Assembly (NCBI GenBank): GCA_001773215.1
Contig: MEWB01000001.1
Location: 550,099 to 614,098, forward strand
DNA from: a candidate division WWE3 bacterium RIFOXYC1_FULL_40_10
GTDB lineage: Bacteria > Patescibacteriota > WWE3 > UBA101185 > UBA10185
Direction: 5' to 3'
DNA: 64,000 bases
A program made the position numbers and the translations under genes. Positions 1 to 64,000 of the stretch are shown here, one piece after another (positions within the stretch are counted from its first letter, which is position 1; the number at the start of each line of letters is the position of its first letter). The notes under the pieces are model-generated. The model ran no database searches. It had not been told where the DNA came from and saw only the letters and a program-made list of their open reading frames with translations.

Positions 1-135
1 AGATTGTGTTGGTGGAACAGTAAAATCCAAAGATCTACCAATTAATGAATTCTGAAATAAAATGCCCGAGATGAAAATGGCACTCAAAAAGAAGTAAAGA
101 ACAAAAGGAAATACATATGCTGGTTTTATTTTCAT
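1..135 (-). CDS. Partial CDS: N-terminus of a membrane protein, runs off the window start. Reads MKIKPAYVFPFVLYFFLSAIFISGILFQ....
   Basis: ATG at 135..133 sits immediately after the TAA stop of the upstream radical-SAM gene (TAAATG). The sequence is hydrophobic and helix-like. It is shorter than the ORF-track cutoff. Confidence 0.3.
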   Translation of the reverse strand, partial: MKIKPAYVFPFVLYFFLSAIFISGILFQNSLIGRSLDFTVPPTQS

Positions 136-1593
136 TTATGACTCCTTTGACTTATTAGACAGCATCGAGTACAGCTTCCCTCCCAAGCGGCTTTGAAATA
201 CCATTAGAGCTATACGATGGATAAGGGGAACACGCGTCAAAAAATAAGCCATATATCCTAAATTAGGCCCTAGCCTAAAAACTAAGGTTTTTTTCTCGTA
301 CAGATTAAATCCCATTTTAGTGATCTTTTTCCTTTCGGCTTCCGAAAAATCATCAGTTTCAAATATTGGCCTATTATCTCGATAGGACACATATTTCAAA
401 TAATCCTCTTCCGCAACTAGAAACCTCCCGTTTTTCTTTACCCAAGTATAAGCATCCGTACCCGGGTAGGGCACTAAATTATAGAAGTTCACAAAGGCGC
501 ATGGCAGACTCTCTGCAAAAAGCAATGAATCCAAAGCAGTTCCATAGGTTTCTCCTGTATGCCCAACGATAAAGTTTATACTATGAGGAATTCCCAGATC
601 CTGACACCACTTGGAAGCCTGTAACACCTGGTTCTTTGTTATACCCTTACCAATTTCCTTCAAGATGTAGTTGTTACCCGACTCGCAGCCGAAAGTTAAG
701 AAAATACACCCTGCCTCTTTCATTTTCTTTAACAGACTAATATTTACACTGTCCACTCGGATGCCATTGTACAGAGAAAAAGTTATCCCAAGCCCGGAAC
801 TAATTATTAAGTCGCAAATCTCTTCGGCTCTTGGAACGTGTGTGGTGAAACAGTCGTCGTTAATTTCAAAATGTCTCCAGCCTTTGTTAAACCAATACTC
901 TATTTCCTCAAATACATTCTGCGCTGTTCGGAACCTAAATCCCCTGCCGTGAGATAGCCTTACCGAGCAATAGTTACAGCCATAAGGACATCCTCTGGAG
1001 GTTAGCAAAGGAAGGGTTTTGAAATCTACACATTTATACCTTTCGATCCCAAATGCTTCGTAATCGGGAAAAGGTAAATCTTCCAACTCTTCAGACGTTA
1101 AAAACGGTCTGTCTTTATTTTCTATAACTTCCCCGGATTTAGATACCCATAATAGCCCGTCGATATCAGAAAAATCACTTCTCTTTTCCCGAATAGCATT
1201 AAGAAGAGCAAGTAAGGTTTTTTCGCCCTCGTGTTTTACAGCAAAATCTGCATCTGTCTCTTCCAGGATTTGCTTTCGAGTACCCGACACATGCGGACCA
1301 CCAACAACAAGGGGTATATCACAATTTTCCTTTATCAGCTGAATCATATCGTAACCACTCTGATAACAGTAGCTGAACATCGTCACCCCAATGAGATCGG
1401 GTCTTTCGACCCTAATCGCCTCCAGCAGTTTTGCATCTGAAAATTGTATGCCATCATCAAATATGGCAACCTCAACACCGTTTTTTTTCAACCAAGAAGT
1501 TAAATAAGCTATTCCAACATGAGGATGGCCTGTAGCACCCTCATAGTCACCATACATTGACTTTAGCCTGGGGATAGCAAATAAAACCTTCAT
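136..1593 (-). CDS. B12-binding domain radical SAM protein (class B rSAM, module 1)
   Basis: N-terminal Rossmann-like cobalamin-binding region (VGIAYLTSWLKKNGVEVAIFDDG, LIGVTMFSY, PLVVGGPH). Canonical CX3CX2C (RGCPYGCNYCSV) followed by a TIM-barrel-like rSAM core. The start overlaps the ferredoxin stop (ATGA). Confidence 0.75.
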   Translation of the reverse strand: MKVLFAIPRLKSMYGDYEGATGHPHVGIAYLTSWLKKNGVEVAIFDDGIQFSDAKLLEAIRVERPDLIGVTMFSYCYQSGYDMIQLIKENCDIPLVVGGPHVSGTRKQILEETDADFAVKHEGEKTLLALLNAIREKRSDFSDIDGLLWVSKSGEVIENKDRPFLTSEELEDLPFPDYEAFGIERYKCVDFKTLPLLTSRGCPYGCNYCSVRLSHGRGFRFRTAQNVFEEIEYWFNKGWRHFEINDDCFTTHVPRAEEICDLIISSGLGITFSLYNGIRVDSVNISLLKKMKEAGCIFLTFGCESGNNYILKEIGKGITKNQVLQASKWCQDLGIPHSINFIVGHTGETYGTALDSLLFAESLPCAFVNFYNLVPYPGTDAYTWVKKNGRFLVAEEDYLKYVSYRDNRPIFETDDFSEAERKKITKMGFNLYEKKTLVFRLGPNLGYMAYFLTRVPLIHRIALMVFQSRLGGKLYSMLSNKSKES

Positions 1594-1808
1594 GCTACTT
1601 TCTTGCCCTCTGAATCAAACAGTTCGATGGCACCTACCGGGCACATCCTCGCGACCATCATACCCTTTTCTAAGTTCGCATCTTCTACTTCAGCCAGAGG
1701 CTCTGAAATTGATTCTTTCTCACTTACCTTAAATAAATCAGGAGAGTTTATCTCACACACACCACAACCAATGCATATATCTTTTTTGATAGTTATTTTA
1801 TATTTCAT
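1590..1808 (-). CDS. Small single-cluster ferredoxin (CxGCGVC...CP motif)
   Basis: CIGCGVCEINSP ... ARMCPVGAIE over 72 aa. It is translationally coupled to the downstream rSAM. Confidence 0.7.
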   Translation of the reverse strand: MKYKITIKKDICIGCGVCEINSPDLFKVSEKESISEPLAEVEDANLEKGMMVARMCPVGAIELFDSEGKKVA

Positions 1809-1815
1809 AATTTAG

Positions 1816-4245
1816 TTACTTAATTCCCTCGACAGAAAGATCTCTAACTTGGCAGGTAGATCCTGTAATTTTACACAAATATCTAACATAGAATTTGGCT
1901 GTATTAACGTCCTCGAGAAAAATTTCATGGTTCTGGGTTGCATTATCCTCGTATGTGACATCTTTTAACCAATTAGCACCGTCCAAACTATATGAAACTG
2001 TGATCGTGTTGTTAAAAGTATACGTTTTACTATTGAGGACTATATTTGAAACCTGGGCGGGAAACTCAAAATAGTACACCAAAGGTTTTTCTGGATCCCC
2101 GGAATAGTTGAATATGATACCATCCATTGCCTGAAGCCACCCCTCGTTTGTTATCGAGTCGAATAACCATTTATTGCTTTTCTTTGTTTCCAAATCTGCC
2201 ACGTATTTATAGGAACCCCCTGATTCCTCAAAAGCCTTTGTGCCGTTTTGAGACCCATCGTACAGATTCAATCGATACAACCTAGACTCACCAGGATTAA
2301 ACTCGCGTCTCTCTGAATAATCCATTTTTAATTTGATGTATAACAATTTATCCTTAACAGGAACGGTAATTACGGGGTCATAAAAAACTTCCTTGTCACC
2401 CTCTTTTGAGTAAATAACAGAAAAGTCATTCGGATTATCTCCCGCCGACACTTCAAACGTAACTCCCGGGGGAACTGCAAACAACGTTCGTAAGCTCACT
2501 TCCGCCGGGGGCACTTTAAAAGAAAATGGGTATACTATTTCACTGTCCTTATTGTTAACACTGGCCAAATGGTAATAGCCATAGGTCATGGGTAAGTTGT
2601 AGTTTCCCAAATAGGATACTCCAACATTTTTCCAGTAACTTGCGTCTGCAAACATTTTGCTATAACTGAAATCATCATAATATTGCCACCTAACATTTGG
2701 TGAATTATCCAAAGCTATAGGCAACTTTTTCTCGAATGTAATCTCGTGAATCTGAAAATTCGCGATTTTATCTATCAACTTGTTTTTGGCTGATCCCGAT
2801 AGATACAAATTTTTGAAGTCTGGAATGCTTACGAAATAGTTCTTTCCCGGGGAATTTCGAAACCTTTCATACTCGTCTGAATCCATCAGTAGGAAATAGC
2901 TTTCCGTAAACCAAACTTTGTTCTTACTTTCGGAGCCAAAATAGAAATCAAAGAACGTATCTTCCCCATCTCTTACAAACACTCTGTCTCCCGGTACCAT
3001 TTTACCCTTTAAGTATTCGTGAACTGCTCTCCAGCTATATTCCACATTGGTGTCTAGGGGAAATCCGTAAGTTGTCCTAACCCTCAGGGGAGTAATTGCC
3101 AAAAATGTAATGAGCACCAATAACACCGATAATATCCCACGGAGGGGTACCCTTAGCCGAATTTCTTCTAAGTATTTCGACGTAAGCTCGGATATACTCC
3201 ATAGCCCGTAAGAGATTCCAAGTAGGTACACCGGTAATATGAAGAAAAAATACTTTTCCTCAAACCAATGAGAGGGCCGAACAAAATACAGCTGAAGGAA
3301 CGGGTAGAAAGTCCACAAAAGGACAAAACTTAGAAGCCTAATTTTCTTACGTCCGATCATACTCATAACCCCAAAGGCAAAAACCGTCGTATACAGAAAA
3401 AGCCGGATTCCAGGTCCCAGCCCAAACCAGGAAAACATTGCTAAATAAAACTTTAGAGAAAAATCTAAAGTGGTGCTGTCCATCTGCCGGGCTAAAGAGT
3501 ATCCCAGCTCCAGGGGATGAGAAGGACCATAGTTTACAAGTTTTGTAAAAAGCCCTACATAATAACCTGATCCAACGTTTAGAAATACGATTATACCTGC
3601 AATACAGATACCCATAAACAGCAAGAGTTGATATCTATACTTCTTTAATACAGCAGGATTCACCAAAATGTTTGCGATAAGAAAAACACCAGACATAGCG
3701 GCGACATATAGAGAAGCTGTTTGAGTAAGGATGTTAAGAATATTAGCAAGAGCGTATAACCCTAAAAACCTTACATTTATTACAGACTGCTTGAGATCGT
3801 CTAATAATCTTATTAGGTAATAGATTACTAGTAAAGTAAAAAACATGAAGTACGAATAATGGAGTATCTGCTGTGAAAATTCTACAGCCATAGGAGATAC
3901 TGCCAATAATAAAGCCGCAGAGAGTCCTACTTCATCCCCACCCAATTTTTTAGCTATCAAAAACAGCAGGTATACGGAGCTAACTCCAAACATTACTGAT
4001 GGAAGGCCTAAGGTAAACGTGTTTCTGCCAAATATGGAGAACAGCTTTACAAAGTAATAGTGAGTTGGAGTGGCGACCTCTTTGTATATTTGCACCCAAC
4101 CCCTAGAGGCCTGTTGAACCGACAGGGCTTCATCGTACCAAACATCTCTGGTAGCTAAACCCCTCATACGCAACGCCAAAGCCAAAAACAGGATCAGTAC
4201 CAGGATAATATCTTTCTTACTTAGCTTTTTAATTATTTCGTACAT
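1816..4245 (-). CDS. GT-C fold membrane glycosyltransferase (PMT_2/ArnT-like, GT39/GT83-type) with a large C-terminal extracytoplasmic domain
   Basis: About 11 TM helices. There is a DE motif in the first loop (RDVWYDEALSVQQASRGW). A roughly 430-aa soluble C-terminal domain follows. Confidence 0.6.
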   Translation of the reverse strand: MYEIIKKLSKKDIILVLILFLALALRMRGLATRDVWYDEALSVQQASRGWVQIYKEVATPTHYYFVKLFSIFGRNTFTLGLPSVMFGVSSVYLLFLIAKKLGGDEVGLSAALLLAVSPMAVEFSQQILHYSYFMFFTLLVIYYLIRLLDDLKQSVINVRFLGLYALANILNILTQTASLYVAAMSGVFLIANILVNPAVLKKYRYQLLLFMGICIAGIIVFLNVGSGYYVGLFTKLVNYGPSHPLELGYSLARQMDSTTLDFSLKFYLAMFSWFGLGPGIRLFLYTTVFAFGVMSMIGRKKIRLLSFVLLWTFYPFLQLYFVRPSHWFEEKYFFFILPVYLLGISYGLWSISELTSKYLEEIRLRVPLRGILSVLLVLITFLAITPLRVRTTYGFPLDTNVEYSWRAVHEYLKGKMVPGDRVFVRDGEDTFFDFYFGSESKNKVWFTESYFLLMDSDEYERFRNSPGKNYFVSIPDFKNLYLSGSAKNKLIDKIANFQIHEITFEKKLPIALDNSPNVRWQYYDDFSYSKMFADASYWKNVGVSYLGNYNLPMTYGYYHLASVNNKDSEIVYPFSFKVPPAEVSLRTLFAVPPGVTFEVSAGDNPNDFSVIYSKEGDKEVFYDPVITVPVKDKLLYIKLKMDYSERREFNPGESRLYRLNLYDGSQNGTKAFEESGGSYKYVADLETKKSNKWLFDSITNEGWLQAMDGIIFNYSGDPEKPLVYYFEFPAQVSNIVLNSKTYTFNNTITVSYSLDGANWLKDVTYEDNATQNHEIFLEDVNTAKFYVRYLCKITGSTCQVRDLSVEGIK

Positions 4246-6092
4246 AAAATTAGCAAATCAGCGCCCCTAACTTTTGAATTTTTTCCTTTTGAAACCAAGC
4301 CATTTATTTCTTGCTTATAGTGACTCGTGATTTTACTATTTGCATTGTGGTCAAAAAACCGGCGAGCAAATGAAAGCACGCCCATTTTGTCCCACAGGTT
4401 TAGCGCTTCCTTTGTTATTGTATATGAATAACTCACAAGCTTAAAACCCCTAGCCTCAAGTTTTTTTGCGTAGCTTTTATGATCATATAGGTGGTAATGA
4501 TTAAGCATTTTGTTTCTGTATTTAACGTAAAGGGGGATCAAAAAATTCATTTTTACTTGAGCCAACAGTTGGGATACATAAAGATACTCACTAAAATAAG
4601 CGCTTGGGGACGTAAACAAAAAGTACCCGCCAGGCTTTAATACTCTGTAAATTTCCGAGAGTGTTGCATCATTATCGGGAATGTGCTCAATTACAGAATT
4701 AGAAAAAACAAAATTCACGCTTTCATCTTTAAGCGACATCTGTTCCGCCCCTTCCAGGAAAATTTTCTCGTAACGGCAATTCTTGATTGCTTCCTCGACA
4801 TCCTTGGCCTCCCCATTGTCGACCCCGTATGTAAACTTGCCGGCAAAACACATGCTTGATATTAAGCCATCCCCGCAACCAACATCCAAGGAGGGTCCTA
4901 AAAACTCATACTCCTTTACCGATTCATACATCATTTTTAATTCCAACGCTCTAAATAGCACAGCCGAAGGGTGGTCATACACTTTAAACAACTCTTCAGT
5001 ATCTACCATTTTTACTTTCAAGGAAGGAAATTTCACTTTAGTTTCCAAATTGGCATCTGAACAAAAGATAACTCTTTGTTTAGCGACACTGTATCGATAG
5101 TCCTCTTTTATTATCACTCTGTATAATCCCACAACAGTACCAAATAGAGCGCCTAGCTGGTCCACGCTTCCGGTTCTGAAAAAATTCAAGAAATAGTAGG
5201 TATTCTGCAAAGTCAGATTCACCAAAAATCTAAATAGCTGATCGATATTCGCGATCCTAAAAAATCTAAAATAGAAAATCAGTAGGTTTTGGATTCGATG
5301 ATAAGGCGCCGGACGTGCTTTTTTTACTTTTCCCGACTCAACATGATGTTCAAGACTCACCTTGGGATCGAAAATGAGCTTATAACTGAGTCTTTGAATT
5401 TTTAGGGCTGCATCAGCTTCGTGATAATCACCCAAGCCTTTAATATAGATAGTATCAAAACCGCCGATTTGCTTTAGCAAAGAAGTTCTGGCCGACCAAT
5501 TACACGCTTCCAGGTTTGATACTTCTAGCGGCTTTTCTATTTTTAGACACTCCTTATAGTTAGACCCCAAGGTGAAAACTCCGCTCTTTAGGAAAGTGCT
5601 AACCTCATACATTTTGTTTTCGTAAAGGTAATTATTGTAAATTTTATACACCAGCTTTAAAACCCAGTTTTCGCTGTTTTTAAAGTTTTCCAATACAGCT
5701 GTAAGATCTCTGGAGTGCAGTCCGGCTTGGTTCATTATCGTAGGCCCGGTAACACCCCCAACAGCTATATCCCTTTTAAAAGCTTCCACCATACTTCTAA
5801 ACCACTCGGGATGCATGGTAGTGTCATCATCGATTCTTACAAATATCTCACATGTCGCTCGATCCAAGGCTTCGTTAGCTGCCCCGATTAAGCCACTTTT
5901 ACTTTGGATAAAATACTCAATATCAAGCTTTTTGTATGATAAAACCAATTTTTGAATTTTCTCATCATCTTTCATACCAGCCAAAAGAATAGTGAAATCT
6001 TTTAATGATTGCCTATCCAGGCTATCTAAACATTTTTTAAGGGAGTTCAATCTATTCGAAGTAGGTATAAAGATATTAGCTGCTTTACTCAT
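4233..6092 (-). CDS. Bifunctional glycosyltransferase family 2 (N-term) / class I SAM-dependent methyltransferase (C-term)
   Basis: GT2 signature at the N-terminus (FTILLAGMKDDEK, IDDD). The C-terminus carries LDVGCGDGLIS ... VIEHIPD ... LKPGGYFLF, a Methyltransf_11-like fold. Confidence 0.65.
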   Translation of the reverse strand: MSKAANIFIPTSNRLNSLKKCLDSLDRQSLKDFTILLAGMKDDEKIQKLVLSYKKLDIEYFIQSKSGLIGAANEALDRATCEIFVRIDDDTTMHPEWFRSMVEAFKRDIAVGGVTGPTIMNQAGLHSRDLTAVLENFKNSENWVLKLVYKIYNNYLYENKMYEVSTFLKSGVFTLGSNYKECLKIEKPLEVSNLEACNWSARTSLLKQIGGFDTIYIKGLGDYHEADAALKIQRLSYKLIFDPKVSLEHHVESGKVKKARPAPYHRIQNLLIFYFRFFRIANIDQLFRFLVNLTLQNTYYFLNFFRTGSVDQLGALFGTVVGLYRVIIKEDYRYSVAKQRVIFCSDANLETKVKFPSLKVKMVDTEELFKVYDHPSAVLFRALELKMMYESVKEYEFLGPSLDVGCGDGLISSMCFAGKFTYGVDNGEAKDVEEAIKNCRYEKIFLEGAEQMSLKDESVNFVFSNSVIEHIPDNDATLSEIYRVLKPGGYFLFTSPSAYFSEYLYVSQLLAQVKMNFLIPLYVKYRNKMLNHYHLYDHKSYAKKLEARGFKLVSYSYTITKEALNLWDKMGVLSFARRFFDHNANSKITSHYKQEINGLVSKGKNSKVRGADLLILCTK

Positions 6093-7132
6093 TTTGTTTT
6101 TACGAAACCTTCTGCATTTCCAACTTTATGAACTTTCAACACTTTTGCTAAAAAATAACTTAACTCCTTCTTTCTCATAACTATCCTAAACAAATCATGG
6201 TCAGATACCGTCCTAATGCCCTGAATCCTTTTTCGCTTAATCAGTGTACTCTCAAGATTAGTTATATTCCAAAATATCGCCTGGTGGATCCACAAAAAAG
6301 GTTTGTAATCCCCTCTAAGCAATGAGTACCAAGCAAGCCCAAGCCATAAAAACAAGTGTATCGGCAGTATCCTGGCTAAACTCCCGCCCTCCAAATTCTT
6401 AATTAACGTTAATATATAGTTCTTTGTTCCATGAAACTTGGCATTATAATTGTTTTTGCTTTTTCCAAGTATCACTGTGCTTGTGCCAAATTCATGAAAA
6501 ACCACTGAAGCAGGAATATACACAGCTTTAAACCCCGCTAACCAGGATCTCCAACCCAGGTCAGTTTCTTCCACATATATAAAGTAATCTTTATCGAAAC
6601 CTTCGATCTTTTCGAAAGTCTCCTTTCGTATGAACATGCCCGCAGATTTAGCAGCCAATATAGGAACACTTTCGTTAAATTCACCATTATCTAGCTCCCC
6701 TGCCTTAACTCTTTGAACTAAAAACCCGTTTTGGCCTATATATTCCCCAACGTAGTCAAGTTTGTTACGTTCTTTCGACAAAATCAGCTTACATTGTACT
6801 ATGCCTGTATTAGGGTCTGAGTCTAGCGCTTTGGCTGCCTCATTTTCCCAATTTGGATCAACCAAAGTGTCGTTGTCCAAGAATCCCAAATATCTACCTT
6901 CACTAACCTCAACGCCTTTATTTCGAGCATACGCAGGGCCATAGTTTTTGTCCAAAGCCACCACTTTTATTTGCTTATATTTGTCTTTAAGAAAGTCAAC
7001 GGTTCCATCATCAGAACCATTATCGACTACAATTACTTCCAGATCAGTCGAGTTAGCCGAAAGAACTGAGTTAACGCATGCATCCACGTAGTTTTTCCCA
7101 TTGTACGTTACTATAATTACCGAGGATCTCAC
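6089..7132 (-). CDS. Glycosyltransferase family 2
   Basis: SSVIIVTYNGKNYVDACVNSV, VVDNGSDDGT and a DxD motif (FLDNDT). Confidence 0.7.
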   Translation of the reverse strand: MRSSVIIVTYNGKNYVDACVNSVLSANSTDLEVIVVDNGSDDGTVDFLKDKYKQIKVVALDKNYGPAYARNKGVEVSEGRYLGFLDNDTLVDPNWENEAAKALDSDPNTGIVQCKLILSKERNKLDYVGEYIGQNGFLVQRVKAGELDNGEFNESVPILAAKSAGMFIRKETFEKIEGFDKDYFIYVEETDLGWRSWLAGFKAVYIPASVVFHEFGTSTVILGKSKNNYNAKFHGTKNYILTLIKNLEGGSLARILPIHLFLWLGLAWYSLLRGDYKPFLWIHQAIFWNITNLESTLIKRKRIQGIRTVSDHDLFRIVMRKKELSYFLAKVLKVHKVGNAEGFVKTK

Positions 7133-8280
7133 TTCCCGATAGCCTCCCTATACCACTCCAGGTATATTCGGGCTGTGTTTTCAGGCGAACGCTCTTTAGC
7201 TTTTTTTAGTGTTGCCTGTTCTATCTGCTTAACCACCTCGGGATTCTCCGCTATATATTTGAACGCATCATGCCATTTATCGTTTTCAATCAAATAGCCG
7301 GTTTTCAAGTGATCTAAATCTTCAATAAAATGCCCTATTTTAGTGGCAATAACACATTTTCCATAACTTGCGGCATGGAACAAAGGCCCGCTTGACCCCA
7401 TAGATAGTATTGCCGGATTACAAACAGCATACGCCTTTTCATATAGGTCGTCCTGCTGTTCCATATTAATAAATCCCTTCATTTCTACTTTCCCCTTCAT
7501 CGCAGTCCCTTCTATCTGGTTCTTGATTTCGTCAAAAGCCTCCTCCTGCCCTTTTATAATGCCGCCAGCCAATATCAATCTAAAATCTGAATGCGGGTTG
7601 GCCGTTAAGTATTTTTGAAACCCATCCAGTAAGTAACCTAACCCTTTTCTTCTAGCCATATAACCAAAGTAGAAAAAATAATGTTCTTTAGGTAAATTTC
7701 GTAACCTCTTTTGAGGAATTGCTATTGGTATAACTTTTACTCTTTTAGCATCAACCCCATAATCCGTACTAATAATTTTTCGGGTAAGCTCTGTGTGAAC
7801 TATTTGTCTGCCCGAAAGCAGTGAAATAGATTTGTAAATATAATGAAAGGCTAATGAAACCATAAAAGGTTTAACGTACTTTGGGTTTTGATGAAATATT
7901 CTAATTAGCTCGTGATCAATTTGTTTTTTATAAACCGCAGCATGAACAGTGACAACCGTTTTAAATCCCATTATTTTTAACATGAGTAAAAGGAGTGGAA
8001 AAAACATAGCCGTAATCAATCCCCCATACATATTTAGCTCATGTTGCAGGTGTATCAAATCAGGTTTGTCGGCCAATACCTGCCTAAGTATTTCATAAAC
8101 ATACGATAGTGACTTCGACCAGACAAGTTTAATCTCCCCACACCCTTGAATTTCCAAATTTTTGGGATCCTTATCTGCATAAACGATTAGCTCAATACCA
8201 GGATTGTTGGCAAGCCCACTCGTAATTGATTGCGAATAATGACCAACAGGCAACATTCCGGATATAAATACTACTTTCAT
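7129..8280 (-). CDS. Glycosyltransferase family 1 (GT4-like)
   Basis: GT-B architecture. The C-terminal half has FGYMARRKGLGYL and an E-x7-E-like region. Confidence 0.6.
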   Translation of the reverse strand: MKVVFISGMLPVGHYSQSITSGLANNPGIELIVYADKDPKNLEIQGCGEIKLVWSKSLSYVYEILRQVLADKPDLIHLQHELNMYGGLITAMFFPLLLLMLKIMGFKTVVTVHAAVYKKQIDHELIRIFHQNPKYVKPFMVSLAFHYIYKSISLLSGRQIVHTELTRKIISTDYGVDAKRVKVIPIAIPQKRLRNLPKEHYFFYFGYMARRKGLGYLLDGFQKYLTANPHSDFRLILAGGIIKGQEEAFDEIKNQIEGTAMKGKVEMKGFINMEQQDDLYEKAYAVCNPAILSMGSSGPLFHAASYGKCVIATKIGHFIEDLDHLKTGYLIENDKWHDAFKYIAENPEVVKQIEQATLKKAKERSPENTARIYLEWYREAIGK

Positions 8281-9215
8281 ATTTTCATTTTTTCCTCAAT
8301 TATATTCTCGATCATTTTCTCAAAAGTCACACTTGGAGTCCAACCGGTTAATTTTCTTAACTTTGTATTGTCTCCCACCACAGGGTTTCTTCTTCTGGTC
8401 AAAACTTGATTGTTTTCTTTAACATGTTTTTGCCAGTCAAGCTTTAAATAGTCAAAAACTATGCGAACAAAATCCCTCACTGTGTGCTTATTACCTGTCG
8501 AAACCACAAAGTCGCCGGGCACACCAAGCTGTAGTACCCTCCACATTGCTTCCACGTAGTCGGGAGCATATCCCCAATCTACTTCGGCATCCAAATCACC
8601 CAACACTAATTCTGTTTCCAAACCTCTCTTTATTTCCAAGGCGGTCTTAATTATCTTCATGGTAACAAATTTCTCCTCTCTTAATACAGACTCATGGTTA
8701 AATAGAATCACGTTGGAAATAAACATTCCTTGAGTATCCCGATACATTTTTCCTAACTGCATCCCACTATATTTAGTTATAGCATAAGGGTTTTTTGGAT
8801 CCACCGGTGTATCCTCACAAACCATCTCCTTGCTAGGGTCTCCAAAAATTAGCGATGAGGATGCATAAAGTACTTTTGTATGTACAGACTCCTGTTTTAT
8901 AGCTTCCAAAAAGTTGGTGTAACCTTTAACATGAACGTCGAAGCTTTTTTCCACTAGTTTAGCCCCATCAATCGCTGTGTCTTGCGAAGAGTGGTGATAG
9001 GCAGCCAGGTAGTATAATTCATCTGGTTTGGTATTTTTTATCAAGCCTGCCACCATAGCTGAATCCAGGATATCTACTTTTGAAATCCACTCAAATCTGG
9101 TTTCGTCAAAATAATCCAAGTCCAGTCCTAATAAACCGTAATTCTTTCCCCTCAATAGCGAAGTGAGTAATACACCATCCTGGCCTTTACTCCCAACTAT
9201 TATTGCTTTGCTCAT
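8277..9215 (-). CDS. GMD-family short-chain dehydrogenase/reductase, likely GDP-4-keto-6-deoxyhexose reductase (Rmd-like)
   Basis: GxxGxxG (VGSKGQDG), YxxxK, and the GMD/Rmd-type motif [13 protein letters not shown] shared with the upstream Gmd. At 312 aa it is Rmd-sized. Confidence 0.6.
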
Positions 9216-11521
9216 CTAACAATTTCCAATCTGGGTAAAGGGAATACTAGGCTCCCTCCGGAATCCATGTATTTACCTTCTTTACGTATAAAGTTTTCTC
9301 TAAAATGCCAAGGGAGTACAACCATATACTCGGGGCTATCTTTGCGAGCCTCTGCCTCCGAAACAATAGGTATCCCTGTAGTCGGAGTAACCCTTCCGAA
9401 TTTGTAGTCATTCACCTCGGCTATACAAGACATTAAATCAGAAGTAATCCCACAGTACTGTAAAATTACATTTCCTTTTGTTGAAGCCCCATACCCGATA
9501 ACTTTTTCCCCAGAGTTTTTTCTTTCTCTCAAAAAATTTATCAATGTTCTTCTACTGTTTTCTACTCTTTTCTTAAAATCTTCATAAACCAAGTTACTTG
9601 ATAAACCCCTGGCCTCTTCGTCTTTTAGTATGTCCTCGATCGTTTCCGTGGCTTCTCTATACTTAGAGTCCTTTTTAGACACCATAATTAGAAAACTGGC
9701 TCCGTTTGTATCGTTAAAACTAACATCAATTATTTTCAACCCGGCTTTATCAAACATCCACTTCAACGATTTCAATGAGTAATATTCCAAATGCTCATGG
9801 CAAATAGTGTCGTAGGAGGTATTATCCAACATATGAGGCATATAGCTCTGCTCCAATACCCATACTCCATCATCCGCTAAAACTTCGGAGATTTGCTTTA
9901 CAATTTCAAACGGGTGTTCCAAGTCGTAAAACATTGCGATCGAGGTAACTACTTTAACTTTTTGAGAGAATCTTTGTTTTATAGTATCAGCGCTGAAAAA
10001 CTCAGGTATACGAACTATATTATTGGGATAATACTCTTTAAATTTCTCGGCAGTAGGATCAACGCCAACCAAAACCAGATCCTTAGCTTGGTATTTTTGT
10101 AACATGGTACTGTCGTTACTTCCTATATCCAGAACAATATCCCCCATGTTTATATCCACTCTTGATTCTATTTTTCGTACAATTTCGGTTAAATGTTTCA
10201 CCATCGAATTATTTAACCCCGAACGATAACCGTAATTTTCACCGTATAGAAGTTCTAAATCGTAGTTATGCTTCAACTGCAGCAAACCGCAGCCACCCTC
10301 CCCACATCGAACTATTGCCAAAGGGCCTTCCGGTACTTTTTCGTTAGGTAAAGGAAATACACCACTTAATCCAAATATACCTAAATCCAACACATCAATT
10401 AGCCTGGTATTTCCACAAATTCTGCAGCTATCTATTTGCTTGTACAGCATTCTTCCAATTGTTTTTGGTGCCTCAACAGCCACCGGTTTAGCGGATTTAT
10501 ACTCCCTTAGATCTTCTTGAACCATAATGTCAATTAACTGGTCAAATTTAGTTTTAGGTGACCATCCCAGTTTGGTTCGAGCTTTTGAATTATCCCCAAG
10601 GAGGACATCTACTTCAGTAGGTCTAAAATATCGGGCATCTATCTCAACAATTGTATTTCTTGTTTTCTTGTCAATTCCCTTCTCATTTATCCCCTCGCCA
10701 ATCCACTCCAGATTAATCCCAACAAGTGAAAATGCTTTTTCACAGAATTCCCTCACAGTATGTGTTTCACCCGAAGAAATTATAAAATCGTCCGGTGTTT
10801 CTTGCTGGAGCATAAGCCACATCGCCTCAACATACTCCGGAGCATATCCCCAGTCTCTTTTGGCATCAAGGTTTCCTAAGTAAAGTTTCTCCTGCAAACC
10901 GTAATAAATCTTTGCTACTGCTTGTGTTATCTTTCGAGTAACAAAGGTTTTACCTCTCCGAGGAGACTCATGGTTAAACAAAATGCCATTACAGGCGAAT
11001 AAATTGTAGGCTTCACGGTAATTTACAGTAGTCCAATAAGCATATAGCTTGGCACTGGCATATGGAGACCTGGGATAAAACGGTGTATTCTCGCTTTGGG
11101 GTATTTCTTTTGCTTTTCCAAATAACTCAGATGTAGACGCTTGATAAAAACGTGCATTCGGACAGTTGTTTTTTAACCCATCCAGCAATCGAAGAACACC
11201 TATGGCGTCAATTTGAGCTGTATACTCCGGAACTTGAAATGAAAGATGCACGTGTGACTGGGCACCTAAATTATAAATTTCGTCAGGCTTTACTTCGGCC
11301 AAGATTTTATCCAAATTATTGGAATCAGTAAGGTCTCCATAAATAAGCTTTAGCTGCCCGCCGGTTGAGTGCGGAAACTGGATAATATGGTCAATTCTCT
11401 CAGTATTAAATGTAGAAGCCGCCCTCCTTAGGCCATATACTTCATATCCTTTTTGTAAGAGAAACTCCGCCAAATAAGAACCGTCCTGACCAGTAACGCC
11501 GGTAATTAAAGCTTTTTTCAT
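9212..11521 (-). CDS. gmd: GDP-mannose 4,6-dehydratase (N-term ~350 aa) fused to a TylC3/TcaB9-like NDP-hexose C-methyltransferase (Zn-binding Methyltransf_13 + C-terminal Methyltransf_14 domains)
   Basis: [30 protein letters not shown] ... [13 protein letters not shown] is classic Gmd. A 4-Cys Zn site follows (CRICGNTR ... CGEGGCG), then SAM-binding VLDIGSNDS and a long C-terminal domain. Confidence 0.75.
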
Positions 11522-11570
11522 AAGAAACCTCGCTAAATCAATTTAATAAATTTTGGGCAGTGGAATGAGT

Positions 11571-12866
11571 TCAATCTCCTTCGAACTTAACTTGGGCATA
11601 GTATCTTAAACCATGTTCTCTAAGTACTTCTCCTCCTTTTAGGTCGGGCAAATCTACAACAAAGGCCAACTCTACAATCTCGGCACCTAGTTTCTTGAGT
11701 AGCCTCGCAGCTGCAAAGGAAGTTCCTCCTGTGGCTAAAAGATCGTCTACCAATAATACTTTTTGACCATACGAAATAGCGTCTCTGTGTACTTCAATAG
11801 TATCAGTTCCGTATTCTTTTTGGTAGGTTTCATACTCACATTCGGCAGGTAGTTTTCCCTTTTTTCGTATCGGAACAAAACCCACTCCAAGCTTATTGGC
11901 CAATGCACCCCCCAAAATGAAGCCTCTACTTTCGATGCCTGCTACAACATCTATGTCAATTTCCGAGTATCGGGTTACGAAATCGTTAATACAAATGTTA
12001 AAACTAACTTGATCCTTTAACAAGGTCGTAATATCCCTAAACATCACACCTTCTTTTGGCCAATTAGGAATTGTTCTTATCTTAGACTTAAGTCCACTTG
12101 TAGCTAACACCTCTACCATCGCTACTATAAGCTTTTTCACCCTTTCGGAATTAGCCTTCATGCGAGTAATAACCATTTCAAAATTGACCGGCTCCTCATT
12201 TTCTTTCCAACAGTCGTAATCGGTGGACATCGCGATCGACTGGTAGGGTATTCCCAATTCGTTAGCCAAAATCACCTCGGGACAGGTGGACATATTGATT
12301 ATGTCTGCCCCCAATTTCTGAAACATCCTACTCTCGGCCTTAGTAGAAAACCTAGGGCCTTCGATTGTCACTATCGTTACGTCTTTGTTATACGAATATC
12401 CAAGGTTCTCACAGATTTCACATAGTCGGCTGCGCATTCCACCGTCGAAGGGCTCCGACATAGGTGTATGTACAACACCCTCTTCGCAAAAAGTATTTGG
12501 TCTACTACGTGTAAAATCTATAAATTGATCGGGAAAAACAATATTTCCGGGCTTGATATCTTCTTTTAAGGAACCCACTGCTGTTGTTGCTAAAATATGA
12601 GTCACACCCAAATCTTTAAAGGCTTGAATATTTGCTCGATAGTTCACTTTCGAAGGTAAAATACCATGCTGCTTGCCATGACGAGAGATTATTGCCACAT
12701 CAACTCCGGAAAGCTTTCCAAGTGTTATGGGAGAGGAAGGAAAACCCCATTTAGTTGGTATTATCTTCTCTTCGTAGTGAGTAAGTAACCGGGGATCATC
12801 AAGACCAGACCCCCCGATAATTCCTATAAGCATAAAAGAATAGTAGTAGCAAATTAGGGGGAACAC
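11571..12866 (-). CDS. Fusion protein: MTA/purine nucleoside phosphorylase (MTAP/PNP family) + adenine phosphoribosyltransferase. The likely true start is the internal ATG near 12833 (MLIGIIGGSG).
   Basis: N-terminal half matches MTAP (IGIIGGSGLDD ... ISRHGKQH ... MSTCPEV). C-terminal half matches APRT nearly end to end (PKEGVMFRDITTLL ... GIESRGF ... VLLVDDLLATGGT). Confidence 0.75.
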   Translation of the reverse strand: MFPLICYYYSFMLIGIIGGSGLDDPRLLTHYEEKIIPTKWGFPSSPITLGKLSGVDVAIISRHGKQHGILPSKVNYRANIQAFKDLGVTHILATTAVGSLKEDIKPGNIVFPDQFIDFTRSRPNTFCEEGVVHTPMSEPFDGGMRSRLCEICENLGYSYNKDVTIVTIEGPRFSTKAESRMFQKLGADIINMSTCPEVILANELGIPYQSIAMSTDYDCWKENEEPVNFEMVITRMKANSERVKKLIVAMVEVLATSGLKSKIRTIPNWPKEGVMFRDITTLLKDQVSFNICINDFVTRYSEIDIDVVAGIESRGFILGGALANKLGVGFVPIRKKGKLPAECEYETYQKEYGTDTIEVHRDAISYGQKVLLVDDLLATGGTSFAAARLLKKLGAEIVELAFVVDLPDLKGGEVLREHGLRYYAQVKFEGD

Positions 12867-13294
12867 AAGGGGAAAGATGATTTAAGATCGAACTTATGCG
12901 TTATTCTGTGATACAAAAAGTAAGCGTACAACCCTGGAGAATTTGTAAACTGGTCAATTAGCAAATGAACCGCCAGAGATAAACCTACGGAATAGAATAG
13001 TAGACTGGAATTAGCTACTAACCCTAAAGAAACAATCCCAAAAGCCAATTCCCAGGAATGGAGGAAAATGTATGCTTTTTGAGATTCTTTAAAATAATTC
13101 CCCGAGAAAAATCCCTTTAGTGTTACTCTCGATCCTCTGAATATCAAGTAATCAATCAAATGGTCTCCGTCGATAAAAAAACCGGCTACCAAGGACAATA
13201 CAAGGGGTAAATAGGATCCTGATAACAAAGAAAGCGAACCCCCCACAAGCAAGCTGGCACTCAAATGCATTATCTCAGTGTAAACCAGAGACAT
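12854..13294 (-). CDS. Small polytopic membrane protein with His/Asp motifs (FIDGDHLIDY, HLLIDQ). Possibly a membrane-bound metal-dependent hydrolase-like (DUF457/YdjM-like) protein.
   Basis: About 4 TM helices and conserved H/D clusters. The family assignment is uncertain. Confidence 0.35.
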   Translation of the reverse strand: MSLVYTEIMHLSASLLVGGSLSLLSGSYLPLVLSLVAGFFIDGDHLIDYLIFRGSRVTLKGFFSGNYFKESQKAYIFLHSWELAFGIVSLGLVANSSLLFYSVGLSLAVHLLIDQFTNSPGLYAYFLYHRITHKFDLKSSFPLCSP

Positions 13295-13300
13295 TACTTA

Positions 13301-14908
13301 CTAAGCCTTAAGCCTCTTGGGCAATAAATGGCGGAATAAACTCTTTGACGCATTAATCCAAAATTTGGGATGATACCAACTTACCTTTGTCTGCTCCTCA
13401 TCGAAGTCGAGTAAGTGTCCAAGTATCCTCTTAGCGGCCATAAGATAGAACCTGATGTCAGCCCAGGTTCTGATACTTAAGATTTTTCGCATAATATATT
13501 GGGGCGTAAAAAACGACGAGTAGAGTGACTGAGTAAGCTCATACAATCTCTCCGTAGAAAAATGGGTCTTCATAACCGGCGCCCTCATATCAAACGCTTC
13601 GTAGTCAAAAGGGTCTACGGTTAACCACCCTTTTTCGACACATTCCTTATATAGTGGCGTACCTGGGTAGGGAATTGTGATAGTGGCTTGCATAGTATCA
13701 ACGTAACCTTTTTTGAACAGCTCTCGTGCCAAATTAATGGTGTTTTGAGCCATCTCTTCGGTTTCCCACGGATAACCTAACATAATTGTAAGATGAGGCT
13801 CTAATCCGCCTTTTTTCGCCATTTGGACTCCTTTTTCAATCTCCTCAATCTTTAAACCCTTATCAAGCTTGTCCAGAGTCTCTTGATTACCTGATTCCAT
13901 ACCGTACAAAATGAACCTAAAATTCGCCTTACCCATTAAATCGTAGTATTCCTGGTTTAAGGCATTTAAACGCATGTTACAGGAATAAACCACTTTTTTA
14001 CTGTAACCTGATTCAATCAACAGCTCACAAAACTTTTTGAGAGGAGGCCCCACAAAAAGTGTTCCGGCATCATCGAAAATTTCTTTTACCCCATACTTAT
14101 CTACTACATACTTCACCTCGGCAAATAACCTTTCGGGCGAAAAGCGGCGATAAGAGCCCCTTGGATTAATTGTGTGATCCCAAACACAAAAAGTACATCT
14201 ATTCCACCAGCAATCCCTGCCTGAATACATGTAAGTAGCTGGAGTATACTTATAATTTCCGTTCTCATAAGCATACAATTCCCATTTGGTTATGTCTCTA
14301 TCAACAAAGGGCAGGTCATCAAGTTTATGTGTAAGCTTTGCCGGGCCGGTCCACCAATATGTATCCTCATGTTTTGTCTGCTCTGGTAAAATGTGTTGCT
14401 TTCCCGTGTCTCTCCCCCAAATTCCCGATGGTACTTCTTTACCCTGAGATATAGAATCAGCCAAGTCCGAGAGTAAAAAGTCATAGTCACCACCCAAAAT
14501 AATATAATCTACTTTACATGCCCCCAAAGTCTCTTTTGGCAAATAGGTAACGTGATCACCTACCATTACAATATCCATACTTTTGAACTGCTCTTTAAGC
14601 TCATTCACAAGCTTCCAATGCATTTTTACAACAGGGGCCTTAGTTTCCAGTAACAATAAGTCAGGCTGTTCTTTTTCGAGTTGAGCCAACCATTCTTTGT
14701 AACTTTTCTTTTCTGCAATACCATCCATCCAGACCACCTCGTACCCCCGTTCTTTTGCTATGGTAGCAGCATAAGCAGGGATCATTGGGTATATATATGT
14801 AGGTGCATTGAAAAACTGAAACTGGCGATTTTGCGATAGCAACGGTACACCCTTGTCTGTCTCAATGGGCGGATAGGCGATGACAATTTTAAAAGTATTT
14901 TTTTGCAT
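13301..14908 (-). CDS. B12-binding domain radical SAM protein (module 2). Start moved to the ATG at 14908 (MQKNTFKIVIAYPP); the ORF-track start at 14947 is a TTG.
   Basis: Same architecture as 136..1593, with an N-terminal B12-binding fold (IVMVGDH, YIILGG). The Cys motif is CX4CX2C (RDCWWNRCTFCVW), not CX3CX2C. The N-terminus aligns with rSAM1 when the start is at 14908. Confidence 0.7.
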   Translation of the reverse strand: MQKNTFKIVIAYPPIETDKGVPLLSQNRQFQFFNAPTYIYPMIPAYAATIAKERGYEVVWMDGIAEKKSYKEWLAQLEKEQPDLLLLETKAPVVKMHWKLVNELKEQFKSMDIVMVGDHVTYLPKETLGACKVDYIILGGDYDFLLSDLADSISQGKEVPSGIWGRDTGKQHILPEQTKHEDTYWWTGPAKLTHKLDDLPFVDRDITKWELYAYENGNYKYTPATYMYSGRDCWWNRCTFCVWDHTINPRGSYRRFSPERLFAEVKYVVDKYGVKEIFDDAGTLFVGPPLKKFCELLIESGYSKKVVYSCNMRLNALNQEYYDLMGKANFRFILYGMESGNQETLDKLDKGLKIEEIEKGVQMAKKGGLEPHLTIMLGYPWETEEMAQNTINLARELFKKGYVDTMQATITIPYPGTPLYKECVEKGWLTVDPFDYEAFDMRAPVMKTHFSTERLYELTQSLYSSFFTPQYIMRKILSIRTWADIRFYLMAAKRILGHLLDFDEEQTKVSWYHPKFWINASKSLFRHLLPKRLKA

Positions 14909-15010
14909 ATTAGTAATAGTACTACATATAGATGTATATGGATACAATGGAATTTAGACCTATAAGATGATAAACTCCTGTTACATCAAAACTAAACAAA
15001 GGAGTTGAAC

Positions 15011-15325
15011 ATGCTTTATCCAGCGACAGCTAAAACAATTGTTGAACAAGCTTTACGTGCGTGGTTAAAGGGGCGCGATCTGTTGTGTGACATAATTCTT
15101 GACGAAAAGTTGAGTGTTGACCGCCAGAAGGACAAACCGGCGATATATTTCTTCGAGATCACATTTCTTACTAATGACCAGGGAGTGCAAAACGCACGAA
15201 AGTGCCAGATTTGGATTGTCCAAGAGCCCAATGGTCCTACTCATGGAAGTTGTATAATGCTTCGAGACCAAGCGACTTACGAAACCAAATTTCAATATTG
15301 GAACGAGGAAATCGTTTTACTGTAA
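15011..15325 (+). CDS. Hypothetical small protein, paralog 1 of 3 (unknown family)
   Basis: SD AAAGGAG 6 nt upstream of ATG 15011; the ORF-track start 15005 is a TTG. It shares the motifs xAWLKx ... aromatic beta-strand ... QIxIV-E-NG with the next two ORFs. Confidence 0.6.
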   Translation: MLYPATAKTIVEQALRAWLKGRDLLCDIILDEKLSVDRQKDKPAIYFFEITFLTNDQGVQNARKCQIWIVQEPNGPTHGSCIMLRDQATYETKFQYWNEEIVLL

Positions 15326-15337
15326 AGAGGCCGCCAA

Positions 15338-15706
15338 ATGGACAGAGTTATTTCACTAGAGGATCTCGAAAACGAAGTCAGTAAGGCATTCTTGTCGTGG
15401 GCTAAGCAATGCCCTTTGCAAATTATACAAATAAAGTTTGCACACCCTGAGATGGTGGCTGTCAAAAAGGAAGGCAATAGGTACACCGCTTTCTTTCATA
15501 TCCACTTTCATGCCAATGTTATGGGCAAGGAAAGTGACATCTTTGATGTTCAGATCGCTGTAGAAACCAATGGTGTTGTAACTAACACTTTGATCTTTTT
15601 GGCTGAGGGTCCCATCAGTGGAACCGCTTACCTGTTGAACTCAAGTAATGCATATGGAAAAAGATTCAAGATCGTGGAAAACTCCATTGAGTTTACCGAT
15701 ATCTAG
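15338..15706 (+). CDS. Hypothetical small protein, paralog 2 of 3
   Basis: SD AAAGAGG 7 nt upstream. Contains LSWAKQ ... YTAFFHIHFHANVMGKESDIFDVQIAVETNG. It starts 12 nt after the paralog-1 stop. Confidence 0.6.
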   Translation: MDRVISLEDLENEVSKAFLSWAKQCPLQIIQIKFAHPEMVAVKKEGNRYTAFFHIHFHANVMGKESDIFDVQIAVETNGVVTNTLIFLAEGPISGTAYLLNSSNAYGKRFKIVENSIEFTDI

Positions 15707-15714
15707 TGGCTAAT

Positions 15715-15765
15715 GAAACCCATCTCTCATAAAGGTGGGTTCATGTTTGATAAATGACCTATAAT
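15715..15765 (+). promoter_or_regulatory. Weak hairpin (gaaaccca...tgggttc) followed by a perfect TATAAT hexamer at 15760..15765. A possible partial terminator plus internal promoter for paralog 3.
   Basis: The stem is 6-7 bp with a bulge, and TATAAT lies about 40 nt upstream of ATG 15806. I found no convincing -35 (TTGATA is only 7 nt away). Confidence 0.2.
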
Positions 15766-15805
15766 ATAGTATGCTGTTATAACGTCATAAAAAAAAGGAG
15801 CTAGA

Positions 15806-16159
15806 ATGTCGCAGGACAAAAACTACTGGATGGAAGTTTGTAGGAATATAGTTAACGTAATTATTCAAGAGTGGCTGAAAAAAAACTACCCCGGAATCGA
15901 TTTTACAAAACTTTGCACAAACAGAGACACCTCCAAAAATAACAATACAAACACTCACATAAAGTGCTGGTTTGACTGTTTGGCCGAGTATGGGCATGGA
16001 TTGAATGCCCAGGTAGAGATCGGTATTGAAGTTTTGGTGCACGCAGAGAACGAGTGGGAAATTAGGGGCCAATTGACAGAAAGGCGAGTGAATTGCCCTA
16101 TAGCACTTGAATTTCTGGTCACAAGCTATTCTCCTAGAGCTACTGTGGTTTGGTTATAG
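15806..16159 (+). CDS. Hypothetical small protein, paralog 3 of 3 (Asn-rich insert KNNNTNTH)
   Basis: SD AAAGGAG 5 nt upstream. Contains QEWLKKN ... HIKCWFDCLAEYGHGLNAQVEIGIEVLVHAENE. It is preceded by a 99-nt spacer with a hairpin and a TATAAT hexamer. Confidence 0.6.
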   Translation: MSQDKNYWMEVCRNIVNVIIQEWLKKNYPGIDFTKLCTNRDTSKNNNTNTHIKCWFDCLAEYGHGLNAQVEIGIEVLVHAENEWEIRGQLTERRVNCPIALEFLVTSYSPRATVVWL

Positions 16160-16170
16160 TAAGAACTAAA

Positions 16171-16209
16171 GGGCGTGCTATTTTTAAAATAAAGCGCGCC
16201 TTTTTTATT
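16171..16209 (+). terminator. Rho-independent terminator between convergent genes, likely bidirectional
   Basis: Stem GGCGTGC / GCGCGCC (7 bp, one G-U) with an AT loop, followed by TTTTTTATT on the plus strand. An A-tract precedes the stem, so the minus-strand reading also gets a hairpin + U-rich tail. It overlaps the ferredoxin stop. Confidence 0.55.
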
Positions 16210-16465
16210 CCAGGGGCCAAAGTTGTTTACCATCCATATCCTCAACTATGATCGCCATAGTCGGACAAGACTTAGCGGCCATGACAATCTTCTCCAACTC
16301 ATCCCAAATCCCTTCCTTAACATATGATATACCGTCCTCATCCAAATCAAACGTGTCTGCGGCATACACAATACAGGTTCCTGCGCTAATACACTTTTCC
16401 TTAATTACCTTGATCCTCACTTTTTGATCAGAGCTTATTGCAAATTCATTTTGTCCTTTTTTCAT
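16205..16465 (-). CDS. Small single-cluster ferredoxin (paralog of 1590..1808)
   Basis: CISAGTCIVYAADTF ... AKSCPTMAI over 86 aa. It is the last gene of the upstream minus-strand unit. Confidence 0.65.
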   Translation of the reverse strand: MKKGQNEFAISSDQKVRIKVIKEKCISAGTCIVYAADTFDLDEDGISYVKEGIWDELEKIVMAAKSCPTMAIIVEDMDGKQLWPLE

Positions 16466-16468
16466 ATT

Positions 16469-17482
16469 TTACCCTTCTGAATAATTACCTGAACTATCTA
16501 CGGCTTTGCTGATATATTTTGGTCTTTTTAAAAATCCAACCATAAAGTAAAACCCATACGTAATATGTGTCAAAAAAATCCCCCAATACACAAACCCGAA
16601 TGCTCTTATGCTTCTTTCTTTTATTGCCACTCTTGTTGCCTCCAATCCAACTGCGGTAAAATAAACAAATAGCCCACCGAAATAAAACTTCCATAGTACA
16701 GGTAGTAGCATCGCCACCAGTGGACCCATCCACAATCCCAGCACAAAGAAAGAAGGCACAAAAAAAGCCGGTAGGCGGGAGGTCTCGGGGAAAATACGCG
16801 CAAACTGTCCTCTGTGCCTCCCATACCTTGAAATTTGCTTTAAGTGGGGCTTGAACATCTCTCTGCGATGGTGATACACAATGGGCCTTGGATCGTACAC
16901 AAAATCTTGTTTAAAAAACTTAACCAAATCCAAGCATAGTTTGGTATCTTCACCTGGCCAAAATTCCTGCAAAAACCCTCCAACCTTCTCAAATGCATCT
17001 TTCTTTACGAATAAATTCACAGTCGGAAAGTCGTTTATTTTTCTGGGAGGGAACGGCAGATGGCGATAAACAAACTTAGCGCTGGTTAAATAGGACTCTA
17101 AAACTCTGCCCGACATCTTTTCCTTAAAGCAATCATCACCGGGCGTCATCGCAGGGCCTCCTAATGCGTATGTGCCGGTTTCCTCAAAGACTTGTTCTGC
17201 CATACTAAGCCAATTTTTTGCCGGGTAAGCGTCATCGTCGATAAATGCTAATATTTCTCCTTTTGCATATAGGGAACCTAAATTTCTCTTCCCTGCGGGA
17301 TGGGAAGTCCCTGTTGGAATCACACTAAAGCGGGGGTCATTCTCAAAGTCGAATTCTTCCGGTTCATCAGGCAAAATGATAACTTCAAAGTCCTTATAAT
17401 CCAGCTGCTTCAGTTCCTCAATATTCCTTTTTAAAAAGTCGTTTATATACCTAACCGGGATAATTATGCTGTATTTTATCAT
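16469..17482 (-). CDS. Glycosyltransferase family 2 with C-terminal TM helices
   Basis: YSIIIPVRY, IDDDAYP, and a C-terminal hydrophobic region. Confidence 0.65.
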   Translation of the reverse strand: MIKYSIIIPVRYINDFLKRNIEELKQLDYKDFEVIILPDEPEEFDFENDPRFSVIPTGTSHPAGKRNLGSLYAKGEILAFIDDDAYPAKNWLSMAEQVFEETGTYALGGPAMTPGDDCFKEKMSGRVLESYLTSAKFVYRHLPFPPRKINDFPTVNLFVKKDAFEKVGGFLQEFWPGEDTKLCLDLVKFFKQDFVYDPRPIVYHHRREMFKPHLKQISRYGRHRGQFARIFPETSRLPAFFVPSFFVLGLWMGPLVAMLLPVLWKFYFGGLFVYFTAVGLEATRVAIKERSIRAFGFVYWGIFLTHITYGFYFMVGFLKRPKYISKAVDSSGNYSEG

Positions 17483-18288
17483 CGCCTAAATTCTCCTGTA
17501 TTTATGCGCATATCAAGTTCCTTATCGTATATCCATTTTCTCTTACTCTTGTCGTCATAGTAGTGGAGTATGTGCAGCCGATAAAAGACAGCCAGTGTAT
17601 CCTTAATCATTTGGCGAACTGAAGGGTTAAATATCAATACTGCCTGGTTAAATTTAGAGTTCTCCCTAATATCCAATTCCAATTCTACGGGTGCCTCATA
17701 TATTCGCTTAAAACCCAGCCTTTGCGCAACTGCCAAAAGTTCAATGTCGAAAGCAAATGCCTTAACTATTAAACGGGGTAACACTTTTTCCAATACCTCT
17801 CTTTTAAAAACTTTGAGCCCTGCTTGAGTGTCTCGCACTTTTAAACTAAATAGTGCCTTGGTAAGGGCATGATATCCCCAGCTATAAAGTTTTCTCATAG
17901 GAGTAAGTTTTACCTTAGAAGCAGGATGTCTTTTACTGGCCACGATTATATCTGCTTGATACCAAATCATATGTTCCAATACCATAGAAATCCCGTTTGG
18001 ATTAATATCAAATCCCGAATCAATAAAAGCTATATAATCACCGGAGGCTCTTGCCATACCATATCTTACTGCATACCCTTTTCCCCTATTGGTGTTGTAT
18101 CCGACAACGATAACTTTGTCATTCTTTACTTTTTTGGCCTCACTCAAGGTATTGTCAACGTTACCATCTACCACAACTATAATTTCATAGTCCCATCGGG
18201 TGCTAGACATAACATCGCATATCCTACGGATGTTATCCTTGATTGACTTTTCCTGTTTATAGGCTGGTACGACTACTGTTATTAACAT
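17479..18288 (-). CDS. Glycosyltransferase family 2
   Basis: ITVVVPAYKQEKSI ... VVVDGNVDNT ... FIDSG. Confidence 0.65.
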   Translation of the reverse strand: MLITVVVPAYKQEKSIKDNIRRICDVMSSTRWDYEIIVVVDGNVDNTLSEAKKVKNDKVIVVGYNTNRGKGYAVRYGMARASGDYIAFIDSGFDINPNGISMVLEHMIWYQADIIVASKRHPASKVKLTPMRKLYSWGYHALTKALFSLKVRDTQAGLKVFKREVLEKVLPRLIVKAFAFDIELLAVAQRLGFKRIYEAPVELELDIRENSKFNQAVLIFNPSVRQMIKDTLAVFYRLHILHYYDDKSKRKWIYDKELDMRINTGEFRR

Positions 18289-19534
18289 AATCTCGTATCA
18301 AAAAAACTATAAATATCACTAAAACTACTAAAGTTACTGCAATATTCACATTAATAATTTCAAGCAAATCGCGGTGGAAAATATTCAATAGCACAAACTG
18401 AACAACTACTGCAGGTAATAATACTATAGGAAGTTTATACTTTTCAATAGCCAAGAAGAACAATGCCAAAAAGTTAACTAATATATATAGGGCGATAAAT
18501 ATAGAAAATCGGGGCAATAAGATAATACTGGCCTCAAAACGAACTCCGAAGAATAAATGAGTCAAAAAACCGGGAATCGCCGAAAACACACACAACCCCC
18601 CTAAAACTAGTATAAGTTGGAAGGCCAAAAATTTCACAAACGTGTCTCTATAATTCGTTTTGGATGAGAACAGCTTAGCGATTTGAGGAAACATTACCGT
18701 AGCTACTGTTCCCGCCCCAAAAAGGAAAATTTTCCCAAGCGTTACAACCCCTGCATAGTAACCAACATCTACAGAGGGAAAGTATCTTTTTACCATGAGT
18801 ACATCTATATTATTTAGAACCATCATTCCTGAGTTAAACAACAAAGCGGGCATACCGACTATAAAAAGCTTTTTATACAACCCGTCCATCTTGATACCTT
18901 GTGGGGAAACAAAATGCTTTTTCAACAGAGCATACCCAAACAAATACGCCAAAATGCTGCTAAGTAAGAAGCCCACAAAAACCCCATACAACCTGTATCC
19001 CAAAAATACGAGCACGGTCGGGATTATAAATCGTACTACTCCAGAAAATACTGAGTAAACTGCGTATGATCTAAACCTCAATAATCCCTGCAAATAAGAT
19101 CCCGGAATTATCGGCAAAAAGCTAGTGCTTAAAAATAGACCGTTCACAATAATCAAAAAGTAATCACCAATTTTCAAATAACTGTCTAGGAATGACCCGA
19201 ATACTATAAAAATCACCAAAAAAAGCACACCCAAACTGAGTAATCCCAAGGTAAGTTTTGAGAATAATTTAGATAGTTGCGGTAATTTAGACTGGCCAAA
19301 TAATTCTGAAACCAGTTTTGTTATCGAAGTATTAAAAACTATCGTTGGTATGCCCACTAAATAGGCTAGAGAAAGTAATGCATTGAATGTGCCATAATCT
19401 TCAACACTCAAAGAACGTCCCAAATAGAATTGCAAAAGATAACTAAATACAGAGCCCATCAGTAACCCCGCCGTTACAACAACAGTATCCTGTATTACCT
19501 TATCCTTTAGTAATTCTTTTGTGCGATCTAGCAT
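18257..19534 (-). CDS. Wzx-like polysaccharide/oligosaccharide flippase (Polysacc_synt/MATE-like)
   Basis: A polytopic protein of about 12 TM helices, 425 aa, with the typical N-terminal region; it sits in a GT cluster. Confidence 0.5.
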   Translation of the reverse strand: MLDRTKELLKDKVIQDTVVVTAGLLMGSVFSYLLQFYLGRSLSVEDYGTFNALLSLAYLVGIPTIVFNTSITKLVSELFGQSKLPQLSKLFSKLTLGLLSLGVLFLVIFIVFGSFLDSYLKIGDYFLIIVNGLFLSTSFLPIIPGSYLQGLLRFRSYAVYSVFSGVVRFIIPTVLVFLGYRLYGVFVGFLLSSILAYLFGYALLKKHFVSPQGIKMDGLYKKLFIVGMPALLFNSGMMVLNNIDVLMVKRYFPSVDVGYYAGVVTLGKIFLFGAGTVATVMFPQIAKLFSSKTNYRDTFVKFLAFQLILVLGGLCVFSAIPGFLTHLFFGVRFEASIILLPRFSIFIALYILVNFLALFFLAIEKYKLPIVLLPAVVVQFVLLNIFHRDLLEIINVNIAVTLVVLVIFIVFLIRDYVNNSSRTSL

Positions 19535-21136
19535 TTAAACTTTTTTGTATACCTTGTAAACGTCTACACCTCGAACCTTAATAGTATCAACAAACTCGAG
19601 TTTAAATCTATCTTCTCTTGGGCCACTATCATCCCAAATTGGAAATACAAAATAAGTAGCATATCTCGACTGAGCTGAAATATTGTAAATCGTAGCCCAT
19701 CCGCCAATATCCCTTATAAAATACTGCACTTGCGTATAATATTTCTCCGGAAAAGCCACAACAAGAGTGTTTTTAACTTGTCCTGTTCCGATCAATTTTT
19801 CAAGCGAAAAATCCTTTGGGGCCGCTTCTATATTATTCCTCTTCATTTCTCTTTTGAAGTAGCTTTTTACTTCTTGAATGCCAATCATCCACTTAGGCTC
19901 AATAACATAAATGCCTGTTTTCAAGCCTCCAAATAAAGGGTTGTAGTGTGATAAGTAATCAGGCAGATAGAATAAAATTACACATAGACCAAATATAACT
20001 AGGCAAGCCGTTTTTACATTAGGTTTAATTTGAACATGTGCTAGTAGCCAGTTATAAAAGAAACTACTTATCAAGGTAATCACCATTAAATTAGGCAAAA
20101 TATAGCGATCTAATTTTTTAGTAGGAATTGTCAGCTGAATGAAGTAAAAGAAAACAAACAGCCCAAGATAGGTAATAACCTTTTTTTCTTTTATATCCAG
20201 TTTTCTAAATACCAAAATTGCTCCAACAAAACCAATTAGGGTCCAGAATGAAGCCCTTAACAACAAAACGACAAAATAAAACGTTAATCCCGGATTTGAT
20301 ACATAAGAGCCAAAATAAAATTGGAAGTGCTCATCTTCGATACCTATTTCGGAAATTCCTCTGTACATGGTTTGAAGTGCTAACTGGGGGTGTGTCCACA
20401 TTGCCGGCCAAGCTACAACAAATGTAACTAGGAAAACAACCAGCCACAAAGAAAAGTAGTACCCTACTTTTACTAGCTTTTTTTTTCCACCACCAAAATC
20501 AACAAAAAGCGACATACCTAGAACTAATCCAACGAAGGGTAGTAGAAAAAGAGCCGAAGTTTTAGTTAAAACCGAAAAACCTGCAAAGACAGCCGATATC
20601 ACAAAGTCTTTGGTAGTAAACCTTAGAAGGAAACAATAAAAATACAGTATCGATACCAGCATAAACGTCGACATCATCCCTTCCAAATGGAACACGCGGG
20701 TCAGAGCCAAATAGAGAGGTTCAACTCCTAAAAGCAGGATCGCGAGCAGGGCAGTTTTTTTATCAAAAATTTTAGTGAGAGCTAGATAGGCAAATGCCAA
20801 TCCTATTCCAATAACGATTACTAGGAGGAATTTTTGGGTAAAGTGCAATTGAAATACACTGCTTACCAAATTGTCCGGAGGATTCTGGTGCAATATAACC
20901 GAATAATATCCATTAAACAGCTTAATTCCGGCAGTACCAACCCACATTAGGGTAACCCCCGGGTGATATTTTTGAATTGTTTTTTCAAAATTTAGGGTAA
21001 ATACACCTGTTGAGAAGTCATAGCTTCGCGCCTTCCACTTTAGAGCATCAGTATTGAAAATGTCCTTTCCCAACATTGGTAAGCGAGATAAAACAAAAAC
21101 CAAAATGATTAGTAAAAAAATCCTCGATTGTTTCAT
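19535..21136 (-). CDS. GT-C fold membrane glycosyltransferase (PMT_2/ArnT-like), paralog A
   Basis: Multi-TM protein. It shares KTxQKYHPGVTLMW with 22610..24172 and has a periplasmic-loop acidic motif. Confidence 0.55.
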   Translation of the reverse strand: MKQSRIFLLIILVFVLSRLPMLGKDIFNTDALKWKARSYDFSTGVFTLNFEKTIQKYHPGVTLMWVGTAGIKLFNGYYSVILHQNPPDNLVSSVFQLHFTQKFLLVIVIGIGLAFAYLALTKIFDKKTALLAILLLGVEPLYLALTRVFHLEGMMSTFMLVSILYFYCFLLRFTTKDFVISAVFAGFSVLTKTSALFLLPFVGLVLGMSLFVDFGGGKKKLVKVGYYFSLWLVVFLVTFVVAWPAMWTHPQLALQTMYRGISEIGIEDEHFQFYFGSYVSNPGLTFYFVVLLLRASFWTLIGFVGAILVFRKLDIKEKKVITYLGLFVFFYFIQLTIPTKKLDRYILPNLMVITLISSFFYNWLLAHVQIKPNVKTACLVIFGLCVILFYLPDYLSHYNPLFGGLKTGIYVIEPKWMIGIQEVKSYFKREMKRNNIEAAPKDFSLEKLIGTGQVKNTLVVAFPEKYYTQVQYFIRDIGGWATIYNISAQSRYATYFVFPIWDDSGPREDRFKLEFVDTIKVRGVDVYKVYKKV

Positions 21137-22617
21137 AAAGTATACTTATAAACTATCAGCGGCGGTCCCAATTTAAAGGAGTTATCAATATCTAATACTA
21201 AAGTAGGTTTTACATTGGTAGGCAGCTCCCTTAAATTGAACTCCCCATCGTCATACACAACCATGTACCCGCTGTGATAGCCTGTCACCTTTCCCATCCC
21301 TTTGTGAACCGGCTCTGATATCCTTGCTGCCACCGGTCCAAAACTTGAATCCCTATAAAATACCGGTTGCCCTGGAGGAACGTTTTTTTGAATCCAATAG
21401 TAAACCAGCTGCCTGGTATCCCCTTGAGTAAATTTGAGCGAATCCAAGGCAGCTAGAACTAAAGGAACAACGAATACTGCAATAGCAAATAGTTGTATCA
21501 GTAACTCCCGCTTTTTACCCATCCAGTTGATCAAACTCGACAAACCAATGCCGAAAGTCACACAAACGAATGGATAAGTTATCATAAAATACTGCGATCT
21601 AAGTATCTTAAACCGCGCTAAGTATAAAATCATAAAAATCGACACAATCATAGGTATGATTAGATAAACGTCTGAGGATACCATTCTTTTTTTAAATAGT
21701 TTTAGTGCTGTATACAAAACAAACAGCGCATAAATAATAAAAATCGTATACCCAAAGTTCTCCGGAAGCTGTGAAAATAAAACGTGGGCGAGGTTTTTCA
21801 AGTAATCAACTCCTCCCACGGAACCCACGTTCGCAAACTGCCAAAATGCACCGGCAGGGCCATCCGTTCGAGAAAAAGTGTCAAAGTCCAATATCGAATA
21901 AGGCGTACCTACCACAAATCCTACAACGCATGCTAGTCCAGACAAGACAAGTAGATGGATTTTCTTGAGAGGATTTTTGTACTTTACTAGGTGGACTAAG
22001 GCTACACTCACACACCCTAAACCCCCGTTATACTTAGTGGATGCCGAGAGCCCGATAAAAAATCCTGCCAGCAGGTAATTTTTAAGGTCCTCGTCGTAGA
22101 CTATCCGGGATGTAAAGTACAAGCCCCATGCTAGCAAAAAGACCATCGGAACATCAGGAAGCGCATAGTGAGCATGATGAACTGCAAAGGGCAGAATGGT
22201 AATAGCAAGCGCGGCAAAGATACCGGCCTGATTATCCAACAGTTTTCTCCCGGTAAGATAAACTGGGATTGCAGATAGTGCTCCCAATATTGCTGTAAGA
22301 ACCCGAGATAAGAAGTAAAATACTACGCTGTCATCCAGTAGCAGAGGTACCCACTGCTTCATGAAATCCAGCGCTCCAAAATCGATATAAATAGTTCTAA
22401 GTTTTGCAAATACCATGTACATAAAATAATTAACGTAGACGTATAAATGCGGCCAATCGAAATGGTGTGGGTTTGCATAGAACCTAGTACCCAAAGCAGA
22501 TCTCACAATAGTGGGCTCATCCGGATGTAAAATAAAAGGAAATCCGTGAGTAATACCTGCCAATCTTAATACCAGTCCTAGTAGAATAATATAAAACAGT
22601 AAATTCTTCTTACTCAT
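21133..22617 (-). CDS. GT-C fold membrane glycosyltransferase (PMT_2/ArnT-like)
   Basis: HGFPFILHPDEPTIVRSALG DE motif and about 11 TM helices. Confidence 0.55.
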   Translation of the reverse strand: MSKKNLLFYIILLGLVLRLAGITHGFPFILHPDEPTIVRSALGTRFYANPHHFDWPHLYVYVNYFMYMVFAKLRTIYIDFGALDFMKQWVPLLLDDSVVFYFLSRVLTAILGALSAIPVYLTGRKLLDNQAGIFAALAITILPFAVHHAHYALPDVPMVFLLAWGLYFTSRIVYDEDLKNYLLAGFFIGLSASTKYNGGLGCVSVALVHLVKYKNPLKKIHLLVLSGLACVVGFVVGTPYSILDFDTFSRTDGPAGAFWQFANVGSVGGVDYLKNLAHVLFSQLPENFGYTIFIIYALFVLYTALKLFKKRMVSSDVYLIIPMIVSIFMILYLARFKILRSQYFMITYPFVCVTFGIGLSSLINWMGKKRELLIQLFAIAVFVVPLVLAALDSLKFTQGDTRQLVYYWIQKNVPPGQPVFYRDSSFGPVAARISEPVHKGMGKVTGYHSGYMVVYDDGEFNLRELPTNVKPTLVLDIDNSFKLGPPLIVYKYTL

Positions 22618-24172
22618 ACCCGTATATTCTCCAATATTCTAGTCCATTAACATATACAGAAGAAAGTTTTACAAAATTAGCCTTAACGAAAGCTGAGTCG
22701 CCGATGAAATCTTCATTCATTCCCAATACGACCAGTGTGTTCTCCGAAGGTGTCTCTATCCTTATATCTATTATTTTGCTATTCGGGTAAATGGCGCCCA
22801 TCGGTTTGGTATCAATAAAACCAAGCTGAGGATACACTCCATACTTGGGATAGTAGTTTTTAGCAAGGTGATCTTTCAACTCGTAGATTGCTATACCAAA
22901 AGGTTTTTGAGCGATTATTTTATTTGCATTTATCGCACTTCCGAAAAGTGGGCTGGTAAAGGTAAAGTAGTAGGGGTAGAAGGTAATCAAAGGTGACACA
23001 ACAGTTAGCCAATATAACCCGATAACACCAAAATAGTAACTGTATTTATTCGTTACAAAACCCCTAACCCATACTAATGTTTCCAGGCACATCAGCCCAA
23101 ATAAGGGATAGACAACTAACGAATATCTATCTATTTTTTTCGAAAATATGGTCATCAAAACCAGATAGGAAACATAGAAAAGCCCGGTAAATAGGGAAAA
23201 ACTCCACTTGGAAGTGCCTTTTTGGAAGGCTTTTTTGGTCTGGAAAAACACAAAAAATACCATACCGGCAACCGCAAAAACCGAGCTTTTAAGTACTAAA
23301 TCAAGGAGGTAAAACAGCGGACCTCCGTTAAGCGTGCTTTCACCAAACACTATCTGCGGATGGCCATCCCTAACTCCTACGCGTTCAGATTCCGAAAAAA
23401 TTTCAGTCAGATAGTAAACCGGTTTAACCCAAAGAGCTGGAAACAAAGCAAAGGTGACTACACCAAAAGCCAGCATTATTAATATGAAATTCTTCACCCA
23501 AATACTATTTTTAGTGCGAACAAAGTAAATGGCATAAACAACAAATAAAAACGGCAGTAATATTACCCCTATACTTTTTGTTAAAAACGACAACGAAATA
23601 AGCGCACCCACCAGCAAAGCATATCTAAACGAAGGTTTATGGAGCTGTATCCACGTTGCGGTCAAAGATAAAAACACAAACAGAGTCAGCAAAACATCCA
23701 TATGATAAAGCCTGGAATTTCCTACAAAAAATGGTTCGAAGCTAAATATTGATATGACCAGTAGTGCTTTATTAAAAGAAAGAATCTTAGATAGGAAAAA
23801 GAGAAGTAATATTGTAATAATTAGCTGGGCAAAAACCAAACTAAACTTTGCCACGATATGAAAGGGAGTAAAATTAAGATGATTGTAAAATTGCTCTCCG
23901 GTAAGTTGTTTCAAAATTTCAACGGGGATTCCCGTAATCCACATCAACGTAACCCCGGGATGGTAATGCTGGTAAGTTTTTTCAAAGTCGAGTGTTTTTA
24001 AGCCCACAATAAACTGCTGAGATCTATGATGCCAATTTACACCGTCGGGGTTAATTTCGTCGTAAGGCAGATAGGAAAGTCGCGTTAGCAAATAGGCCGC
24101 GATAAAGATTGTTATGAGAATAAGTCTGTAATGCTTAGCGATTATTTTCTTCAAAAACATAGAAAACCCCAC
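22610..24172 (-). CDS. GT-C fold membrane glycosyltransferase (PMT_2/ArnT-like), paralog B
   Basis: LSYLPYDEINPDGVNWHH DE motif and YQHYHPGVTLMW. Confidence 0.55.
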   Translation of the reverse strand: MGFSMFLKKIIAKHYRLILITIFIAAYLLTRLSYLPYDEINPDGVNWHHRSQQFIVGLKTLDFEKTYQHYHPGVTLMWITGIPVEILKQLTGEQFYNHLNFTPFHIVAKFSLVFAQLIITILLLFFLSKILSFNKALLVISIFSFEPFFVGNSRLYHMDVLLTLFVFLSLTATWIQLHKPSFRYALLVGALISLSFLTKSIGVILLPFLFVVYAIYFVRTKNSIWVKNFILIMLAFGVVTFALFPALWVKPVYYLTEIFSESERVGVRDGHPQIVFGESTLNGGPLFYLLDLVLKSSVFAVAGMVFFVFFQTKKAFQKGTSKWSFSLFTGLFYVSYLVLMTIFSKKIDRYSLVVYPLFGLMCLETLVWVRGFVTNKYSYYFGVIGLYWLTVVSPLITFYPYYFTFTSPLFGSAINANKIIAQKPFGIAIYELKDHLAKNYYPKYGVYPQLGFIDTKPMGAIYPNSKIIDIRIETPSENTLVVLGMNEDFIGDSAFVKANFVKLSSVYVNGLEYWRIYGYE

Positions 24173-25022
24173 CTACTAAACTAACTACTAATCTAAAGAA
24201 GTGATAGAGTATAGAAGCTGTAAACGCCAGTTCTCTTCCTACTCCTACATAAGAAAACACTTGGATATATAGGGCATCTTGGACACCCATGCTGTTTAGG
24301 GAAGGAATGAAAAATCCCGCCAAGGTAATCATGGGAAGCACAACTAGAGCGTAAATAAAAGGTACATCTAAACCGAGAGCTCTAAATACAAAATACTGCG
24401 TAAATACAGAAAGAAACTGTACGACAAAAGATGTGACTAACGCAAATCCGAGAACCTTTTTCTCGGCCCGGTACAATGAAAAGGAGCCGTAGAGTTTGCT
24501 AAAAATACTGTGTTTGGTTGATAAAAATCTGAGTACATACAGACCCAAAACAAATAAGAGTAAGAAGCCTATTGTTAGAACCACCGACCAATAAGATAGG
24601 TACTTCCACAGACTCACAAGGGAAATTAGCATGAGACTTATAACTCCGGTAAACCGTTCCATAAAGGTAGCTGCAAAAGAGTCGGAAGTGCTACCTATCT
24701 TTTTACCTAGTTTGTAGATTTTATACACGTCCCCCCCAATGCTTGTAGGCAGAAAGTTATTAAAAAAGGATCCCACAAAGTAAAGCCTAGTTAAATACCA
24801 AACAGATACTTTGTTCCCGCCTTCGTGTATCAACAGGCCTTTCCATCTTATTGAACTAACCACATAATTTAGGACTAAACACAAAACGATTAGAACTGCA
24901 TATATTGGCTGAAAGTTTGAGAAGTTACCAATTAATATTTTAAGATCGATACTGCGAAAGATAATCCAAAACAGGACTATGCTCACTAGTATTTTTATAA
25001 CCAAATTAAGCTTTTTTTTCAT
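24135..25022 (-). CDS. Flippase-like / lysyl-PG-synthase TM-region family (UPF0104) membrane protein
   Basis: 8 TM helices, about 295 aa, and a PTSIGGDVYKIYKL motif. It is commonly paired with GT2 enzymes. Confidence 0.45.
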   Translation of the reverse strand: MKKKLNLVIKILVSIVLFWIIFRSIDLKILIGNFSNFQPIYAVLIVLCLVLNYVVSSIRWKGLLIHEGGNKVSVWYLTRLYFVGSFFNNFLPTSIGGDVYKIYKLGKKIGSTSDSFAATFMERFTGVISLMLISLVSLWKYLSYWSVVLTIGFLLLFVLGLYVLRFLSTKHSIFSKLYGSFSLYRAEKKVLGFALVTSFVVQFLSVFTQYFVFRALGLDVPFIYALVVLPMITLAGFFIPSLNSMGVQDALYIQVFSYVGVGRELAFTASILYHFFRLVVSLVGGVFYVFEENNR

Positions 25023-26442
25023 ATTTTAATACCCTCGGCATAAATCCGGCGACCTTGCTACCCCATAAAAACAATACCATTAATATTACAAACAAAGCTA
25101 TTTTGAAAAAGGAAAAAGGCATCCAATTTAAACTGCTAATAAAACCTGCTTGTAGAAGTAACACCCAGTGATCGATATTGAAAAATTTAAATTTAATAGA
25201 AAAGGACATTACTAAAAAGGACAAAAGGCTTCCGACAGCGATACTCCAAGACATTGAGAGTAGAGGATCTTGGCTGTTTTTGGTGAGCCAGAAAAAACCC
25301 AAACTCCCCATTAAGAGAACCAAGTAGCTTATAATCATATGCCACGTTAACTTAGCGGGAATCAGCACACTGGATTTAATTAGATTAATAAATGAATAAA
25401 AGATGAAAGCAAGAAGTAATGGCAAGATTAAAGGAATCGAAGCAGAATACTCAGCCAACTTTTCAGCTCCCAGTAACAGATATACAGCCTCTGTTACCCA
25501 GTAACAAGCACCTATAGCAAAGAAAAGTACTATAAAAAATAATTTATTAAAATTAACTTGAAACGCTGTTTTAAACGTATCGATATCTTTTACATAATGT
25601 TCGGAAAAAACCGGTAAACTCACATCTGTGGCTGAGTCGGAAATATTCATCAGCTTTTTAGCATATAGCATTGCGAACGCAAAAATAGCTATCACTTGAG
25701 TCGAGCTGAATATTCCCAAAACATTCGTACCAAGCTTTTCCCAATTTGTATAAATAATTTTCACAAAGTAAATTGCAAAACTAATTGAAAACAGATCTCT
25801 GAAAAGCCTTTTGAAATCATCCCTTGATGGCATTTTAAGGTGCCCTTTTAATGGGTAAAATGCCAAAACTGCGAGTATAACACTGGCCACTGCATTAAAT
25901 CCCAGCAAGGCCAAAAAGAACCCATTCACTTTGTATAAATAAACCAAAGGGATATATAAAAACAAACTTATAAAAGCGATAACAACCTGATAGCCGAACA
26001 ATGTTTTAAACCGCTTAGTGCCGGAGATGACTGAGTTTAATATGCTCTGGAAACCTTGGAAAAGTAGGGTAGCGGCATATATTTTTAGAGGAACAATCAA
26101 TCCACTGTTTTTATAAAAGGAAACAGCTATTTTTTCGGCAAATAAAAATAAGCCAATCGCCAAAGGAAGAGTAATGCAATAGCGTATCACTGCAGAGGTA
26201 ACGAATATCTTAAATATTTCATCTTTATTTTCAGAGGCCGAAACTTCCCTAGTGCTGGCTGATGCTAAACCAAGATGCTGATATATTCCCAAAGCACCTC
26301 CGATAGACACTGCCAGCTGAACTAGTCCCCATTCGGATTGGGTTAGCAGACGAATTATGACAAAACTTTGGGCAATACCAATTAGGGTAGCCATGCCCCG
26401 TGATAGAAAACTCACTATTTGCCACCTTCCAATATCTATCAT
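25006..26442 (-). CDS. Wzx-like polysaccharide biosynthesis flippase
   Basis: 478 aa, about 12-14 TM helices, Polysacc_synt-like N-terminus. Confidence 0.55.
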   Translation of the reverse strand: MIDIGRWQIVSFLSRGMATLIGIAQSFVIIRLLTQSEWGLVQLAVSIGGALGIYQHLGLASASTREVSASENKDEIFKIFVTSAVIRYCITLPLAIGLFLFAEKIAVSFYKNSGLIVPLKIYAATLLFQGFQSILNSVISGTKRFKTLFGYQVVIAFISLFLYIPLVYLYKVNGFFLALLGFNAVASVILAVLAFYPLKGHLKMPSRDDFKRLFRDLFSISFAIYFVKIIYTNWEKLGTNVLGIFSSTQVIAIFAFAMLYAKKLMNISDSATDVSLPVFSEHYVKDIDTFKTAFQVNFNKLFFIVLFFAIGACYWVTEAVYLLLGAEKLAEYSASIPLILPLLLAFIFYSFINLIKSSVLIPAKLTWHMIISYLVLLMGSLGFFWLTKNSQDPLLSMSWSIAVGSLLSFLVMSFSIKFKFFNIDHWVLLLQAGFISSLNWMPFSFFKIALFVILMVLFLWGSKVAGFMPRVLKYEKKA

Positions 26443-26443
26443 A

Positions 26444-28552
26444 TTAATTAATAGTTATGTCTCCTAGGTAAATACTTCTGGTTCTCACCTTGTTTCCCAT
26501 ACCAACCAAATACTTATAAGTCCCCGGCTCTAGAAAGGTAGGAGGGGTAATATCAAGGTATTCAATATAATACTTTTTAAACTCCCAATCCTCGGGTTGT
26601 TTTAGTGCAAATGAGGGCAAATTAGCGGCCTGGTAAATATCCCCGGTTTTAGTATTTACCAATGAATTAAACATTATGTAGTCGTCAAGAGATTTCGAAC
26701 TACCGCGATAGTATACTATCTTTGCGGTTCCGTGTTCGCCACGAGAAAGAGTTTGGGGTAACTCGAAGTCCGCAATTTCCAAACCCATAAACATCTCCAA
26801 CTTGGGTTCGATAGACACTTCGTAATTATTTTTCTCCTGAATTGGGAGCAAGTCCAAAATTTGCCTGTTAGGCGCCTTCTTAAATACAAACATATTACCG
26901 CAACCATATTCTAGGCTGTAGTAAGGGCTTGTAAGCAAATTCCTTACCACATCCTTTACCAAGTCGGACTCAACATCGAGAATATTTAGAATTTTCTGAG
27001 AAAATACATCAACGATAACATAGTCGGCTTGATTATATAGAGCAGGAAAAATAGCATAAGTTTCCCTCATCGATAAATGCGCTCCTAAGTAGTCAGGACC
27101 GGATATTGAGGCGGTATCGGGTATATTCTGCACTATTTTTTCGGCACACTCCCTATCTTTGTTATCCAGTTCAGACAGGCTAACTACATCCCCAATCTTT
27201 AGCTGTTTATTAAATATCTCGACATCGCTTTTGGCAAACACTCTTCTAACAACTGCTTGATTCAACCACAGATATACCGGGTTGTTAAATATATACGAAG
27301 TATATAAGTTCATTATTACAAGTAGAAAAGACAAAGCTACCAGTATTTTTCCAAGTTTGATTTTTCTTAGCCCTATCCTTGCAAACAAAGACTCTAGGAG
27401 TGAACCTAGGTAATGGAGAGCATATATTGCAGCCAAAAACAACACAGGAATAATCATCGAAACCCTGTGATTGTAAATCTCGGAAGTCCCGATTCCTCCC
27501 GCAGTTGTCATATAGTTTATAAAGAAGTCAGGTGCAGAAAGCAAAAGCAGTTGGGGAAAAGCTAGAGGGAGAAAACCCAAAGGCATAAAGGTTTTTATCA
27601 AATTATCAGGCTTGTCGCCCCCAAAGAAGACTTTTATTGCCAATTTATGATCTAACAGTGAACTAATAACAACATCCGTATAAGAGTCTCCAAACGCCTC
27701 ATACCTGTTTAAAAAGTAGTTTGGTAGGGCAACGTCCCGAGTAGAAGCATCTGATAGTCCTAGAGATTCCGTAAATTTCACATAACCGTCAACTCGATAA
27801 TGTGCATTAGATGGGATAATAACTACAAAAGCCATTAGAAACCATAAAATACCGGAAATTACTAAAGCAACACCTGTTTTTAGTTGTTTTTGCCTGAAAA
27901 TTGCGATAAATATACCCCACATAACGATGTACAAAGGGATCTGTTCCTTCCCTGACATAGTGATTACAACTAGGAGCCAAAACAGTATCCACTTCTTAAG
28001 AGTCATGTCGTTATTTATATAACCCCTTTCGAAAATATAGAATGCTAAAAGAAAAAAAGGTATTGCAGCAGAAACCCCGTGAAAACTGGTTCGGGTGTTA
28101 AGATAGCCTATTGCCGGATAGAGTAAAAACGATATGCCTACAAAAGAAGCTGCCCATTTATTTTTAAATTTGAGGTCCGAGATTAAATAAAGAATAAATG
28201 CCGAGGATATCACTAGAAGTAATTGTGAAATGACCAGAGTCATTGGACTGGGAAAGAGTGCAAAAATTGGCACGAAAATGAGTAAAATCGGATCAACATG
28301 GCTCATCGCCCAACGCGGCAAGTTTGTACCAAAATAATCGGTTAGGTACATGAACCTTCCGTGAAGTGTGTTCCACACCATTTGAGTCATATTGCCCAGG
28401 TCAAACTTTCCAAAATCAAAGTTGTCATAAGACGCCCAGTTCATTCTTAGAGCAACGACAAAGTGTATTAGCGCCACTGTAACCAGCAATATCTGTGGTA
28501 AATATCTTAATACTTTAGCCAGTAAATTTTTTAGTTGCATATTAATCAACAA
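26444..28552 (-). CDS. Large polytopic membrane protein with an extracytoplasmic C-terminal domain; putative GT-C-like glycosyltransferase (DUF2079-like?)
   Basis: N-terminal multi-TM region with NFDFGKFDLGNMTQ and a roughly 300-aa soluble C-terminus. The family call is weak. Confidence 0.35.
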   Translation of the reverse strand: MLINMQLKNLLAKVLRYLPQILLVTVALIHFVVALRMNWASYDNFDFGKFDLGNMTQMVWNTLHGRFMYLTDYFGTNLPRWAMSHVDPILLIFVPIFALFPSPMTLVISQLLLVISSAFILYLISDLKFKNKWAASFVGISFLLYPAIGYLNTRTSFHGVSAAIPFFLLAFYIFERGYINNDMTLKKWILFWLLVVITMSGKEQIPLYIVMWGIFIAIFRQKQLKTGVALVISGILWFLMAFVVIIPSNAHYRVDGYVKFTESLGLSDASTRDVALPNYFLNRYEAFGDSYTDVVISSLLDHKLAIKVFFGGDKPDNLIKTFMPLGFLPLAFPQLLLLSAPDFFINYMTTAGGIGTSEIYNHRVSMIIPVLFLAAIYALHYLGSLLESLFARIGLRKIKLGKILVALSFLLVIMNLYTSYIFNNPVYLWLNQAVVRRVFAKSDVEIFNKQLKIGDVVSLSELDNKDRECAEKIVQNIPDTASISGPDYLGAHLSMRETYAIFPALYNQADYVIVDVFSQKILNILDVESDLVKDVVRNLLTSPYYSLEYGCGNMFVFKKAPNRQILDLLPIQEKNNYEVSIEPKLEMFMGLEIADFELPQTLSRGEHGTAKIVYYRGSSKSLDDYIMFNSLVNTKTGDIYQAANLPSFALKQPEDWEFKKYYIEYLDITPPTFLEPGTYKYLVGMGNKVRTRSIYLGDITIN

Positions 28553-29228
28553 ACCTAAATTTAATTAACGCAAATACTGCCGCAAAACCATCTTTCCAGG
28601 TTATATGTTTCCCCTCCGAAAACGCTCGTCCTTTGTAGGAGATTGGAACCTCCTTAATTTTCAGACCCGACTTTAAAATTTTTGCTGTAACCTCGGGCTC
28701 AAAATCAAATCTATTAGATCGGATGTTGAGATTACGCGCAAAAGTTCCCGGTATAAGTTTATAGCAGGTCTCCATATCTGTTAGCATGACACCGAAAAAG
28801 AGATTTGTAATTAAAGTGAGGGCTTTGTTGCCAAAATAATGTAGAGTAGACATATCCTTATAGTTACCTGAAAAACGTGAACCATAGATAACGTCAACTT
28901 TTTCCTCCTCGAGTGCTCTGAGTAGCTTTGCGTATTCAGCAGGGTCGTACTCCAAATCGGCATCTTGAACAATTACATAATCCCCGGTTGTTTCTTTGAA
29001 TCCTACAGCTAGAGTGTGCCCTTTTCCCATATTTTTCTCCTTAAGAGTTAGTTTCACATCAGGATATTTTAGCTTTAGTCCTTCGAGTTTTTTTGGAGTG
29101 CTATCCTTAGACGCATCATCTACTATCACAATCTCCTTCCCTAAAGGAGATGCACTGTAGACCCTGTCAACAATCTCTTCAATTGTGTCCTCTTCGTTAT
29201 ATACGGGTATAACAACGGAAAGCTTCAT
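28542..29228 (-). CDS. GT2 polyprenol-phosphate sugar synthase (DPM1-like, soluble)
   Basis: KLSVVIPVYNEEDTIEEIV ... VDDASKDST ... QDADLEYDP. Confidence 0.7.
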   Translation of the reverse strand: MKLSVVIPVYNEEDTIEEIVDRVYSASPLGKEIVIVDDASKDSTPKKLEGLKLKYPDVKLTLKEKNMGKGHTLAVGFKETTGDYVIVQDADLEYDPAEYAKLLRALEEEKVDVIYGSRFSGNYKDMSTLHYFGNKALTLITNLFFGVMLTDMETCYKLIPGTFARNLNIRSNRFDFEPEVTAKILKSGLKIKEVPISYKGRAFSEGKHITWKDGFAAVFALIKFRFVD

Positions 29229-29231
29229 AAA

Positions 29232-30743
29232 CTAATCCCTATTAAATTTGGCAATTTTTGTATAAAACTCTGCACCTTTAACATTATATCTGAATTCTTT
29301 AATTAGCTCTAAATATGGCCTTTTACTAAGATCCAGCTCCATGGATGTATTATGTTCGTTTGTGATTACCAGATAATCGATATTTTCATCAAGAAGTGCA
29401 GATTTTTCCAAATACCTGCTTTTGTCCATATTGTAATACCTGCCTTTCCTATTTGGTGTCGGATTAAGTAGATTGATGTACCAGTCGGAAACACTGCTCA
29501 CATCATTGTACACAAAATTACCGCTTAAATTTTCGTTAATATATTCTCCGGCATTTTTTACGGATATAAATATGTTTTGATGGTCCTTGATAATTAAAAA
29601 TGACCATACAAGGCATGAAAAAACTAATAAGTATCTGGGATCAAATCGCTTAAACTTGACCAAACTTACTGCAAAAATAACAGCCTGAATTGCCAAAATC
29701 AGCAAAAAGCCTATTTTATCGGAAACAAGAAACTGCAGTTTAAGAAAATACTGACTCACTAATAAAAACCCAAAAAAGAAGATATGCAAGATAAAAAATC
29801 TCGGCTCATTATCCCAAAATTTCACAAATAAAATAATAAAAAAGGGTATTATGGGAACGAATAATCGGGGGATTGCTGCCGGCCAAAGAAGAATAATTAT
29901 CAATTCCATAACTAAAAAAACAGACAGGGGTATATGTTTGATTAATAGATCTTTGATATCTTTGGCTTTTGATAAAAGGATAGCCCCTTGTGAGTAAATG
30001 CCTAAAAAGTACAAGAAAGAAGCAAGATATGTCCAAATCATTAGCGCACCATAACTTCTGCCAGCCGGCTCCTGCAGATAGCTTGACCCAAAAGGATTGA
30101 AAAAAACTACGTAAGGTAACCAAATCACCAGAAGAGCCGCTCCGAACAAAAGTGTGTTAAGCAGTTTTGTTTTGTGTACTAGTAAGACCCCCAAAGAAAT
30201 ACTTGCAGTGAGTATATAACCCTCAAATCTGGTCATTATGGCCAAACCACATGTAATACCTAATAAGATCAATGCCCAAGGCCTGAAGCTCTTTTTATGA
30301 CAGTAGAATAAATAAAAAGCAAGTAACACCAACAGGCTGAATAATACATCCGACATTACCCTTATTGACCAATACAAGTAAACAGGGTTAAACATAAAGA
30401 GCAGCTTTGCAAACAGCTGCGTCTTAGCGTCGGGAACAAACTCTTTAATAAGTTGTGAGAACACCAAAAATGATGCCAGGCTGAGTATTAAGACCACTCC
30501 CCTACCCCATAATACGGGGTCCAGCTTTTCCACAGGCCTTAACGACAGTATAAAGGCAAATAACGGGGGCCTTTTTTCATCAGAGGGGTAGGTACCCTGT
30601 TTAATGAACTCCGCGGCTCTTAATATCCTGTATGAATCCCCCCATTCAGCGACGTTAAAGGAAAATAACGAAACGTGAATTAAAAGAAATAACCCAAATG
30701 CTAATACAGAAGGCTTAAATAAAATGGTCTTTAGCATAGTCAT
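29232..30743 (-). CDS. Polytopic membrane protein, probable GT-C family glycosyltransferase
   Basis: More than 10 TM helices, an acidic loop motif (PSDEKRPPL), and a C-terminal soluble segment. Confidence 0.4.
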   Translation of the reverse strand: MTMLKTILFKPSVLAFGLFLLIHVSLFSFNVAEWGDSYRILRAAEFIKQGTYPSDEKRPPLFAFILSLRPVEKLDPVLWGRGVVLILSLASFLVFSQLIKEFVPDAKTQLFAKLLFMFNPVYLYWSIRVMSDVLFSLLVLLAFYLFYCHKKSFRPWALILLGITCGLAIMTRFEGYILTASISLGVLLVHKTKLLNTLLFGAALLVIWLPYVVFFNPFGSSYLQEPAGRSYGALMIWTYLASFLYFLGIYSQGAILLSKAKDIKDLLIKHIPLSVFLVMELIIILLWPAAIPRLFVPIIPFFIILFVKFWDNEPRFFILHIFFFGFLLVSQYFLKLQFLVSDKIGFLLILAIQAVIFAVSLVKFKRFDPRYLLVFSCLVWSFLIIKDHQNIFISVKNAGEYINENLSGNFVYNDVSSVSDWYINLLNPTPNRKGRYYNMDKSRYLEKSALLDENIDYLVITNEHNTSMELDLSKRPYLELIKEFRYNVKGAEFYTKIAKFNRD

Positions 30744-31917
30744 AAACTCGCTTCAACTCCTTAGCTCTCATATCCCAGGAATAAGTGCTCCAAATTTTCG
30801 TACTCTCAACAATCGGCGGATTATCAATCATACTTTTTACCTGCGCCGCAAGATCTTTGGGGTCGTCATTATTATCTATATACTCAAGCCCCGAGATATC
30901 TTGAGAAACTTTTACCGCCTTGGATACAAGAACCGGTACACCGCAAGATAGACTTTCCATCAAAACCTTTGGCATGCCTTCAAACTCTGAGGGCAGCACA
31001 AAAAGGTCCGACATCTGATACGCAATCGGAGCCTGAGGATAAGGTGTGTATCCCACCCTTAAAACCCTATTCTCCAAACCTCTCTTCCTAATCGTTTCCT
31101 GGATAATTTGAACATAAGAAGGGTCTCCAGAACCCACTAAAACAAGTTTAAAGTATGGGGGAAGAAAGGACATCATTTCTACCAGCTTGTGAACGCCTTT
31201 TCTCTCTACTAGGTAACCTAGGTACAAAATTACCTTATCGAACATGTCTAAACCTAGGTCGTGACGGGATTTTTCTTTTTCGTTTTGTGCTACTTTTGTA
31301 AACCTTTTGGGGTTCACACCGGATTCAATTACAAAGCATTTATCTTCTTTTACTCCATAATGAGTTATGGCTTCTTGCTTCAGTTGATCACTAACAAACA
31401 CACAAGCATCTGCAACGTCGGCAGCCAATCGGTCAGAGTATTCGCTCATGGGCCAGCCTATTAACTGAGAAGTAATCTTTGGCCTACCGATTTTTTCCAG
31501 CGATTCCTTTCTTCCGGCTGCAGTGTTGTGAAAATGAACTACCAGAGGTGTCATAAGTTCGTCCGACCAGGGCATATACTTCTTTAAAAACTTCCTATAC
31601 AGGTAAATCCAAACTCCAAAGTGCCCATGGCAATGGATCATATCTACCTTGTTTTCCTTTTTCTTTCTAAAGGATAGGTACTTAAAAAATAGCGCAATCG
31701 AACTTGTAAAAAAAACCGTGTCTGGAATAGGTTCTCTCCAAATAGGGAAAATTTTAAGCCCTTCTGGTACCTCCAACTCACCGGCCTTGGGCCATCTGCC
31801 ACAAAATACCGTCACCTCATCACCTTGCTTGAGCTGAGAAACAGTGAGTTCGTAGGGATGAGGGGCTAATCCAAGCCAAGGAGGTGGCCAATCGTATACT
31901 ATTCTGAGTATTTTCAT
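30715..31917 (-). CDS. Glycosyltransferase family 1 (GT4)
   Basis: EGMPKVLMESLSCGVPVLVS E-x7-E motif. Confidence 0.7.
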   Translation of the reverse strand: MKILRIVYDWPPPWLGLAPHPYELTVSQLKQGDEVTVFCGRWPKAGELEVPEGLKIFPIWREPIPDTVFFTSSIALFFKYLSFRKKKENKVDMIHCHGHFGVWIYLYRKFLKKYMPWSDELMTPLVVHFHNTAAGRKESLEKIGRPKITSQLIGWPMSEYSDRLAADVADACVFVSDQLKQEAITHYGVKEDKCFVIESGVNPKRFTKVAQNEKEKSRHDLGLDMFDKVILYLGYLVERKGVHKLVEMMSFLPPYFKLVLVGSGDPSYVQIIQETIRKRGLENRVLRVGYTPYPQAPIAYQMSDLFVLPSEFEGMPKVLMESLSCGVPVLVSKAVKVSQDISGLEYIDNNDDPKDLAAQVKSMIDNPPIVESTKIWSTYSWDMRAKELKRVYDYAKDHFI

Positions 31918-33098
31918 TTTTTAACAAGCTCCATAATTAGTTCATTATAGCTGTTAATCATACTTTCGACTGAAAAAGTTTGCTCAAACCGTACTCTGCT
32001 GTTTCTTCCCATGCTTTCTCTAAGCTTTACGTCTGCCACTAAGCTCTCCAATTTTTGAGAAAAACATGCAATCTCATCCTCTTTACATAGAAATCCTGTA
32101 ATTTTGTCGATTACGGCATCTTTTGTTCCCCCCATGTCGAATGCAATAATAGGAATGCCACTCATACCGGCCTCAACCAACACCATAGGAAATCCCTCAT
32201 ACCTGCGAGTTGGAAATAGGAACACGGTAGCTTTTGAATAAAAGCTCGGAATCTCCTCAAATGGGACTTTCCCATGAATGATAATTTTGTCCGCTAAACC
32301 CAGTTCCGCGACTTTGGATTTTAGGGAGCTTAATTCAGGCCCATCTCCAATGATATCCATTTTGTATTGATAGCTTCCCAGCCTCTGTGCCAACTCCGGT
32401 AAATAGTTCACACCCTTCTCACGCTCTAATCTGCCTATAAACAATATGTTTACCGGTGAATAATCCTTGTCAGAAACATCAAAATCCAACGGAGATACGC
32501 CATTGTAAACTACCCTAATTTTTTCCTCCGGACAGTGTACCTCATCGATTATTGAGTTCTTTACAAAGCTCGACACCGCAACAATTTTGTTTGCTTTATG
32601 GAGATATTCTCTCTGCCTGGTAAAAAAGTTTGTGAGAGAATACACGGTATCTCGTATCACTTTATACAGATCTGAGGGGTTCTGCAGTTTAAAATTTTTC
32701 AATCTTGTTCTTATTTCACTTATTATCGTGCCATGAGCAATGGATATTGCAGGTATCTGAAGTTCTTCTTTATGACCCAATACACCTATACCAGCGCTAC
32801 TTTGGCTGATTATCAAATCGAAAGGTTGCCTGGCATGATATTTTTCGAAAACTTTATAGGATTTTACCGCCCAGTTATTGGAGCCGGTTGAAAATAACAT
32901 TCTGTAAACAGAAGGTATAAAAACGTAGTCTACTCCATTTTGTGACAGGATCCCATCCGGAACGGATCCCTGAGGTGTAAAAATAGTAACCTTATGTCCT
33001 AAGCGGACTAATCCCTCACACAAAACTTTATTCTGAGTTTCAAAGCCACCACTACCTTTGTGAAATGTGGTCTTCTTAATAAAAACAGAAATATTCAT
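31914..33098 (-). CDS. Glycosyltransferase family 1 (GT4)
   Basis: EGFPMVLVEAGMSGIPIIAFDMGG. Confidence 0.7.
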   Translation of the reverse strand: MNISVFIKKTTFHKGSGGFETQNKVLCEGLVRLGHKVTIFTPQGSVPDGILSQNGVDYVFIPSVYRMLFSTGSNNWAVKSYKVFEKYHARQPFDLIISQSSAGIGVLGHKEELQIPAISIAHGTIISEIRTRLKNFKLQNPSDLYKVIRDTVYSLTNFFTRQREYLHKANKIVAVSSFVKNSIIDEVHCPEEKIRVVYNGVSPLDFDVSDKDYSPVNILFIGRLEREKGVNYLPELAQRLGSYQYKMDIIGDGPELSSLKSKVAELGLADKIIIHGKVPFEEIPSFYSKATVFLFPTRRYEGFPMVLVEAGMSGIPIIAFDMGGTKDAVIDKITGFLCKEDEIACFSQKLESLVADVKLRESMGRNSRVRFEQTFSVESMINSYNELIMELVKK

Positions 33099-33113
33099 AG
33101 TAGGACCAGTATA

Positions 33114-34337
33114 TTACTTTAAGAGGTAACTCTCTAACTTTATAACATTTTCATCAAGATTAAATTTTAGTCTGAGCTCGGCATTTGCTTTTTTGCTTAA
33201 AGTCTCCCTCAGAGAACGGTTCAAAATCATTTTTTCGATGCTATCAGCTAATGCTTGCGAGTTTTGAGGAGGAACTATTAAAGAATTAATGCCATCTTTA
33301 AATGCTTCCTGAATGCTTCCTGTTGAGGTAGCGATGACAGGAACCTGCAGTGCCGAGGCCTCAATTAGCGCATTAGGGATCCCCTCAGCATCCTTCTCCT
33401 TTGTTTCTAAACTAGGCAGTACAAATACAGTGGCATTTGCCAAATATGATAGGGCTTCCTTGTTTGGTAAGCCATGTCCCTCCCCCAATATCTCCACAAT
33501 TCCCTGCAATCCAGCATTCTTGATAAGCTCCAGATACTCGGAATATTTTGACCCCGGGCCAATAATAGTCACTTTATGAATAATGCTCCTCTGCTTCAAA
33601 ATAGCTGAGGCTTCTATCAGATACGTCAGCCCTTTTTTCTCCTCCAATCGGCCAATAGATACTACAGTAGGTACTGCTGGTTCCGTAAGCTGTTCGACTG
33701 AATCTCTTTTGATTTCGGAAAAGTTTACCCCATGGTAGATCAGTACAACCTTATCAGGAGAAATTTTTGAGCAAACATCAAAAGCTTTTTTGTTACATAT
33801 AGCTGTAAAGTCGGCTCTGGCTATTTTTTTATCAAGAAGCTCGGGATTTAACGACTTTTGACTGGCCCGCCCAAAAACGTCTCGGGCGTGCCCGGATAAA
33901 CTTAGGGGAATATCTTCCAGAACAGATACTAGAAGACCTATTGTAGAAGGCTCAGATAGAAAATGGCAGTGTAACCGGCTTGGGTGATACCTCTTAACTA
34001 TTCGGGCAAAACCCACAGATTTGATAAATAAATATAGGTTCTGAAGGAAATTTCGATTTGTATTTGCAAGTATAATTTCATACGCGGCAAAAGCCCTGGG
34101 AAAATTGATAAAAGCCCTGATTAGCCCAAACACCACATCCACTATCCCCAGCTTTATATAGGAAACACGCCTGGAAAGAGAATCCGACATTGCCCCGGTC
34201 CCCTTTTTTAGGGATAAAACTAAGATATCCAGGTTATCTCTTGCAATTAAAACTTCTATTTCCCGCGATATAAAGGTCTCACTAAGAACGGGAAACTCGG
34301 GCACAAATATCAATACTCTTGGCTTATTAGTGGTCAT
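33114..34337 (-). CDS. Glycosyltransferase family 1 (GT4)
   Basis: EGIPNALIEASALQVPVIAT. Confidence 0.7.
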   Translation of the reverse strand: MTTNKPRVLIFVPEFPVLSETFISREIEVLIARDNLDILVLSLKKGTGAMSDSLSRRVSYIKLGIVDVVFGLIRAFINFPRAFAAYEIILANTNRNFLQNLYLFIKSVGFARIVKRYHPSRLHCHFLSEPSTIGLLVSVLEDIPLSLSGHARDVFGRASQKSLNPELLDKKIARADFTAICNKKAFDVCSKISPDKVVLIYHGVNFSEIKRDSVEQLTEPAVPTVVSIGRLEEKKGLTYLIEASAILKQRSIIHKVTIIGPGSKYSEYLELIKNAGLQGIVEILGEGHGLPNKEALSYLANATVFVLPSLETKEKDAEGIPNALIEASALQVPVIATSTGSIQEAFKDGINSLIVPPQNSQALADSIEKMILNRSLRETLSKKANAELRLKFNLDENVIKLESYLLK

Positions 34338-35697
34338 TATTTAGAACGGCTTTCTGATAAACTTTATCTTTCTCAGCTAATAATTCAACACCATTAGTTC
34401 TTTTGCCTACAGCGAAATATACAAAACCCATGTTTTGCACTTTCTCAACATTGAGCATGTTTCTTCCATCGAATATAAGCGGGTTAGCTAATAGATTTTT
34501 TGTTCTAGATAGATCGATAGTACCAAACTCCTTCCAATCTGTAAGGATGAACAAGGCGTCGGATTTTTCCATAACCTCATATGAATCTAAACAATAGCTA
34601 ATATTGTCCTCGCCTAACACTCTCTTGGAATTATACATGGCCTGGGGGTCATAAACCTTGAGTTTAGCACCCATCCCGCGTAACACTTTTACTACCTCTA
34701 TAGCGACCGAATCCCTGATATCATCTGTGTCCCCTTTAAATGCTAGCCCCAAAACACCCAACGACTTTCCACTTAGGTTTTTTCCCAGATGTAGGGTGAC
34801 ATTTTTTAGGAAATTGTATTTCATCCGTTCATTCACTTCCATAACACCACGTAGCAGCTTAAAATCGTATGCTTGGTCGGTTGATGTTCTATACAAAGCA
34901 GCAACGTCTTTAGGAAAACAGCTCCCTCCATACCCTATACCTGCTCTTAAAAATTTGGGCCCTATCCTACTGTCCAAACCCATACCTTTTGCTACTGTAG
35001 AAATATCCGCGTGGGCTCTCTCACATATCTGAGCTATTTCGTTAATAAAACTTATTTTAGTAGCTAAAAAAGCATTGGAAGCATATTTAATTAGTTCTGC
35101 TGACCTAAGATCACACTCCACTATCGGGGTTCCAAGGTGGGTATAAAGGTTCTTTAATATTCCCAATGCCTTTGGAGAGTTTGAACCAATTACTGTTCTG
35201 TCAGTAGTTCGCATATCCTCCACAGAACTTCCTTCTCTTAGAAACTCCGGGTTTGAAGCTACGTCAAACTCCACCGGACTCTTAAGGTTCTGCCTGATAA
35301 GCTCGTAAACTCTTTCGTTAGTGCCAACGGGAACTGTACTTTTTGTTACAATCACTTTGTAGTCAGTTAAACTTTCACCTATTTGCTTAGCTACCGCTAA
35401 CACAGCAGATAAATCCGCCGCTCCCGTATCATCTTGTGGGGTACCTACACAGATGAATACAATCTCCGCATGTGCAATACCTTCAGCCATATCCGTAGTA
35501 AAAGAAAGCCTTTTTTCACCAATATTTCTTACAACAATTTCGGCAAGGCCGGGCTCGTATATCGGCATCTCTCCCGCCTTGATTTTCTCAATTTTAGCTG
35601 AATCTATATCAACACCAATTACTTCATTTCCCCAATCGGAAAAAATTGCTGCTCCGACGAGTCCAACATATCCTGTTCCTATTACGCAAAGTTTCAT
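34327..35697 (-). CDS. ugd: Nucleotide-sugar 6-dehydrogenase (UDP-glucose 6-dehydrogenase family)
   Basis: MKLCVIGTGYVGLVGAA N-terminal Rossmann fold and the catalytic GGSCFPKD. Confidence 0.75.
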   Translation of the reverse strand: MKLCVIGTGYVGLVGAAIFSDWGNEVIGVDIDSAKIEKIKAGEMPIYEPGLAEIVVRNIGEKRLSFTTDMAEGIAHAEIVFICVGTPQDDTGAADLSAVLAVAKQIGESLTDYKVIVTKSTVPVGTNERVYELIRQNLKSPVEFDVASNPEFLREGSSVEDMRTTDRTVIGSNSPKALGILKNLYTHLGTPIVECDLRSAELIKYASNAFLATKISFINEIAQICERAHADISTVAKGMGLDSRIGPKFLRAGIGYGGSCFPKDVAALYRTSTDQAYDFKLLRGVMEVNERMKYNFLKNVTLHLGKNLSGKSLGVLGLAFKGDTDDIRDSVAIEVVKVLRGMGAKLKVYDPQAMYNSKRVLGEDNISYCLDSYEVMEKSDALFILTDWKEFGTIDLSRTKNLLANPLIFDGRNMLNVEKVQNMGFVYFAVGKRTNGVELLAEKDKVYQKAVLNNDH

Positions 35698-35728
35698 ACT
35701 ACAATAGTGACCTCAAACAAATACTTAT

Positions 35729-36502
35729 CTAGGGGTCGAGGTTTCTGGCGGAATTATATCTACCCAAAAAGCCGTTTAGGCTTATCTTAAAAACATCCCA
35801 TGCCATTTTGATTGAGTCCTTAACATGGCTTAATCTGTTCGTTTTTACGTAAGTCCAAACCACAGGTACTGACTTAATTTTGTAACCCAGCCTCTGTGCA
35901 ATTAGTAAGGCTTCTACATCCCAAGCCCCGAGATATGCAGCTTTAGTGGGTTTCTCATTCTTCCCGTACACTCTAAATCTTGGAAAAATATCTTGAGCCG
36001 CTTTGTTTGTAAAAAGCTTAAAACCACATTGGGTATCTGAAATTCCCTTAACTGCGACTATTCTTATCCAAAGATTAAATATCCTCCCCATAATATGCCT
36101 TATCAGGGGTTCCTTAATCCTTTTAGCTCCTATGCCCTCTCTGGAAGCAATAACGATATCGTAGCCGTGATCAGTAGACCAAACCAAAAGCTTTTTTATT
36201 TCTTGAATCGGCGCCGCCAAATCTGCGTCGGTCATCAATATATAATCTCCTTTGGCCGCACTCATTGCTCTCCAAATATTATAACTTTTCCCAAAATGAA
36301 CATTGTCCAGGATTACTATCCTTGGTTCACTCTTTTGATATGACTTTATCAGTTCGACCGTGTTATCTGTGCTTCCATCGTTAGAGATTACAATTTCAAA
36401 ATCAGGCTGATAATTCCCCATAAAATTAATGATTTGAGTGAGAGTGGACGCAATTTTATCGCTCTCATTATAAACAGACATAATTATTGATATTTTAGGC
36501 AT
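35729..36502 (-). CDS. GT2 polyprenol-phosphate glycosyltransferase (dolichyl-phosphate glucosyl/mannosyl-transferase-like)
   Basis: KISIIMSVYNESDKI ... ISNDGSTDNT ... TDADLAAP. Confidence 0.7.
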   Translation of the reverse strand: MPKISIIMSVYNESDKIASTLTQIINFMGNYQPDFEIVISNDGSTDNTVELIKSYQKSEPRIVILDNVHFGKSYNIWRAMSAAKGDYILMTDADLAAPIQEIKKLLVWSTDHGYDIVIASREGIGAKRIKEPLIRHIMGRIFNLWIRIVAVKGISDTQCGFKLFTNKAAQDIFPRFRVYGKNEKPTKAAYLGAWDVEALLIAQRLGYKIKSVPVVWTYVKTNRLSHVKDSIKMAWDVFKISLNGFLGRYNSARNLDP

Positions 36503-37619
36503 TTCTTTTCTCCCGCCAAATTACTTTACTATATATTGTAAAGTTCCAAATCAAGCCCAAAATAACTCCCGTGAAAAAAGCGCTGTTTGAAACAAGGAAA
36601 CTATCCCCAAAGTACTGTACAGACCAGGATATTATCTTTGCTCTAACAATAATAGGTATCAGTGAAGAAATGTAATAAACAACAAAACTTTGTACCGTTT
36701 TTTGTAGACCTGATATTTTTCTGTCGCCAAATGACCAAAAATTATTTAAATAATAAGTGACACCTATAGCTACCAAACCCGAAAGTAACGCGCCAAGTTC
36801 GGAATTTCCAGTGAAGATTCGTAATATATTAAAAAGTGTTGTATCCGTAAAAAGCCCTACTAAACCCACTGAAAGAAATCTGAGTAAACTTTTGGAATCC
36901 GCAATTTTTAATGCAATAACAACCTTTAACGACTCCAGTGGGTTATTACGCTCCATTTTTGACTCACCTTCGGACCTAACATGGAAATGGATCGGAAGTT
37001 CTTTTATTTTGGCACCTAATTTATTCATTCTAAATAGCAAATCGATTTTATATGCAAATCCTTTTGTCATTATTGAATCTAAGTCGAGGCTATCCACAAA
37101 ACCCTTTACTCTAGAGGCTTTAAAACCTGTAGTGAAATCGTTAACCTGGGGAATACCCAATACAATTTTTGTAAAAATATTTCCACCTATACTCAAAACT
37201 TTCCGATAAAACTCCCAATCTCTGGGAATACTCCCACCCTTGGCAAACCTTGATCCTATAACATAATCGTACCCATGTTCTATTTCAGAGATGAACCGAC
37301 TTATATCATTGGGGTCATGTTGAAAATCAGCATCCATTTCCATTATCACATCTGCATTTAACTCTCTCATGGCATGCTTGAAACCCAATATATATGCAGC
37401 CCCCAAACCGTTTTTCTTTTCCTCAACCAGCAAGTGAATCCAATCTGCTGTGCTTTGTTTACTTTTTACAATTTGTGACGTACCGTCCGGAGAATTTCCA
37501 TCGACTATTAAGACCTGGATATCGTGTGATGACCCCGCTCTTTGCGTTCTTAAAGCCTCAATATAGGGCCCGATATTTTTAGCTTCGTTGTAAGTAGGAA
37601 CAACAATTACTATTCTCAT
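36495..37619 (-). CDS. GT2 polyprenol-monophosphate sugar synthase with a C-terminal GtrA-like 4-TM domain
   Basis: MRIVIVVPTYNEAKNI ... LIVDGNSPDGT ... MDADFQHDP, then 4 C-terminal TM helices. Confidence 0.7.
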   Translation of the reverse strand: MRIVIVVPTYNEAKNIGPYIEALRTQRAGSSHDIQVLIVDGNSPDGTSQIVKSKQSTADWIHLLVEEKKNGLGAAYILGFKHAMRELNADVIMEMDADFQHDPNDISRFISEIEHGYDYVIGSRFAKGGSIPRDWEFYRKVLSIGGNIFTKIVLGIPQVNDFTTGFKASRVKGFVDSLDLDSIMTKGFAYKIDLLFRMNKLGAKIKELPIHFHVRSEGESKMERNNPLESLKVVIALKIADSKSLLRFLSVGLVGLFTDTTLFNILRIFTGNSELGALLSGLVAIGVTYYLNNFWSFGDRKISGLQKTVQSFVVYYISSLIPIIVRAKIISWSVQYFGDSFLVSNSAFFTGVILGLIWNFTIYSKVIWREKRNA

Positions 37620-37885
37620 AAAAGTATGGCTACAAACAATAACAGAAAGGCAAAAGTGCCAACGAGCGTATATTCTAAACCAATTTCAAAATTTAAGCGA
37701 GACTCTTTTTTGTGATGGATAATGCCCATTATCGAATAAAGGGCGCACCCTGCAAAGGAAAGTATTAGAATAGCGGGCTTGTTGTGTTGAAATATTAGTA
37801 ACAGCGAAAGAATTAGCAGTACGCTTATTACAATTAGCATGTAAATTCCGGTGTGCCCTTTTTGGTTAGCCATATTAAAGTACAA
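37616..37885 (-). CDS. Small 2-3 TM membrane protein (DUF2304-like), the typical partner of the preceding GT2
   Basis: 89 aa, hydrophobic, and translationally coupled. Confidence 0.4.
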   Translation of the reverse strand: MYFNMANQKGHTGIYMLIVISVLLILSLLLIFQHNKPAILILSFAGCALYSIMGIIHHKKESRLNFEIGLEYTLVGTFAFLLLFVAILL

Positions 37886-38813
37886 TCCCCGGCGAAATAA
37901 TAAACCAAATACTAATTAGAACTGCAACAAATAATGTTAAATGAAAAACTGAGTGTCCATTGAACTTAAGTATTCCTTTCCTTCGGGAATACCAAATATC
38001 CAAAACTAATAATGCAGTGATAAATGCGCCTAAGAAAGTTCCAAGGGTTCTGATTGCCGAGGGTAGGTCGATAAGTAGGTTAGACGCTGGGACTGGTTCG
38101 GGTACAACAACCTGCTGGATATCGTTCTCCGACTGAACGCTGGGAGCAACTTGCGTCGAATTATCAAGCTTACTCAGTAAACCCTCCTGGTCATCAATTT
38201 TCGCAATGCGAGCAGGATTCCTTGGTCTTCCAAACATCTGAACCACTAAAGTAGTTTCATAGCCGTCCAACACTCCGTTCACCACTGCGAACCCTATTTC
38301 ATCATAATTTGGGCTTAGTAAATTACTCCTGTGGGAAGGGGAGTTATACCAAGCAGACACAACATCGCCAGACTGGCTAAAGTTTTTGGCTAAATTTTCT
38401 CCTGCATACACATAGTCGTAGCCCTCAGCTAATATAAAAGCCCACGGCTCTACTCCATCGGGGGAGATATGCGCCCAATAGCTTTTTTCAAACATATGGT
38501 GTGCCTTTTTTTCAGCTGCAGCAGATAAAGTAGCGCTCAAAACTAACGCCTTTTGGCCACTTTTTGCACGGGTACTATTTGTACTTTCGAGTAAGTCTCT
38601 GATAGAAATATCCGATGCGTAGCCTAAAACACCAGGAATGAACACAGGTAATATTCGAAATAGGAAAGCTATTAGTAAAATCAATATGCAGTACACTGCA
38701 AAGGCTTTATTGGACAACAATGTTGCTCTTTTATTTTCAATAGGGTGGGGAAGAAACTGATATTTATCTATTGCCTTGGATTGATTTCTCCAGTTTTTTA
38801 CTAGTGCTATCAT
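37875..38813 (-). CDS. Membrane-anchored CAP / SCP / PR-1-like (YkwD-type) domain protein
   Basis: HHMFEKSYWAHISPDG ... GENLA ... AWYNSPSHRSNLLSPNYDEIGFAV is a CAP domain. It has an N-terminal TM helix and C-terminal TM helices. Confidence 0.6.
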   Translation of the reverse strand: MIALVKNWRNQSKAIDKYQFLPHPIENKRATLLSNKAFAVYCILILLIAFLFRILPVFIPGVLGYASDISIRDLLESTNSTRAKSGQKALVLSATLSAAAEKKAHHMFEKSYWAHISPDGVEPWAFILAEGYDYVYAGENLAKNFSQSGDVVSAWYNSPSHRSNLLSPNYDEIGFAVVNGVLDGYETTLVVQMFGRPRNPARIAKIDDQEGLLSKLDNSTQVAPSVQSENDIQQVVVPEPVPASNLLIDLPSAIRTLGTFLGAFITALLVLDIWYSRRKGILKFNGHSVFHLTLFVAVLISIWFIISPGIVL

Positions 38814-38830
38814 CCTAACAATTGTAGCAT

Positions 38831-39439
38831 CTAAAGATTAGCAGTTACAGATTTAAACACATCCTCGGGCGTTTGCTCCCCATCAATCTCAATAACCTTT
38901 GTCCCTCTTTTCTTAAAATACTCGATTACGGGAAGAGTTTCAGTTTGGTATATATCAAGTCGCCTGTTTACTGCATCTTCTGTGTCGTCCTCTCTTTGGA
39001 CTAAATTTCCTGCGCATTTTGCCACTTCTTCCTTGGGTAAAGTATATATGTTATAAACTTTACCATCTGTTTCACATGTTCTTCGGCCGGATACCCTTCT
39101 CACAGATTCCTGTCTTGAGATATTGATAACCAGAACCAAATCGGGGTTGGGATCAAAGAAGTTCAGATTGTGGAGACTCCTTGCCCAACCATCAAGAATA
39201 TAGTTGCTACCACAGTTTAGAGCTGTTATTTTTTCTTGGATTAACTGAGCTACAAGATCGAACGGAGCCAATTCCCCCTTATCCATAACAGAGTGGAGCT
39301 CTACATACCTGGGGTGGGTCTGGGACAAATCCCTGAGCAGGTCACCGACGGTTATAAGCGGAATATTTAGAAATCCACTTAGTTTTTCACCTTGAGTGCC
39401 TTTGCCGCAACCTTGAGGACCCATCAGTAATATCATCAT
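38831..39439 (-). CDS. adk: Adenylate kinase
   Basis: MMILLMGPQGCGKGTQGEKL P-loop, and its position after secY. Confidence 0.85.
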   Translation of the reverse strand: MMILLMGPQGCGKGTQGEKLSGFLNIPLITVGDLLRDLSQTHPRYVELHSVMDKGELAPFDLVAQLIQEKITALNCGSNYILDGWARSLHNLNFFDPNPDLVLVINISRQESVRRVSGRRTCETDGKVYNIYTLPKEEVAKCAGNLVQREDDTEDAVNRRLDIYQTETLPVIEYFKKRGTKVIEIDGEQTPEDVFKSVTANL

Positions 39440-39441
39440 GT

Positions 39442-39708
39442 CTATAATCCTGGAAACCCTATATCCTGTAATTTACCTCTCATCTGTTTTTCGACTTTCT
39501 TATTAACTTCTTTAAAAGCGTTATTTAGTAAATCCTTTAGATCTTTTCTATCTTCCCCGTCTATTTCAAATCTTTCCACCTTCCTGTCACCTCGAACAAC
39601 TATTCTTATTCCGCCTTTTTCTATTGTATAGAAAATTTGCTCAAGATCCTTTTGGATCTCGCTTTGCATTTTTCGAAGTCTATTAGCCTCCTTCAGCTTA
39701 TCTAACAT
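39442..39708 (-). CDS. ybaB: YbaB/EbfC family nucleoid-associated protein
   Basis: Matches the family over its full length (MQSEIQKDLEQ ... GGIRIVVRGDRKVERFEI ... DLLNNAF ... GFPGL). Confidence 0.7.
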   Translation of the reverse strand: MLDKLKEANRLRKMQSEIQKDLEQIFYTIEKGGIRIVVRGDRKVERFEIDGEDRKDLKDLLNNAFKEVNKKVEKQMRGKLQDIGFPGL

Positions 39709-39709
39709 A

Positions 39710-40966
39710 TTAGTCCAAGAACCTTTCGTAACTTCTGGTAGTAGTCATCGACTCCACCTGTCTTAATGTTTCTAACACAACTGATACTACAATTAAAAGC
39801 CCTGTTCCCCCGATTGTAAGTACGGAAATCCCCACAAAGGATTGCACCAAAAAAGGCATAATCGCGATGAGCCCCAAAAAGATACCGCCCAACAACGTAA
39901 TTTTCGTTACTATATTTTTAAGATATCTCTCCGTCGACTTACCAGGGCGTATTCCCGGAACAAAGCCACCTTTTTTCTTTACATCCTCAGCAATCTTTTC
40001 TGCATTAAATTGTACCGAAGTGTAAAAATAAGCAAATCCGAGTACCAAAATAAAATATAATGCGTTATAGGCTATACTGTTTTGAGTAAAGTTCTGCCCT
40101 AGAAAAACACCTAAATTTCTCAAACCCGCGTTCCCTGAGGCACTAAGTGGGGCGCTCAACATAGACGGTAACCCAACAATAGCCACAGCAAATATAATTG
40201 GTATGACACCAGCCTGATTTATCTTAATTGGTAGGAAATTCGTAACTTTAGTTGACCTAATGCCTCTTCTACCGTATTCAATGACAATGTTCCTGGTACC
40301 CTCGTTGACTAAAACCACGGCAACAATTACCGCTACAGCTAATAATGCAAATATCATATTATTTATAAAGTTGTCTGCAGAAAGTGAGGAACCAAACCCA
40401 TACAAAGCTTGGGGAAGTCTTCCTATGATACTTACAAATATCAATAGCGAGATTCCATTTCCAACGCCATACTCGCTCACTAATTCTCCCACCCAAACCA
40501 AAAACAAAGATCCTGCTAACAATGTAAAAATTAGCACTACTAAATCAAATAGGCTTAGCGGAGAAATAACTCCCTGCTTCATGAGGAAAAAGTAAATACC
40601 ATAAGCCTGGAAAAAAGTTATAGGTACGGTTAAAAACCTAGTGTACATATTGATCTTTTCTCTGCCGTATTCTCCTTCCTTAGCCAATTCTTCCAAAGAC
40701 GGCACCATAAAAGTGAGTAACTGGATAATAATGGAAGCATTGATGTATGGTGCTAACCCCAGTGTAACAATCGAAAAGTTCTGAAAACCCCCTCCACTAA
40801 ACATATCGAAAAGTCCGAACAGCGCATTACCCGACAAATAGGCTTTAATAGCCGCCACATCAACTCCGGGAACAGGAATATGGGAAAAAAGTCTGAACAC
40901 AACAATCACGAAAAGCGTGAAAAGCATTTTTCTCTTTAAATCTGGGTATTTAAATATATTAATCAT
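39710..40966 (-). CDS. secY: Preprotein translocase SecY
   Basis: 10-TM SecY with conserved segments (GISLLIFVSI, GGIFLGLIAIMPF). Confidence 0.9.
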   Translation of the reverse strand: MINIFKYPDLKRKMLFTLFVIVVFRLFSHIPVPGVDVAAIKAYLSGNALFGLFDMFSGGGFQNFSIVTLGLAPYINASIIIQLLTFMVPSLEELAKEGEYGREKINMYTRFLTVPITFFQAYGIYFFLMKQGVISPLSLFDLVVLIFTLLAGSLFLVWVGELVSEYGVGNGISLLIFVSIIGRLPQALYGFGSSLSADNFINNMIFALLAVAVIVAVVLVNEGTRNIVIEYGRRGIRSTKVTNFLPIKINQAGVIPIIFAVAIVGLPSMLSAPLSASGNAGLRNLGVFLGQNFTQNSIAYNALYFILVLGFAYFYTSVQFNAEKIAEDVKKKGGFVPGIRPGKSTERYLKNIVTKITLLGGIFLGLIAIMPFLVQSFVGISVLTIGGTGLLIVVSVVLETLRQVESMTTTRSYERFLD

Positions 40967-41405
40967 TAATCTTCGAACCGGACTTCTCGATTATTTCCAA
41001 AGCCTTCTTTGAATAGTAAAAGTCTTTAAGTCCAAGTTTTTTATTCAATACACCGGTACCTAACAGTTTAACACCATCCTTTGGCATTTTCTTTAGTATT
41101 CTTTTCTGAACAAGACTAATAGGACTTACGACTTCGCCTTCATTAAACACATTAAGCTTTGATATGGAAACTCCTCTTAGCTTAATTGAGGTGGGATTCT
41201 TGAAACCACCTAGCTGAGGTAATCTCTTGTAGATAGGCACCTGACCACCTTCAAAACCCGGAGATACCTTTGCTCTACCCCTGGCTTTCTGTCCTTTAGT
41301 TCCAAAGCCGACTGTATGTCCGCCTCTGTTACTGGCATATCCTCTACCACGCCTTTTGCCTTTTTCTCTATTTCCTACTATTTTTACTAAATTATCTAAC
41401 CTCAT
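40959..41405 (-). CDS. rplO: Ribosomal protein L15
   Basis: MRLDNLVKIVGNREKGKRRGRGYASNRGGHTVGFGTKGQKARG. Confidence 0.9.
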   Translation of the reverse strand: MRLDNLVKIVGNREKGKRRGRGYASNRGGHTVGFGTKGQKARGRAKVSPGFEGGQVPIYKRLPQLGGFKNPTSIKLRGVSISKLNVFNEGEVVSPISLVQKRILKKMPKDGVKLLGTGVLNKKLGLKDFYYSKKALEIIEKSGSKIND

Positions 41406-41857
41406 ATTTTTACAAACACCTTAAGTTTTTTCAAAGCTTTTATTGCACACCTGGCATTGGATATCTTGTTGTTACTGGCATTTATCATTTTCCCCGAAAC
41501 ATCCCTAATCCCTGCTAGTTCGATAACTGTCCTCACTGGACCACCTGCAATAATTCCCGAACCTTTTGCTGCCGGTTTAAGTAATACCCTAGCAGCACCC
41601 AGTTTTGCCTCTACCTCATGAGCAATTGTATTATCCTTTAGAGAAACAGTAACAAGCTCGGATTTAGCTTCTTTTATGGCTTTGGATATAGCGGAAGATA
41701 CATCTTTTGCCTTTCCATAACCAACCCCAACTCTTCCCTTTTTGTCACCTACAACCACAAGTGCGGTAAAAGATATTGCACTACCTCCGGTTATCTTTTT
41801 GGTAACTCTTCTTATTTGTAAGACTTTTTCTTCAAACTCACTTGGCTGAAAATTCAT
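41402..41857 (-). CDS. rpsE: Ribosomal protein S5
   Basis: GRVGVGYGKAKDVSSAISKA ... GGPVRTVIELAGIRDV. Confidence 0.9.
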   Translation of the reverse strand: MNFQPSEFEEKVLQIRRVTKKITGGSAISFTALVVVGDKKGRVGVGYGKAKDVSSAISKAIKEAKSELVTVSLKDNTIAHEVEAKLGAARVLLKPAAKGSGIIAGGPVRTVIELAGIRDVSGKMINASNNKISNARCAIKALKKLKVFVKI

Positions 41858-41858
41858 A

Positions 41859-42218
41859 TTAGATGCTTAAACCTCCCTCTCTCAACCCATCTACAACATT
41901 CTTAACTCTCCCATGGAATTTATAGCCATTTCTATCAAATACCGCTGTTTTCACTTTAAGTTTTTTCGCCTTTTCTGCTAATAGTTTACCAACCTCCAAT
42001 GCCGCGGCTGTTTTCGGCTTTCCCTTGTGGATTTCTTTTGTCTCTTTAGATACATCCGCCAAAGTTACTCCTTTGGTATCATCAATTAGCTGAGCATAGA
42101 TGTACTTATTCGATCTAAATACCGAAACTCGAGGCTTTTCCGTGGTACCGGATAGGTTCTTTCTGATTCCCAGTTTTCTTCTTTCTCTTTTAGTTTTTCT
42201 TAATATTACGTGGTACAT
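41859..42218 (-). CDS. rplR: Ribosomal protein L18
   Basis: PRVSVFRSNKYIYAQLIDD. Confidence 0.9.
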   Translation of the reverse strand: MYHVILRKTKRERRKLGIRKNLSGTTEKPRVSVFRSNKYIYAQLIDDTKGVTLADVSKETKEIHKGKPKTAAALEVGKLLAEKAKKLKVKTAVFDRNGYKFHGRVKNVVDGLREGGLSI

Positions 42219-42223
42219 ATGAT

Positions 42224-42772
42224 TTATGCTCCTGTCTTAGCTGCCTTTCCGGCTTTTCTTCTAACTACTTCGTTTTCATATTTGATTCCTTTACCCTTAT
42301 AAGGTTCAGGCTTCTTGTATTTTCTCAATGTAGCCGCCACTTCACCAACTTTCTGCTTGTCTGCCCCTTCTATGATCACATGCTGATTATCTTCTACCTT
42401 GATTGTGACTCCTGCAGGTGCTTTAAATTCAATAGGATGAGAAAATCCTAAAGTTAAGCTGACACCGTCATTTCCGCTCTGCTTTGCCCTATATCCAACC
42501 CCGATAAGTTCAAGCTTTTTAGTGTAACCACGAGTAACTCCTTCAACCATGGAATTTAGCAAAGCTCTATATAAACCCCAATAAGCGGGGCTGTTTTTAG
42601 ACTCAATTGCAACACTAAGTACAAGGCTACCTTCCCGGTTTTCTACTTTTATCTCCGGTCTAAGAGTCAACGTCAGATCTCCTTTAGGGCCTTTCACACT
42701 AACTACCTGTCCATCAATGCTGATTTTAACTTCGGTCGGTATTTTGATTGGTAATCTTCCTATTCTCGACAT
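42224..42772 (-). CDS. rplF: Ribosomal protein L6
   Basis: MSRIGRLPIKIPTEVKISIDG. Confidence 0.9.
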   Translation of the reverse strand: MSRIGRLPIKIPTEVKISIDGQVVSVKGPKGDLTLTLRPEIKVENREGSLVLSVAIESKNSPAYWGLYRALLNSMVEGVTRGYTKKLELIGVGYRAKQSGNDGVSLTLGFSHPIEFKAPAGVTIKVEDNQHVIIEGADKQKVGEVAATLRKYKKPEPYKGKGIKYENEVVRRKAGKAAKTGA

Positions 42773-42776
42773 ATTT

Positions 42777-43181
42777 TTAAAAAACCTTACAAATAAGCTC
42801 CCCGCCTAAATTTTTCTTTTTAGCCTCACTGCCGGTCATATAACCCTGAGGAGTGGAAACTACCACAACCCCATATCCTCCTGACACAGGCATTAATTCT
42901 GAGCTCTTTACATATATCCTTCTGCTGGGCTTTGTATAAAGCTTAGTATTAGTTAGCTTGAAACTCCCATCCGCCCCGTTGGCCAAGGTCAAAGATAGTC
43001 TTTTCACTGAAGTGCCTTTTGGTTTAAAAGTTTTCACTTCCGCCAAAAAACCTGTTCTCTCTAATAGCTTGGCAATACTTTCACAGTTGTTAGTATGCAT
43101 AACCTCAATAACAGGCTTGCTAGCCATAGAAGCATTTTTGAGGGCAGTTATCATATTTCCGATTCTATATACATTACTCAT
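42777..43181 (-). CDS. rpsH: Ribosomal protein S8
   Basis: C-terminal GGELICKVF, and position in the spc operon. Confidence 0.9.
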   Translation of the reverse strand: MSNVYRIGNMITALKNASMASKPVIEVMHTNNCESIAKLLERTGFLAEVKTFKPKGTSVKRLSLTLANGADGSFKLTNTKLYTKPSRRIYVKSSELMPVSGGYGVVVVSTPQGYMTGSEAKKKNLGGELICKVF

Positions 43182-43185
43182 ATTT

Positions 43186-43371
43186 TTACCAACTTGCCTT
43201 TTTTACACCAGGTAACAAACCCTGTAAAGCCATTTCCCTAAAACACTTTCTGCACATTTTAAACCTATTAATATATCCCCTTGGATTACCACACAAAGGA
43301 CACCTGTGATAAAACCTCGTACTAAATTTCGGTGTTCTTTTCTGTTTTGCAATCAACGATTTTTTTGCCAT
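43186..43371 (-). CDS. rpsZ: Ribosomal protein S14 type Z (zinc-binding)
   Basis: 61 aa with [20 protein letters not shown]. Confidence 0.9.
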
Positions 43372-43372
43372 A

Positions 43373-43915
43373 TTAATCTTTCCTAAAAGGTATTCCTAAA
43401 AGCTCTAGTAACTTTTTATTGTGCTCCTTAATCCTTGTCCCCAAGCAAAGGGTGACTTGCAAACTCCTTATCCCCTTTGTGGTATTTGGATTTACTTCTG
43501 GAAATATTACATGTTCTCGAATTCCAAGAGAATAATTTCCGTCTGCATCAAAAGCTTCCTCACTTAAACCTCGAAAGTCTCTTACTCTGGGTAGTGAAAC
43601 ACTCACAAGCTTATCTAGGAACGCCCACATTTTATCACCTCTTAGGGTCACTGAATACCCCACAGTTTCACCTTTTCTAACTTTGAACCCCGCAACCGAA
43701 ACACGCGCCTTTCTTGCTCTTGGTTTTTGGCCAGCGAACGAAGTAAACTCGCTCTCAAAGGATGCAACAGCTTCCTTATTGTCTCTAAATGAACCTATTC
43801 CAGCATTAACACTAATTTTTGAAATGCTCGGAACCTGCATAACATTGCTCAATGCCAGTTCTTTCACTAGTTTTGGAGCTATCTCTTTAAGGTATTTTTC
43901 TCTAAGTCTGTTCAT
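43373..43915 (-). CDS. rplE: Ribosomal protein L5
   Basis: L5-family sequence between rpsZ and rplX, the conserved spc-operon position. Confidence 0.9.
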
Positions 43916-43916
43916 T

Positions 43917-44222
43917 TTATATAGTATCCCCTGTTACTTTGTTAATTCTGTATTTTTTACCATCGATAATTTTATATCCAATCCTAACAGCCTTTTTATC
44001 TTTACCGGCATAGTACATAACATTAGACACACTAATAGCCTTTTCAACACTGACGATTCCGCCTTCCTTTGATACTGCCCCCGGCTTAATATGCCTTTTT
44101 ACCATGTTTATTGCTTCCACAACAATTTTTCCCTTTGATGGGAGTGATTTTAGTACCTTTGCTACTTTGCCCTTATCCTTACCGGACAGTATTTTTACCA
44201 TGTCATCTTTTCTTATTTTCAT
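43917..44222 (-). CDS. rplX: Ribosomal protein L24
   Basis: KIRKDDMVKILSGKDKGKVAKV KOW motif. Confidence 0.9.
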   Translation of the reverse strand: MKIRKDDMVKILSGKDKGKVAKVLKSLPSKGKIVVEAINMVKRHIKPGAVSKEGGIVSVEKAISVSNVMYYAGKDKKAVRIGYKIIDGKKYRINKVTGDTI

Positions 44223-44226
44223 ATGA

Positions 44227-44592
44227 TTACCAAACCTCCTTGGCTAGCGAGGCAATTTTCAAATAGCCCAAATCTCTAATTTCTCTGGCTACAGGCCCAA
44301 AAACTCTTGTTCCCACCATTGTCTTATCCTTATTTATCACAACAGCAGCGTTATCATCGAATCTTATGTAACTGCCGTCTTTTCTTCTTCTCTCCTTTTT
44401 CGTTCTCACTATAAGAGCTTTTACTACTGAATGGTCAGTGACATTTCCCGTTGAAGAAGCTCCGTTTATAGCAACAGTAACAATATCGCCCAAAATAGCA
44501 TAGCTCCTTTTCGTTCCGACTATTCCTATGAGCTTAAGCTTTTTTGCTCCCGAATTATCGGATGGTTTTAATATTGCTCCAATAGGTAACAT
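44227..44592 (-). CDS. rplN: Ribosomal protein L14
   Basis: L14 family. The start is possibly slightly downstream. Confidence 0.85.
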   Translation of the reverse strand: MLPIGAILKPSDNSGAKKLKLIGIVGTKRSYAILGDIVTVAINGASSTGNVTDHSVVKALIVRTKKERRRKDGSYIRFDDNAAVVINKDKTMVGTRVFGPVAREIRDLGYLKIASLAKEVW

Positions 44593-44595
44593 ATA

Positions 44596-44823
44596 CTATT
44601 CCTCAACTACCTTCCAGCTAACCTCTTTAGATAGAGGGGCGCACTCTTCAATAATTACTTCTTTCCCTATTTCCATTGGTTCAGTAACTCTTGCTTTAAA
44701 TCTCCTGGTATTCTTGAGTGTCTTTTTGTAAATAGGATGCTGTTTGAAAAGCAGTACAGCCACAACAACAGTTTTATTCATTTTATTAGACACTATTTGA
44801 CCTTTTAATCTTCTTTTTGCCAT
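44596..44823 (-). CDS. rpsQ: Ribosomal protein S17
   Basis: S17 family, 75 aa. Confidence 0.85.
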   Translation of the reverse strand: MAKRRLKGQIVSNKMNKTVVVAVLLFKQHPIYKKTLKNTRRFKARVTEPMEIGKEVIIEECAPLSKEVSWKVVEE

Positions 44824-44828
44824 ATACT

Positions 44829-45011
44829 TTATTTTTCTCTTAAAATCGTATTGATACGGGCAATATCTCTTTTAAAGAATCGCATCTTTGTAACATTTTT
44901 TTCCTTGCCTTGCAAAGTATTAATCATCAAAGTTTTAATATCAGCTTTGATTTTATCTATCTGCTCCAAAAGTTCTTGTTTAGTTTTAGTTCTTAATTCC
45001 TTTTTATCCAT
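44829..45011 (-). CDS. rpmC: Ribosomal protein L29
   Basis: MDKKELRTKTKQELLEQI. Confidence 0.85.
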   Translation of the reverse strand: MDKKELRTKTKQELLEQIDKIKADIKTLMINTLQGKEKNVTKMRFFKRDIARINTILREK

Positions 45012-45012
45012 A

Positions 45013-45420
45013 CTAGGCTTTTATAATAAATTTCGTTCTCAAAGGCAATTTTGCTGCCGCTTTCCCCAACGCTCTTCTAGCTATCTCATCAGTAACACCC
45101 GACATCTCAAAAAGCACTTTACCAGGCTTAATTACTGCCGCATAGTGATCGGTAGGTGCTTTTCCTGAACCCATTCTTGTTTCAGGAGGCTTCTTTGCGA
45201 TTGGTTTGTCAGGAAAAACCCTGATCCAGATTTTTCCACCTCTCTTAGTTTCATGTACTATTTGTTTTCTTGCGGCCTCTAATTGACGGGAAGTCAACAA
45301 ACCTCGCTCAATGGACTTAATTGCATATTCTCCAAATGAAATTGTAGAACCTCTTACTGCAATCCCCCTGTTATTACCTCTCTGTTGTTTTCTAAATTTA
45401 ACTTTCTTAGGAAGCAACAT
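45013..45420 (-). CDS. rplP: Ribosomal protein L16
   Basis: [15 protein letters not shown]. Confidence 0.9.
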
Positions 45421-45421
45421 T

Positions 45422-46048
45422 TTAAAAATCTCCCTTATAAACCCATACTTTTATTCCAATTGTTCCGTATAGCAGCAAACAATGGAGTTGAGCATAGTCA
45501 ATGTTTGCTCGGAGCTTCTGAGTTGGAACAGACCCCAATACATACTGCTCAGTTCTAGCTATAGTGTTACTCCCGCTCAAAACTCCGGATACTCTTATCT
45601 TTATACCCTTAGCCCCTTTATTTATTGCCGAACTCATTGCGAAATTTACGACTCTTCTGTAAGGAACCCTTCTCTTTATTTGGCGCATTATATAATCCCC
45701 TACCAGTCGGGCTTCTATTTCAGGCGTTTTTACTTCCTCGGCCGTGATCTTAATTTTGGCCCTGGTGAGTTTTCTAAGCTCTTTTTCCAATTCTTCTACT
45801 CCGGTTCCACCTTTTCCTATCACAACTCCCGGCTTGGAAACTTTGATAATAATACTCACATCATTCTCAGTCCTTTCAATTTCTATGTCTTTTAGGCCGG
45901 CTGTCGACAATCTACCATCTAGAAATTTTCGTATTTTAGCATCTTCTAACACTAAATCAGCATATACAGCCTTAGGAGAATACCACCTAGAAAACCAATC
46001 TCTTGTTATTCCAACTCTAAACCCAATCGGGTTAACTTTATGTCCCAT
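45422..46048 (-). CDS. rpsC: Ribosomal protein S3
   Basis: [20 protein letters not shown] domain. Confidence 0.9.
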
Positions 46049-46052
46049 TCCT

Positions 46053-46397
46053 TTACTTCCTTTCCCCTAAAGAAATATAAATATTGCTGAACCTTTTCAA
46101 AATTGGGCTAAATCTACCCTTACCAACAAACTGGCCCGACTTCATAACCCTGCCGCTTCCGACCCAGGCATCCTTAACGACCAGAGAATCGGTTTTTCCC
46201 TTTCCGGTAGACTCAGCATTAGCTCCAGCCGATTTTAATAATTTGAGAATAATCTTAGCCGCTTTTGTTTTATCAAAGGCCACTCGAATCATAGCATCCT
46301 TTAATCCGCGGTTCCTCACCAGATTTAGAACCGGTACCACTTTTTTAGGACCTATTCGAACATTTATTCTCTTTGCTTTAGTTACTTCTTCAATCAT
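46053..46397 (-). CDS. rplV: Ribosomal protein L22
   Basis: L22 family. Confidence 0.85.
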   Translation of the reverse strand: MIEEVTKAKRINVRIGPKKVVPVLNLVRNRGLKDAMIRVAFDKTKAAKIILKLLKSAGANAESTGKGKTDSLVVKDAWVGSGRVMKSGQFVGKGRFSPILKRFSNIYISLGERK

Positions 46398-46406
46398 ATT
46401 ATTAGC

Positions 46407-46673
46407 TTAAATTTTCTTAGATGAGTGTGCTCTAAATGTCCTTGTAGGGGCAAACTCACCAAGTTTATGGCCAACCATGCTTTCTGATACAAATACAGGA
46501 ATGTGTTTTTTGCCATTGTGTACATCAAAAGTAATTCCCACCATTTCGGGAACTATTGTTGATGCACGGGCCCAGGTCTTGATGGCAGATTTACTCCCAG
46601 TTTCAAGAGCCTTTTTTACCTTTTTCATCAACTTTTCGTCTGTATATATTCCTTTTTTTAGCGATCTTGCCAT
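46407..46673 (-). CDS. rpsS: Ribosomal protein S19
   Basis: [29 protein letters not shown]. Confidence 0.9.
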
Positions 46674-46741
46674 ATATTTTTACCTTTTGCCAATCAGTGC
46701 CCAAGAATATCACACCAGAGCACCAAATACTAGCTTGTTAT

Positions 46742-47569
46742 TTACTTCTCGTATCTCCTTTTAACAATTGTGTAATCAGTGTATTTTCGTTTTCTCGACC
46801 TCACACCTCGGGTTATCCAACCCCATGGAGACTTTGGTGATTTCATACCAATTCCTGTTTTTGAATACTTACCGGCATGTGGGTGGTCTTTTTTCGGATT
46901 TGCCATGGCAACGCCTCTTACGGCAGGTCTTACTCCGATATGTCTCTTCCTACCTGCTTTCCCCAGTCTGATGTTTCTCAAATCGGGGTTTCCGAGTGTA
47001 CCTATAGTAGCCAAACAGCCTTCTTTTATTTTTTTCACTTCTTTGCTTGGTAGTCTCACTAACACAACTCCTGCTTCTTTCGATAACACCTGAGCTGAAT
47101 TTCCAGCACCACGTACTATCTTTGCACCGGCGCCGGGATTTAGTTCTATATTGTGAATAGGCATACCCAACGGAATTTTAGATAACGGAAGGGTATTGCC
47201 GACTTTTGGCTCCACTTCGGTGCCTGAAACAACAACCATGTCTTTTTCCAAACCTTCTGGAGCCAGGATATATCTCTTTTCTCCATCTGCATAAACCAAA
47301 AGTGCTATATTTGGTCCTCTGTTAGGATCATACTCGATTGTAGATACTCTAGCTGGAATGTTGAATTTTTCTCTCTTAAAATCCACTTGCCTATATAATC
47401 TCCTAGCTCCTCTTTCCTTATGTCTAACAGACACTGTACCGTTGTTCCTCCCTGCGGTTCCTACAATGGCTCTGGTTTTAGATTTTAGGGGACGCACCTT
47501 ATCCACGCTATATACTAATGTTCTTCTCTTGCGCTGTCCTGAACTTGTTGGTTTATAAGTCTTAATCAT
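46742..47569 (-). CDS. rplB: Ribosomal protein L2
   Basis: L2 family, 275 aa. Confidence 0.9.
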   Translation of the reverse strand: MIKTYKPTSSGQRKRRTLVYSVDKVRPLKSKTRAIVGTAGRNNGTVSVRHKERGARRLYRQVDFKREKFNIPARVSTIEYDPNRGPNIALLVYADGEKRYILAPEGLEKDMVVVSGTEVEPKVGNTLPLSKIPLGMPIHNIELNPGAGAKIVRGAGNSAQVLSKEAGVVLVRLPSKEVKKIKEGCLATIGTLGNPDLRNIRLGKAGRKRHIGVRPAVRGVAMANPKKDHPHAGKYSKTGIGMKSPKSPWGWITRGVRSRKRKYTDYTIVKRRYEK

Positions 47570-47570
47570 A

Positions 47571-47864
47571 TTATTCCTTTGGCATCAAATTGATTGATTG
47601 CCCTGCTTTGATCGAAATAATTGCCTTCTTCCATCTTGGGGTTTTCATGAATTTCCTGGTCCCTGTAATCCTTCTTCTTTTACCCGGTACAACAGATGTC
47701 CATACTGAAACACACTCCACACCAAAGATTTTTTTAATGTCTTCAGAAACTTGGCCTTTGCTGGTCTTCATCGTAATCTGAAAAATGTATCTGTTTTCCG
47801 CTGATGTTTTCCCTAAACTTTTCTCTGATAATATTGGTTTAATTATATTATTACTTAGCTGCAT
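47571..47864 (-). CDS. rplW: Ribosomal protein L23. Start moved to the internal ATG (MQLSNNIIKPIL) to avoid a long overlap with rplD.
   Basis: L23 family. The ORF-track start would overlap rplD by 41 nt. Confidence 0.8.
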   Translation of the reverse strand: MQLSNNIIKPILSEKSLGKTSAENRYIFQITMKTSKGQVSEDIKKIFGVECVSVWTSVVPGKRRRITGTRKFMKTPRWKKAIISIKAGQSINLMPKE

Positions 47865-48477
47865 ATTTGTCCTCCAAAGCCAAAAGTGCATCCTTTAGAA
47901 ACACTATCTTATGTGACTTTAATACCTCGAAGGCATTTAGATTTCCAAAAAAAGATGCCTCAAGTTTAGGTAAATTTATCAATGATTTTTTTAAATTCTC
48001 ATCTTTACTCGACCATACAAAAAGTGCTTGCGTACGAATACCTAAAGTAGACATAATCTTAGAAACTGCACCTGTTTTAGGCTTATCCAGGCTAATCTTT
48101 TCCAGTACAACGATATCACCCTTGCTGTATTTATCAGATAAAGCAGATTTCAATGCTAAGGTGATCATTTTCTTAGGTAGCTTTAGCTTCCACGATCTTG
48201 GCTTAGGTCCGTGAGCAACACCGCCCCCTACCCATAGAGGACTTCTAATAGAACCTTGTCTAGATCTGCCGGTATGCTTTTGTGCTCTTGGCTTAATACC
48301 GCCTCCTCTAACCTCAGCACGTGTTTTTGTAGATGATGTACCTTGTCTTTGATTTGAATTGTAAACTCTCAAGTACTGGGCTAACACTCCTTTGTTTGGA
48401 ACTATCCCAAAGATAGCTTTGTCTAAAGTTAACTCTTCAATATTTTTATTTTCTATATCAACTACATTAATTTTCAT
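47851..48477 (-). CDS. rplD: Ribosomal protein L4
   Basis: L4 family, 208 aa. Confidence 0.9.
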   Translation of the reverse strand: MKINVVDIENKNIEELTLDKAIFGIVPNKGVLAQYLRVYNSNQRQGTSSTKTRAEVRGGGIKPRAQKHTGRSRQGSIRSPLWVGGGVAHGPKPRSWKLKLPKKMITLALKSALSDKYSKGDIVVLEKISLDKPKTGAVSKIMSTLGIRTQALFVWSSKDENLKKSLINLPKLEASFFGNLNAFEVLKSHKIVFLKDALLALEDKYAAK

Positions 48478-48895
48478 ATATGCGTATCTGTAATTTGTTG
48501 TTTCTTGGGCCTGGAACGGGACCTGATACTACAATCTTCTTTTCTAACGAATCAACTCTCAAAATAGATAGCCCTTTGATTGTCACCTTAGCATTACCCA
48601 TTCTTCCTGCCATTTTCTTACCTTTCATAACTCTACCCGGTGTTTGAGCCCCAATTGATCCGGGAGCTCTAGGCTTATCACTTTGCCCTCTTGTGGCCAT
48701 GGAACCTTTGAATCCCCATTTCTTCATAACACCTGCAAAGCCTCTACCTTTTGAATTTCCAATAACCGTAACTTTCTTGTTTATTAAATCTTCCCCTACC
48801 TCATCTTCTGCCTGTAAAACAGTAACGGGAACAATACGTCCATCATCTTTAAATAGCTGGGTCATATTCAATTTTTTTGCTTTTATTGTTTTCAT
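48467..48895 (-). CDS. rplC: Ribosomal protein L3, unusually short (142 aa)
   Basis: N-terminus (LGKKVGMTQLF-like: KAKKLNMTQLFKDDGRIVPVTV) and C-terminus (GNSKGRGFAGVMKKWGF ... APGSIGAQTPGRVMKGKKMAGRMG) are conserved. About 60 aa of the middle region is absent. Confidence 0.8.
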   Translation of the reverse strand: MKTIKAKKLNMTQLFKDDGRIVPVTVLQAEDEVGEDLINKKVTVIGNSKGRGFAGVMKKWGFKGSMATRGQSDKPRAPGSIGAQTPGRVMKGKKMAGRMGNAKVTIKGLSILRVDSLEKKIVVSGPVPGPRNNKLQIRIYEN

Positions 48896-48910
48896 TTTGT
48901 TTACCTAACT

Positions 48911-48932
48911 AAAAAAGGCGCCCCCGGGCGCC
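48911..48932 (-). terminator. Intrinsic-terminator-like hairpin inside the S10-L3 spacer, a putative attenuator
   Basis: The minus strand reads GGCGCC-CGGG-GGCGCC followed by TTTTTT. It is the only GC-rich element in a 121-nt AT-rich spacer between rpsJ and rplC. Confidence 0.45.
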
Positions 48933-49016
48933 TTGCAGCAAGGTGACCCAAAGTATTCATCTTAATCTTTTTCTGCTCTTGTGTTTATCATTAAGTAGTT
49001 AAACGGTCAATGACCT

Positions 49017-49358
49017 TCACATCTTAATCGAAATTCCAACCCCTGCCGGCAAATTTAACTTCGAAAGATTATCAATGGTCGAGGGAGTCGGATTCAATAC
49101 ATCGATAACTCTCTTGTGTGTTCGAAGTTCAAATTGTTCTCTGCCTCTTTTATCAATATGAGGCCCTCTAATCACTGTAAATTTCTCAATTCTTGTTGGC
49201 AATGGTATTGGTCCTACAACCTTGGCCCCCGTTCTTATTGCTGTGTCAATAATTTTCCCACAGCTAAGATCTATTACCCTGCTATCATAAGAGTTTAGCT
49301 TTATTCTTATTTTCGAGTCTTTTGCGTTTTTAACTTTATTTGCCATAAAACCTTCCAA
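49017..49358 (-). CDS. rpsJ: Ribosomal protein S10. The true start is probably the ATG at 49346 ([17 protein letters not shown]).
   Basis: KIRIKL ... GPIPLPT ... S10 family. Confidence 0.9.
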
Positions 49359-49361
49359 AGT

Positions 49362-49384
49362 GTGGTCCGCCTGCGGCGGACCAC
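49362..49384 (-). other. Perfect 10-bp GC-rich stem-loop (GGTGGTCCGCC-GCA-GGCGGACCAC) in the tuf-rpsJ spacer. A possible RNA processing or stability element.
   Basis: The palindrome is seen directly in the sequence. There is no strong U-tract, only a weak UUU after ACU. Confidence 0.4.
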
Positions 49385-49399
49385 CTTCTAATTCTATTC

Positions 49400-50578
49400 T
49401 TAAGCTATAACCTTAGTTATTACTCCTGCTCCAACTGTATGCCCACCTTCTCTGATAGCGAATCTCATACCTTCTTCCAAAGCTACTGGAGTAATGAGTT
49501 TTGCCTTAAAGGTAACATCGTCACCCGGCATAACCATCTCAACACCTTCAGGTAGAGTAATTTCTCCGGTAACATCTGTGGTTCTAATGTAGAACTGAGG
49601 TCTGTAACCGCTGAAAAAAGGTTTCTGTCTTCCACCTTCCTCTTTTGAGAGAATGTAGACCTGGCAATCAAACTCTGTGTGAGGTTTAACTGATCCTGGT
49701 TTGGCCAGAACCTGTCCTCTTTCCACATCTTCTCGGTTGATACCTCTAACCAAGATACCAACATTATCCCCTGCTTGTCCTTCTTGCATCTGTTTCTTAA
49801 ACATTTCGACGCCTGTGACAACTGATTTCTTTGTATCTTTAATTCCCACAATTTCAACCTCTTCGTTTATCTTAACAAGTCCTCTTTCGATTCTTCCTGT
49901 TACAACAGTTCCTCTTCCCGAAATTGTGAAAACATCTTCAATAGGCATAAGGAACGGCTTTTCTAGGTCTCTAACCGGTGTAGGAATATATTCATCTACT
50001 TTAGCCATTAGTTCAATAATTGATTTCTTAGCATCCTCATCACCTTCAAGGGCTTTTAGCGCCGAACCTTTGATAATAGGTATTTCGTCTCCAGGGAAAC
50101 CGTATTTGGTTAGAAGTTCTCTTACCTCAAGTTCTACCAAATCTAAAATTTCTTTATCCTGAACCATGTCTACCTTATTCATAAACACAACAATAGAAGG
50201 AACATTTACTTGCTTGGCAAGTAAGATGTGTTCTCTTGTCTGTGGCATTGGACCGTCTGGAGCAGACACAACTAAAATAGCACCGTCCATTTGAGCAGCA
50301 CCTGTGATCATGTTTTTGATGTAGTCTGCATGACCTGGGGCATCAATATGAGCGTAGTGTCTTTTCTCAGTTTGATACTCAACGTGAGTAATATTGATAG
50401 TAATTCCTCTTTCCCTTTCCTCAGGGGCTTTATCAATATTCTCGAAAGCTACATATTCTCCACCGCCAACCTCGGATAAGACTTTGGTAATTGCTGAAGT
50501 CAAGGTAGTTTTACCGTGATCAACGTGTCCAATAGTTCCGATATTTACGTGTGGCTTGTTTCTAATAAAATCAGCCAT
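49400..50578 (-). CDS. tuf: Elongation factor Tu
   Basis: [21 protein letters not shown], 392 aa. Confidence 0.95.
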
Positions 50579-50708
50579 AATTTACCTTTCAAAATAATTA
50601 CTTACATTTTAAAAACCTAACTTTTTATTAAAGCCTAATAAATGCAAATGCTAGTTAACCAAATAAATGTCGAAAAATCAAGGCTTTTCGTCACAGCTGT
50701 AACATAAT

Positions 50709-52802
50709 TTACATTCTGCTGGCCTGAACCGACCTGTTGACTTGGCTGGCTATACTTGCCGGAACTTCTTCATAATGGCTTGGCTCCATGGTAAATGAGG
50801 CTCTACCTTGTGTTAAACCCCTCAGTTCCGTGGCATAACCAAACATTTCAGACAAAGGTACTTCCGTCTTGATAACTCGAGCATTCCCTCTTGAATCTGA
50901 GCTTTCAATCTTACCTCTTTTGGATGAAATGTTACCTATGACATCCCCCATATAATCTTCCGGTGTAACAATTTCTACCTTCATAATCGGTTCTATTAGG
51001 TAAGGATCTGCCTCCTTCTGGGCTTTTCGCATAGCATCTATGGCCGCCATTTTAAAGGATTGCTCCGAGGAATCGACCTCGTGGTACGACCCATCTACCA
51101 ACATAACCTTGAAATCGGTAAAGGGATAACCTGCAACTATTCCGCACTCTGCTGCCTCTTTGACACCTTTCTCAACAGCCGGAATAAATTCTCTAGGTAT
51201 AGACCCACCGACAATTTTGTTTTCAAATTCGAAGCCTGATCCTCGTGGCAGTGGTTCCATTTTAATAACTACGTGCCCATATTGCCCCCTACCTCCGGAT
51301 TGCCTAATGTATTTCCCCTCCACTCCTACAGGGTTTCTCACCGTTTCTCTGTACGCAACCTGGGGTTTTCCTGTGTTTGCCTCTACCTTAAATTCCCTTC
51401 GCATTCTATCAACAATAATATCTAAATGAAGCTCTCCCATACCATATAAAATGGTTTGGCCGGTTTCTTCGTCCGTTTTCACCTTCAAAGTAGGATCCTC
51501 TTCCAGAAACTTCTTCAACGATTCACCCATTTTGTCTCTGTCAGATTTTGTTTTTGGTTCTACTACAACCCCTATTACAGGCTCTGCAAAGCTGATACTT
51601 TCCAGTATAACGTTATTAGTTTCATCACAAAGTGTGTCACCTGTAGTGGCTTGTATACCAACAGCAGCTGCTATTTCCCCAGCTCTAATATCTTTAATCT
51701 CTTCTCTTTTATTTGCGTGCATCAGTAAAATACGCCCTAATCTTTCTTTCGTATCTTTTGTAGAATTTCTGATATAAGAACCGGCTGTTGCCTTGCCAGA
51801 GTAAACTCTAAAATAAGTTAATCTACCAACATAAGGGTCTGTTTGAACTTTAAATGCCAAAGCCACAAACGGGCCTTCTTGGTCAGCTGAAAGCTCAATA
51901 GGCTCGCCATCTGCTCCTTTTATGCCATGAACTGCAGGTTTATCCTTGGGAGAAGGCAAAAAATCTACTACGCCATCCAAAACTTTTTGGACTCCTTTAT
52001 TTCCCAAAGCGGAACCGCAATAAATGGGATAAAGCGAAGCAGTAACAGTGGCCTTCCTTAATCCAGCCTTTAACTCCTCGATTGACAGCTCCTTGCCTCC
52101 AAGATACTTTTCGAGCAAGGTGTCGTCCGATTCGGCAATGATATCTACTAGCTTGGCTCTAAACTCTTCAACTTTAGGCAACATATCTGCCGGAATTTCG
52201 GTTTCCGTTACATCGTGTCCCAACTCTCCTTCGAATTTATAAGCCTTTCTCTCTATCAGATCAATTACAGCCTCGAAGGTGTTCTCTAAACCAATAGGCA
52301 ACTGAACCGCTACTCCCTTATTTGTCAGTTTCTCCGATACAGACTGAACCGACATATAAAAATCGCCGCCTATTTTATCTAATTTATTTACGAAAAACAG
52401 CAAGGGTACGTTGTATTTTTGAGCTTGTCTAAATACTGTTTCAGATTGAGGTTCAACCCCTTGAGACCCATCTAAAAGGATCACTGCTCCATCTAAAACT
52501 CTTAACGAACGCTCAACTTCGGCTGTAAAATCCACATGACCGGGTGTATCGATTATATTTATCCTATGATCTTTCCAAAAGCATGTTGTAGCCGCGGATG
52601 TAATTGTAATACCTCTTTCTTGCTCTTGAGCCATCCAATCCATTGTTGCGGCACCTTCGTGGACTTCACCTATCTTATGGGATTTTCCGGTGTAGTACAG
52701 TACACGCTCGGTAGTCGTTGTTTTACCGGCATCTATGTGTGCAATAATTCCAATATTTCTTATCTTCTCAAGTGGGTATGTGATGTTCGAGCTTTCTGCC
52801 AT
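50709..52802 (-). CDS. fusA: Elongation factor G
   Basis: [26 protein letters not shown], 697 aa. Confidence 0.95.
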
Positions 52803-52817
52803 ATTTCCTCCTGGGTG

Positions 52818-53285
52818 TTAATACCTTGCAAAATGGGCAAAAGCTCTGTTAGCGTCAGCCATTTTATGAGTGTCGTCTCTTTTCTTAACAGCATCTCCTG
52901 TACCGTCGAGAGCCATATTTAGCTCATTAAATAATTTCACTTCCATTGTTTTACCTTTTTTTGATCTGGCCGACCCCACTAACCATCGTAAAGCCAACCC
53001 TTCGGCTCTCTCATGTTTTACAGGAACGGGGACCTGATAAGTAGCACCGCCAACCCTTCTGGAACGAACTTCCTGAAGAGGTATAACGTTTTTAATTGCG
53101 TCTTCAAACTTCTTGATCGCATCTTTTCGGTCTTCCGCTAGTTTATCGATAGCACCGTACACAATTGATTCAGCGGTGGCTTTTTGCCCTCTTTGCATAA
53201 CTATGCTAATCATCTTAGACACAACTCGTGATTTAAATATTTGGTCAGGTATTACTTGTCTTTTCTTTGCTTTTTTACCTCTCAT
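52818..53285 (-). CDS. rpsG: Ribosomal protein S7
   Basis: S7 family, 155 aa. Confidence 0.9.
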   Translation of the reverse strand: MRGKKAKKRQVIPDQIFKSRVVSKMISIVMQRGQKATAESIVYGAIDKLAEDRKDAIKKFEDAIKNVIPLQEVRSRRVGGATYQVPVPVKHERAEGLALRWLVGSARSKKGKTMEVKLFNELNMALDGTGDAVKKRDDTHKMADANRAFAHFARY

Positions 53286-53287
53286 AT

Positions 53288-53701
53288 TTAGTCCTTAGGC
53301 TTTTTAGCCCCGTAAATTGATCTGGATGTTTTCCTCTTGCCTACTCCTGCAAGATCCAGAGTTCCACGAACGATAGTATATTTAATTCCCGGTAAATCCT
53401 GTATCTTTCCACCCTTTATCAACACAACTGAGTGTTCTTGTAGATTATGTCCCTCACCTGGAATATACGCGGTAACTTCTCTTTTGTTTGATAACCTTAC
53501 TCGCGCAACTTTTCGCAATGCAGAGTTTGGTTTTTTCGGGGTAGCTGTTCTAACCTGTAAAATAACCCCTCTCTTAAATGGGCTGGAAAAAGGCACCGGT
53601 TTTCTATGACGGGTATTATAACCTTCTTTTAACGCAGGTGTTTTAGCTTTCTTTAGTTTTGTTTTTCTTCCTCTTCTTATGAGTTGGTTAATTGTCGGCA
53701 T
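53288..53701 (-). CDS. rpsL: Ribosomal protein S12
   Basis: [12 protein letters not shown] ... [16 protein letters not shown]-like motif. Confidence 0.9.
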
Positions 53702-53709
53702 ATGTTTTT

Positions 53710-56700
53710 TTATTCTTCTCTGGCAGCCTCACCGGTAGGAATTAGTCTCCCAATAATTACGTTCTCTTTTAGCCCTACCAAGTTATCAACCTTACCAGAA
53801 GCCGCGGCATCGGTCAATACATTAGCTGTTTGGATAAAGGATGCAGCAGAAAGGAAACTATCAGTATTTAAGGAAGCCTTAGTAATACCCAACAATGTAA
53901 GTTTTCCTGTTGCCGGTATACCTCCGCTTGCCAAAACTGCTTCGTTTTCTTCCTCAAAACTTGCTTTAGTAACAAGCTCGCCTGCCAAAAATTCAGTGTC
54001 GCCTTGATCCTCAATTCTAACGTGATTAAACATTTGTTTTACTATTATCTCAAGATGTTTGTCATGAATGGACACACCCTGTGAAGCATATACACCTTGT
54101 ATTTCCTCAATGATGTATTTTTTAGTGGCATCTACACCAACTGTTCTGTACAGTTCGCTTAAGTCCATATTTCCCAAAGTGACTCTGTCACCTTTTGCAA
54201 TCAATTGGCCATCTTCCACTACAATCTCTGAGACCGGATCTATCGCGTATTCCACTGATTCTTCATCTGAATCTATAGGTTTTATCAATACTTTTCTGTC
54301 ATCTCCGTTTTTAACTAATGTAACTTTTCCCGTCACTTCCGACATTAAAGCTAAAAATTTAGGAGTTCTGGCTTCAACCAGTTCCTCAACTCTAGGTAAA
54401 CCTTGGGTAATATCTTTTCCTACAATTCCCCCTGTGTGGAATGTTCTCATAGATAGCTGGGTCCCGGGCTCTCCAATTGATTGAGCCGCTGCTACTCCAA
54501 CCGCTGCCCCAATTCTTACCATTTCGCCTGTCATTAAGTCTTTACCATAGCATTTTGAGCAAATACCCACTCTAGTTTCACAATGCATAGGGGATCTAAG
54601 ATAGATGGCTTTTGCTTTAGATTTTCCAATCTTTTCGGCCAAAGCCTTAGTTATCATCTCGCCTTTTTTGACGATCACATTTTTTCCCTCTTCTACATCT
54701 TTTGCTAATAAACGCCCTACTATTCTCTCTTCAAAGCTTTGTAAGATAGTACCTTCTCCCACTTTCAGTTCTCTACCACCATCGGTACCGCAATCGTCAG
54801 CTCTTATGATAACGTCCTGTGAAACGTCAACAAGTCTTCTGGTTAAATAACCTGCGTCAGCTGTTTTTAAGCCCTTATCAATCAATCCTTTTCTAGCACC
54901 TCGTGCCCCTGAAAAGTACTCTAAGGCGGCAAGACCGTATTTATAGTTACCTGTTATAGGCATCTCAACAACTTTACCGGTTGCATCAAAAACCAAGCCT
55001 CTCATACCGGCTATCTGTTTTACCTGATCTCTGCTTGCTCTTACTGAACCGGACTTAACCAAAACTTTAACCGGGTTTTCATCATCCATATTCTTCCAAG
55101 CAGCCTCGTCAACATCAGCCATAACCTTATTCCAAGTGTCTTCTTTATTTCTTAAGGCCTCTGCAGCTGTAATCAGCCCTCTTCTAGCATACTGATCGAT
55201 ATCTATAACAGCTTTTTTTCCTGCTTCGATTAAAGACTCTCTTTCTACAGGAACCTGGATATCAGACAAAGAAATCGATTGCCCGCACACAGTTCCGTAA
55301 AAAAGGCCTAAATCCTTAAAATTATCGATCATTTCCACAACAGTATCATTTGACTCCTGGTCGAACGCGGTTGCTAACAGAGCATGTAGTTTTTTCTTAT
55401 CTAAGGCCTCGTTAATATAACCAAAAGAAGCCGGAATCACTTGATTGAACAAAACTCTACCCGGAGTTGTTTCCAAAACTTTTCCATCTATGAACACTTT
55501 TACCGGTTGTCTTAGTCGAACCGCTTTTTTGATTTCATAAGCAAAAGTTAACTCGTTCAATGAAGAAAAGGTCATTTGAGATGCTTTTTCTTTAGGATCA
55601 ACCGAGGTCATGTAGTAGATACCGAATATAACTGTTTTCTGAGGAACTGAGATAGGTGATCCGTTCGATGGATTTCGCAAGTTCTTGGTTGCCATCATCA
55701 CAGATTTGGCCTCTTCTATAGCTGCTTTTGTCAAAGGAACGTGAATAGCCATCTGGTCACCGTCAAAGTCGGCATTATAACCGTTACAAACGCACAAATG
55801 GAGCTTAATTGCATTACCTTCTATCAGTTTAGGATAGAAAGCTTGAATACCCAATCTCCAAAGCGTAGGAGCTCTGTTTAATAGAACAGGATGACCCTCG
55901 ACAACTTCTTCAAGGATATCCCAAACTTCGGGACCGCGCTCTTCCAGTAAAAATTTAGCGCTCTTAACATTAGGTGCATGCCCGCGAAGCATCAATTCCC
56001 TTAACACCATAGGCTTGAACAATTCTAAAGCCATTTCTTTTGGAACTCCGCACTCGCTTAGTTTTAAGGTCGGTCCATCAATAATAACGGCACGTCCTGA
56101 GTAATCTACTCTCTTACCTAACAAATTAAGTCTGAAAATACCTTGCTTTCCCTTTATCATATCTGCAAGAGATCTTAGCTCTTTCCTGCCCCTTACTACT
56201 CGTGTTTTCTTTCTCTGTTTAGATGAATCGAATAAGGCATCTACCGACTCTTGTAACATTCTTTTTTCGTTTCTAACAATGATTTCTGGCGCCCCAAGCT
56301 CAAGTAGTCTTTTTAAGCGGTTATTGCGGTTTATTAATCTTCGGTATAAATCATTTAAATCAGAACTAGCAAATCTTCCACCCTCAAGCTGTACCATAGG
56401 TCGCAAATCAGGAGGAATAACAGGCACAATATCCATAATCATTCTGGATGGCGCTAAATTTGCTCTTCTAAATTGTTCTACGACTTTTAATCTTTTAGCA
56501 ATTTTCTGCGCTTTTTGACCCTTAGATCTACCTAGCTCATCTCTTAGTTTTTGAGCCAGAGTGTTTAAATCGATATTTCCTAATATACCTTCCAATGCTT
56601 CAGCACCTATTTGCAGTTTGCTAAATCTACCCAGGTAATCAATTAATGAAATATATTCGTTTTCCGAAATTACAGAGTGGAGGGCAACACTTTCGATCTT

Positions 56701-57378
56701 TTTTTGAATTAACTTGTAAGTTTTCTGGTCTTCATCCAGTTTTTTCTCAAACGCCACTCTTAACTGCTGAATCTGTTGATTTATTTTGTAGATATCTTCC
56801 TGAGCTGTAAGGTCATCCCTCTTTTTGGATAATTTTTCTACCTCTTTTTCTTTATCTGAAATTTCTTTAGCTAATTCTCTTTCCAGTTTTTGCTTTGTTT
56901 TCTCGATATCTTCCTCAATTGCCGAAATTACTGCAGCTTTCTTTTTATGATCAATTTCCGTAACAATGAATGAGGCAAAATAAACTACCGACTCCACATT
57001 TCTTGGAGTTAGATCAAGCAAGAGTGCCATCTTTGAGGGTATGCCTTTAAAGAACCACACATGGGCGATTGGTGAAGCCAGCTTAATATGTCCCATTCTT
57101 TCTCTTCTCACACGTGAGTGAATTACTTCAACGCCGCACTTATCGCAGATTACCCCTTTGTATCTGATGCCTTTGTATTTTCCGCAGTAACACTCATAGT
57201 TCTTAGTAGGTCCAAAAATTCGCTCATCGAACAAGCCTTCCCTCTCGGACTTAAATGTTCTGTAATTTATGGTTTCAGGCTTGGTTACTTCACCATGAGA
57301 CCAGGATAGCATCTCTTCAGAGGAAGCTAAAAATATTTTTATTGCCTCAAAATCTTTTAAATTAGATAGATCTTTCAT
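53710..57378 (-). CDS. rpoC: DNA-directed RNA polymerase beta-prime subunit
   Basis: N-terminal Zn finger ([23 protein letters not shown]), the NADFDGDQM catalytic motif, 1222 aa. Confidence 0.95.
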
Positions 57379-57387
57379 ATGTGTTTC

Positions 57388-60300
57388 CTAACTTACTACC
57401 TCCTGGGAACTCACTAGTTCCTCAACTTCGTCCTTATTAACTACGAGTTCCTCAATAGCTTCGTTTCCCTCAAGAGAGGTAATTTCCTCACCTGTATCGG
57501 AATTTGCTGATGTAGGATGGGATACCATGGCATCTAACCCCAATCCCAACCCATTGAGTTTTCTAACCAACAATTTAAAGGTTTCAGGTACTGTCGAATC
57601 AGGTATTTCTTGCCCTTTCACAATAGCACCATAGGCTTGCTGTCGACCTATCATATCGTCGGACTTAATAGTCAACATTTCCTTTAAGATATGTGCCGCA
57701 CCATATGATTCCAATGCCCAAACTTCCATTTCTCCAAATCTTTGGCCTCCGAACTGTGCTTTACCTCCCAAGGGCTGTTGTGTAATCAAAGAATAAGGCC
57801 CTGTTGATCTGGCGTGCATCTTTTCCTCGGACATATGAATAAGCTTTAGAATATATGCGTCACCTACAACAATTTCATTATGGAAGTATTCTCCGGTACG
57901 GCCATCTCTTAGTTTCATTTTTCCCGATACAGGTAGCCCGGCTTTTTTGAGCTCGTCTACAATTAATTCTTCGGGAATTTCTTGAAGAGGAGGTACTTCA
58001 TAATAGGTATTCATCTTCTTACCTGCCATACCTAACATACACTCCAATGATTGCCCAACGTTCATTCTGTTCAATACGGCCGCAGATGAAAATATAATAT
58101 CTACGTGGCTGCCATCCGGCAAAACAGGCATATCTACTGTTGGAACGATGGCTGAAATTACACCTTTATTCCCGTGTCTGCCTGCTAGTTTGTCTCCAAC
58201 TTCGATTTTCTTTTGCTGTGCCACATAAACTGTAATCTCTTCGATAGTACCTGCCGGTAACGAGTTGTTGTCTTTTTTAGATACTCTTTTTATGCCTATT
58301 ACAACACCGTGTTCACCATGAGGCATTTTTAATGAAGTGTCCCTAACATCTTTTGCCTTTTCACCGAATATAGCTCTTAATAATCTTTCTTCGGCAGTTA
58401 GATCGACTTCCCCCTTAGGCGCAACTTTTCCTACAAGAATGTCGCCCGCTTTAACCTTTGATCCAATTGCCACAATTCCATCTTCATCCAAATTTCTTAA
58501 CACGTCCTCTGAAACATTTGGAATGTCTCTTGTTATTTCTTCAGGTCCAAGTTTAGTTTCCTGAACCGAAGATGTGTAATCAGAAACGTGAATCGAAGTA
58601 AGAACGTCATCTTTAACTAGTCTATCGGATATAACAACACCATCTTCATATTCCAATCCTTCATATATCATGTATGCGATAGTCATATTGGTACCAATCG
58701 ACATCTCTCCGCCTTCTACAGCGGGCCCTTCTATCAACACATCACCTTTTTTTACCTTGTCATCTGTTGAAACTCTAGTGTACTGATTAAAACAGGTGTC
58801 TGCGTTTGTTTGCACAAATTTAGCGGCTTCATAAGTAATTTTAGAGCTGGATCCTTTGTACTTAACAACAACCTTGGATGCGTCAGCGTAATCAATAACT
58901 CCATCACTGTCTGCAACAATTAAAGCAGGAGTATTAATGGCTACCTCGCCCTCAATTCCTGTTCCTACGATAGGTCGTTGAGGTTTCACCAAAGGAACTG
59001 CTTGAGACATTTGTTGAGTACCCATCAAAGCTCGGGAGATATCGTCATTTTGAACGAAGGGTATCATCCCTGCGATTACTCCTAAAACCTGTCTGGGGAC
59101 GACTTCTATATACTGAGCTTGCTCAACATTTCCTAAGAAAAAGTTACCTCCTTTTCTAAGAGGTACCTGGGAATCCACTATAAATCCCTTTTCATCTATA
59201 TCTACCGACTGGTCGGTTATAAAAACATTCTCTTCTTCATAGGCTGCTAAGTACACCATCTCATCAGTTAGTTTAATTCTGCCGTCTTTGGTTTTATCAA
59301 GTTTAAAATAAGGAGTTTCCAAAAAGCCGTATTCGTTAGTTTTTGCATATAAAGCCATGTAATTAATAAGTCCTACGTTTGGTCCTTCCGGAGTTCTAAC
59401 TGCACAAACCTTCCCAAAAGAAGAATAATGCACGTCCCTCACTGAAAAACTGGCACGCTCTTTTGTAAGACCACCCGGTCCTAGTACTGATAATCTTCTT
59501 AGGTGTTCAACCGAAGTCATCGGGTTTTGCTGGTCGTGTAATTGCGATAATTGCCCGGTAGCGAAAAAGCTGTGAACTGATGCTGCAACAGCTCTAGGTG
59601 ATACCAAGGTCGAAGGCTCAGGAAGGACTTCCCTTGGCGATAATGCCATTCTTTCCTTGATATTTTTTTCCATTCGTATAAAACCGATTCTCATTTGCCA
59701 TTGTAAAAGCTCTCCTACACTTTTAACTCTTCGGTTTCCCAAAAAGTCTGTGTCACTGGGCTCTACTCCCGGCGCTCCATTGTTTAATTCGATTATTCTG
59801 GAAAGTATTTTTATTAAATCTTCTAACTGAATAAGTCTGTGTTCGGGATCATTAGGAAAGTTTAATCCTAGTACTTGATTCAATTTGAATCTTCCTACTG
59901 CTCCAAGGCTGTATCTCCTCTTGTTAAAAAACATAGAGGCCACTAATGCCTTTGCATTTTCGAGAACTAACGGTTCACCCGGTCTCATCTTTCGATAAAC
60001 CTCAATGCAGGCCTCATCATAAGAGGCTGTAGGATCTTTTGATAATGTGGATTCAATATAATTAACTTCAGGATTTGTCTCCACAGCGGAAAAAGCTCCT
60101 CTTATATCATCATCTGTTTCTAGCCCAAAAAGTCTTAACACTGTAGTGGCTGTGATTTTTCTTTTTCTGTCTATTCGGACGCTAATCACGCCTGTTCTTG
60201 AGGTTTCGAATTCAAGCCAAATTCCACTGCGAGGCAAAATTTTTGAGCTGGCTAAAAACTGCCCAGTTATAGGTGATACATCTCTTGAAAAAAGAACGCC

Positions 60301-60693
60301 TTCCGCTCTTATTAATTGGTTTACGACAATTCTCTCAACTCCCGAAATAATAAAAGTGCCTTTATCGGTCATCAAGGGGATATCACCCATGTATATTTGT
60401 GAACTTTTTTCTTTTTTTGCGATCGGGTCTTTAATAGTAGCATTGAGATACCAGGGAGCATCATATGTTCTTCCGGTTCTTCTTGCCTCCGACGGGGTAA
60501 TATTTGCTTTATCAATATTGGGTTTTTGTAGTTTTAAAATCCAGCCTCTACCAGAGTTGTCTTCAATTGTTCCCAGTTCGTCTAAGATTTCTTGTAAGCC
60601 TTCCTTTTTTATCCAGTTGTATGAATCCAGCTGAATATCGATCAAATTTGGTAATTTTGCAGATATTTTTCTTTTTGAAAAGCTATGTCTCAT
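57388..60693 (-). CDS. rpoB: DNA-directed RNA polymerase beta subunit
   Basis: Conserved beta motifs (GDKLAGRHGNKGVIS, NVGQ, the rifampicin cluster region), 1101 aa. Confidence 0.95.
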   Translation of the reverse strand: MRHSFSKRKISAKLPNLIDIQLDSYNWIKKEGLQEILDELGTIEDNSGRGWILKLQKPNIDKANITPSEARRTGRTYDAPWYLNATIKDPIAKKEKSSQIYMGDIPLMTDKGTFIISGVERIVVNQLIRAEGVLFSRDVSPITGQFLASSKILPRSGIWLEFETSRTGVISVRIDRKRKITATTVLRLFGLETDDDIRGAFSAVETNPEVNYIESTLSKDPTASYDEACIEVYRKMRPGEPLVLENAKALVASMFFNKRRYSLGAVGRFKLNQVLGLNFPNDPEHRLIQLEDLIKILSRIIELNNGAPGVEPSDTDFLGNRRVKSVGELLQWQMRIGFIRMEKNIKERMALSPREVLPEPSTLVSPRAVAASVHSFFATGQLSQLHDQQNPMTSVEHLRRLSVLGPGGLTKERASFSVRDVHYSSFGKVCAVRTPEGPNVGLINYMALYAKTNEYGFLETPYFKLDKTKDGRIKLTDEMVYLAAYEEENVFITDQSVDIDEKGFIVDSQVPLRKGGNFFLGNVEQAQYIEVVPRQVLGVIAGMIPFVQNDDISRALMGTQQMSQAVPLVKPQRPIVGTGIEGEVAINTPALIVADSDGVIDYADASKVVVKYKGSSSKITYEAAKFVQTNADTCFNQYTRVSTDDKVKKGDVLIEGPAVEGGEMSIGTNMTIAYMIYEGLEYEDGVVISDRLVKDDVLTSIHVSDYTSSVQETKLGPEEITRDIPNVSEDVLRNLDEDGIVAIGSKVKAGDILVGKVAPKGEVDLTAEERLLRAIFGEKAKDVRDTSLKMPHGEHGVVIGIKRVSKKDNNSLPAGTIEEITVYVAQQKKIEVGDKLAGRHGNKGVISAIVPTVDMPVLPDGSHVDIIFSSAAVLNRMNVGQSLECMLGMAGKKMNTYYEVPPLQEIPEELIVDELKKAGLPVSGKMKLRDGRTGEYFHNEIVVGDAYILKLIHMSEEKMHARSTGPYSLITQQPLGGKAQFGGQRFGEMEVWALESYGAAHILKEMLTIKSDDMIGRQQAYGAIVKGQEIPDSTVPETFKLLVRKLNGLGLGLDAMVSHPTSANSDTGEEITSLEGNEAIEELVVNKDEVEELVSSQEVVS

Positions 60694-60826
60694 GTATGTT
60701 TTTTATCCTTGTTTTTGGATACAAATTTAATTGTATAATGACTTATTACTTAAAGTAAATAACACCGCTAATGCCCTTTTTCACAGGTATCACAACAAAA
60801 AATCCTATAGTTCAAGGACAAAGGTG

Positions 60827-60855
60827 ACGTTAACATATATTGTTACTTCTGTCAA
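60827..60855 (-). promoter_or_regulatory. Candidate sigma70-type promoter for rpoBC
   Basis: The minus strand reads TTGACA-17 nt-TAACGT, about 130 nt upstream of the rpoB ATG. A second TTGACT-17-GTAATT lies a few nt upstream. Confidence 0.25.
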
Positions 60856-60858
60856 TAA

Positions 60859-61404
60859 TTACAACACAAACCCAAACTTAGTCAAGGGCCAAAACCTAAA
60901 TACTACCCTGCCGAGAATGAGTTTTTCGTCAACTAGTCCAAATACCCTGGAATCAACTGAGTTTCCCCTGTTATCCCCCATTACCAAGTAATAACCTTCG
61001 GGGATTCGCATCGCACGGCCTTCCCTAACCCCCATATTGCCATAAGTACAGCTACTTTCGGCCAAATAGTTTTCTTGCAAAATAAATCGCAGGTTATCTT
61101 TGGCAACATACAAATTGCAGTTATATATTTTAAAAATATCTCCGGGCATCCCAACGATTCTTTTAATGAAGTGTTTCCTTTCCATTCCCGGTGGATATAA
61201 AACCACAATATTACCCCTATCAAATTTTCTGAATATTTTATCCACAAGAATTCTTTGATTCGTATAAAAAGTAGGTTCCATACTTGGTCCTGAGATAGAT
61301 TCCACAGAACCGACAAAGGAATAAATGGTTAAAATTACGACCCCCGAAACTATAACAGTTTCAACAAAGTCTATTAGTGCAGTTTTGATCTTCATATATG
61401 CCAT
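60859..61404 (-). CDS. lepB: Signal peptidase I
   Basis: Catalytic Ser box GPSMEPT, the KRIVGMPGD box and GDNRGNSVDSRVFG. Confidence 0.8.
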   Translation of the reverse strand: MAYMKIKTALIDFVETVIVSGVVILTIYSFVGSVESISGPSMEPTFYTNQRILVDKIFRKFDRGNIVVLYPPGMERKHFIKRIVGMPGDIFKIYNCNLYVAKDNLRFILQENYLAESSCTYGNMGVREGRAMRIPEGYYLVMGDNRGNSVDSRVFGLVDEKLILGRVVFRFWPLTKFGFVL

Positions 61405-61413
61405 AATAAATTT

Positions 61414-62826
61414 ATGCTAAAAACCCTAAAAAGCAACCTTCCATTTTTGGTATTGGCAGTATTCATTTCGTTTACGGCATATTTTAACAGTTTATCAGGC
61501 GAATTTGTTAGCGCGGATGACGAACCGGGAATAGTAAATAACTCTTCGTTAACAAGTGATAGCATACTTCTACACAAAAACATTCAACAAACCATAAACA
61601 GTGTTATTGTAAAAACCTTCGGAATAAAACCTGCTCCTTTCCATGTGCTGTCCCTAACTCTTCATTTAATTAATATTATTTTGGTGTTTGCTTTAACAAA
61701 AGAGCTTATTTCAACACGTATTTCCGCCATTACAACGTTACTCTTTGCCTTACATCCCATAAATACCGAAGCAGTTACATGGATTTCTGCATCCGGATAC
61801 TTATTAAGGAATATATTTCTGTTTTCAACGGCTTACCTATTTACTAGGTATATTAAAGAAAAAAACATCAAGTTCTACATTGGTAGTGTTTCTGTCTACC
61901 TGCTCGGACTATTTACAACGAAAGATCCCTGGATTCTTACTACTCTACCTATTTTAGGTATAATCGACTACTTTTTTCTATCTGCCAAGCACCCCAGGAT
62001 GCAAATAAATGCTGTCTACAAGTATTTGCCCTTTATAACCTCAACTTTTATTTTCATCCTTATAATTATATTTCCTCAATATAGAAACAGAGTTGAAGTG
62101 TTGTCAATCGATACTCAAAGCGTAACTCCTGTAATAAATAGGGCGCCTTATATTCTGTTTAAAACAGCGGAATTGCTAATAATGCCCATTAACCTAACTA
62201 TTTACCATGATAATAGTCAGATTTCTTATGGTGACTACCAATGGATGGTGGCCATTTCACTAATTTGGTTGCTAATAGTTCTAAGATATTGGCAAAAGAA
62301 TAGAACCGTAACAGGGCTGTTATTCGGAATCCCCTTGACTTTGTTGCCATCCTTTAGCCCTGTAATAATTGCTTGGTTTATAGCCGAAAGGTATCTATAC
62401 ACTGCTACATGGCTATTTTCTATAGGTGTGGCAATGCTACTACTAAAACTTAATAAATCTGTGTTTGCGGCAGTGCTTACTATTATATTGATTTTGTATT
62501 GGGTGCGGGTTGTTGATAGAAATCGAGATTTCGCTGATAATATAGCCCTGTGGGAAGCAACCCAAAAAACCAATCCCGTAAGCTACCGTGTATATAACAA
62601 TTTAGGAGACGCTTATCTTAGGGCTGGCGATACGCAAAAAGCAGTGGCGAGTTTTCAACACGCTATCGAGATTAACCCACAATACTCTGATGCCATTTAC
62701 AATTTAGGAAGATTATATGTAGACTTGGGACAAACTGAAGAAGCCCGGTTACTGCTAAATAGATCATTAGAAATTAACCCCAATTTAGTGCCGGCTACGG
62801 AACTACTGGAAAAAATAGGACGGTAA
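61414..62826 (+). CDS. GT-C fold membrane glycosyltransferase (PMT_2-like) with C-terminal TPR repeats (TMTC-like architecture)
   Basis: DE motif right after TM1 (FVSADDEPGIV) and about 11 TM helices. The C-terminal roughly 110 aa holds 3 TPR-like repeats (YNNLGDAYLRAGDTQKAVASFQHAIEINPQYSDAIYNLGRLY...). Confidence 0.6.
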   Translation: MLKTLKSNLPFLVLAVFISFTAYFNSLSGEFVSADDEPGIVNNSSLTSDSILLHKNIQQTINSVIVKTFGIKPAPFHVLSLTLHLINIILVFALTKELISTRISAITTLLFALHPINTEAVTWISASGYLLRNIFLFSTAYLFTRYIKEKNIKFYIGSVSVYLLGLFTTKDPWILTTLPILGIIDYFFLSAKHPRMQINAVYKYLPFITSTFIFILIIIFPQYRNRVEVLSIDTQSVTPVINRAPYILFKTAELLIMPINLTIYHDNSQISYGDYQWMVAISLIWLLIVLRYWQKNRTVTGLLFGIPLTLLPSFSPVIIAWFIAERYLYTATWLFSIGVAMLLLKLNKSVFAAVLTIILILYWVRVVDRNRDFADNIALWEATQKTNPVSYRVYNNLGDAYLRAGDTQKAVASFQHAIEINPQYSDAIYNLGRLYVDLGQTEEARLLLNRSLEINPNLVPATELLEKIGR

Positions 62827-62845
62827 TTTTTTAGTTTTACCGTCC
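62818..62845. terminator. 9-bp inverted repeat (GGACGGTAA...TTACCGTCC) between convergent genes. Possible bidirectional terminator; the T-run is inside the loop.
   Basis: Seen directly in the sequence. It overlaps the stop of the plus-strand gene. Confidence 0.3.
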
Positions 62846-62853
62846 GACTTGAT

Positions 62854-63597
62854 TTATGCAAGGCATTTCAGAAACTCACCGATTTCCCCAATTACCAGTG
62901 TTCCCTCCGGAACGGTCCCGCTTAGATAAACTGACCAAGCTTCCTTATTCTTTATCCAAAACAACAGCTTGATTCCTGCTTTTCTGGCAGATTCGATATC
63001 TCCTTTGAGGTTGTCACCTATCGCCGCCACTTCCTCTACACTTACTCTAGCTGCCTTTGCGCCACTAACCCAAGCTTCCAATGTTTTAAATTCAGCGGGA
63101 CTTATACAAACAACGTGATCGAAAAATACACCTAACCCTGTCACCTCAAGCTTAAAAGCTGTCCATTCTATTGAAGCGTGTGTCACCAACACACAGGTAA
63201 TTCCGGCTTGTTGGAGCAAAGTTAATACTTCCACCGCACCTTCAAAAACTTCCGGAATATCCGTATATACCAAAAACACGATTCTCAATGCTTCTTTCCA
63301 AATTTCCGAAGAAACCCCCGGAAACTCAGCCTGAAGCTGTTTGTAGGTTGCAACCCACCTTTTTGGATCAACCGAATATTGGAAAAACAGTTCAGTGTTT
63401 ATTTCTCCTTGCCTTTTCTTCAGTTGTTCCTTATCCAGCTTTGGATACCAGGAACAGATAAAGTCTATCGACTCATCCATTCTTTTGTAAAAAAGCTCGC
63501 GCACTTTAATCAAAGTGTCGTCGAGATCAAAAAGAATGGCCTTGATACCGTACTTTTTTGCCCAAGCTCGCACGATCCTCACCCAAGGTGTACCCAT
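62854..63597 (-). CDS. HAD-superfamily hydrolase
   Basis: Motif I ILFDLDDTL and motif IV IGDNLKGDIESARKAG. Confidence 0.65.
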   Translation of the reverse strand: MGTPWVRIVRAWAKKYGIKAILFDLDDTLIKVRELFYKRMDESIDFICSWYPKLDKEQLKKRQGEINTELFFQYSVDPKRWVATYKQLQAEFPGVSSEIWKEALRIVFLVYTDIPEVFEGAVEVLTLLQQAGITCVLVTHASIEWTAFKLEVTGLGVFFDHVVCISPAEFKTLEAWVSGAKAARVSVEEVAAIGDNLKGDIESARKAGIKLLFWIKNKEAWSVYLSGTVPEGTLVIGEIGEFLKCLA

Positions 63598-63598
63598 A

Positions 63599-63859
63599 TC
63601 ATTCTCTATCTAGCCGAACAATTGCTGCAGCCCCACAGTTCACGCACAAAGCCGGATCTGGGGGTACAACATACTTCACACCACAGTAAGCGCAAATATA
63701 AACATAGCTTCCGCTCTCCTTAAATAGTGCAAAAGATGTTCCACTCTCAGGCTGAAAATGGGTCGCCCCAAGCTCGACCATCTTGGCATAGAGACCCTGC
63801 GCCTCTGCCATATTTAGAGTTGAGGTATTTTTGACTGTAAAAGTACCAACCTTCTTCAT
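63599..63859 (-). CDS. Small hypothetical protein with a C-terminal zinc ribbon (CAYCG ... CVNCG)
   Basis: SD AAGGAGG upstream of the ATG at 63859; 86 aa; two CxxC pairs. Confidence 0.45.
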   Translation of the reverse strand: MKKVGTFTVKNTSTLNMAEAQGLYAKMVELGATHFQPESGTSFALFKESGSYVYICAYCGVKYVVPPDPALCVNCGAAAIVRLDRE

Positions 63860-64000
63860 ACTTCCTCCTTGTGAGTTTTGAATCTCGAATATGTCGCTGG
63901 ATTATAGCACTATTTACCGTGACAATTTTTGTACTTTTTTCCACTACCACATGGGCACGGGTTGTTGCGACCAACTTTAGGAGTTCCTGATGCGACTTTT

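Follow-up and report, generated by a model that had tools for sequence, protein, structure and literature searches.

A probable bifunctional MTAP-APRT adenine salvage enzyme encoded in a glycan gene cluster of a WWE3 bacterium

Does a gene lying among glycan genes of a candidate division WWE3 bacterium encode an S-methyl-5'-thioadenosine phosphorylase (MTAP) and an adenine phosphoribosyltransferase (APRT) on one polypeptide, and what would such a protein do? In the window, which is the whole 64-kb stretch of DNA analysed here, ORF calling gave a 431-codon ORF without interruption on the minus strand (11571..12866), in which the motifs IGIIGGSGL, NMSTCPEV, PKEGVMFRDITTLL, and VLLVDDLLATGGT are all present. 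A sequence-only reading of this DNA had described the ORF as an MTAP/PNP-APRT fusion. The single uninterrupted frame, the presence of both domain types, and the recurrence of the fusion across genomes bear this out.

The top protein matches of the fusion bear DPANN archaeal names. A DPANN archaeal host is ruled out by the bacterial rpoB-rpoC-rpsL-rpsG-fusA-tuf and S10-spc array found in the window and by its RpoB, which is 78 to 80% identical to WWE3 (Patescibacteria) proteins. Judged by these genes, the host is a small-genome member of the Patescibacteria (WWE3). Scans of the 64-kb window for tRNA genes and Rfam families found nothing.

Reading frame and domains

The gene, its two halves, and the ORF that precedes it are as follows.

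11571..12833, minus strand: MTAP-APRT coding sequence, 420 aa plus stop, with an ATG start backed by homologues
12834..12866, minus strand: spurious N-terminal extension from an upstream GTG, lacking in homologues, pLDDT 34
12854..13294, minus strand: predicted membrane ORF, 146 aa, upstream of the MTAP-APRT gene
12099..12833, minus strand: MTAP (trimeric PNP-family) domain, ORF aa 12 to 256 (PNP_UDP_1, TIGR01694, 1CB0)
12801..12824, minus strand: phosphate-loop motif GIIGGSGL, from the 1CB0 alignment, invariant in the fused family
12207..12224, minus strand: base-binding motif TDYDCW, from the 1CB0 alignment, invariant in the fused family
11574..12092, minus strand: APRT (type I phosphoribosyltransferase) domain, ORF aa 259 to 431 (NF002634, TIGR01090, APRT alignments)
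11721..11759, minus strand: PRPP-binding loop VLLVDDLLATGGT, aa 370 to 382, from the sequence as aligned to APRT structures

Judged by homologue alignment and the AF2 model, the true start of the gene is the ATG at 12833, because the homologue N-termini agree and the extra residues are modelled as disordered. The pattern M-x-K-I-G-I-I-G-G forms the N-terminus of every aligned homologue (20 fused homologues), the 11 additional N-terminal residues of the GTG-start ORF are absent from all of the homologues aligned, and aa 1 to 10 of that ORF have a pLDDT of 34. The GTG start makes an apparent 13-nt overlap with the upstream 146-aa ORF. With the ATG start there is instead a 20-nt gap to that ORF (stop at 12854-12856), and the overlap with a small membrane protein that had been reported is an artefact created by taking GTG as the start codon. 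The upstream ORF, which had been called His-rich, is so only mildly, with 6 His in 146 aa (about 4%), and it has no Pfam match. It is unrelated to the ~140-aa ORFs of L006, L047, L008, and L049; these are also unrelated to one another, and the idea of a conserved small ORF directly upstream of mtnP was rejected.

The assignment of the N-terminal ~250 aa to MTAP was upheld by Pfam, NCBIfam, and structural alignment. Pfam PNP_UDP_1 matches aa 14 to 252 (E = 1e-44), and the NCBIfam MTAP model TIGR01694 scores 291.4 bits, above its equivalog cut-off of 274.85, while the NCBIfam PNP and MTIP models both score under their cut-offs. Human MTAP (1CB0) aligns to aa 12 to 269 (E = 7e-80), and the N-terminal 245 aa align end to end with MTAP/MtnP proteins (human 1CB0, archaeal 1WTA and 2A8Y). 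In the 1CB0 alignment, Ser20 corresponds to human Thr18, Arg62/His63 to R60/H61, His67 to H65, Thr95/Ala96 to T93/A94, His133 to H137', Phe173/Ser174 to F177/S178, Met192/Ser193 to M196/T197, and Asp216 and Asp218 to Asp220 and Asp222, the 6-aminopurine-specific residues. The phosphate-, ribose-, and adenine-binding residues are common to the window protein and the human enzyme, and the active-site residues matched to 1CB0 are invariant or nearly so in 20 fused homologues.

Human T18, R60, H61, T93, A94, and T197 are residues that we take, from the MTAP structural literature, to have phosphate-site roles. The corresponding set here (S20, R62, H63, T95, A96, and S193) is kept with two conservative Thr-to-Ser changes, the human enzyme having Thr at two phosphate-site positions where the window protein has Ser. 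The base site (D216, D218, F173, and M192) is invariant and of the 6-aminopurine type, without the Asn of 6-oxopurine PNPs. In the 5'-alkylthio pocket, H133, the equivalent of His137', is invariant, and human Leu279' is without counterpart because APRT starts directly after the last MTAP helix. Human MTAP has a C-terminal tail bearing Leu279', whereas the last helix of the window protein leads via a hinge into APRT. This tail is also missing in 244-aa unfused relatives.

The C-terminal ~170 aa had been read as a near full-length APRT, and two equivalog cut-offs, a gapless alignment, and intact residues agree with this. Pfam Pribosyltran matches aa 303 to 407 (E = 8e-17), and the NCBIfam APRT models NF002634 and TIGR01090 score 250.1 bits (cut-off, 170) and 217.2 bits (cut-off, 185.85). 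The bacterial APRTs of Yersinia (4MB6) and E. coli (2DY0) both align gaplessly to aa 259 to 430 with E values of about 1e-50, and identity to E. coli APRT is about 50% over 172 aa. Residues D374, D375, A378, and G381 of the PRPP loop are invariant in the 20 fused homologues, as are E351-Y352 of the flexible loop, F276-R277-D278 of the adenine site, and R314 and R334, which we take to be the counterparts of the human PPi/PRPP arginines R67 and R87'. The half retains FRD, the Arg of SRGF, RKxGKLP, the EYG loop, and VDDLLATGGT, and its catalytic positions agree with the human 1ORE alignment ranges. It has the PRPP loop, the flexible-loop Glu-Tyr, and FRD in common with known Apt proteins (E. coli 2DY0, Yersinia 4MB6, human 1ORE), which are free-standing and of ~180 aa, whereas APRT here is tethered by its N-terminus to MTAP. 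The Pfam scan thus places PNP_UDP_1 and Pribosyltran in one ORF, and the loss of catalytic residues that had been named as fatal to the fusion reading is seen in neither half.

Junction, distribution, and origin of the fusion

12087..12104, minus strand: junction or hinge …L-A-T-S-G-L-K…, marked by variable-length linker columns, low pLDDT, and comparison with sister loci

The hinge, of roughly 5 to 10 residues, joins the MTAP C-terminal helix to the APRT N-terminus and sits where, in the unfused sister loci compared, the gene pairs have a stop, a Shine-Dalgarno region, and a start. Linker length at this point varies among the 20 fused homologues. In the AF2 monomer model, aa 258 to 276 are of low pLDDT, the hinge itself falls below 50, and the inter-domain geometry is not defined (pTM, 0.59).

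No frameshift or stop lies between the halves in the ORF, no homopolymer is seen at the junction, and the same 431-codon ORF occurs in identical form on 16 contigs from at least 4 independent assemblies or samples. Both Pfam domains are present in one protein in all of the best 120 database relatives, and because of these relatives and the 16 identical contigs, the fusion is not an assembly artefact. That two genes were joined by a sequencing or assembly error, as separate abutting or overlapping genes in the nearest species-representative relatives (including WWE3 L049) and the capacity of a single-base error to imitate a fusion might suggest, has next to no probability and is effectively refuted already by the 16 contigs, the one-protein architecture in more than 120 database clusters, and the uninterrupted ORFs in 14 GTDB-representative genomes.

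Among 80 related loci, all from species-representative (GTDB) genomes, 14 are true fusions, mostly in DPANN archaea with one in a member of the Buchananbacteria, and 53 hold separate mtnP-apt or apt-mtnP pairs that abut or overlap. The fusion recurs in many uncultured archaea and a few bacteria. In many unfused pairs the Shine-Dalgarno sequence lies within the MTAP 3' end, and the gap is 0, -1, or +2 nt. Such pairs were seen in Nitrospirota, Desulfobacterota, Margulisiibacteriota (Saganbacteria), Bathyarchaeia, and other Patescibacteria, and abutting mtnP-apt pairs are carried by Maridesulfovibrio chromosomes of 4 to 4.6 Mb, so the coupling is not tied to reduced genomes. The unfused mtnP-apt pairs encode the same enzymes in the same order, 55 to 68% identical per half and with the junction in an equal position. 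They make two polypeptides, with a stop and a start or overlapping frames, whereas the window gene has lost both. Fused junctions such as '…KLHP~IKSRIRT' keep the Pro of the unfused 'MPIKSRIRT' start.

Query coverage in tblastn was rejected as evidence of fusion, because 26 'single-HSP' loci hold in-frame stops through which the HSP runs. Recoding or programmed read-through of these stops was rejected as well: all three stop codons are used, often several consecutively, and they are followed by a Shine-Dalgarno sequence and an ATG opening 'MPIKS…'. An apparent excess of in-frame pairs reflects ranking bias. An exhaustive search of representatives gives no clean fusion count, with about a dozen fused-looking representatives at 50% clustering.

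In the phylogeny, which is by neighbor joining (NJ) only and of moderate support, the window protein falls in a mostly unfused bacterial clade, apart from all DPANN fusions (81/100 bootstraps). This clade mixes fused and unfused members, and the pairing of the window protein with L049 as sisters has only 37/100 bootstraps. Reverse-order APRT-MTAP fusions are also present (P0243/P0244), as are MTAP-UDP-glucose dehydrogenase (P0248) and PfkB-MTAP (P0263) fusions, some of these other MTAP fusions being known from single short contigs. Their MTAP domain is of the same clade (43 to 55% identical) and joined to a functionally linked partner; they differ from the window fusion in that partner or in domain order.

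The MTAP-APRT fusion apparently derives, by loss of the stop and start between the two genes, from a widespread mtnP-apt operon with translational coupling. From the 14 fusions among 80 loci, the 53 coupled pairs, the separate clade, and the reverse-order fusions, we infer that stop-loss fusion is recurrent. Taken jointly with the bifunctional reading set out below, it is very probable that the fusion arose on more than one occasion: DPANN archaea and some Patescibacteria, this WWE3 lineage among them, would each have acquired it, and it would have formed in reverse order elsewhere. Coupled pair, repeated stop-loss fusion, and reverse-order fusion would then form a natural series in which operon neighbours turn into multidomain enzymes, and would give strong Rosetta-stone support to the view that the two enzymes work as a unit in anaerobes.

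The single-polypeptide family is uncharacterised, and databases label it as MTAP only. No description of the fusion or of the gene pair was found in a literature search whose scope lay outside subscription journals. Hundreds of entries named only 'S-methyl-5'-thioadenosine phosphorylase' would be bifunctional MTAP-APRT enzymes, and reconstructions of DPANN and CPR metabolism that seek a stand-alone apt would wrongly score adenine salvage as missing.

Predicted activity and substrates

Homology, intact catalytic residues, and recurrence support the earlier reading of a route from MTA or adenosine through adenine to AMP, and with high probability the gene encodes a bifunctional adenine salvage enzyme. 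The MTAP domain would convert a 6-aminopurine nucleoside and Pi to adenine and a (5-substituted) ribose-1-phosphate, the predicted substrate being S-methyl-5'-thioadenosine and probably also 5'-deoxyadenosine and/or adenosine, and the APRT domain would convert adenine and PRPP to AMP and PPi. Fusion would fix the 1:1 stoichiometry and co-localisation of the two activities, and the essentially irreversible APRT step would draw the reversible phosphorolysis forward. The chemistry itself is ordinary and is unchanged by the fusion. Ultra-small symbionts can ill afford any loss of purine rings, and for them the recovery of AMP from SAM by-products by a single polypeptide may be a key saving. The small genome of the host fits the earlier guess of an organism that probably lacks de novo purine synthesis. 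The sequence data show the identity of the domains, the intact catalytic residues, the recurrence of the fusion, the coupled unfused pairs, and the homology of the junction; which substrates are used, whether adenine is channelled, how the protein oligomerises, and whether the gene is transcribed together with the glycan cluster are matters that we infer.

Recycling of by-products from neighbouring SAM-consuming enzymes had been proposed as a role. The part of this that concerns 5'-deoxyadenosine from radical SAM (rSAM) enzymes fits; the part that concerns methyltransferases does not, since their by-product is SAH, on which MTAP does not act. Elsewhere, the commonest extra neighbour of the pairs is mtnA (MTR-1-P isomerase; 11 loci), and other recurrent neighbours are a class II aldolase-like gene, an MtaD-like deaminase gene, and ahcY, which are genes of SAM by-product recycling.

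The protein might instead be mainly a scavenger of adenosine as an environmental nucleoside, with MTA a minor substrate, a possibility that we regard as rather unlikely. The phosphorylase half would then act mostly as an adenosine phosphorylase, as in schistosomes, supplying APRT with adenine and central metabolism with ribose-1-phosphate. Patescibacteria, the group to which the host belongs, are generally held to depend on scavenged nucleosides, in 3 loci the pair has AhcY and a PfkB-type kinase beside it, and there is a PfkB-MTAP fusion. In Schistosoma mansoni, the chain of SmMTAP and APRT from nucleoside to adenine to AMP was shown biochemically; SmMTAP uses adenosine efficiently, and the route through adenosine phosphorylase and APRT predominates (PMC5147791). 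In the nucleocidin cluster, which contains both genes, NucPNP and NucV were likewise shown by biochemistry to carry out these two steps, with NucPNP slightly preferring adenosine and NucV proposed to use a modified PRPP (PMC8694150). Both precedents are separate proteins from eukaryotic or actinomycete hosts, whereas the window encodes one polypeptide. As in SmMTAP, the residue at the human Thr18 position is Ser, which is invariant in the family. Ser20 was rejected as a mark of adenosine specificity, however, because Ser/Thr mutants of SmMTAP shift kinetics only about 2- to 5-fold (PMC5147791). The MTAP equivalog cut-off is passed and those of the PNP models are not, and the frequency of mtnA beside the pairs points to MTA or 5'-deoxyadenosine, all of which argues against adenosine as the main substrate.

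Glycan cluster setting and possible assembly

9212..11521, minus strand: GDP-mannose 4,6-dehydratase (Gmd) / sugar C-methyltransferase fusion, 769 aa (Pfam GDP_Man_Dehyd and Methyltransf_13/23/14)
13301..14947, minus strand: B12-binding radical SAM enzyme, two genes upstream (Pfam Radical_SAM and B12-binding)

The gene is co-directional with its neighbours and separated from them by short gaps, inside a glycan cluster of roughly 38 kb that holds at least 2 B12-rSAM genes and small ferredoxins. Pfam confirmed the Gmd-C-methyltransferase fusion directly downstream, which starts 49 nt past the MTAP-APRT stop, and the B12-rSAM enzyme upstream is a candidate source of 5'-deoxyadenosine. A promoter and terminator scan gave fewer sites than shuffled sequences, with no above-chance signal flanking the gene. 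The glycan-operon position described earlier holds in the window but is not conserved in close relatives: the setting is not syntenic in L049 (WWE3), L005 to L008, Margulisiibacteriota, or P0004.

The gene could be a dedicated 5'-deoxyadenosine clearance unit of the glycan cluster, one that recovers adenine, rather than part of general housekeeping salvage, in which case inhibitory 5'-deoxyadenosine from the neighbouring B12-rSAM sugar-modifying enzymes would be removed. The co-directional, closely spaced arrangement and the flanks without promoter or terminator signal are consistent with this. So are an unfused MTAP gene of Nanoarchaeota (L084) lying amid Gmd (52% identical), B12-rSAM, and GT2 genes; apt with an MTAP-UDP-glucose-dehydrogenase fusion at the end of a GT2/GT4/rSAM-SPASM/epimerase cluster (L089); and SDR epimerase genes immediately next to the pair or fusion in L006, L007, and L088. 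This recurring embedding of MTAP or apt in glycan clusters, seen in few loci, is suggestive and not statistically established. The SDR enrichment (4 versus 2 genes) is not significant at such small numbers, GT genes are not enriched near mtnP-apt loci, and only 3 loci have an rSAM gene within 4 kb of the pair. Chance proximity is likely, because glycan genes occupy a large share of such genomes, and the gene is probably the sole APRT of so small a genome and therefore a housekeeping one. Together with the lack of synteny, these points make a dedicated clearance role unlikely.

Very improbable is a pathway-dedicated, NucPNP/NucV-like role, in which the APRT half would join adenine to a modified PRPP-like sugar supplied by the cluster and so form an unusual adenine nucleotide for glycan synthesis. 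A separate MTA/adenosine phosphorylase and a slow APRT paralogue in a biosynthetic cluster provide precedent (PMC8694150), and the gene shares its sugar-tailoring cluster with rSAM and C-methyltransferase genes. The APRT half, however, is canonical and highly conserved, about half identical to E. coli APRT and above equivalog cut-offs, and many loci outside glycan contexts have the same fusion or pair.

Bifunctional adenine salvage, the reading that we prefer, also bears on quaternary structure. We take MTAP to be an obligate trimer, with His133 supplied by the neighbouring subunit, and APRT to be an obligate dimer, with Arg334 supplied by the partner. Trimer and dimer symmetries joined by a hinge of about 10 residues or fewer would therefore need a closed higher-order assembly. 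Candidates would be a D3 hexamer in which two MTAP trimers are linked through three APRT dimers, or else a larger cage. Adenine could be kept within such an assembly and channelled there, which is conjecture because the AF2 model gives no inter-domain geometry, and in glycan clusters of Patescibacteria and DPANN the assembly might be a dedicated sink for 5'-deoxyadenosine, which on building up would poison neighbouring B12-rSAM sugar-tailoring enzymes. We regard this combination of closed assembly, channelling, and clearance as speculative and improbable. As a natural fusion of a trimer with a dimer, the protein would be an interesting case of protein assembly.

Reading frame, domains, and authenticity of the fusion

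An uninterrupted open reading frame (ORF) of 431 codons, counted from a GTG, spans positions 11571 to 12866 of the minus strand and contains all four motifs quoted in the sequence-only reading. A domain scan, one of the checks proposed with that reading, found two domains in this single frame (residues are numbered from the GTG):

aa 14-252, PNP_UDP_1 (Pfam, E=1e-44)
aa 303-407, Pribosyltran (Pfam, E=8e-17)

Both halves belong unambiguously to textbook enzyme families. Among NCBIfam equivalog models, the S-methyl-5'-thioadenosine phosphorylase (MTAP) half scored 291.4 bits against TIGR01694 (cut-off, 274.85), and the adenine phosphoribosyltransferase (APRT) half scored 250.1 against NF002634 (cut-off, 170) and 217.2 against TIGR01090 (cut-off, 185.85); the protein fell under the NCBIfam cut-offs for both 6-oxopurine PNP and methylthioinosine phosphorylase. 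In a comparison against solved structures, aa 12-269 matched human MTAP (1CB0; E=7e-80) and aa 259-430 matched the bacterial APRTs 4MB6, 5B6H, and 2DY0 (E ~1e-50), gapless across 172 residues, and no PDB chain carried both domains.

The fusion is real. Neither a stop nor a frameshift, the artefact that the sequence-only reading had considered, lies between the halves, and the junction DNA contains no homopolymer. Sixteen contigs, drawn from several assemblies or samples independent of one another (ENA ERZ28563784, ERZ28563687, and ERZ27254748; Logan SRR2090170), encode the identical protein, always in identical context. In a search of 5.8 billion proteins, both Pfam domains were found within one protein in 120/120 best matches (408 to 473 aa).

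The predicted true start is the ATG at 12833 (MLIGIIGG…), giving 420 aa. All 20 aligned fused homologues start M-x-K-I-G-I-I-G-G, and the extra 11 residues that a GTG start brings have a counterpart in no homologue and are modelled as disordered (pLDDT 34). The ATG leaves a 20-nt gap to the upstream ORF, whose stop lies at 12854-12856, and the overlap previously described between the two genes is therefore an artefact of the GTG start. Public gene callers made the same error (database protein P0001, 431 aa).

Fused and paired genes among relatives

The phylogenetic distribution of the fusion, another proposed check, was examined by scanning one genome per GTDB species, which gave at least 592 relatives; the best 80 were examined at the DNA level. 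A reading of these 80 as mostly full-length fusions across many phyla was rejected, since the tblastn alignments ran through stop codons. Only 14 of them are true fusions, mostly from DPANN archaea.

Arrangement of mtnP (MTAP) and apt (APRT) at the best 80 of at least 592 loci
Single-ORF fusion: 14 (9 Woesearchaeota, 1 Pacearchaeota, 1 Nanoarchaeia, 1 unclassified archaeon, 1 contig labelled Methanosarcinales, 1 Buchananbacteria [CPR])
In-frame stop, then Shine-Dalgarno and ATG: 26 (e.g., locus L005, '…aggaggattTAAatgccg')
Adjoining genes in different frames, often overlapping: 24 by subtraction (including the WWE3 representative, L049)
apt then mtnP: 3 (one Buchananbacteria, two complete Maridesulfovibrio chromosomes of 4.1-4.65 Mb)
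apt ~3.2 kb away from mtnP: 1 (locus L048)
MTAP without apt: 12

Coupled mtnP-apt genes were found in Margulisiibacteriota/Saganbacteria, Nitrospirota/Thermodesulfovibrionales, Desulfobacterota, Magnetococcales, Bathyarchaeia, and Patescibacteria. A tightly, often translationally, coupled operon is thus the widespread state and presumably the ancestral one; the single-polypeptide form is derived, occurring mainly in DPANN archaea and here and there in CPR.

In the closest unfused relatives, MTAP ends '…(R/G)RI*', its last codons holding AGGAGG, GGGAGG, or AAGGAG, and APRT starts 'MPIKSRIRT…' 0, -1, or +2 nt after the MTAP end. The fused junctions read '…KLHP~IKSRIRT' in Buchananbacteria (L007), '…KINP~IKNMIRT' in database protein P0004, and '…VEVLATSG~LKSKIRT' in the window; they are equal in length, and two of these three keep the Pro of 'MP'. 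Simple loss of the stop and the start would give just such junctions.

In a neighbor-joining tree built from concatenated MTAP and APRT halves (81 sequences over 409 columns), the clade of the window protein comprises the unfused loci of WWE3 (L049), Patescibacteria (L008), and five Margulisiibacteriota/Saganbacteria/unclassified bacteria, together with fused P0002, P0004, P0007, and Buchananbacteria L007. This clade, without any DPANN fusion, was recovered in 81/100 bootstraps; pairing of the window protein with L049 was weak (37/100). Such interleaving of fused and unfused states implies repeated fusion (or fission), with at least one origin separate from that in DPANN.

Some unfused pairs have an mtnP-apt spacer expanded to ~40-150 nt or more, with several stops. 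Such junctions were seen at the following loci:

L008, 8771-8925 (resembling a partial duplication of the MTAP 3' end, '…gttataccaaaaataaaaTAAttacaccattgtcaaagttataccaaaaataaaataa')
L063, 8762-8802
L018, L022, and L031, mtnP-apt junctions

This suggests that the mtnP-apt junction is a mutational hot spot.

When 1.84 billion 50%-identity representatives were searched exhaustively, the fused family proved compact (about a dozen representatives). The reverse order, APRT-MTAP, also exists, in two clusters (P0243, and P0244 at locus L090), and for one of these the contig is 1.8 kb long. Fusions made independently in both orders are a classic Rosetta-stone sign that the two functions are coupled, and the repeated joining, in both gene orders, makes a tidy example of operon-to-fusion evolution. 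On a single contig (L089 8294-11055; JGI 3300014208, Ga0172379_10002657), apt (173 aa) precedes an MTAP-UDP-glucose/GDP-mannose dehydrogenase fusion (P0248; 684 aa) with an MTAP half 55% identical to that of the window. Further fusions in the 50%-identity library are PfkB kinase-MTAP (P0263) and, among P0267 and P0257, CorA-MTAP and RING finger-MTAP; this latter pair may be eukaryotic or a product of faulty gene calling.

The one-polypeptide combination is already in public databases, annotated only as 'S-methyl-5'-thioadenosine phosphorylase', and a full-text literature search, with most subscription journals outside its coverage, found no paper on the fusion or the coupled pair. The fusion is real, recurrent, and chemically unsurprising but apparently uncharacterised, and its recognition helps correct annotation and metabolic reconstruction of DPANN and CPR genomes.

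Active sites, substrates, and assembly

Alignment with 1CB0 (human residues in parentheses) places the MTAP phosphate site at S20 (T18), R62/H63 (R60/H61), T95/A96 (T93/A94), and S193 (T197); the ribose and 5' pocket at H67 (H65), F173/S174 (F177/S178), M192 (M196), and H133 (H137'); and the adenine site at D216/D218 (D220/D222). All are invariant or nearly so across the fused family. Their roles are those given in the established MTAP structural literature, human H137' being contributed by the neighbouring subunit. Both the fusion and the 244-aa unfused relatives lack an equivalent of the human C-terminal tail (Leu279'). In the APRT half, the fused-family alignment shows as invariant the adenine site F276-R277-D278, the PPi/PRPP arginines R314 and R334 (the latter equivalent to Arg87' of human APRT, supplied by the partner subunit), the catalytic loop E351-Y352, and D374, D375, A378, and G381 of the PRPP loop VLLVDDLLATGGT. 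Catalytic residues are thus kept in both halves, where their loss had been named as a ground for doubt, and nothing in either sequence suggests degeneracy.

The MTAP domain would convert a 6-aminopurine nucleoside and Pi to adenine and a (5-substituted) ribose-1-phosphate, and the APRT domain would convert adenine and PRPP to AMP and PPi. Coupling would fix the stoichiometry, and use of adenine by APRT would pull the reversible phosphorolysis forward, a thermodynamic argument established for nucleoside phosphorylases. Of the proposed salvage from MTA or adenosine through adenine to AMP, the enzymology is supported, with domains and sites conserved, and the ecological and operon rationale has weak support.

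Recurrent neighbours besides apt are SAM by-product recycling genes:

mtnA, 11/80 loci (TIGR00512, 398 bits; cut-off, 279)
class II aldolase-like protein, 6/80 loci
MtaD-like amidohydrolase, 4/80 loci
ahcY and PfkB kinase, 3/80 loci (ahcY, 651 bits; cut-off, 498)

Their recurrence favours MTA and 5'-deoxyadenosine as the substrates used in the cell. Adenosine might also serve. It is well used by Schistosoma mansoni MTAP (SmMTAP; PMC5147791) and the nucleocidin-cluster enzyme NucPNP (PMC8694150), and the Ser at the human Thr18 position, invariant in the fused family, is shared with SmMTAP; this Ser is, however, not diagnostic, because mutation shifts SmMTAP kinetics only ~2-5-fold (PMC5147791). 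In schistosomes, the chain of adenosine phosphorylase and APRT offers a direct precedent with two proteins (PMC5147791).

An AlphaFold2 model (mean pLDDT, 82.5; pTM, 0.59) shows both domains with confidence, linked by a hinge of low confidence (aa 258-276), and their mutual orientation is not defined. Retention of the cross-interface residues H133, from a trimeric parent, and R334, from a dimeric parent, would lead us to expect a higher-order assembly such as a D3 hexamer, a structural question posed by this natural trimer-dimer fusion.

The glycan cluster setting

The window is of bacterial and not of archaeal origin. Nearly all its genes lie on the minus strand, among them lepB, rpoB, rpoC, rpsL, rpsG, fusA, tuf, the S10-spc ribosomal array, secY, ybaB, and adk. 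RpoB shares 78-80% identity with proteins named candidate division WWE3 (Patescibacteria/CPR), and the earlier guess of a reduced-genome host is therefore reasonable. No tRNA genes (ARAGORN) or Rfam families at gathering threshold were found across the 64 kb. Directly after secY-ybaB-adk, and co-directional with the ribosomal superoperon, follows a ~38-kb glycan/cell-envelope cluster (about 1-38800, minus strand) with ~7 PMT_2/ArnT-like membrane glycosyltransferases, several GT2 and GT4, a GT2-methyltransferase fusion (4233-6092), two flippases, DUF2079, LPG_synthase_TM, UDP-glucose dehydrogenase, and a CAP-domain protein. Around the fusion gene, the order is as follows:

13301-14947, minus, B12-radical-SAM (B12-rSAM); 6-nt gap to the next ORF
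between B12-rSAM and MTAP-APRT, minus, 146-aa ORF; 20-nt gap
11571-12833 (from the ATG), minus, MTAP-APRT; 49-nt gap
9212-11521, minus, Gmd/C-methyltransferase fusion, 769 aa (Pfam)

Farther along the same strand are a Gmd-like SDR, GT4, GT2, GT2-methyltransferase, PMT_2, ferredoxin, and a second B12-rSAM. Between the genes of this same-strand string, promoter and terminator signals did not exceed chance.

This position is not conserved in the closest relatives, though independent parallels exist. An unfused MTAP lies inside a similar glycan cluster of Nanoarchaeota MAG226 (L084 102-11520; JBFMDT010000001.1), with a Gmd 52% identical to that of the window, B12-rSAM and GT2 genes, a 143-aa membrane ORF weakly similar (E ~1e-3) to the 146-aa ORF, and no apt within 8 kb; the likeness may reflect cluster content shared or transferred between CPR and DPANN. 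The L089 pair ends a GT2/GT4/rSAM-SPASM/epimerase cluster, and SDR epimerases are immediate neighbours of the pair or fusion at L006, L007, and L088. The density of SDR genes falls from 0.18 per 10 kb within 1.5 kb to 0.05 per 10 kb at 4-8 kb, a difference that, with 4 genes versus 2, is not significant.

SAH, the by-product of methyltransferases, is not cleaved by MTAP. The suggested recycling of nearby SAM by-products accordingly narrows to the 5'-deoxyadenosine of radical-SAM enzymes, the only plausible MTAP substrate among them. That the fusion is dedicated to clearing 5'-deoxyadenosine for the glycan cluster is a minority hypothesis that we consider unlikely.

The 9212-11521 product combines GDP-mannose 4,6-dehydratase (aa 5-333) with a sugar C-methyltransferase in three parts (Methyltransf_13 zinc, Methyltransf_23, and Methyltransf_14 domains); as a single polypeptide it would both form a GDP-4-keto-6-deoxyhexose and C-methylate it. 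Small ferredoxin genes of the Fer4_13/15 type (1590-1808 and 16205-16465, minus; 72 and 86 aa) adjoin or lie near each B12-rSAM gene of the cluster (136-1593 and 13301-14947) and look like dedicated reductants. Between the ferredoxin and rSAM genes, the cluster is broken by three consecutive small plus-strand ORFs (15005-16159; 106, 122, and 117 aa; no Pfam match), which, with a TPR gene (61414-62826), are the only plus-strand genes in the window.

Follow-up and report, generated by a model that had tools for sequence, protein, structure and literature searches.

Tandem arrays of small soluble proteins that barely resemble one another and come with expression signals of their own are known from two settings, the immunity genes of polymorphic toxins and the anti-defence genes of phages, and the families concerned usually recur across genomes. 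Small genes also form toxin-antitoxin pairs, as well as the orphan (ORFan) gene islets that lie at operon boundaries. We analyzed a cassette of three small genes that invites comparison with each of these systems. It is found in candidate division WWE3 bacterium RIFOXYC1_FULL_40_10, an uncultured groundwater organism with a reduced CPR genome of ~0.9 Mb, and it lies within a stretch of 64,000 nucleotides that was analyzed as a whole (hereafter the window). A first description of the cassette had been made from its letters and open reading frames (the sequence-only reading); its claims are taken up below where our results bear on them.

Anatomy and expression signals of the cassette

The cassette comprises three ORFs on the plus strand, whose reported lengths of 104, 122 and 117 aa we confirmed: ORF1 (A3K34_03055) extends from 15011 to 15325, ORF2 (A3K34_03060) from 15338 to 15706 and ORF3 (A3K34_03065) from 15806 to 16159. 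Note that all three are in the same reading frame. Their products are small, slightly acidic, soluble proteins; they had been described as devoid of transmembrane helices and signal peptides, and the part of this description that concerns transmembrane helices held (maximum Kyte-Doolittle value of 1.23 per 19-residue window). On the left, a divergent intergenic region (14909..15010) separates the start of ORF1 from that of a B12-binding radical SAM (B12-rSAM) gene on the minus strand (13301..14908; 535 aa from the ATG at 14908). On the right lies a 4Fe-4S ferredoxin gene, also on the minus strand (16205..16465; 86 aa; Fer4_13/Fer4_15). The cassette therefore does sit between a ferredoxin gene and a B12-rSAM gene, as originally proposed, and the window does contain a second such pair (1590-1808 and 136-1593), the two members of which overlap by 4 nt. 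The ~38 kb around the cassette consist of glycosyltransferase, PMT_2, flippase and sugar-nucleotide genes, in agreement with the glycosylation supercluster previously recognized. When free-standing ORFs of at least 100 aa are considered, the three ORFs are the sole plus-strand genes up to 61.4 kb, i.e. beyond the 38 kb for which this had been claimed: the remaining plus-strand ORFs overlap longer minus-strand ORFs, with a partial exception at 44851-45168.

Each ORF is preceded by a near-consensus Shine-Dalgarno (SD) sequence, as had been noticed: AAAGGAG (14998-15004), AAAGAGG (15324-15330) and AAAGGAG (15794-15800), located 6, 7 and 5 nt before the ATGs of ORF1, ORF2 and ORF3, respectively. 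An SD-like motif is present in only 23 of the 51 other genes of the window (45%), and none was found at positions -20..-4 of the flanking B12-rSAM gene (13301..14908). ORF1 and ORF2 are separated by 12 nt, and the SD of ORF2 overlaps the stop codon of ORF1. The leaders of ORF1 and ORF3 are related: they align co-linearly (z 4.1, p 0.0025) and have a GACCTATAAKAT box in common, the first copy of which (GACCTATAAGAT, 14957..14968, plus strand) lies 54 nt before the ATG of ORF1 and contains a -10-element-like TATAAG, while the second (GACCTATAATAT, 15756..15767, plus strand) lies 50 nt before the ATG of ORF3. These two copies of a promoter/leader module imply the existence of two transcription units, and the two leaders may be the products of a duplication or of common regulation. 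A plus-strand hairpin lies 3' of ORF2 (15713..15744; dG -13.4 kcal/mol, z -1.6); its T-tract is weak, and it may partially terminate transcription between the two units.

The end of ORF3 is followed by an intrinsic terminator on the plus strand (16168..16209), which has the rho-independent form of a stem-loop followed by U6AU2. Its hairpin (16168-16204) has a 12-bp stem and a dG of -17.3 kcal/mol (z -2.4; 5 of 200 shuffles fold as well), and it was overlooked by a simple scanner because of its 13-nt loop. The hairpin and T9 run formerly ascribed to this site must be amended, since the hairpin is indeed present but the actual run is T6-A-T2. This run overlaps the stop codon of the ferredoxin gene (16205-16207), with which the terminator had been said to be shared. 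The minus-strand hairpin is weaker (-12.8 kcal/mol) and followed by UUUAGUU, and the structure would therefore act mainly as a terminator for ORF3. Altogether, the view that the cassette has its own transcription signals is supported in part by the two related promoter/leader boxes, the post-ORF2 hairpin and the post-ORF3 terminator. A structured RNA in place of coding sequence was rejected since an Rfam scan of the cassette gave only a sub-threshold match to CrcZ (16.4 bits versus a gathering score of 95).

Coding potential, orphan status and mutual similarity

The sequence-only reading had suggested, from two short samples, a somewhat raised GC content, which was not borne out: the cassette (0.400 versus 0.393 for the window) stands at the 60th percentile of same-sized windows. 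GC3 alone is raised, at 0.43, 0.48 and 0.48 for the three ORFs versus 0.376 ± 0.029 (maximum 0.431) for 32 reference genes. Codon usage differs between the ORFs: ORF2 has a typical score (0.206), whereas ORF1 scores 0.049, lower than every reference gene piece, and ORF3 0.103, under the 5th percentile of real genes; both values lie within or close to the distribution obtained when real genes are scored off-frame (mean 0.012, 95th percentile 0.111). One could therefore argue, all the more so as no homologue was found anywhere searched and the model of ORF3 is poor (pLDDT 62.8), that the ORFs (ORF1 and ORF3 at the very least) are non-functional, being either frames on inserted or decaying DNA or very young de novo proto-genes still unshaped by selection. 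We consider this unlikely. Indeed, the annotated frame scores best of the six for all three ORFs, and ORF2 combines its typical codon usage with a compact model (pTM 0.61). Moreover, the three ORFs, each of at least 104 aa, occupy 80% of the segment, and when its 1296 nt were shuffled 5000 times, three ATG-ORFs of at least 100 aa never appeared on one strand. Each of them has a near-consensus SD at 5-7 nt, a distinction to be set against the 45% of window genes mentioned above, the promoter-like boxes and terminators frame them precisely, and tblastx detected no trace of another gene in any frame of the cassette. A decayed or inverted copy of local DNA was likewise discarded, since tblastx and blastn comparisons with the rest of the window and with 145 related loci (see below) returned nothing. 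In a comparison of the window with loci L001 and L002 the cassette was not polymorphic, two singleton amino-acid variants being all that was seen.

Homologue searches bore out the statement that no known domain is recognizable. Pfam and NCBIfam gave no usable family match for any of the three ORFs, PADLOC gave no match at all, the only PHROGs matches (E = 0.006 and 0.049) were to families of unknown function, and the PDB yielded no match. A word-indexed search of 5.8 billion protein clusters returned self-matches only for each ORF, and an exhaustive HMMER search of 1.84 billion proteins with ORF2 as the query returned ORF2 itself plus one artefact. The latter, P0004 (E = 3e-11), is a 2904-aa CnaB-repeat adhesin that we rejected as a homologue: its best single repeat scores 9.4 bits (independent E 1e5), and the overall E value results from weak matches summed across 23 CnaB repeats. 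The lesson for such searches is that the only significant database match was an artefact. A phage or plasmid origin was rejected on the grounds that nothing turned up in three viral_contigs scans, in tblastn comparisons of ORF1 and ORF3 with phages and plasmids, or in a Foldseek search of BFVD. A literature search found nothing specific to this genome or cluster. By sequence comparison, ORF1, ORF2 and ORF3 are thus orphans, without detectable relatives beyond one species.

The relationship between the three proteins bears on the proposal that the cassette is a tandem array of three fast-diverging paralogs encoding immunity or anti-defence proteins or small regulatory adaptors, which we regard as quite unlikely despite the resemblance to such arrays in gene size, solubility and divergence. 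The claimed paralogy of the three was not established, the pairwise BLASTP E values being 0.22, 8.9 and 15. The semi-global alignment of ORF1 with ORF2 gave p = 0.0018 versus 5000 shuffles, and its score was reached in none of 36 comparisons with real small proteins but in 6.5% of unrelated ribosomal-type pairs; these two ORFs, which are weakly similar, may be diverged tandem duplicates. By contrast, ORF3 does not significantly resemble ORF1, ORF2 or the profile of the two: its alignment with ORF2 has a z of 0, and hhalign of an ORF1+ORF2 profile against ORF3 gave E = 0.22 and a probability of 0.3%, so that the three-paralog proposal fails the mutual profile alignment by which its own author had wished to see it judged. 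What ORF3 has in common with ORF1 and ORF2 is restricted to an N-terminal 8-residue motif. This block (QALRAWLK / KAFLSWAK / VIIQEWLK) is only nominally significant (p = 0.012 versus 2000 shuffles, 0.022 versus real protein triples). The single-sequence AlphaFold model of ORF3 is also all-helical, unlike that of ORF2, though of low confidence.

An immunity, anti-defence or adaptor role likewise received no support from the context of the cassette. Besides the negative PADLOC and PHROGs searches and the lack of phage, plasmid or viral-contig relatives and of viral structure matches, no toxin, nuclease, Rhs/CdiA-type or defence gene adjoins the cassette; its neighbours are the rSAM, ferredoxin and GT2 genes, and its flanks are conserved glycan-pathway genes. 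Finally, the cassette proteins are found in one species only, whereas recurrence would be expected of immunity and anti-defence families.

The ORF2 model (single-sequence, compact, of moderate confidence) comprises eight beta strands preceded by an N-terminal helix, a generic helix-on-sheet fold without any significant structural match. This predicted helix on a curved antiparallel sheet is reminiscent of the cystatin / NTF2 / VirB8-like architecture, and the closest fold comparison is with alpha+beta roll proteins, including the colicin M immunity protein Cmi (2xgl) and the TraM/VirB8 periplasmic domains. A tentative guess, drawn from the ORF2 model only, is that the proteins could be small cytoplasmic protein-binding or inhibitor-type modules. 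Going further, one may imagine that the trio is a very young, fast-diversifying family of helix + beta-sheet binders, born in this WWE3 lineage by promoter-leader-gene duplication or de novo, which would modulate the ferredoxin/B12-rSAM glycan modification or surface-glycan-dependent host/phage interactions. We deem this very unlikely; if true, the trio would make gene birth and neofunctionalisation accessible to study in a reduced CPR genome.

Comparative synteny of the ferredoxin-rSAM junction

The junction was compared with 119 informative orthologous loci from WWE3, Roizmanbacteria and related CPR lineages, and relatives of the three ORFs were sought in 145 related loci. The flanking rSAM gene is 60-76% identical in most orthologous loci, and a metagenome scan for closer relatives found nothing above about 82% rSAM identity. 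The ferredoxin gene directly precedes the B12-rSAM gene in 67 of the 119 informative loci, which settles positively the question, raised by the sequence-only reading, of whether related genomes have the two genes adjacent without the cassette; a GT2 gene takes this position in 22 loci, and either gene is thus found directly before rSAM, with a gap of at most 260 nt, in 89/119. Unrelated cargo occupies the junction in another 27. In most relatives, the ferredoxin gene lies 13-200 nt upstream of rSAM. None of the 145 related loci contains a relative of the three ORFs (best tblastn E = 1.0), and the cassette is confined to one near-clonal species population. The adjacency of the flanking genes is therefore ancestral, and the secondary insertion previously proposed stands, since these genes adjoin in orthologous loci and the cassette is present in none. 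It is highly improbable that the cassette instead belonged to the glycan operon ancestrally, for instance as a divergent regulator or accessory of the ferredoxin/B12-rSAM step that was lost or diverged elsewhere: its location exactly between two functionally linked genes, its divergence from the rSAM operon (a layout common for local regulators) and an overall GC equal to the host's would suit such a component, but the cassette is missing from 145/145 loci of many lineages, the second, overlapping ferredoxin/rSAM pair of the window is without such genes, neither a DNA-binding nor any other regulatory domain could be detected, and GC3 and codon usage are off the host's.

A TCTATATGTA motif known from the spacers of relatives is retained within the ~40 nt adjacent to rSAM, and this would place the left edge of the insert near 14950. 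The window contains no tRNA and the cassette no recombinase ORF; no target-site duplication and no convincing flanking repeats were found, short AT-rich matches being at chance level, and no attC-like core that would speak for an integron cassette was seen by eye. The cassette is bracketed by a 12-nt AT-rich inverted repeat (14886-14897 / 16179-16190), which made an invertible or mobile element conceivable; the repeat was put down to chance, as there are 29 pairs of this kind, itself included, and part of it falls within coding sequence.

The sequence-only reading had further held that the insertion made a separate transcription unit of the downstream 14 kb. This is weakened by the ferredoxin-rSAM spacers of relatives, which already possess promoter-like boxes, so that an operon boundary probably existed here already when the insertion took place. 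Together with the lineage-specific cargo, these boxes point to a permissive boundary. The cargo includes a toxin-antitoxin-like pair (HTH_17 + PIN_3) in locus L067, and two small junction proteins in L007 whose paralogy is not supported (BLASTP E = 11).

We thus think it likely, in structural and evolutionary terms, that the cassette is a single-species orphan islet inserted at a permissive operon boundary. According to this account, a segment of ~1.25 kb would have entered, in reverse orientation, the short stretch that separates the stop codon of the ferredoxin gene from the start codon of the B12-rSAM gene. It would have brought two self-contained transcription units with a related promoter/leader, each composed of a GACCTATAAKAT box, a leader of ~40 nt and a strong SD: unit 1 would consist of ORF1-ORF2 and end in a hairpin, and unit 2 of ORF3 and end in the strong terminator next to the stop codon of the ferredoxin gene. 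The raised GC3 and the atypical codon usage of ORF1 and ORF3 suggest horizontal acquisition from an unsampled source.

Significance and comparison with known systems

If the orphan-islet account holds, the locus is a clean, well-bounded case of a streamlined ~0.9 Mb CPR genome acquiring and keeping lineage-specific orphans, and the ferredoxin | B12-rSAM boundary of a conserved glycan cluster is a recurrent landing site for cargo in WWE3 and Microgenomates. For annotation, the cassette should not be taken as part of the glycosylation pathway. The locus is useful for studies of orphan-gene origin, although it reveals no new mechanism at present.

Of the systems mentioned at the outset, the immunity and anti-defence arrays resemble the cassette in layout and signals but differ in the points of context, recurrence and ORF3 paralogy discussed above. 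ORF1 and ORF2 recall toxin-antitoxin pairs such as that of L067, in that they are two small genes 12 nt apart at the same ferredoxin-rSAM junction; they differ from them in matching no toxin or antitoxin family and in their weak mutual similarity, which is unexpected for a toxin and its antitoxin. The cassette departs from ORFan islets at operon boundaries in having no mobility genes, tRNA or flanking repeats, in being organized as two units with a related promoter/leader module, and in its host, a reduced CPR organism in which extra DNA is less expected. Like these islets, however, it consists of short, homologue-free genes found in one species, with atypical codon usage and GC3 and their own expression signals, and the cargo of the spacer in which it lies varies between lineages. 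Our verdict is that the trio is an ordinary lineage-specific orphan islet.

Anatomy of the cassette and coding evidence for its ORFs

The host is the CPR bacterium RIFOXYC1_FULL_40_10 of candidate division WWE3, whose longest contig measures 903,723 bp. Positions 136-38,813 of the window form a minus-strand run of GT2, GT1/GT4, PMT_2, flippase, GDP-mannose dehydratase and methyltransferase genes; the same strand continues with genes for ribosomal proteins and genes of rpoB/rpoC size. Within this run lie three plus-strand ORFs, ORF1 (15011-15325, 104 aa), ORF2 (15338-15706, 122 aa) and ORF3 (15806-16159, 117 aa), flanked on one side by the start codon of a minus-strand B12-binding radical SAM gene (rSAM; 13301-14908) and on the other by the stop codon of a minus-strand 4Fe-4S ferredoxin gene (16205-16465). 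The sequence-only reading had described them as isolated on their strand, which is real and, if anything, understated: a partial exception at 44851-45168 aside, no further free-standing plus-strand ORF of at least 100 aa occurs in the window before 61,414. It was likewise right about their near-consensus Shine-Dalgarno (SD) sequences, AAAGGAG, AAAGAGG and AAAGGAG, located 6, 7 and 5 nt from the respective ATGs; just 23 of the 51 other genes of the window carry an SD-like motif. A second ferredoxin/B12-rSAM pair of the run overlaps by 4 nt.

Several lines of evidence bear on whether these ORFs are genes. Three ORFs of at least 100 aa on one strand never arose in 5000 shuffles of the 1296-nt segment, the annotated frame scores best of six in each case, and, of 64 one-kb bins, 15001-16000 alone has a positive GC skew (+0.091). 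(The plus-strand gene at 61414-62826 leaves the skew of its own bins unflipped.) The codon score of ORF2 is typical (0.206 versus 0.215 +/- 0.056); those of ORF1 (0.049) and ORF3 (0.103) fall under nearly all real gene pieces. ORF statistics, SDs, framing boxes and terminators, skew, the ORF2 codon score and the best frame speak in favour of real genes, and the ORF1 and ORF3 codon scores against. The three starts share one reading frame (coordinate mod 3 = 2), a 1-in-9 coincidence; a single disrupted gene is ruled out because five stop codons separate the ORFs. The elevated GC content previously suspected does not hold overall (0.400 versus 0.393 for the window, the 60th percentile of equal-sized windows). 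GC3 alone is raised, to 0.43, 0.48 and 0.48 for ORF1 to ORF3 versus 0.376 +/- 0.029 (maximum 0.431) in 32 reference genes. Both the atypical codon usage and the GC3 rise are compatible with foreign origin or with youth.

Downstream of rSAM, the window encodes a 146-aa membrane protein (12854-13294) that weakly matches DUF6122 (E = 0.016) and, at 11571-12866, a fusion of PNP_UDP_1 with a phosphoribosyltransferase. Both belong to the glycan cluster together with GT2, ferredoxin and rSAM, the three genes whose conservation among relatives was checked. The cluster closes at 37875-38813 with a gene for a CAP/SCP (cysteine-rich secretory protein) family member. The GT2 gene beside the ferredoxin (16469-17482) is called as two 167-aa halves in one strain assembly of the same species (L002:7132-8145). 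One base differs, at window position 16981, pointing to a frameshift or nonsense variant of that strain, or else to a sequencing error.

Evidence for insertion at a variable junction

Using the rSAM protein as query, we gathered 65 loci from species-representative genomes and 80 from metagenomes (identity mostly 60-76%, up to 83% on partial matches), of which 119 were informative, with some redundancy between the two collections. The ferredoxin gene lies at most 260 nt (typically 13-200 nt) upstream of rSAM in 67 of the 119; GT2 is directly upstream, ferredoxin being missing, in 22, and neither is upstream in 3. Relatives of ORF1, ORF2 or ORF3 were found in none of the 145 loci (best tblastn E = 1.0), and the cassette DNA gave no match in any frame to them or to the rest of the window. 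Because the flanking genes adjoin in most relatives and these loci hold no cassette relative, the secondary insertion proposed earlier is well supported. Within the species, the cassette is present in the same context in 23/23 contigs read; the two loci compared are identical across it, and known variation is limited to two amino-acid changes, each a singleton. The cassette is closely bracketed by an AT-rich inverted repeat of 12 nt (14886-14897 / 16179-16190; 11/12 complementary), which was put down to chance, being one of 29 such pairs in 1.8 kb.

The ferredoxin/B12-rSAM junction is a recurrent variable spot in WWE3 and Microgenomates-type CPR lineages: 27/119 loci carry 0.6-3.4 kb of inserted DNA there. 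The cargo is mutually unrelated: FTR1 permease, arginyl-tRNA synthetase, msrA/msrB-like, GT1, HTH_17 + PIN_3 and several proteins without Pfam match (examples in the rSAM-bearing loci L007:6165-7992, L021:5601-7986, L026:3068-5264, L044:3439-4379, L048:1712-5071 and L067:5473-7998). The HTH_17 (126 aa) and PIN_3 (149 aa) pair, at L067:7122-7938 in another WWE3-type genome, looks like a toxin-antitoxin module. At L007:6297-7876, in a further lineage, two small N-terminally membrane-anchored proteins (126 and 117 aa) accompany a 253-aa ORF, all without Pfam match, and the insert has a GC content of 0.433 versus 0.395 for the locus; by eye the small pair resembled paralogs, which BLASTP did not bear out (E = 11).

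The spacers of relatives are rich in sigma-70-like boxes near the rSAM start, e.g. TTGACA-N17-CATACT. Boxes of this kind (TTGACC/TTGACA, N17, TATAAT/CATACT) precede the rSAM ATG by ~10-45 nt in L018, L020, L022, L057, L043, L050, L062, L066 and other loci. A sigma-70 score of at least 10/12 was reached by 19% of 58 unique spacers versus 1% of coding-sequence controls (Fisher p = 5e-7), a lenient control since spacers are more AT-rich. These boxes suggest that the glycan cluster has an internal promoter, that the rSAM transcript is leaderless or has a short leader, and that the junction was already an operon boundary before the insertion, a state that would account for its tolerance of insertions. 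They also weaken the idea that the cassette itself created a separate downstream transcription unit. In the window, the 70 nt before rSAM yield no sigma-70 match better than 7/12 (region 14868-14948, minus strand), and the gene has no SD-like motif at -20..-4.

Transcription signals of the cassette

On the ORF3 side, the cassette ends in a hairpin at 16168-16204 (12-bp stem, dG -17.3 kcal/mol, z -2.4), followed by a tract that overlaps the ferredoxin stop codon and reads T6AT2, not T9 as first described. The hairpin had been regarded as a terminator shared with the convergent ferredoxin gene; this suits ORF3, but on the minus strand the structure is weaker (-12.8 kcal/mol) with a poor U-tract, so that it mainly serves ORF3.

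The 50-nt leaders of ORF1 and ORF3 are related (co-linear alignment z = 4.1, p = 0.0025), an observation absent from the sequence-only reading. Both open with the box GACCTATAAKAT (14957-14968 and 15756-15767), which includes a -10-like TATAAG or TATAAT and whose exact sequence occurs only these two times in 64 kb; promoter function of the boxes is inferred. ORF2 is followed by a hairpin at 15713-15744 (-13.4 kcal/mol). With its related leaders, repeated box and hairpin after ORF2, the cassette appears to be divided into two units, ORF1-ORF2 and ORF3, whose promoter and leader would be duplicated or commonly regulated.

Kinship of the three proteins and nature of the islet

Pairwise BLASTP among the three proteins found nothing (E = 0.22, 8.9 and 15). 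ORF1 and ORF2 align co-linearly with 25% identity, and their semi-global score was matched by 0.18% of 5000 shuffles and in 0/36 comparisons with real small proteins of the window; since 6.5% of the pairings of unrelated ribosomal-type proteins reach an equal score, this likeness is suggestive of kinship, short of proof. Compared with ORF2, ORF3 scores like shuffled sequence (z = 0), and its score with ORF1 is borderline (p = 0.06); hhalign aligned the ORF1+ORF2 profile to it over 24 N-terminal columns only (E = 0.22, probability 0.3%). The N-terminal motif said to unite the proteins does emerge as the best three-way block (QALRAWLK / KAFLSWAK / VIIQEWLK, at offsets 13, 16 and 18), but with nominal significance (p = 0.012 over 2000 shuffles, 0.022 over real-protein triples). 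The BLASTP, shuffle and hhalign results leave three-way paralogy not established, ORF3 failing the very profile alignment that the sequence-only reading had named as able to refute it. ORF1 and ORF2 may be duplicates that have diverged; only the short motif and the related leader tie ORF3 to them.

A single-sequence AlphaFold model of ORF2 (pLDDT 74.3, pTM 0.61) places eight strands after a helix (residues 7-24); that of ORF3 is all-helical but poor (pLDDT 62.8). An apparent ORF2 relative, the 2904-aa CnaB-repeat adhesin P0004 from a representative library, was rejected: its phmmer E = 3e-11 comes solely from the sum of 23 weak repeat hits (best domain 9.4 bits), which calls for caution with short queries against repeat proteins. 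We found no positive evidence for the immunity or anti-defence role suggested earlier. The best functional guess, small protein-binding or inhibitor-type modules, draws on one fold resemblance of moderate confidence and is itself doubtful.

Most likely, the cassette is a species-restricted orphan islet of ~1.25 kb, which would have inserted in reverse at a permissive, promoter-bearing operon boundary and would carry two self-contained transcription units for three small soluble proteins. Such a lineage-specific orphan islet is an ordinary kind of feature, seen here in unusual detail.

Follow-up and report, generated by a model that had tools for sequence, protein, structure and literature searches.

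The rpsJ-rplC spacer in a compact genome

Does the 121-nt spacer between the genes for ribosomal proteins S10 and L3 in this candidate division WWE3 bacterium, an ultra-small member of the CPR/Patescibacteria, hold a device that controls transcription of the ribosomal protein (r-protein) genes behind it? We analysed the window, by which we mean the whole 64,000-nt stretch of DNA, together with the corresponding junctions of relatives. Nearly all window genes lie on the minus strand, in the order rpoB-rpoC-rpsL-rpsG-fusA-tuf-rpsJ-(121 nt)-rplC-rplD-rplW-rplB..., and NCBIfam models identified S10, L3, L4, L23 and EF-Tu (tuf). The upstream neighbour of the spacer, rpsJ (49346-49017, minus strand; S10 equivalog, E = 1.5e-42), ends with a TGA stop at 49019-49017. 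The spacer occupies 49016-48896, and the first gene 3' of it is rplC (48895-48467, minus strand), which encodes a short 142-aa form of L3 whose match to the L3_bact model (144.7 bits) spans profile positions 103-202 only. The genes rplD, rplW and rplB come after rplC. The best relatives of the two proteins were found in candidate division WWE3 and other Patescibacteria, with identities of 57-65% for L3 and 79-95% for S10.

Genes are packed very tightly in this genome, where intergenic gaps mostly fall in the range -40 to +15 nt. An earlier note on this DNA had called the spacer the sole sizeable gap in an r-protein operon of about 35% GC. From rplC onward this is correct, but further upstream tuf and rpsJ are 41 nt apart and fusA and tuf 130 nt, and the GC content of the window was measured at 38-41%. 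Two conserved hairpins bracket rpsJ, one in the tuf-rpsJ gap and the other in the rpsJ-rplC spacer.

Read 5' to 3' on the minus strand, the spacer contains the S10 stop codon, a micro-ORF, the segment CUUUGGG, the sequence CCUUG-CUG-CAAGG, a terminator hairpin with U6, AGGU and the rplC ATG (48895). Since the element follows rpsJ, the canonical S10 operon is split here, and the element would place rpsJ in one transcriptional group with tuf, not with rplC, in the WWE3-like clade. As set out below, comparison of sequences makes it likely that the spacer encodes a functional two-state transcription attenuator in which a covarying antiterminator competes with a terminator.

A terminator-like hairpin upstream of rplC

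The most prominent structure of the spacer is the hairpin AAGGCGCC-CGGG-GGCGCCUU (48934-48915, minus strand), with 8 bp, six of them G-C pairs, and a 4-nt loop. It runs into a U-run (T6, 48916-48911, minus strand) whose first two U residues pair with AA at the stem base, and which ends 15 nt 5' of the rplC start. The earlier note had read this region on the minus strand as a GC-rich hairpin followed by T6, and our analysis, which reads AAGGCGCC-CGGG-GGCGCCTT and T6 at 48934-48911, agrees. A GC-rich stem-loop directly followed by a U-run is the structure of an intrinsic (Rho-independent) terminator.

As a single-sequence fold, the hairpin is marginal (-14.3 kcal/mol, z = -1.9). The whole-spacer fold likewise gave z = -1.9 and was equalled by 8 of 200 shuffles, and a generic terminator scan of the window returned 11 sites against 11.0 in shuffles. 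A stricter census, which counted only hairpins at or below -8 kcal/mol with T5 directly behind them, found four sites on both strands of the 64 kb. The rpsJ-rplC hairpin was the strongest of these and one of only two that are intergenic. We rejected the idea of a bidirectional terminator serving a plus-strand gene, as no such gene lies nearby and the plus strand has no T-run after the hairpin.

Conservation of the hairpin in relatives

We gathered S10-L3 junctions from reference genomes and metagenomes and classed loci whose S10 is at least 79% identical as WWE3-like (n = 29). The spacer was large (87-243 nt) in all 29 of these loci. A GC hairpin with a T-run was present in the 24 distinct spacers of the first round, typically in the form GGCGCCC-loop-GGGCGCY, and the distance from hairpin to rplC start varied between 10 and 78 nt across relatives. 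The T5-T8 runs of the relatives abut the stem or begin 1-3 nt further on. In 11 of the 24 first-round relatives, 1-3 non-U bases separate stem and U-run, so those terminators may be weak.

Across relatives, the terminator stem is paired in 89.6% and nearly invariant. No covariation signal was found in it, because a stem that hardly varies cannot supply covariation support of its own. The case for the terminator therefore rests on its conservation, on the U-run and on the replacement of the usual stem by different stems in several loci (L006, L099/L101, L161 and L168).

A covariance model, R1, was built on the 24 first-round spacers. In 499 kb searched on both strands, the rest of the window included, R1 matched only the rpsJ-rplC junction. 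It found one copy per locus, always at this junction, and a repeat or mobile element was rejected as an explanation. For a blind test, a large protein database was searched with L3 and 10 more contigs, mostly Logan assemblies, were fetched. Their spacers (98-282 nt) had no blastn similarity to the first set. All 10 nevertheless carried a hairpin and T-run, 11-52 nt before rplC, and R1 detected every one of them.

The hairpin and T-run were thus present in all 34 WWE3-like spacers analysed (24 first-round and 10 blind-test). The earlier note had named absence of the hairpin from orthologous spacers as grounds for abandoning an attenuator; instead the hairpin is there in 34 of 34, and the pairing that competes with it covaries. 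Exceptions were seen outside the 34: the close relatives L091-L093 carry a promoter-like box, TGGTAGAAT or TGGTAAAAT, in a spacer that has no hairpin, and L002 has a degenerate hairpin.

Many other Patescibacteria carry a hairpin and T-run, unrelated in sequence, 12-40 nt before rplC (L011, L013, L015, L021, L040, L043, L049, L062, L072, L074, L075, L077 and L105). The non-CPR loci retrieved, among them Planctomycetota and Chloroflexota, had none at this junction, and the same was true of Dojkabacteria, with their rpsJ-rplC gap of 14-21 nt. Extending the full switch model beyond WWE3 was tried and rejected, as the micro-ORF is inconsistent there and antiterminator complementarity was significant in 4 of 19 non-WWE3 Patescibacteria loci. 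For this reason, we claim the full model for the WWE3-like clade only.

A covarying helix that competes with the terminator

The earlier note had also described an alternative hairpin, CCTTG-CTG-CAAGG (48943-48931). This hairpin is present and overlaps the terminator 5' arm, but it is just the apical part of a longer antiterminator. The 5' strand of the antiterminator (48953-48939, minus strand) has as its conserved core a segment that we call A (CUUUGGG, 48953-48947) and includes CCUUG at 48943-48939. The 3' strand, CAAGG C GCCCGGGG (48935-48922, minus strand), consists of the terminator 5' arm, the loop and the first G of the 3' arm. Segment A pairs with the 3' half of the terminator 5' arm plus the loop, the core in the window being CUUUGGG:CCCGGGG. 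Because the antiterminator uses the terminator 5' arm and loop, the two folds are mutually exclusive. They are also nearly isoenergetic in the window (-15.7 kcal/mol for the antiterminator and -14.3 kcal/mol for the terminator).

Every relative has a short upstream segment complementary to this target, and the two change in step. Matched pairs include AAGGG:CCCUU, UAGGG:CCCUA, CUUGGG:CCCAAG and CUUGGA:UCCAAG, and further UUUGGGC:GCCCAAA, UUAGAG:CUCUAA and GAAGCG:CGCUUC. Each duplex was set against a null of 500 shuffles that kept the composition of the 50 nt upstream. The window duplex (-14.0 kcal/mol) gave p = 0.034; of the 24 first-round duplexes, 23 exceeded the null mean in strength, 15 of them with p < 0.05. 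All 10 blind-test duplexes exceeded it as well, 8 of them with p <= 0.06.

In an alignment-free swap test, the pairing of each terminator with its own upstream region was compared with 20,000 permuted assignments. The 24 first-round spacers summed to -247 kcal/mol against -184 +/- 9 kcal/mol (z = -6.8), the 10 new spacers alone to -100.2 against -68.9 +/- 6.1 kcal/mol, and all 34 to -347 against -254 +/- 11 kcal/mol (z = -8.3); in each case, 0 of 20,000 permutations were as good. The window terminator's own upstream region ranked first of 24 partners, and lineages with unusual loops ranked their own partner first or second.

The five core pairs were 95.8% paired, compared with 72.4% in shuffles (0/500), and slid registers were 29-72% paired, counts that rest on a hand-anchored, N-padded alignment and for which the alignment-free swap tests compensate only partly. 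This alignment was used because MAFFT lost the register of the short A segment. Both sides change in all five core pairs, as expected of compensatory substitution. The apical part of the antiterminator differs in length and sequence among relatives. These results bear out the earlier proposal of an attenuator-like device between rpsJ and rplC, in that terminator and antiterminator are both conserved and the antiterminator pairing covaries.

When nascent RNA reaching from the stop codon of the micro-ORF as far as the terminator loop was folded without constraint, the antiterminator was the minimum free energy (MFE) structure in 24 of 24 spacers and sequestered on average 78% of the terminator 5' arm. 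Mean energies over the 24 were -9.0 kcal/mol for the antiterminator and -13.7 kcal/mol for the terminator once its 3' arm exists.

We also looked for additional partners and structures. Anti-antiterminator pairing with segment A equalled the shuffled null, with 3736 of 5000 permutations as good in the swap test, and no structured conserved element that could serve as an rRNA mimic or protein site was found in the relatives outside the two hairpins. In one subfamily there is a weak hint of an anti-antiterminator, in that AGUAUYCUA directly after the S10 stop can pair with AAGGGUAU. We considered whether segment A might act as a Shine-Dalgarno (SD)-like decoy for the 30S subunit, since AAGGGU resembles an SD sequence, and rejected it: lineages with UUAGAG, GAAGCG or CUUGGA keep the pairing and lose the likeness.

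A micro-ORF and promoter-like boxes upstream of both hairpins

The 5' part of the spacer holds a candidate micro-ORF, ATG ATA AAC ACA AGA GCA GAA AAA GAT TAA (MINTRAEKD*; 48991-48962, minus strand), a conserved open frame and putative coding sequence. Its ATG (48991-48989) stands in a TAATG context, which in relatives resembles a -10 box. An ATG-initiated ORF of 6-10 sense codons (14 in one case) was present in 32 of 34 spacers and lacking in two, where it should be borne in mind that the ATG in the most divergent sequences was chosen partly by ORF geometry, which introduces a selection bias. Its stop lies 24-37 nt 5' of the hairpin.

The position of the micro-ORF stop varied with a standard deviation of 2.9 nt and that of the ATG with 4.7 nt, compared with 9.3 and 16.6 nt for the first stops of the other two frames. 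Over the 15 nt that follow the ATG, frame 0 contained no stop triplet, compared with 30 in frame 1 and 21 in frame 2. About half of the micro-ORFs have Thr (ACA or ACU) as their final sense codon, and 17 of 19 occurrences of the motif AC[AT]-TA[AG] were in frame, with four distances represented. Each of the three stop codons occurs. Among the peptides (such as MINKRT, MIVFKEKT, MLVVSEKG and MINTRAEKD), neither regulatory codon runs nor an arrest motif was found, the C-terminal Thr being the only recurrent feature. No SD sequence was found for the micro-ORF, as is the case for 57% of the window genes.

A conserved short ORF 5' of alternative hairpins is the arrangement of a leader peptide, and the WWE3-like spacers have it, as far as their sequences predict. 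Between the micro-ORF stop and the antiterminator base there are 7-19 nt (median about 14), and neither ORF nor stop overlaps the first pairing segment. A ribosome at a stop codon covers about 10 nt beyond it. With this footprint, the stop-to-A distance would let the ribosome reach A in a few lineages only.

The same region contains promoter-like boxes. In the window, a weak promoter-like site can be read from the sequence at 49010-48982 (minus strand), with TTGACC (49010-49005), a 17-nt spacer ending in TGA, and TAAACA (48987-48982). The TAAACA box lacks the T at -7, and a consensus promoter scan does not call the site. Relatives hold better promoter-like boxes at the equivalent place: the ATG ends a -10-like box, TG[AC]TA[TAG]AAT-G, in 7 of 32 spacers and TATAAT-G in others, and in other lineages it stands 2-8 nt after a box that has a -35 partner. 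Where the ATG overlaps a -10-like box, transcripts initiated at the promoter might lack the AUG. Promoter-like matches in this AT-rich window were not above chance (25 found, 30.2 expected). We rejected a single conserved promoter register as the reason for the invariant ATG, as the boxes fall at -34, -8, -2 or +2 relative to the ATG depending on the lineage.

Proposed switch and alternative explanations

We propose that the attenuator would gate the entry of RNA polymerase into the rplC-rplD-rplW-rplB... operon. During synthesis, segment A would pair with the 3' half of the terminator 5' arm and the loop; this antiterminator would form first because the terminator 3' arm has not yet been made, and transcription would read through. 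If A were blocked from pairing, the more stable GC hairpin with its U-run would form and stop transcription 15 nt before rplC. The same hairpin would end transcripts arriving from the highly expressed tuf-rpsJ unit. Termination itself and the choice between the folds are what we infer from two folds that exclude each other, are conserved and covary.

As to what would block segment A, our best guess, and a tentative one, is a ribosome occupying the conserved micro-ORF, whose end lies 7-19 nt upstream of A. Such a trigger would tie transcription of r-protein genes to translational capacity. A more specific version, which we regard as speculative and rather unlikely in its entirety, is a ribosome-sensing attenuator: an ORF without SD, its start codon in the -10 box of a spacer promoter, would report translational activity and decide polymerase entry. 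The position of the terminating ribosome beside the antiterminator would then determine whether polymerase enters the rplC operon. With the start codon lying inside the promoter, the ORF would be present on RNA arriving from tuf-rpsJ and absent from RNA initiated at the promoter, so the device could treat the two populations differently.

An r-protein might instead be the trigger. By analogy with known systems, one encoded downstream (L4, or else L3, L23 or L2) would, when in excess, bind the leader and either block or destabilise the antiterminator or stabilise a paused complex at the terminator, giving autogenous attenuation. We consider this possible but somewhat unlikely. It follows the established logic of r-protein operons (E. 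coli S10, B. subtilis rplJL and infC), and in Archaeoglobi a candidate L4 leader immediately precedes rplC (PMC7247131). The stem, with its GCGCC core, shows much stronger conservation than a simple terminator would require, which could reflect protein recognition, and the interrupted U-runs of many relatives are as expected of factor-dependent terminators. These points are countered by the lack of a conserved structured rRNA-mimic candidate outside the two hairpins, by an antiterminator apex that varies in length and sequence, by the missing rplJL-type anti-antiterminator and by the failure of known r-leader models to match. The lack of any effector site in our searches agrees with another reading, an operon-boundary terminator that leaks by design and receives no regulated input, the hairpin ending the tuf-rpsJ unit and the antiterminator either fixing the read-through fraction or passing transcripts from a spacer promoter while stopping upstream read-through. 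The hairpins on both flanks of rpsJ, the promoter-like boxes just 5' of the switch in many relatives, the L091-L093 spacers with a promoter-like box alone and no hairpin, and the unrelated hairpins with T-runs at the same junction in other Patescibacteria all agree with a fixed leak. We nevertheless judge it unlikely: a weaker terminator would suffice for it, whereas maintenance of a covarying competitor helix suggests that the choice of fold matters. Moreover, the hairpin is downstream of the putative promoters, so that promoter-initiated RNA must pass it too, and, as noted above, 25 promoter-like matches against 30.2 expected do not exceed chance. A trigger that is neither a micro-ORF ribosome nor an r-protein nor a constitutive leak or insulator seems decidedly unlikely to us.

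Two further explanations involve translation. The rplC SD sequence AGGT (48906-48903, minus strand) can pair in this genome with CACCU upstream of the terminator, and an extended stem pairing CACCU/UGCU with AGUU/AGGU would hide it and control L3 translation. The window spacer plus downstream sequence indeed has an MFE of -23.2 kcal/mol (z = -2.0) with the stem extended over the SD, and the SD duplex gave p = 0.056 against shuffles. However, the swap test for this pairing was flat (1993 of 5000 permutations as good), values near significance were obtained in the window and L003 only, and the hairpin-to-rplC distance varies from 10 to 78 nt. The SD pairing is not conserved and is therefore probably outside the conserved device, and a translational operator appears very improbable. 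The other explanation starts from the 19-codon ORF described in the earlier note, from an ATG at 48960 to a TAA at 48901 on the minus strand (MNTLGHLAARRPGAPFLVR*). This frame exists, ends 5 nt before the rplC ATG and covers both hairpins, so that a translating ribosome could melt the terminator, as in pyrBI-type coupling; but it is not conserved. Most relatives have no counterpart, several spacers lack any ATG between micro-ORF and hairpin, the region upstream of the ORF has no SD, and an open frame arises by chance where a GC-rich hairpin lies within an AT-rich spacer. We give this coupling hardly any credence, and return to the two-state attenuator with a micro-ORF ribosome as its candidate trigger.

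Comparison with known attenuators

No Rfam 15 family reached its gathering threshold on the whole window. At E <= 10 on positions 48300-50800, only sub-threshold noise was obtained, and no r-leader overlapped the spacer. In the literature searched on r-leaders and terminators in CPR/Patescibacteria, we found nothing on the rpsJ-rplC junction. The kind of device, an r-protein operon attenuator, is known; the WWE3 family is absent from Rfam and from the literature searched.

In the E. coli S10 leader, L4 acts via a terminator hairpin and an upstream hairpin, together with NusA, and translation is repressed in addition (PMC3616713). The earlier note had compared the spacer with this system. The devices are similar in that a terminator and U-run precede the first gene of a big r-protein operon by a few tens of nt, an upstream hairpin matters, and rplC-rplD-rplW-rplB... 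are gated; the link to L4 is by analogy only, and L4 leader models give no match. The E. coli leader precedes rpsJ, whereas the WWE3 element follows rpsJ and precedes rplC. The former has five hairpins (HA-HE), one of them over the S10 start, and no described competition between terminator and antiterminator, while the WWE3 element is two-state. E. coli r-protein leaders are largely confined to Gammaproteobacteria (PMC3616713), and the S10 leader is found in that class only. The notion of a relocated control point did not stand, as the element shares neither sequence nor structure with the E. coli S10 leader, which makes an independent origin the better reading.

Structural parallels exist in B. 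subtilis, where rplJL is controlled by L10(L12)4 through an anti-antiterminator, an antiterminator and a terminator, with a leader peptide present (PMC4538822), and where the infC attenuator is controlled by L20 (PMC1865079). As in these systems, the antiterminator and the intrinsic terminator share residues, and the default antiterminator would lead to read-through. Unlike here, the protein in these systems targets a third structure, which is either an anti-antiterminator or a long-range pairing, and no such structure is conserved in the WWE3 spacers. In rplJL the leader peptide is located 3' of the terminator, has its SD inside the terminator 3' arm and is thought to block Rho (PMC4538822), in contrast to the WWE3 micro-ORF, which is upstream of both hairpins and has no SD. 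The candidate L4 leader of Archaeoglobi is located directly upstream of rplC-rplD-rplW-rplB (Eckert & Weinberg 2020, PMC7247131). Like the WWE3 element, it is a candidate cis-regulatory RNA before rplC where S10 is not the first operon gene, but it is archaeal and a different motif, and the window has no match to its covariance model.

With leaders of the trp/his/phe and erm/cat types, the WWE3 element shares a short upstream ORF followed by a mutually exclusive antiterminator and terminator. Classic leader-peptide attenuators have regulatory codon runs or arrest motifs, and their ORF overlaps the first pairing segment. By contrast, the WWE3 peptides have 6-10 residues, show no segment-1 pairing and stop 7-19 nt before A. 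The regulated genes also differ from those of trp/his/phe and erm/cat leaders in that they encode ribosomal proteins. No leader-peptide-driven example was found among the r-protein attenuators in the literature searched.

Implications for ribosome synthesis in WWE3 bacteria

CPR bacteria have few transcription factors in their tiny genomes, and their ribosomes are unusual. R-protein leaders are lineage-specific, and neither Rfam 15 nor the literature searched yielded one for the Candidate Phyla Radiation. A covariation-supported attenuator heading the main r-protein operon would provide a concrete control point in these bacteria, and a covariance model is now available for annotating the element. 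If the micro-ORF is the sensor, this would be a leader-peptide attenuator on r-protein genes, with direct feedback from translation to ribosome synthesis. If the ribosome-sensing reading is true, the analogous junction hairpins across Patescibacteria may represent phylum-wide control of ribosome production with very few regulators.

Hairpins on either side of rpsJ

A second strong hairpin, GUGGUCCGCC-GCA-GGCGGACCAC (49362-49384, minus strand), lies within the tuf-rpsJ spacer (49347-49399). A GC hairpin of 9-13 bp was found at the matching position in all WWE3-like relatives examined, with the stem preserved and the sequence different in each one. The window hairpin lacks a proper U-run, and in the WWE3-like relatives TTT/TTTT or nothing follows the stem. 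As the tuf-rpsJ and rpsJ-rplC spacers both contain conserved hairpins, rpsJ is flanked by two conserved structures. A leaky terminator is one possible role for the tuf-rpsJ hairpin; stabilising the 3' end of tuf mRNA is another.

Within the rpsJ-rplC spacer, CACCU/UGCU, immediately 5' of the terminator, is able to pair with AGUU/AGGU (48896-48953, minus strand). This pairing extends the stem across the rplC Shine-Dalgarno sequence, with a minimum free energy of -23.2 kcal/mol. Conservation of the Shine-Dalgarno-covering stem was not found in relatives; it was seen only in the window genome and, weakly, in L003 (L-numbers denote S10-L3 junction loci from relatives).

The micro-ORF region and loss of the proposed attenuator

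The candidate micro-ORF lies upstream of both spacer hairpins. By eye, its codon 4 is GTG in the subclade where a TATAAT or TAGAAT box runs into the micro-ORF ATG (L001, L090, L095, L007, L162, L164, L166 and L167, possibly one lineage; compare window positions 48982-48991). In that subclade, the GTG coincides with the transcription start expected from the box, and an in-frame leaderless GUG start on a promoter-derived RNA is conceivable. Read on the plus strand, as the reverse complement, positions 48970-48986 of the window are UGCUCUUGUG, and the corresponding sequence in several relatives (L084, L087 and L089) is UGUUCUUUU. Both look similar to the BoxA consensus. Because they are located on the antisense strand, this likeness is probably a coincidence.

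The S10-L3 spacers of three close relatives (L091, L092 and L093; 87-95 nt; S10 identity 87%) contain no GC hairpin, indicating that the attenuator can be lost. An extended -10-like promoter box, TTTTTTTGGTAGAAT or TGGTAAAAT, is present in these spacers, and rplC in this clade appears to have its own promoter.

Other candidate regulatory sites in the window

The sole other intergenic hairpin with a T-run in the window is GGACGGUAA...UUACCGUCC, followed by TATTTTTT (62818-62845, minus strand; -11.8 kcal/mol). It lies just 3' of a minus-strand gene (62854-63597), with a convergent plus-strand gene adjoining, and looks like an ordinary terminator. The 165-nt gap upstream of rpoB (60694-60858, minus strand) contains predicted structure together with a candidate sigma-70-like promoter for rpoBC, in which TTGACA and TAACGT are separated by 17 nt. 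This candidate suggests that the organism uses promoters with ordinary -35 and -10 elements.

The S10-L3 boundary across Patescibacteria

The window rplC (48467-48895, minus strand) encodes a short, 142-aa form of L3 in which ~60 internal residues are missing. Its match to the NCBIfam profile L3_bact is restricted to profile positions 103-202 and a short N-terminus. The short form is common in relatives as well, and some CPR bacteria have previously been described as carrying an internally deleted uL3 (PMC9297842).

Hairpins in S10-L3 spacers were absent, as hairpin and T-run combinations, from the retrieved non-CPR loci and Dojkabacteria. Many non-WWE3 Patescibacteria carry an unrelated hairpin and T-run 12-40 nt 5' of rplC (L011, L013, L015, L021, L040, L043, L049, L062, L072, L074, L075, L077 and L105). 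Judged from these sequences, control at the S10-L3 boundary may be a general feature of Patescibacteria.
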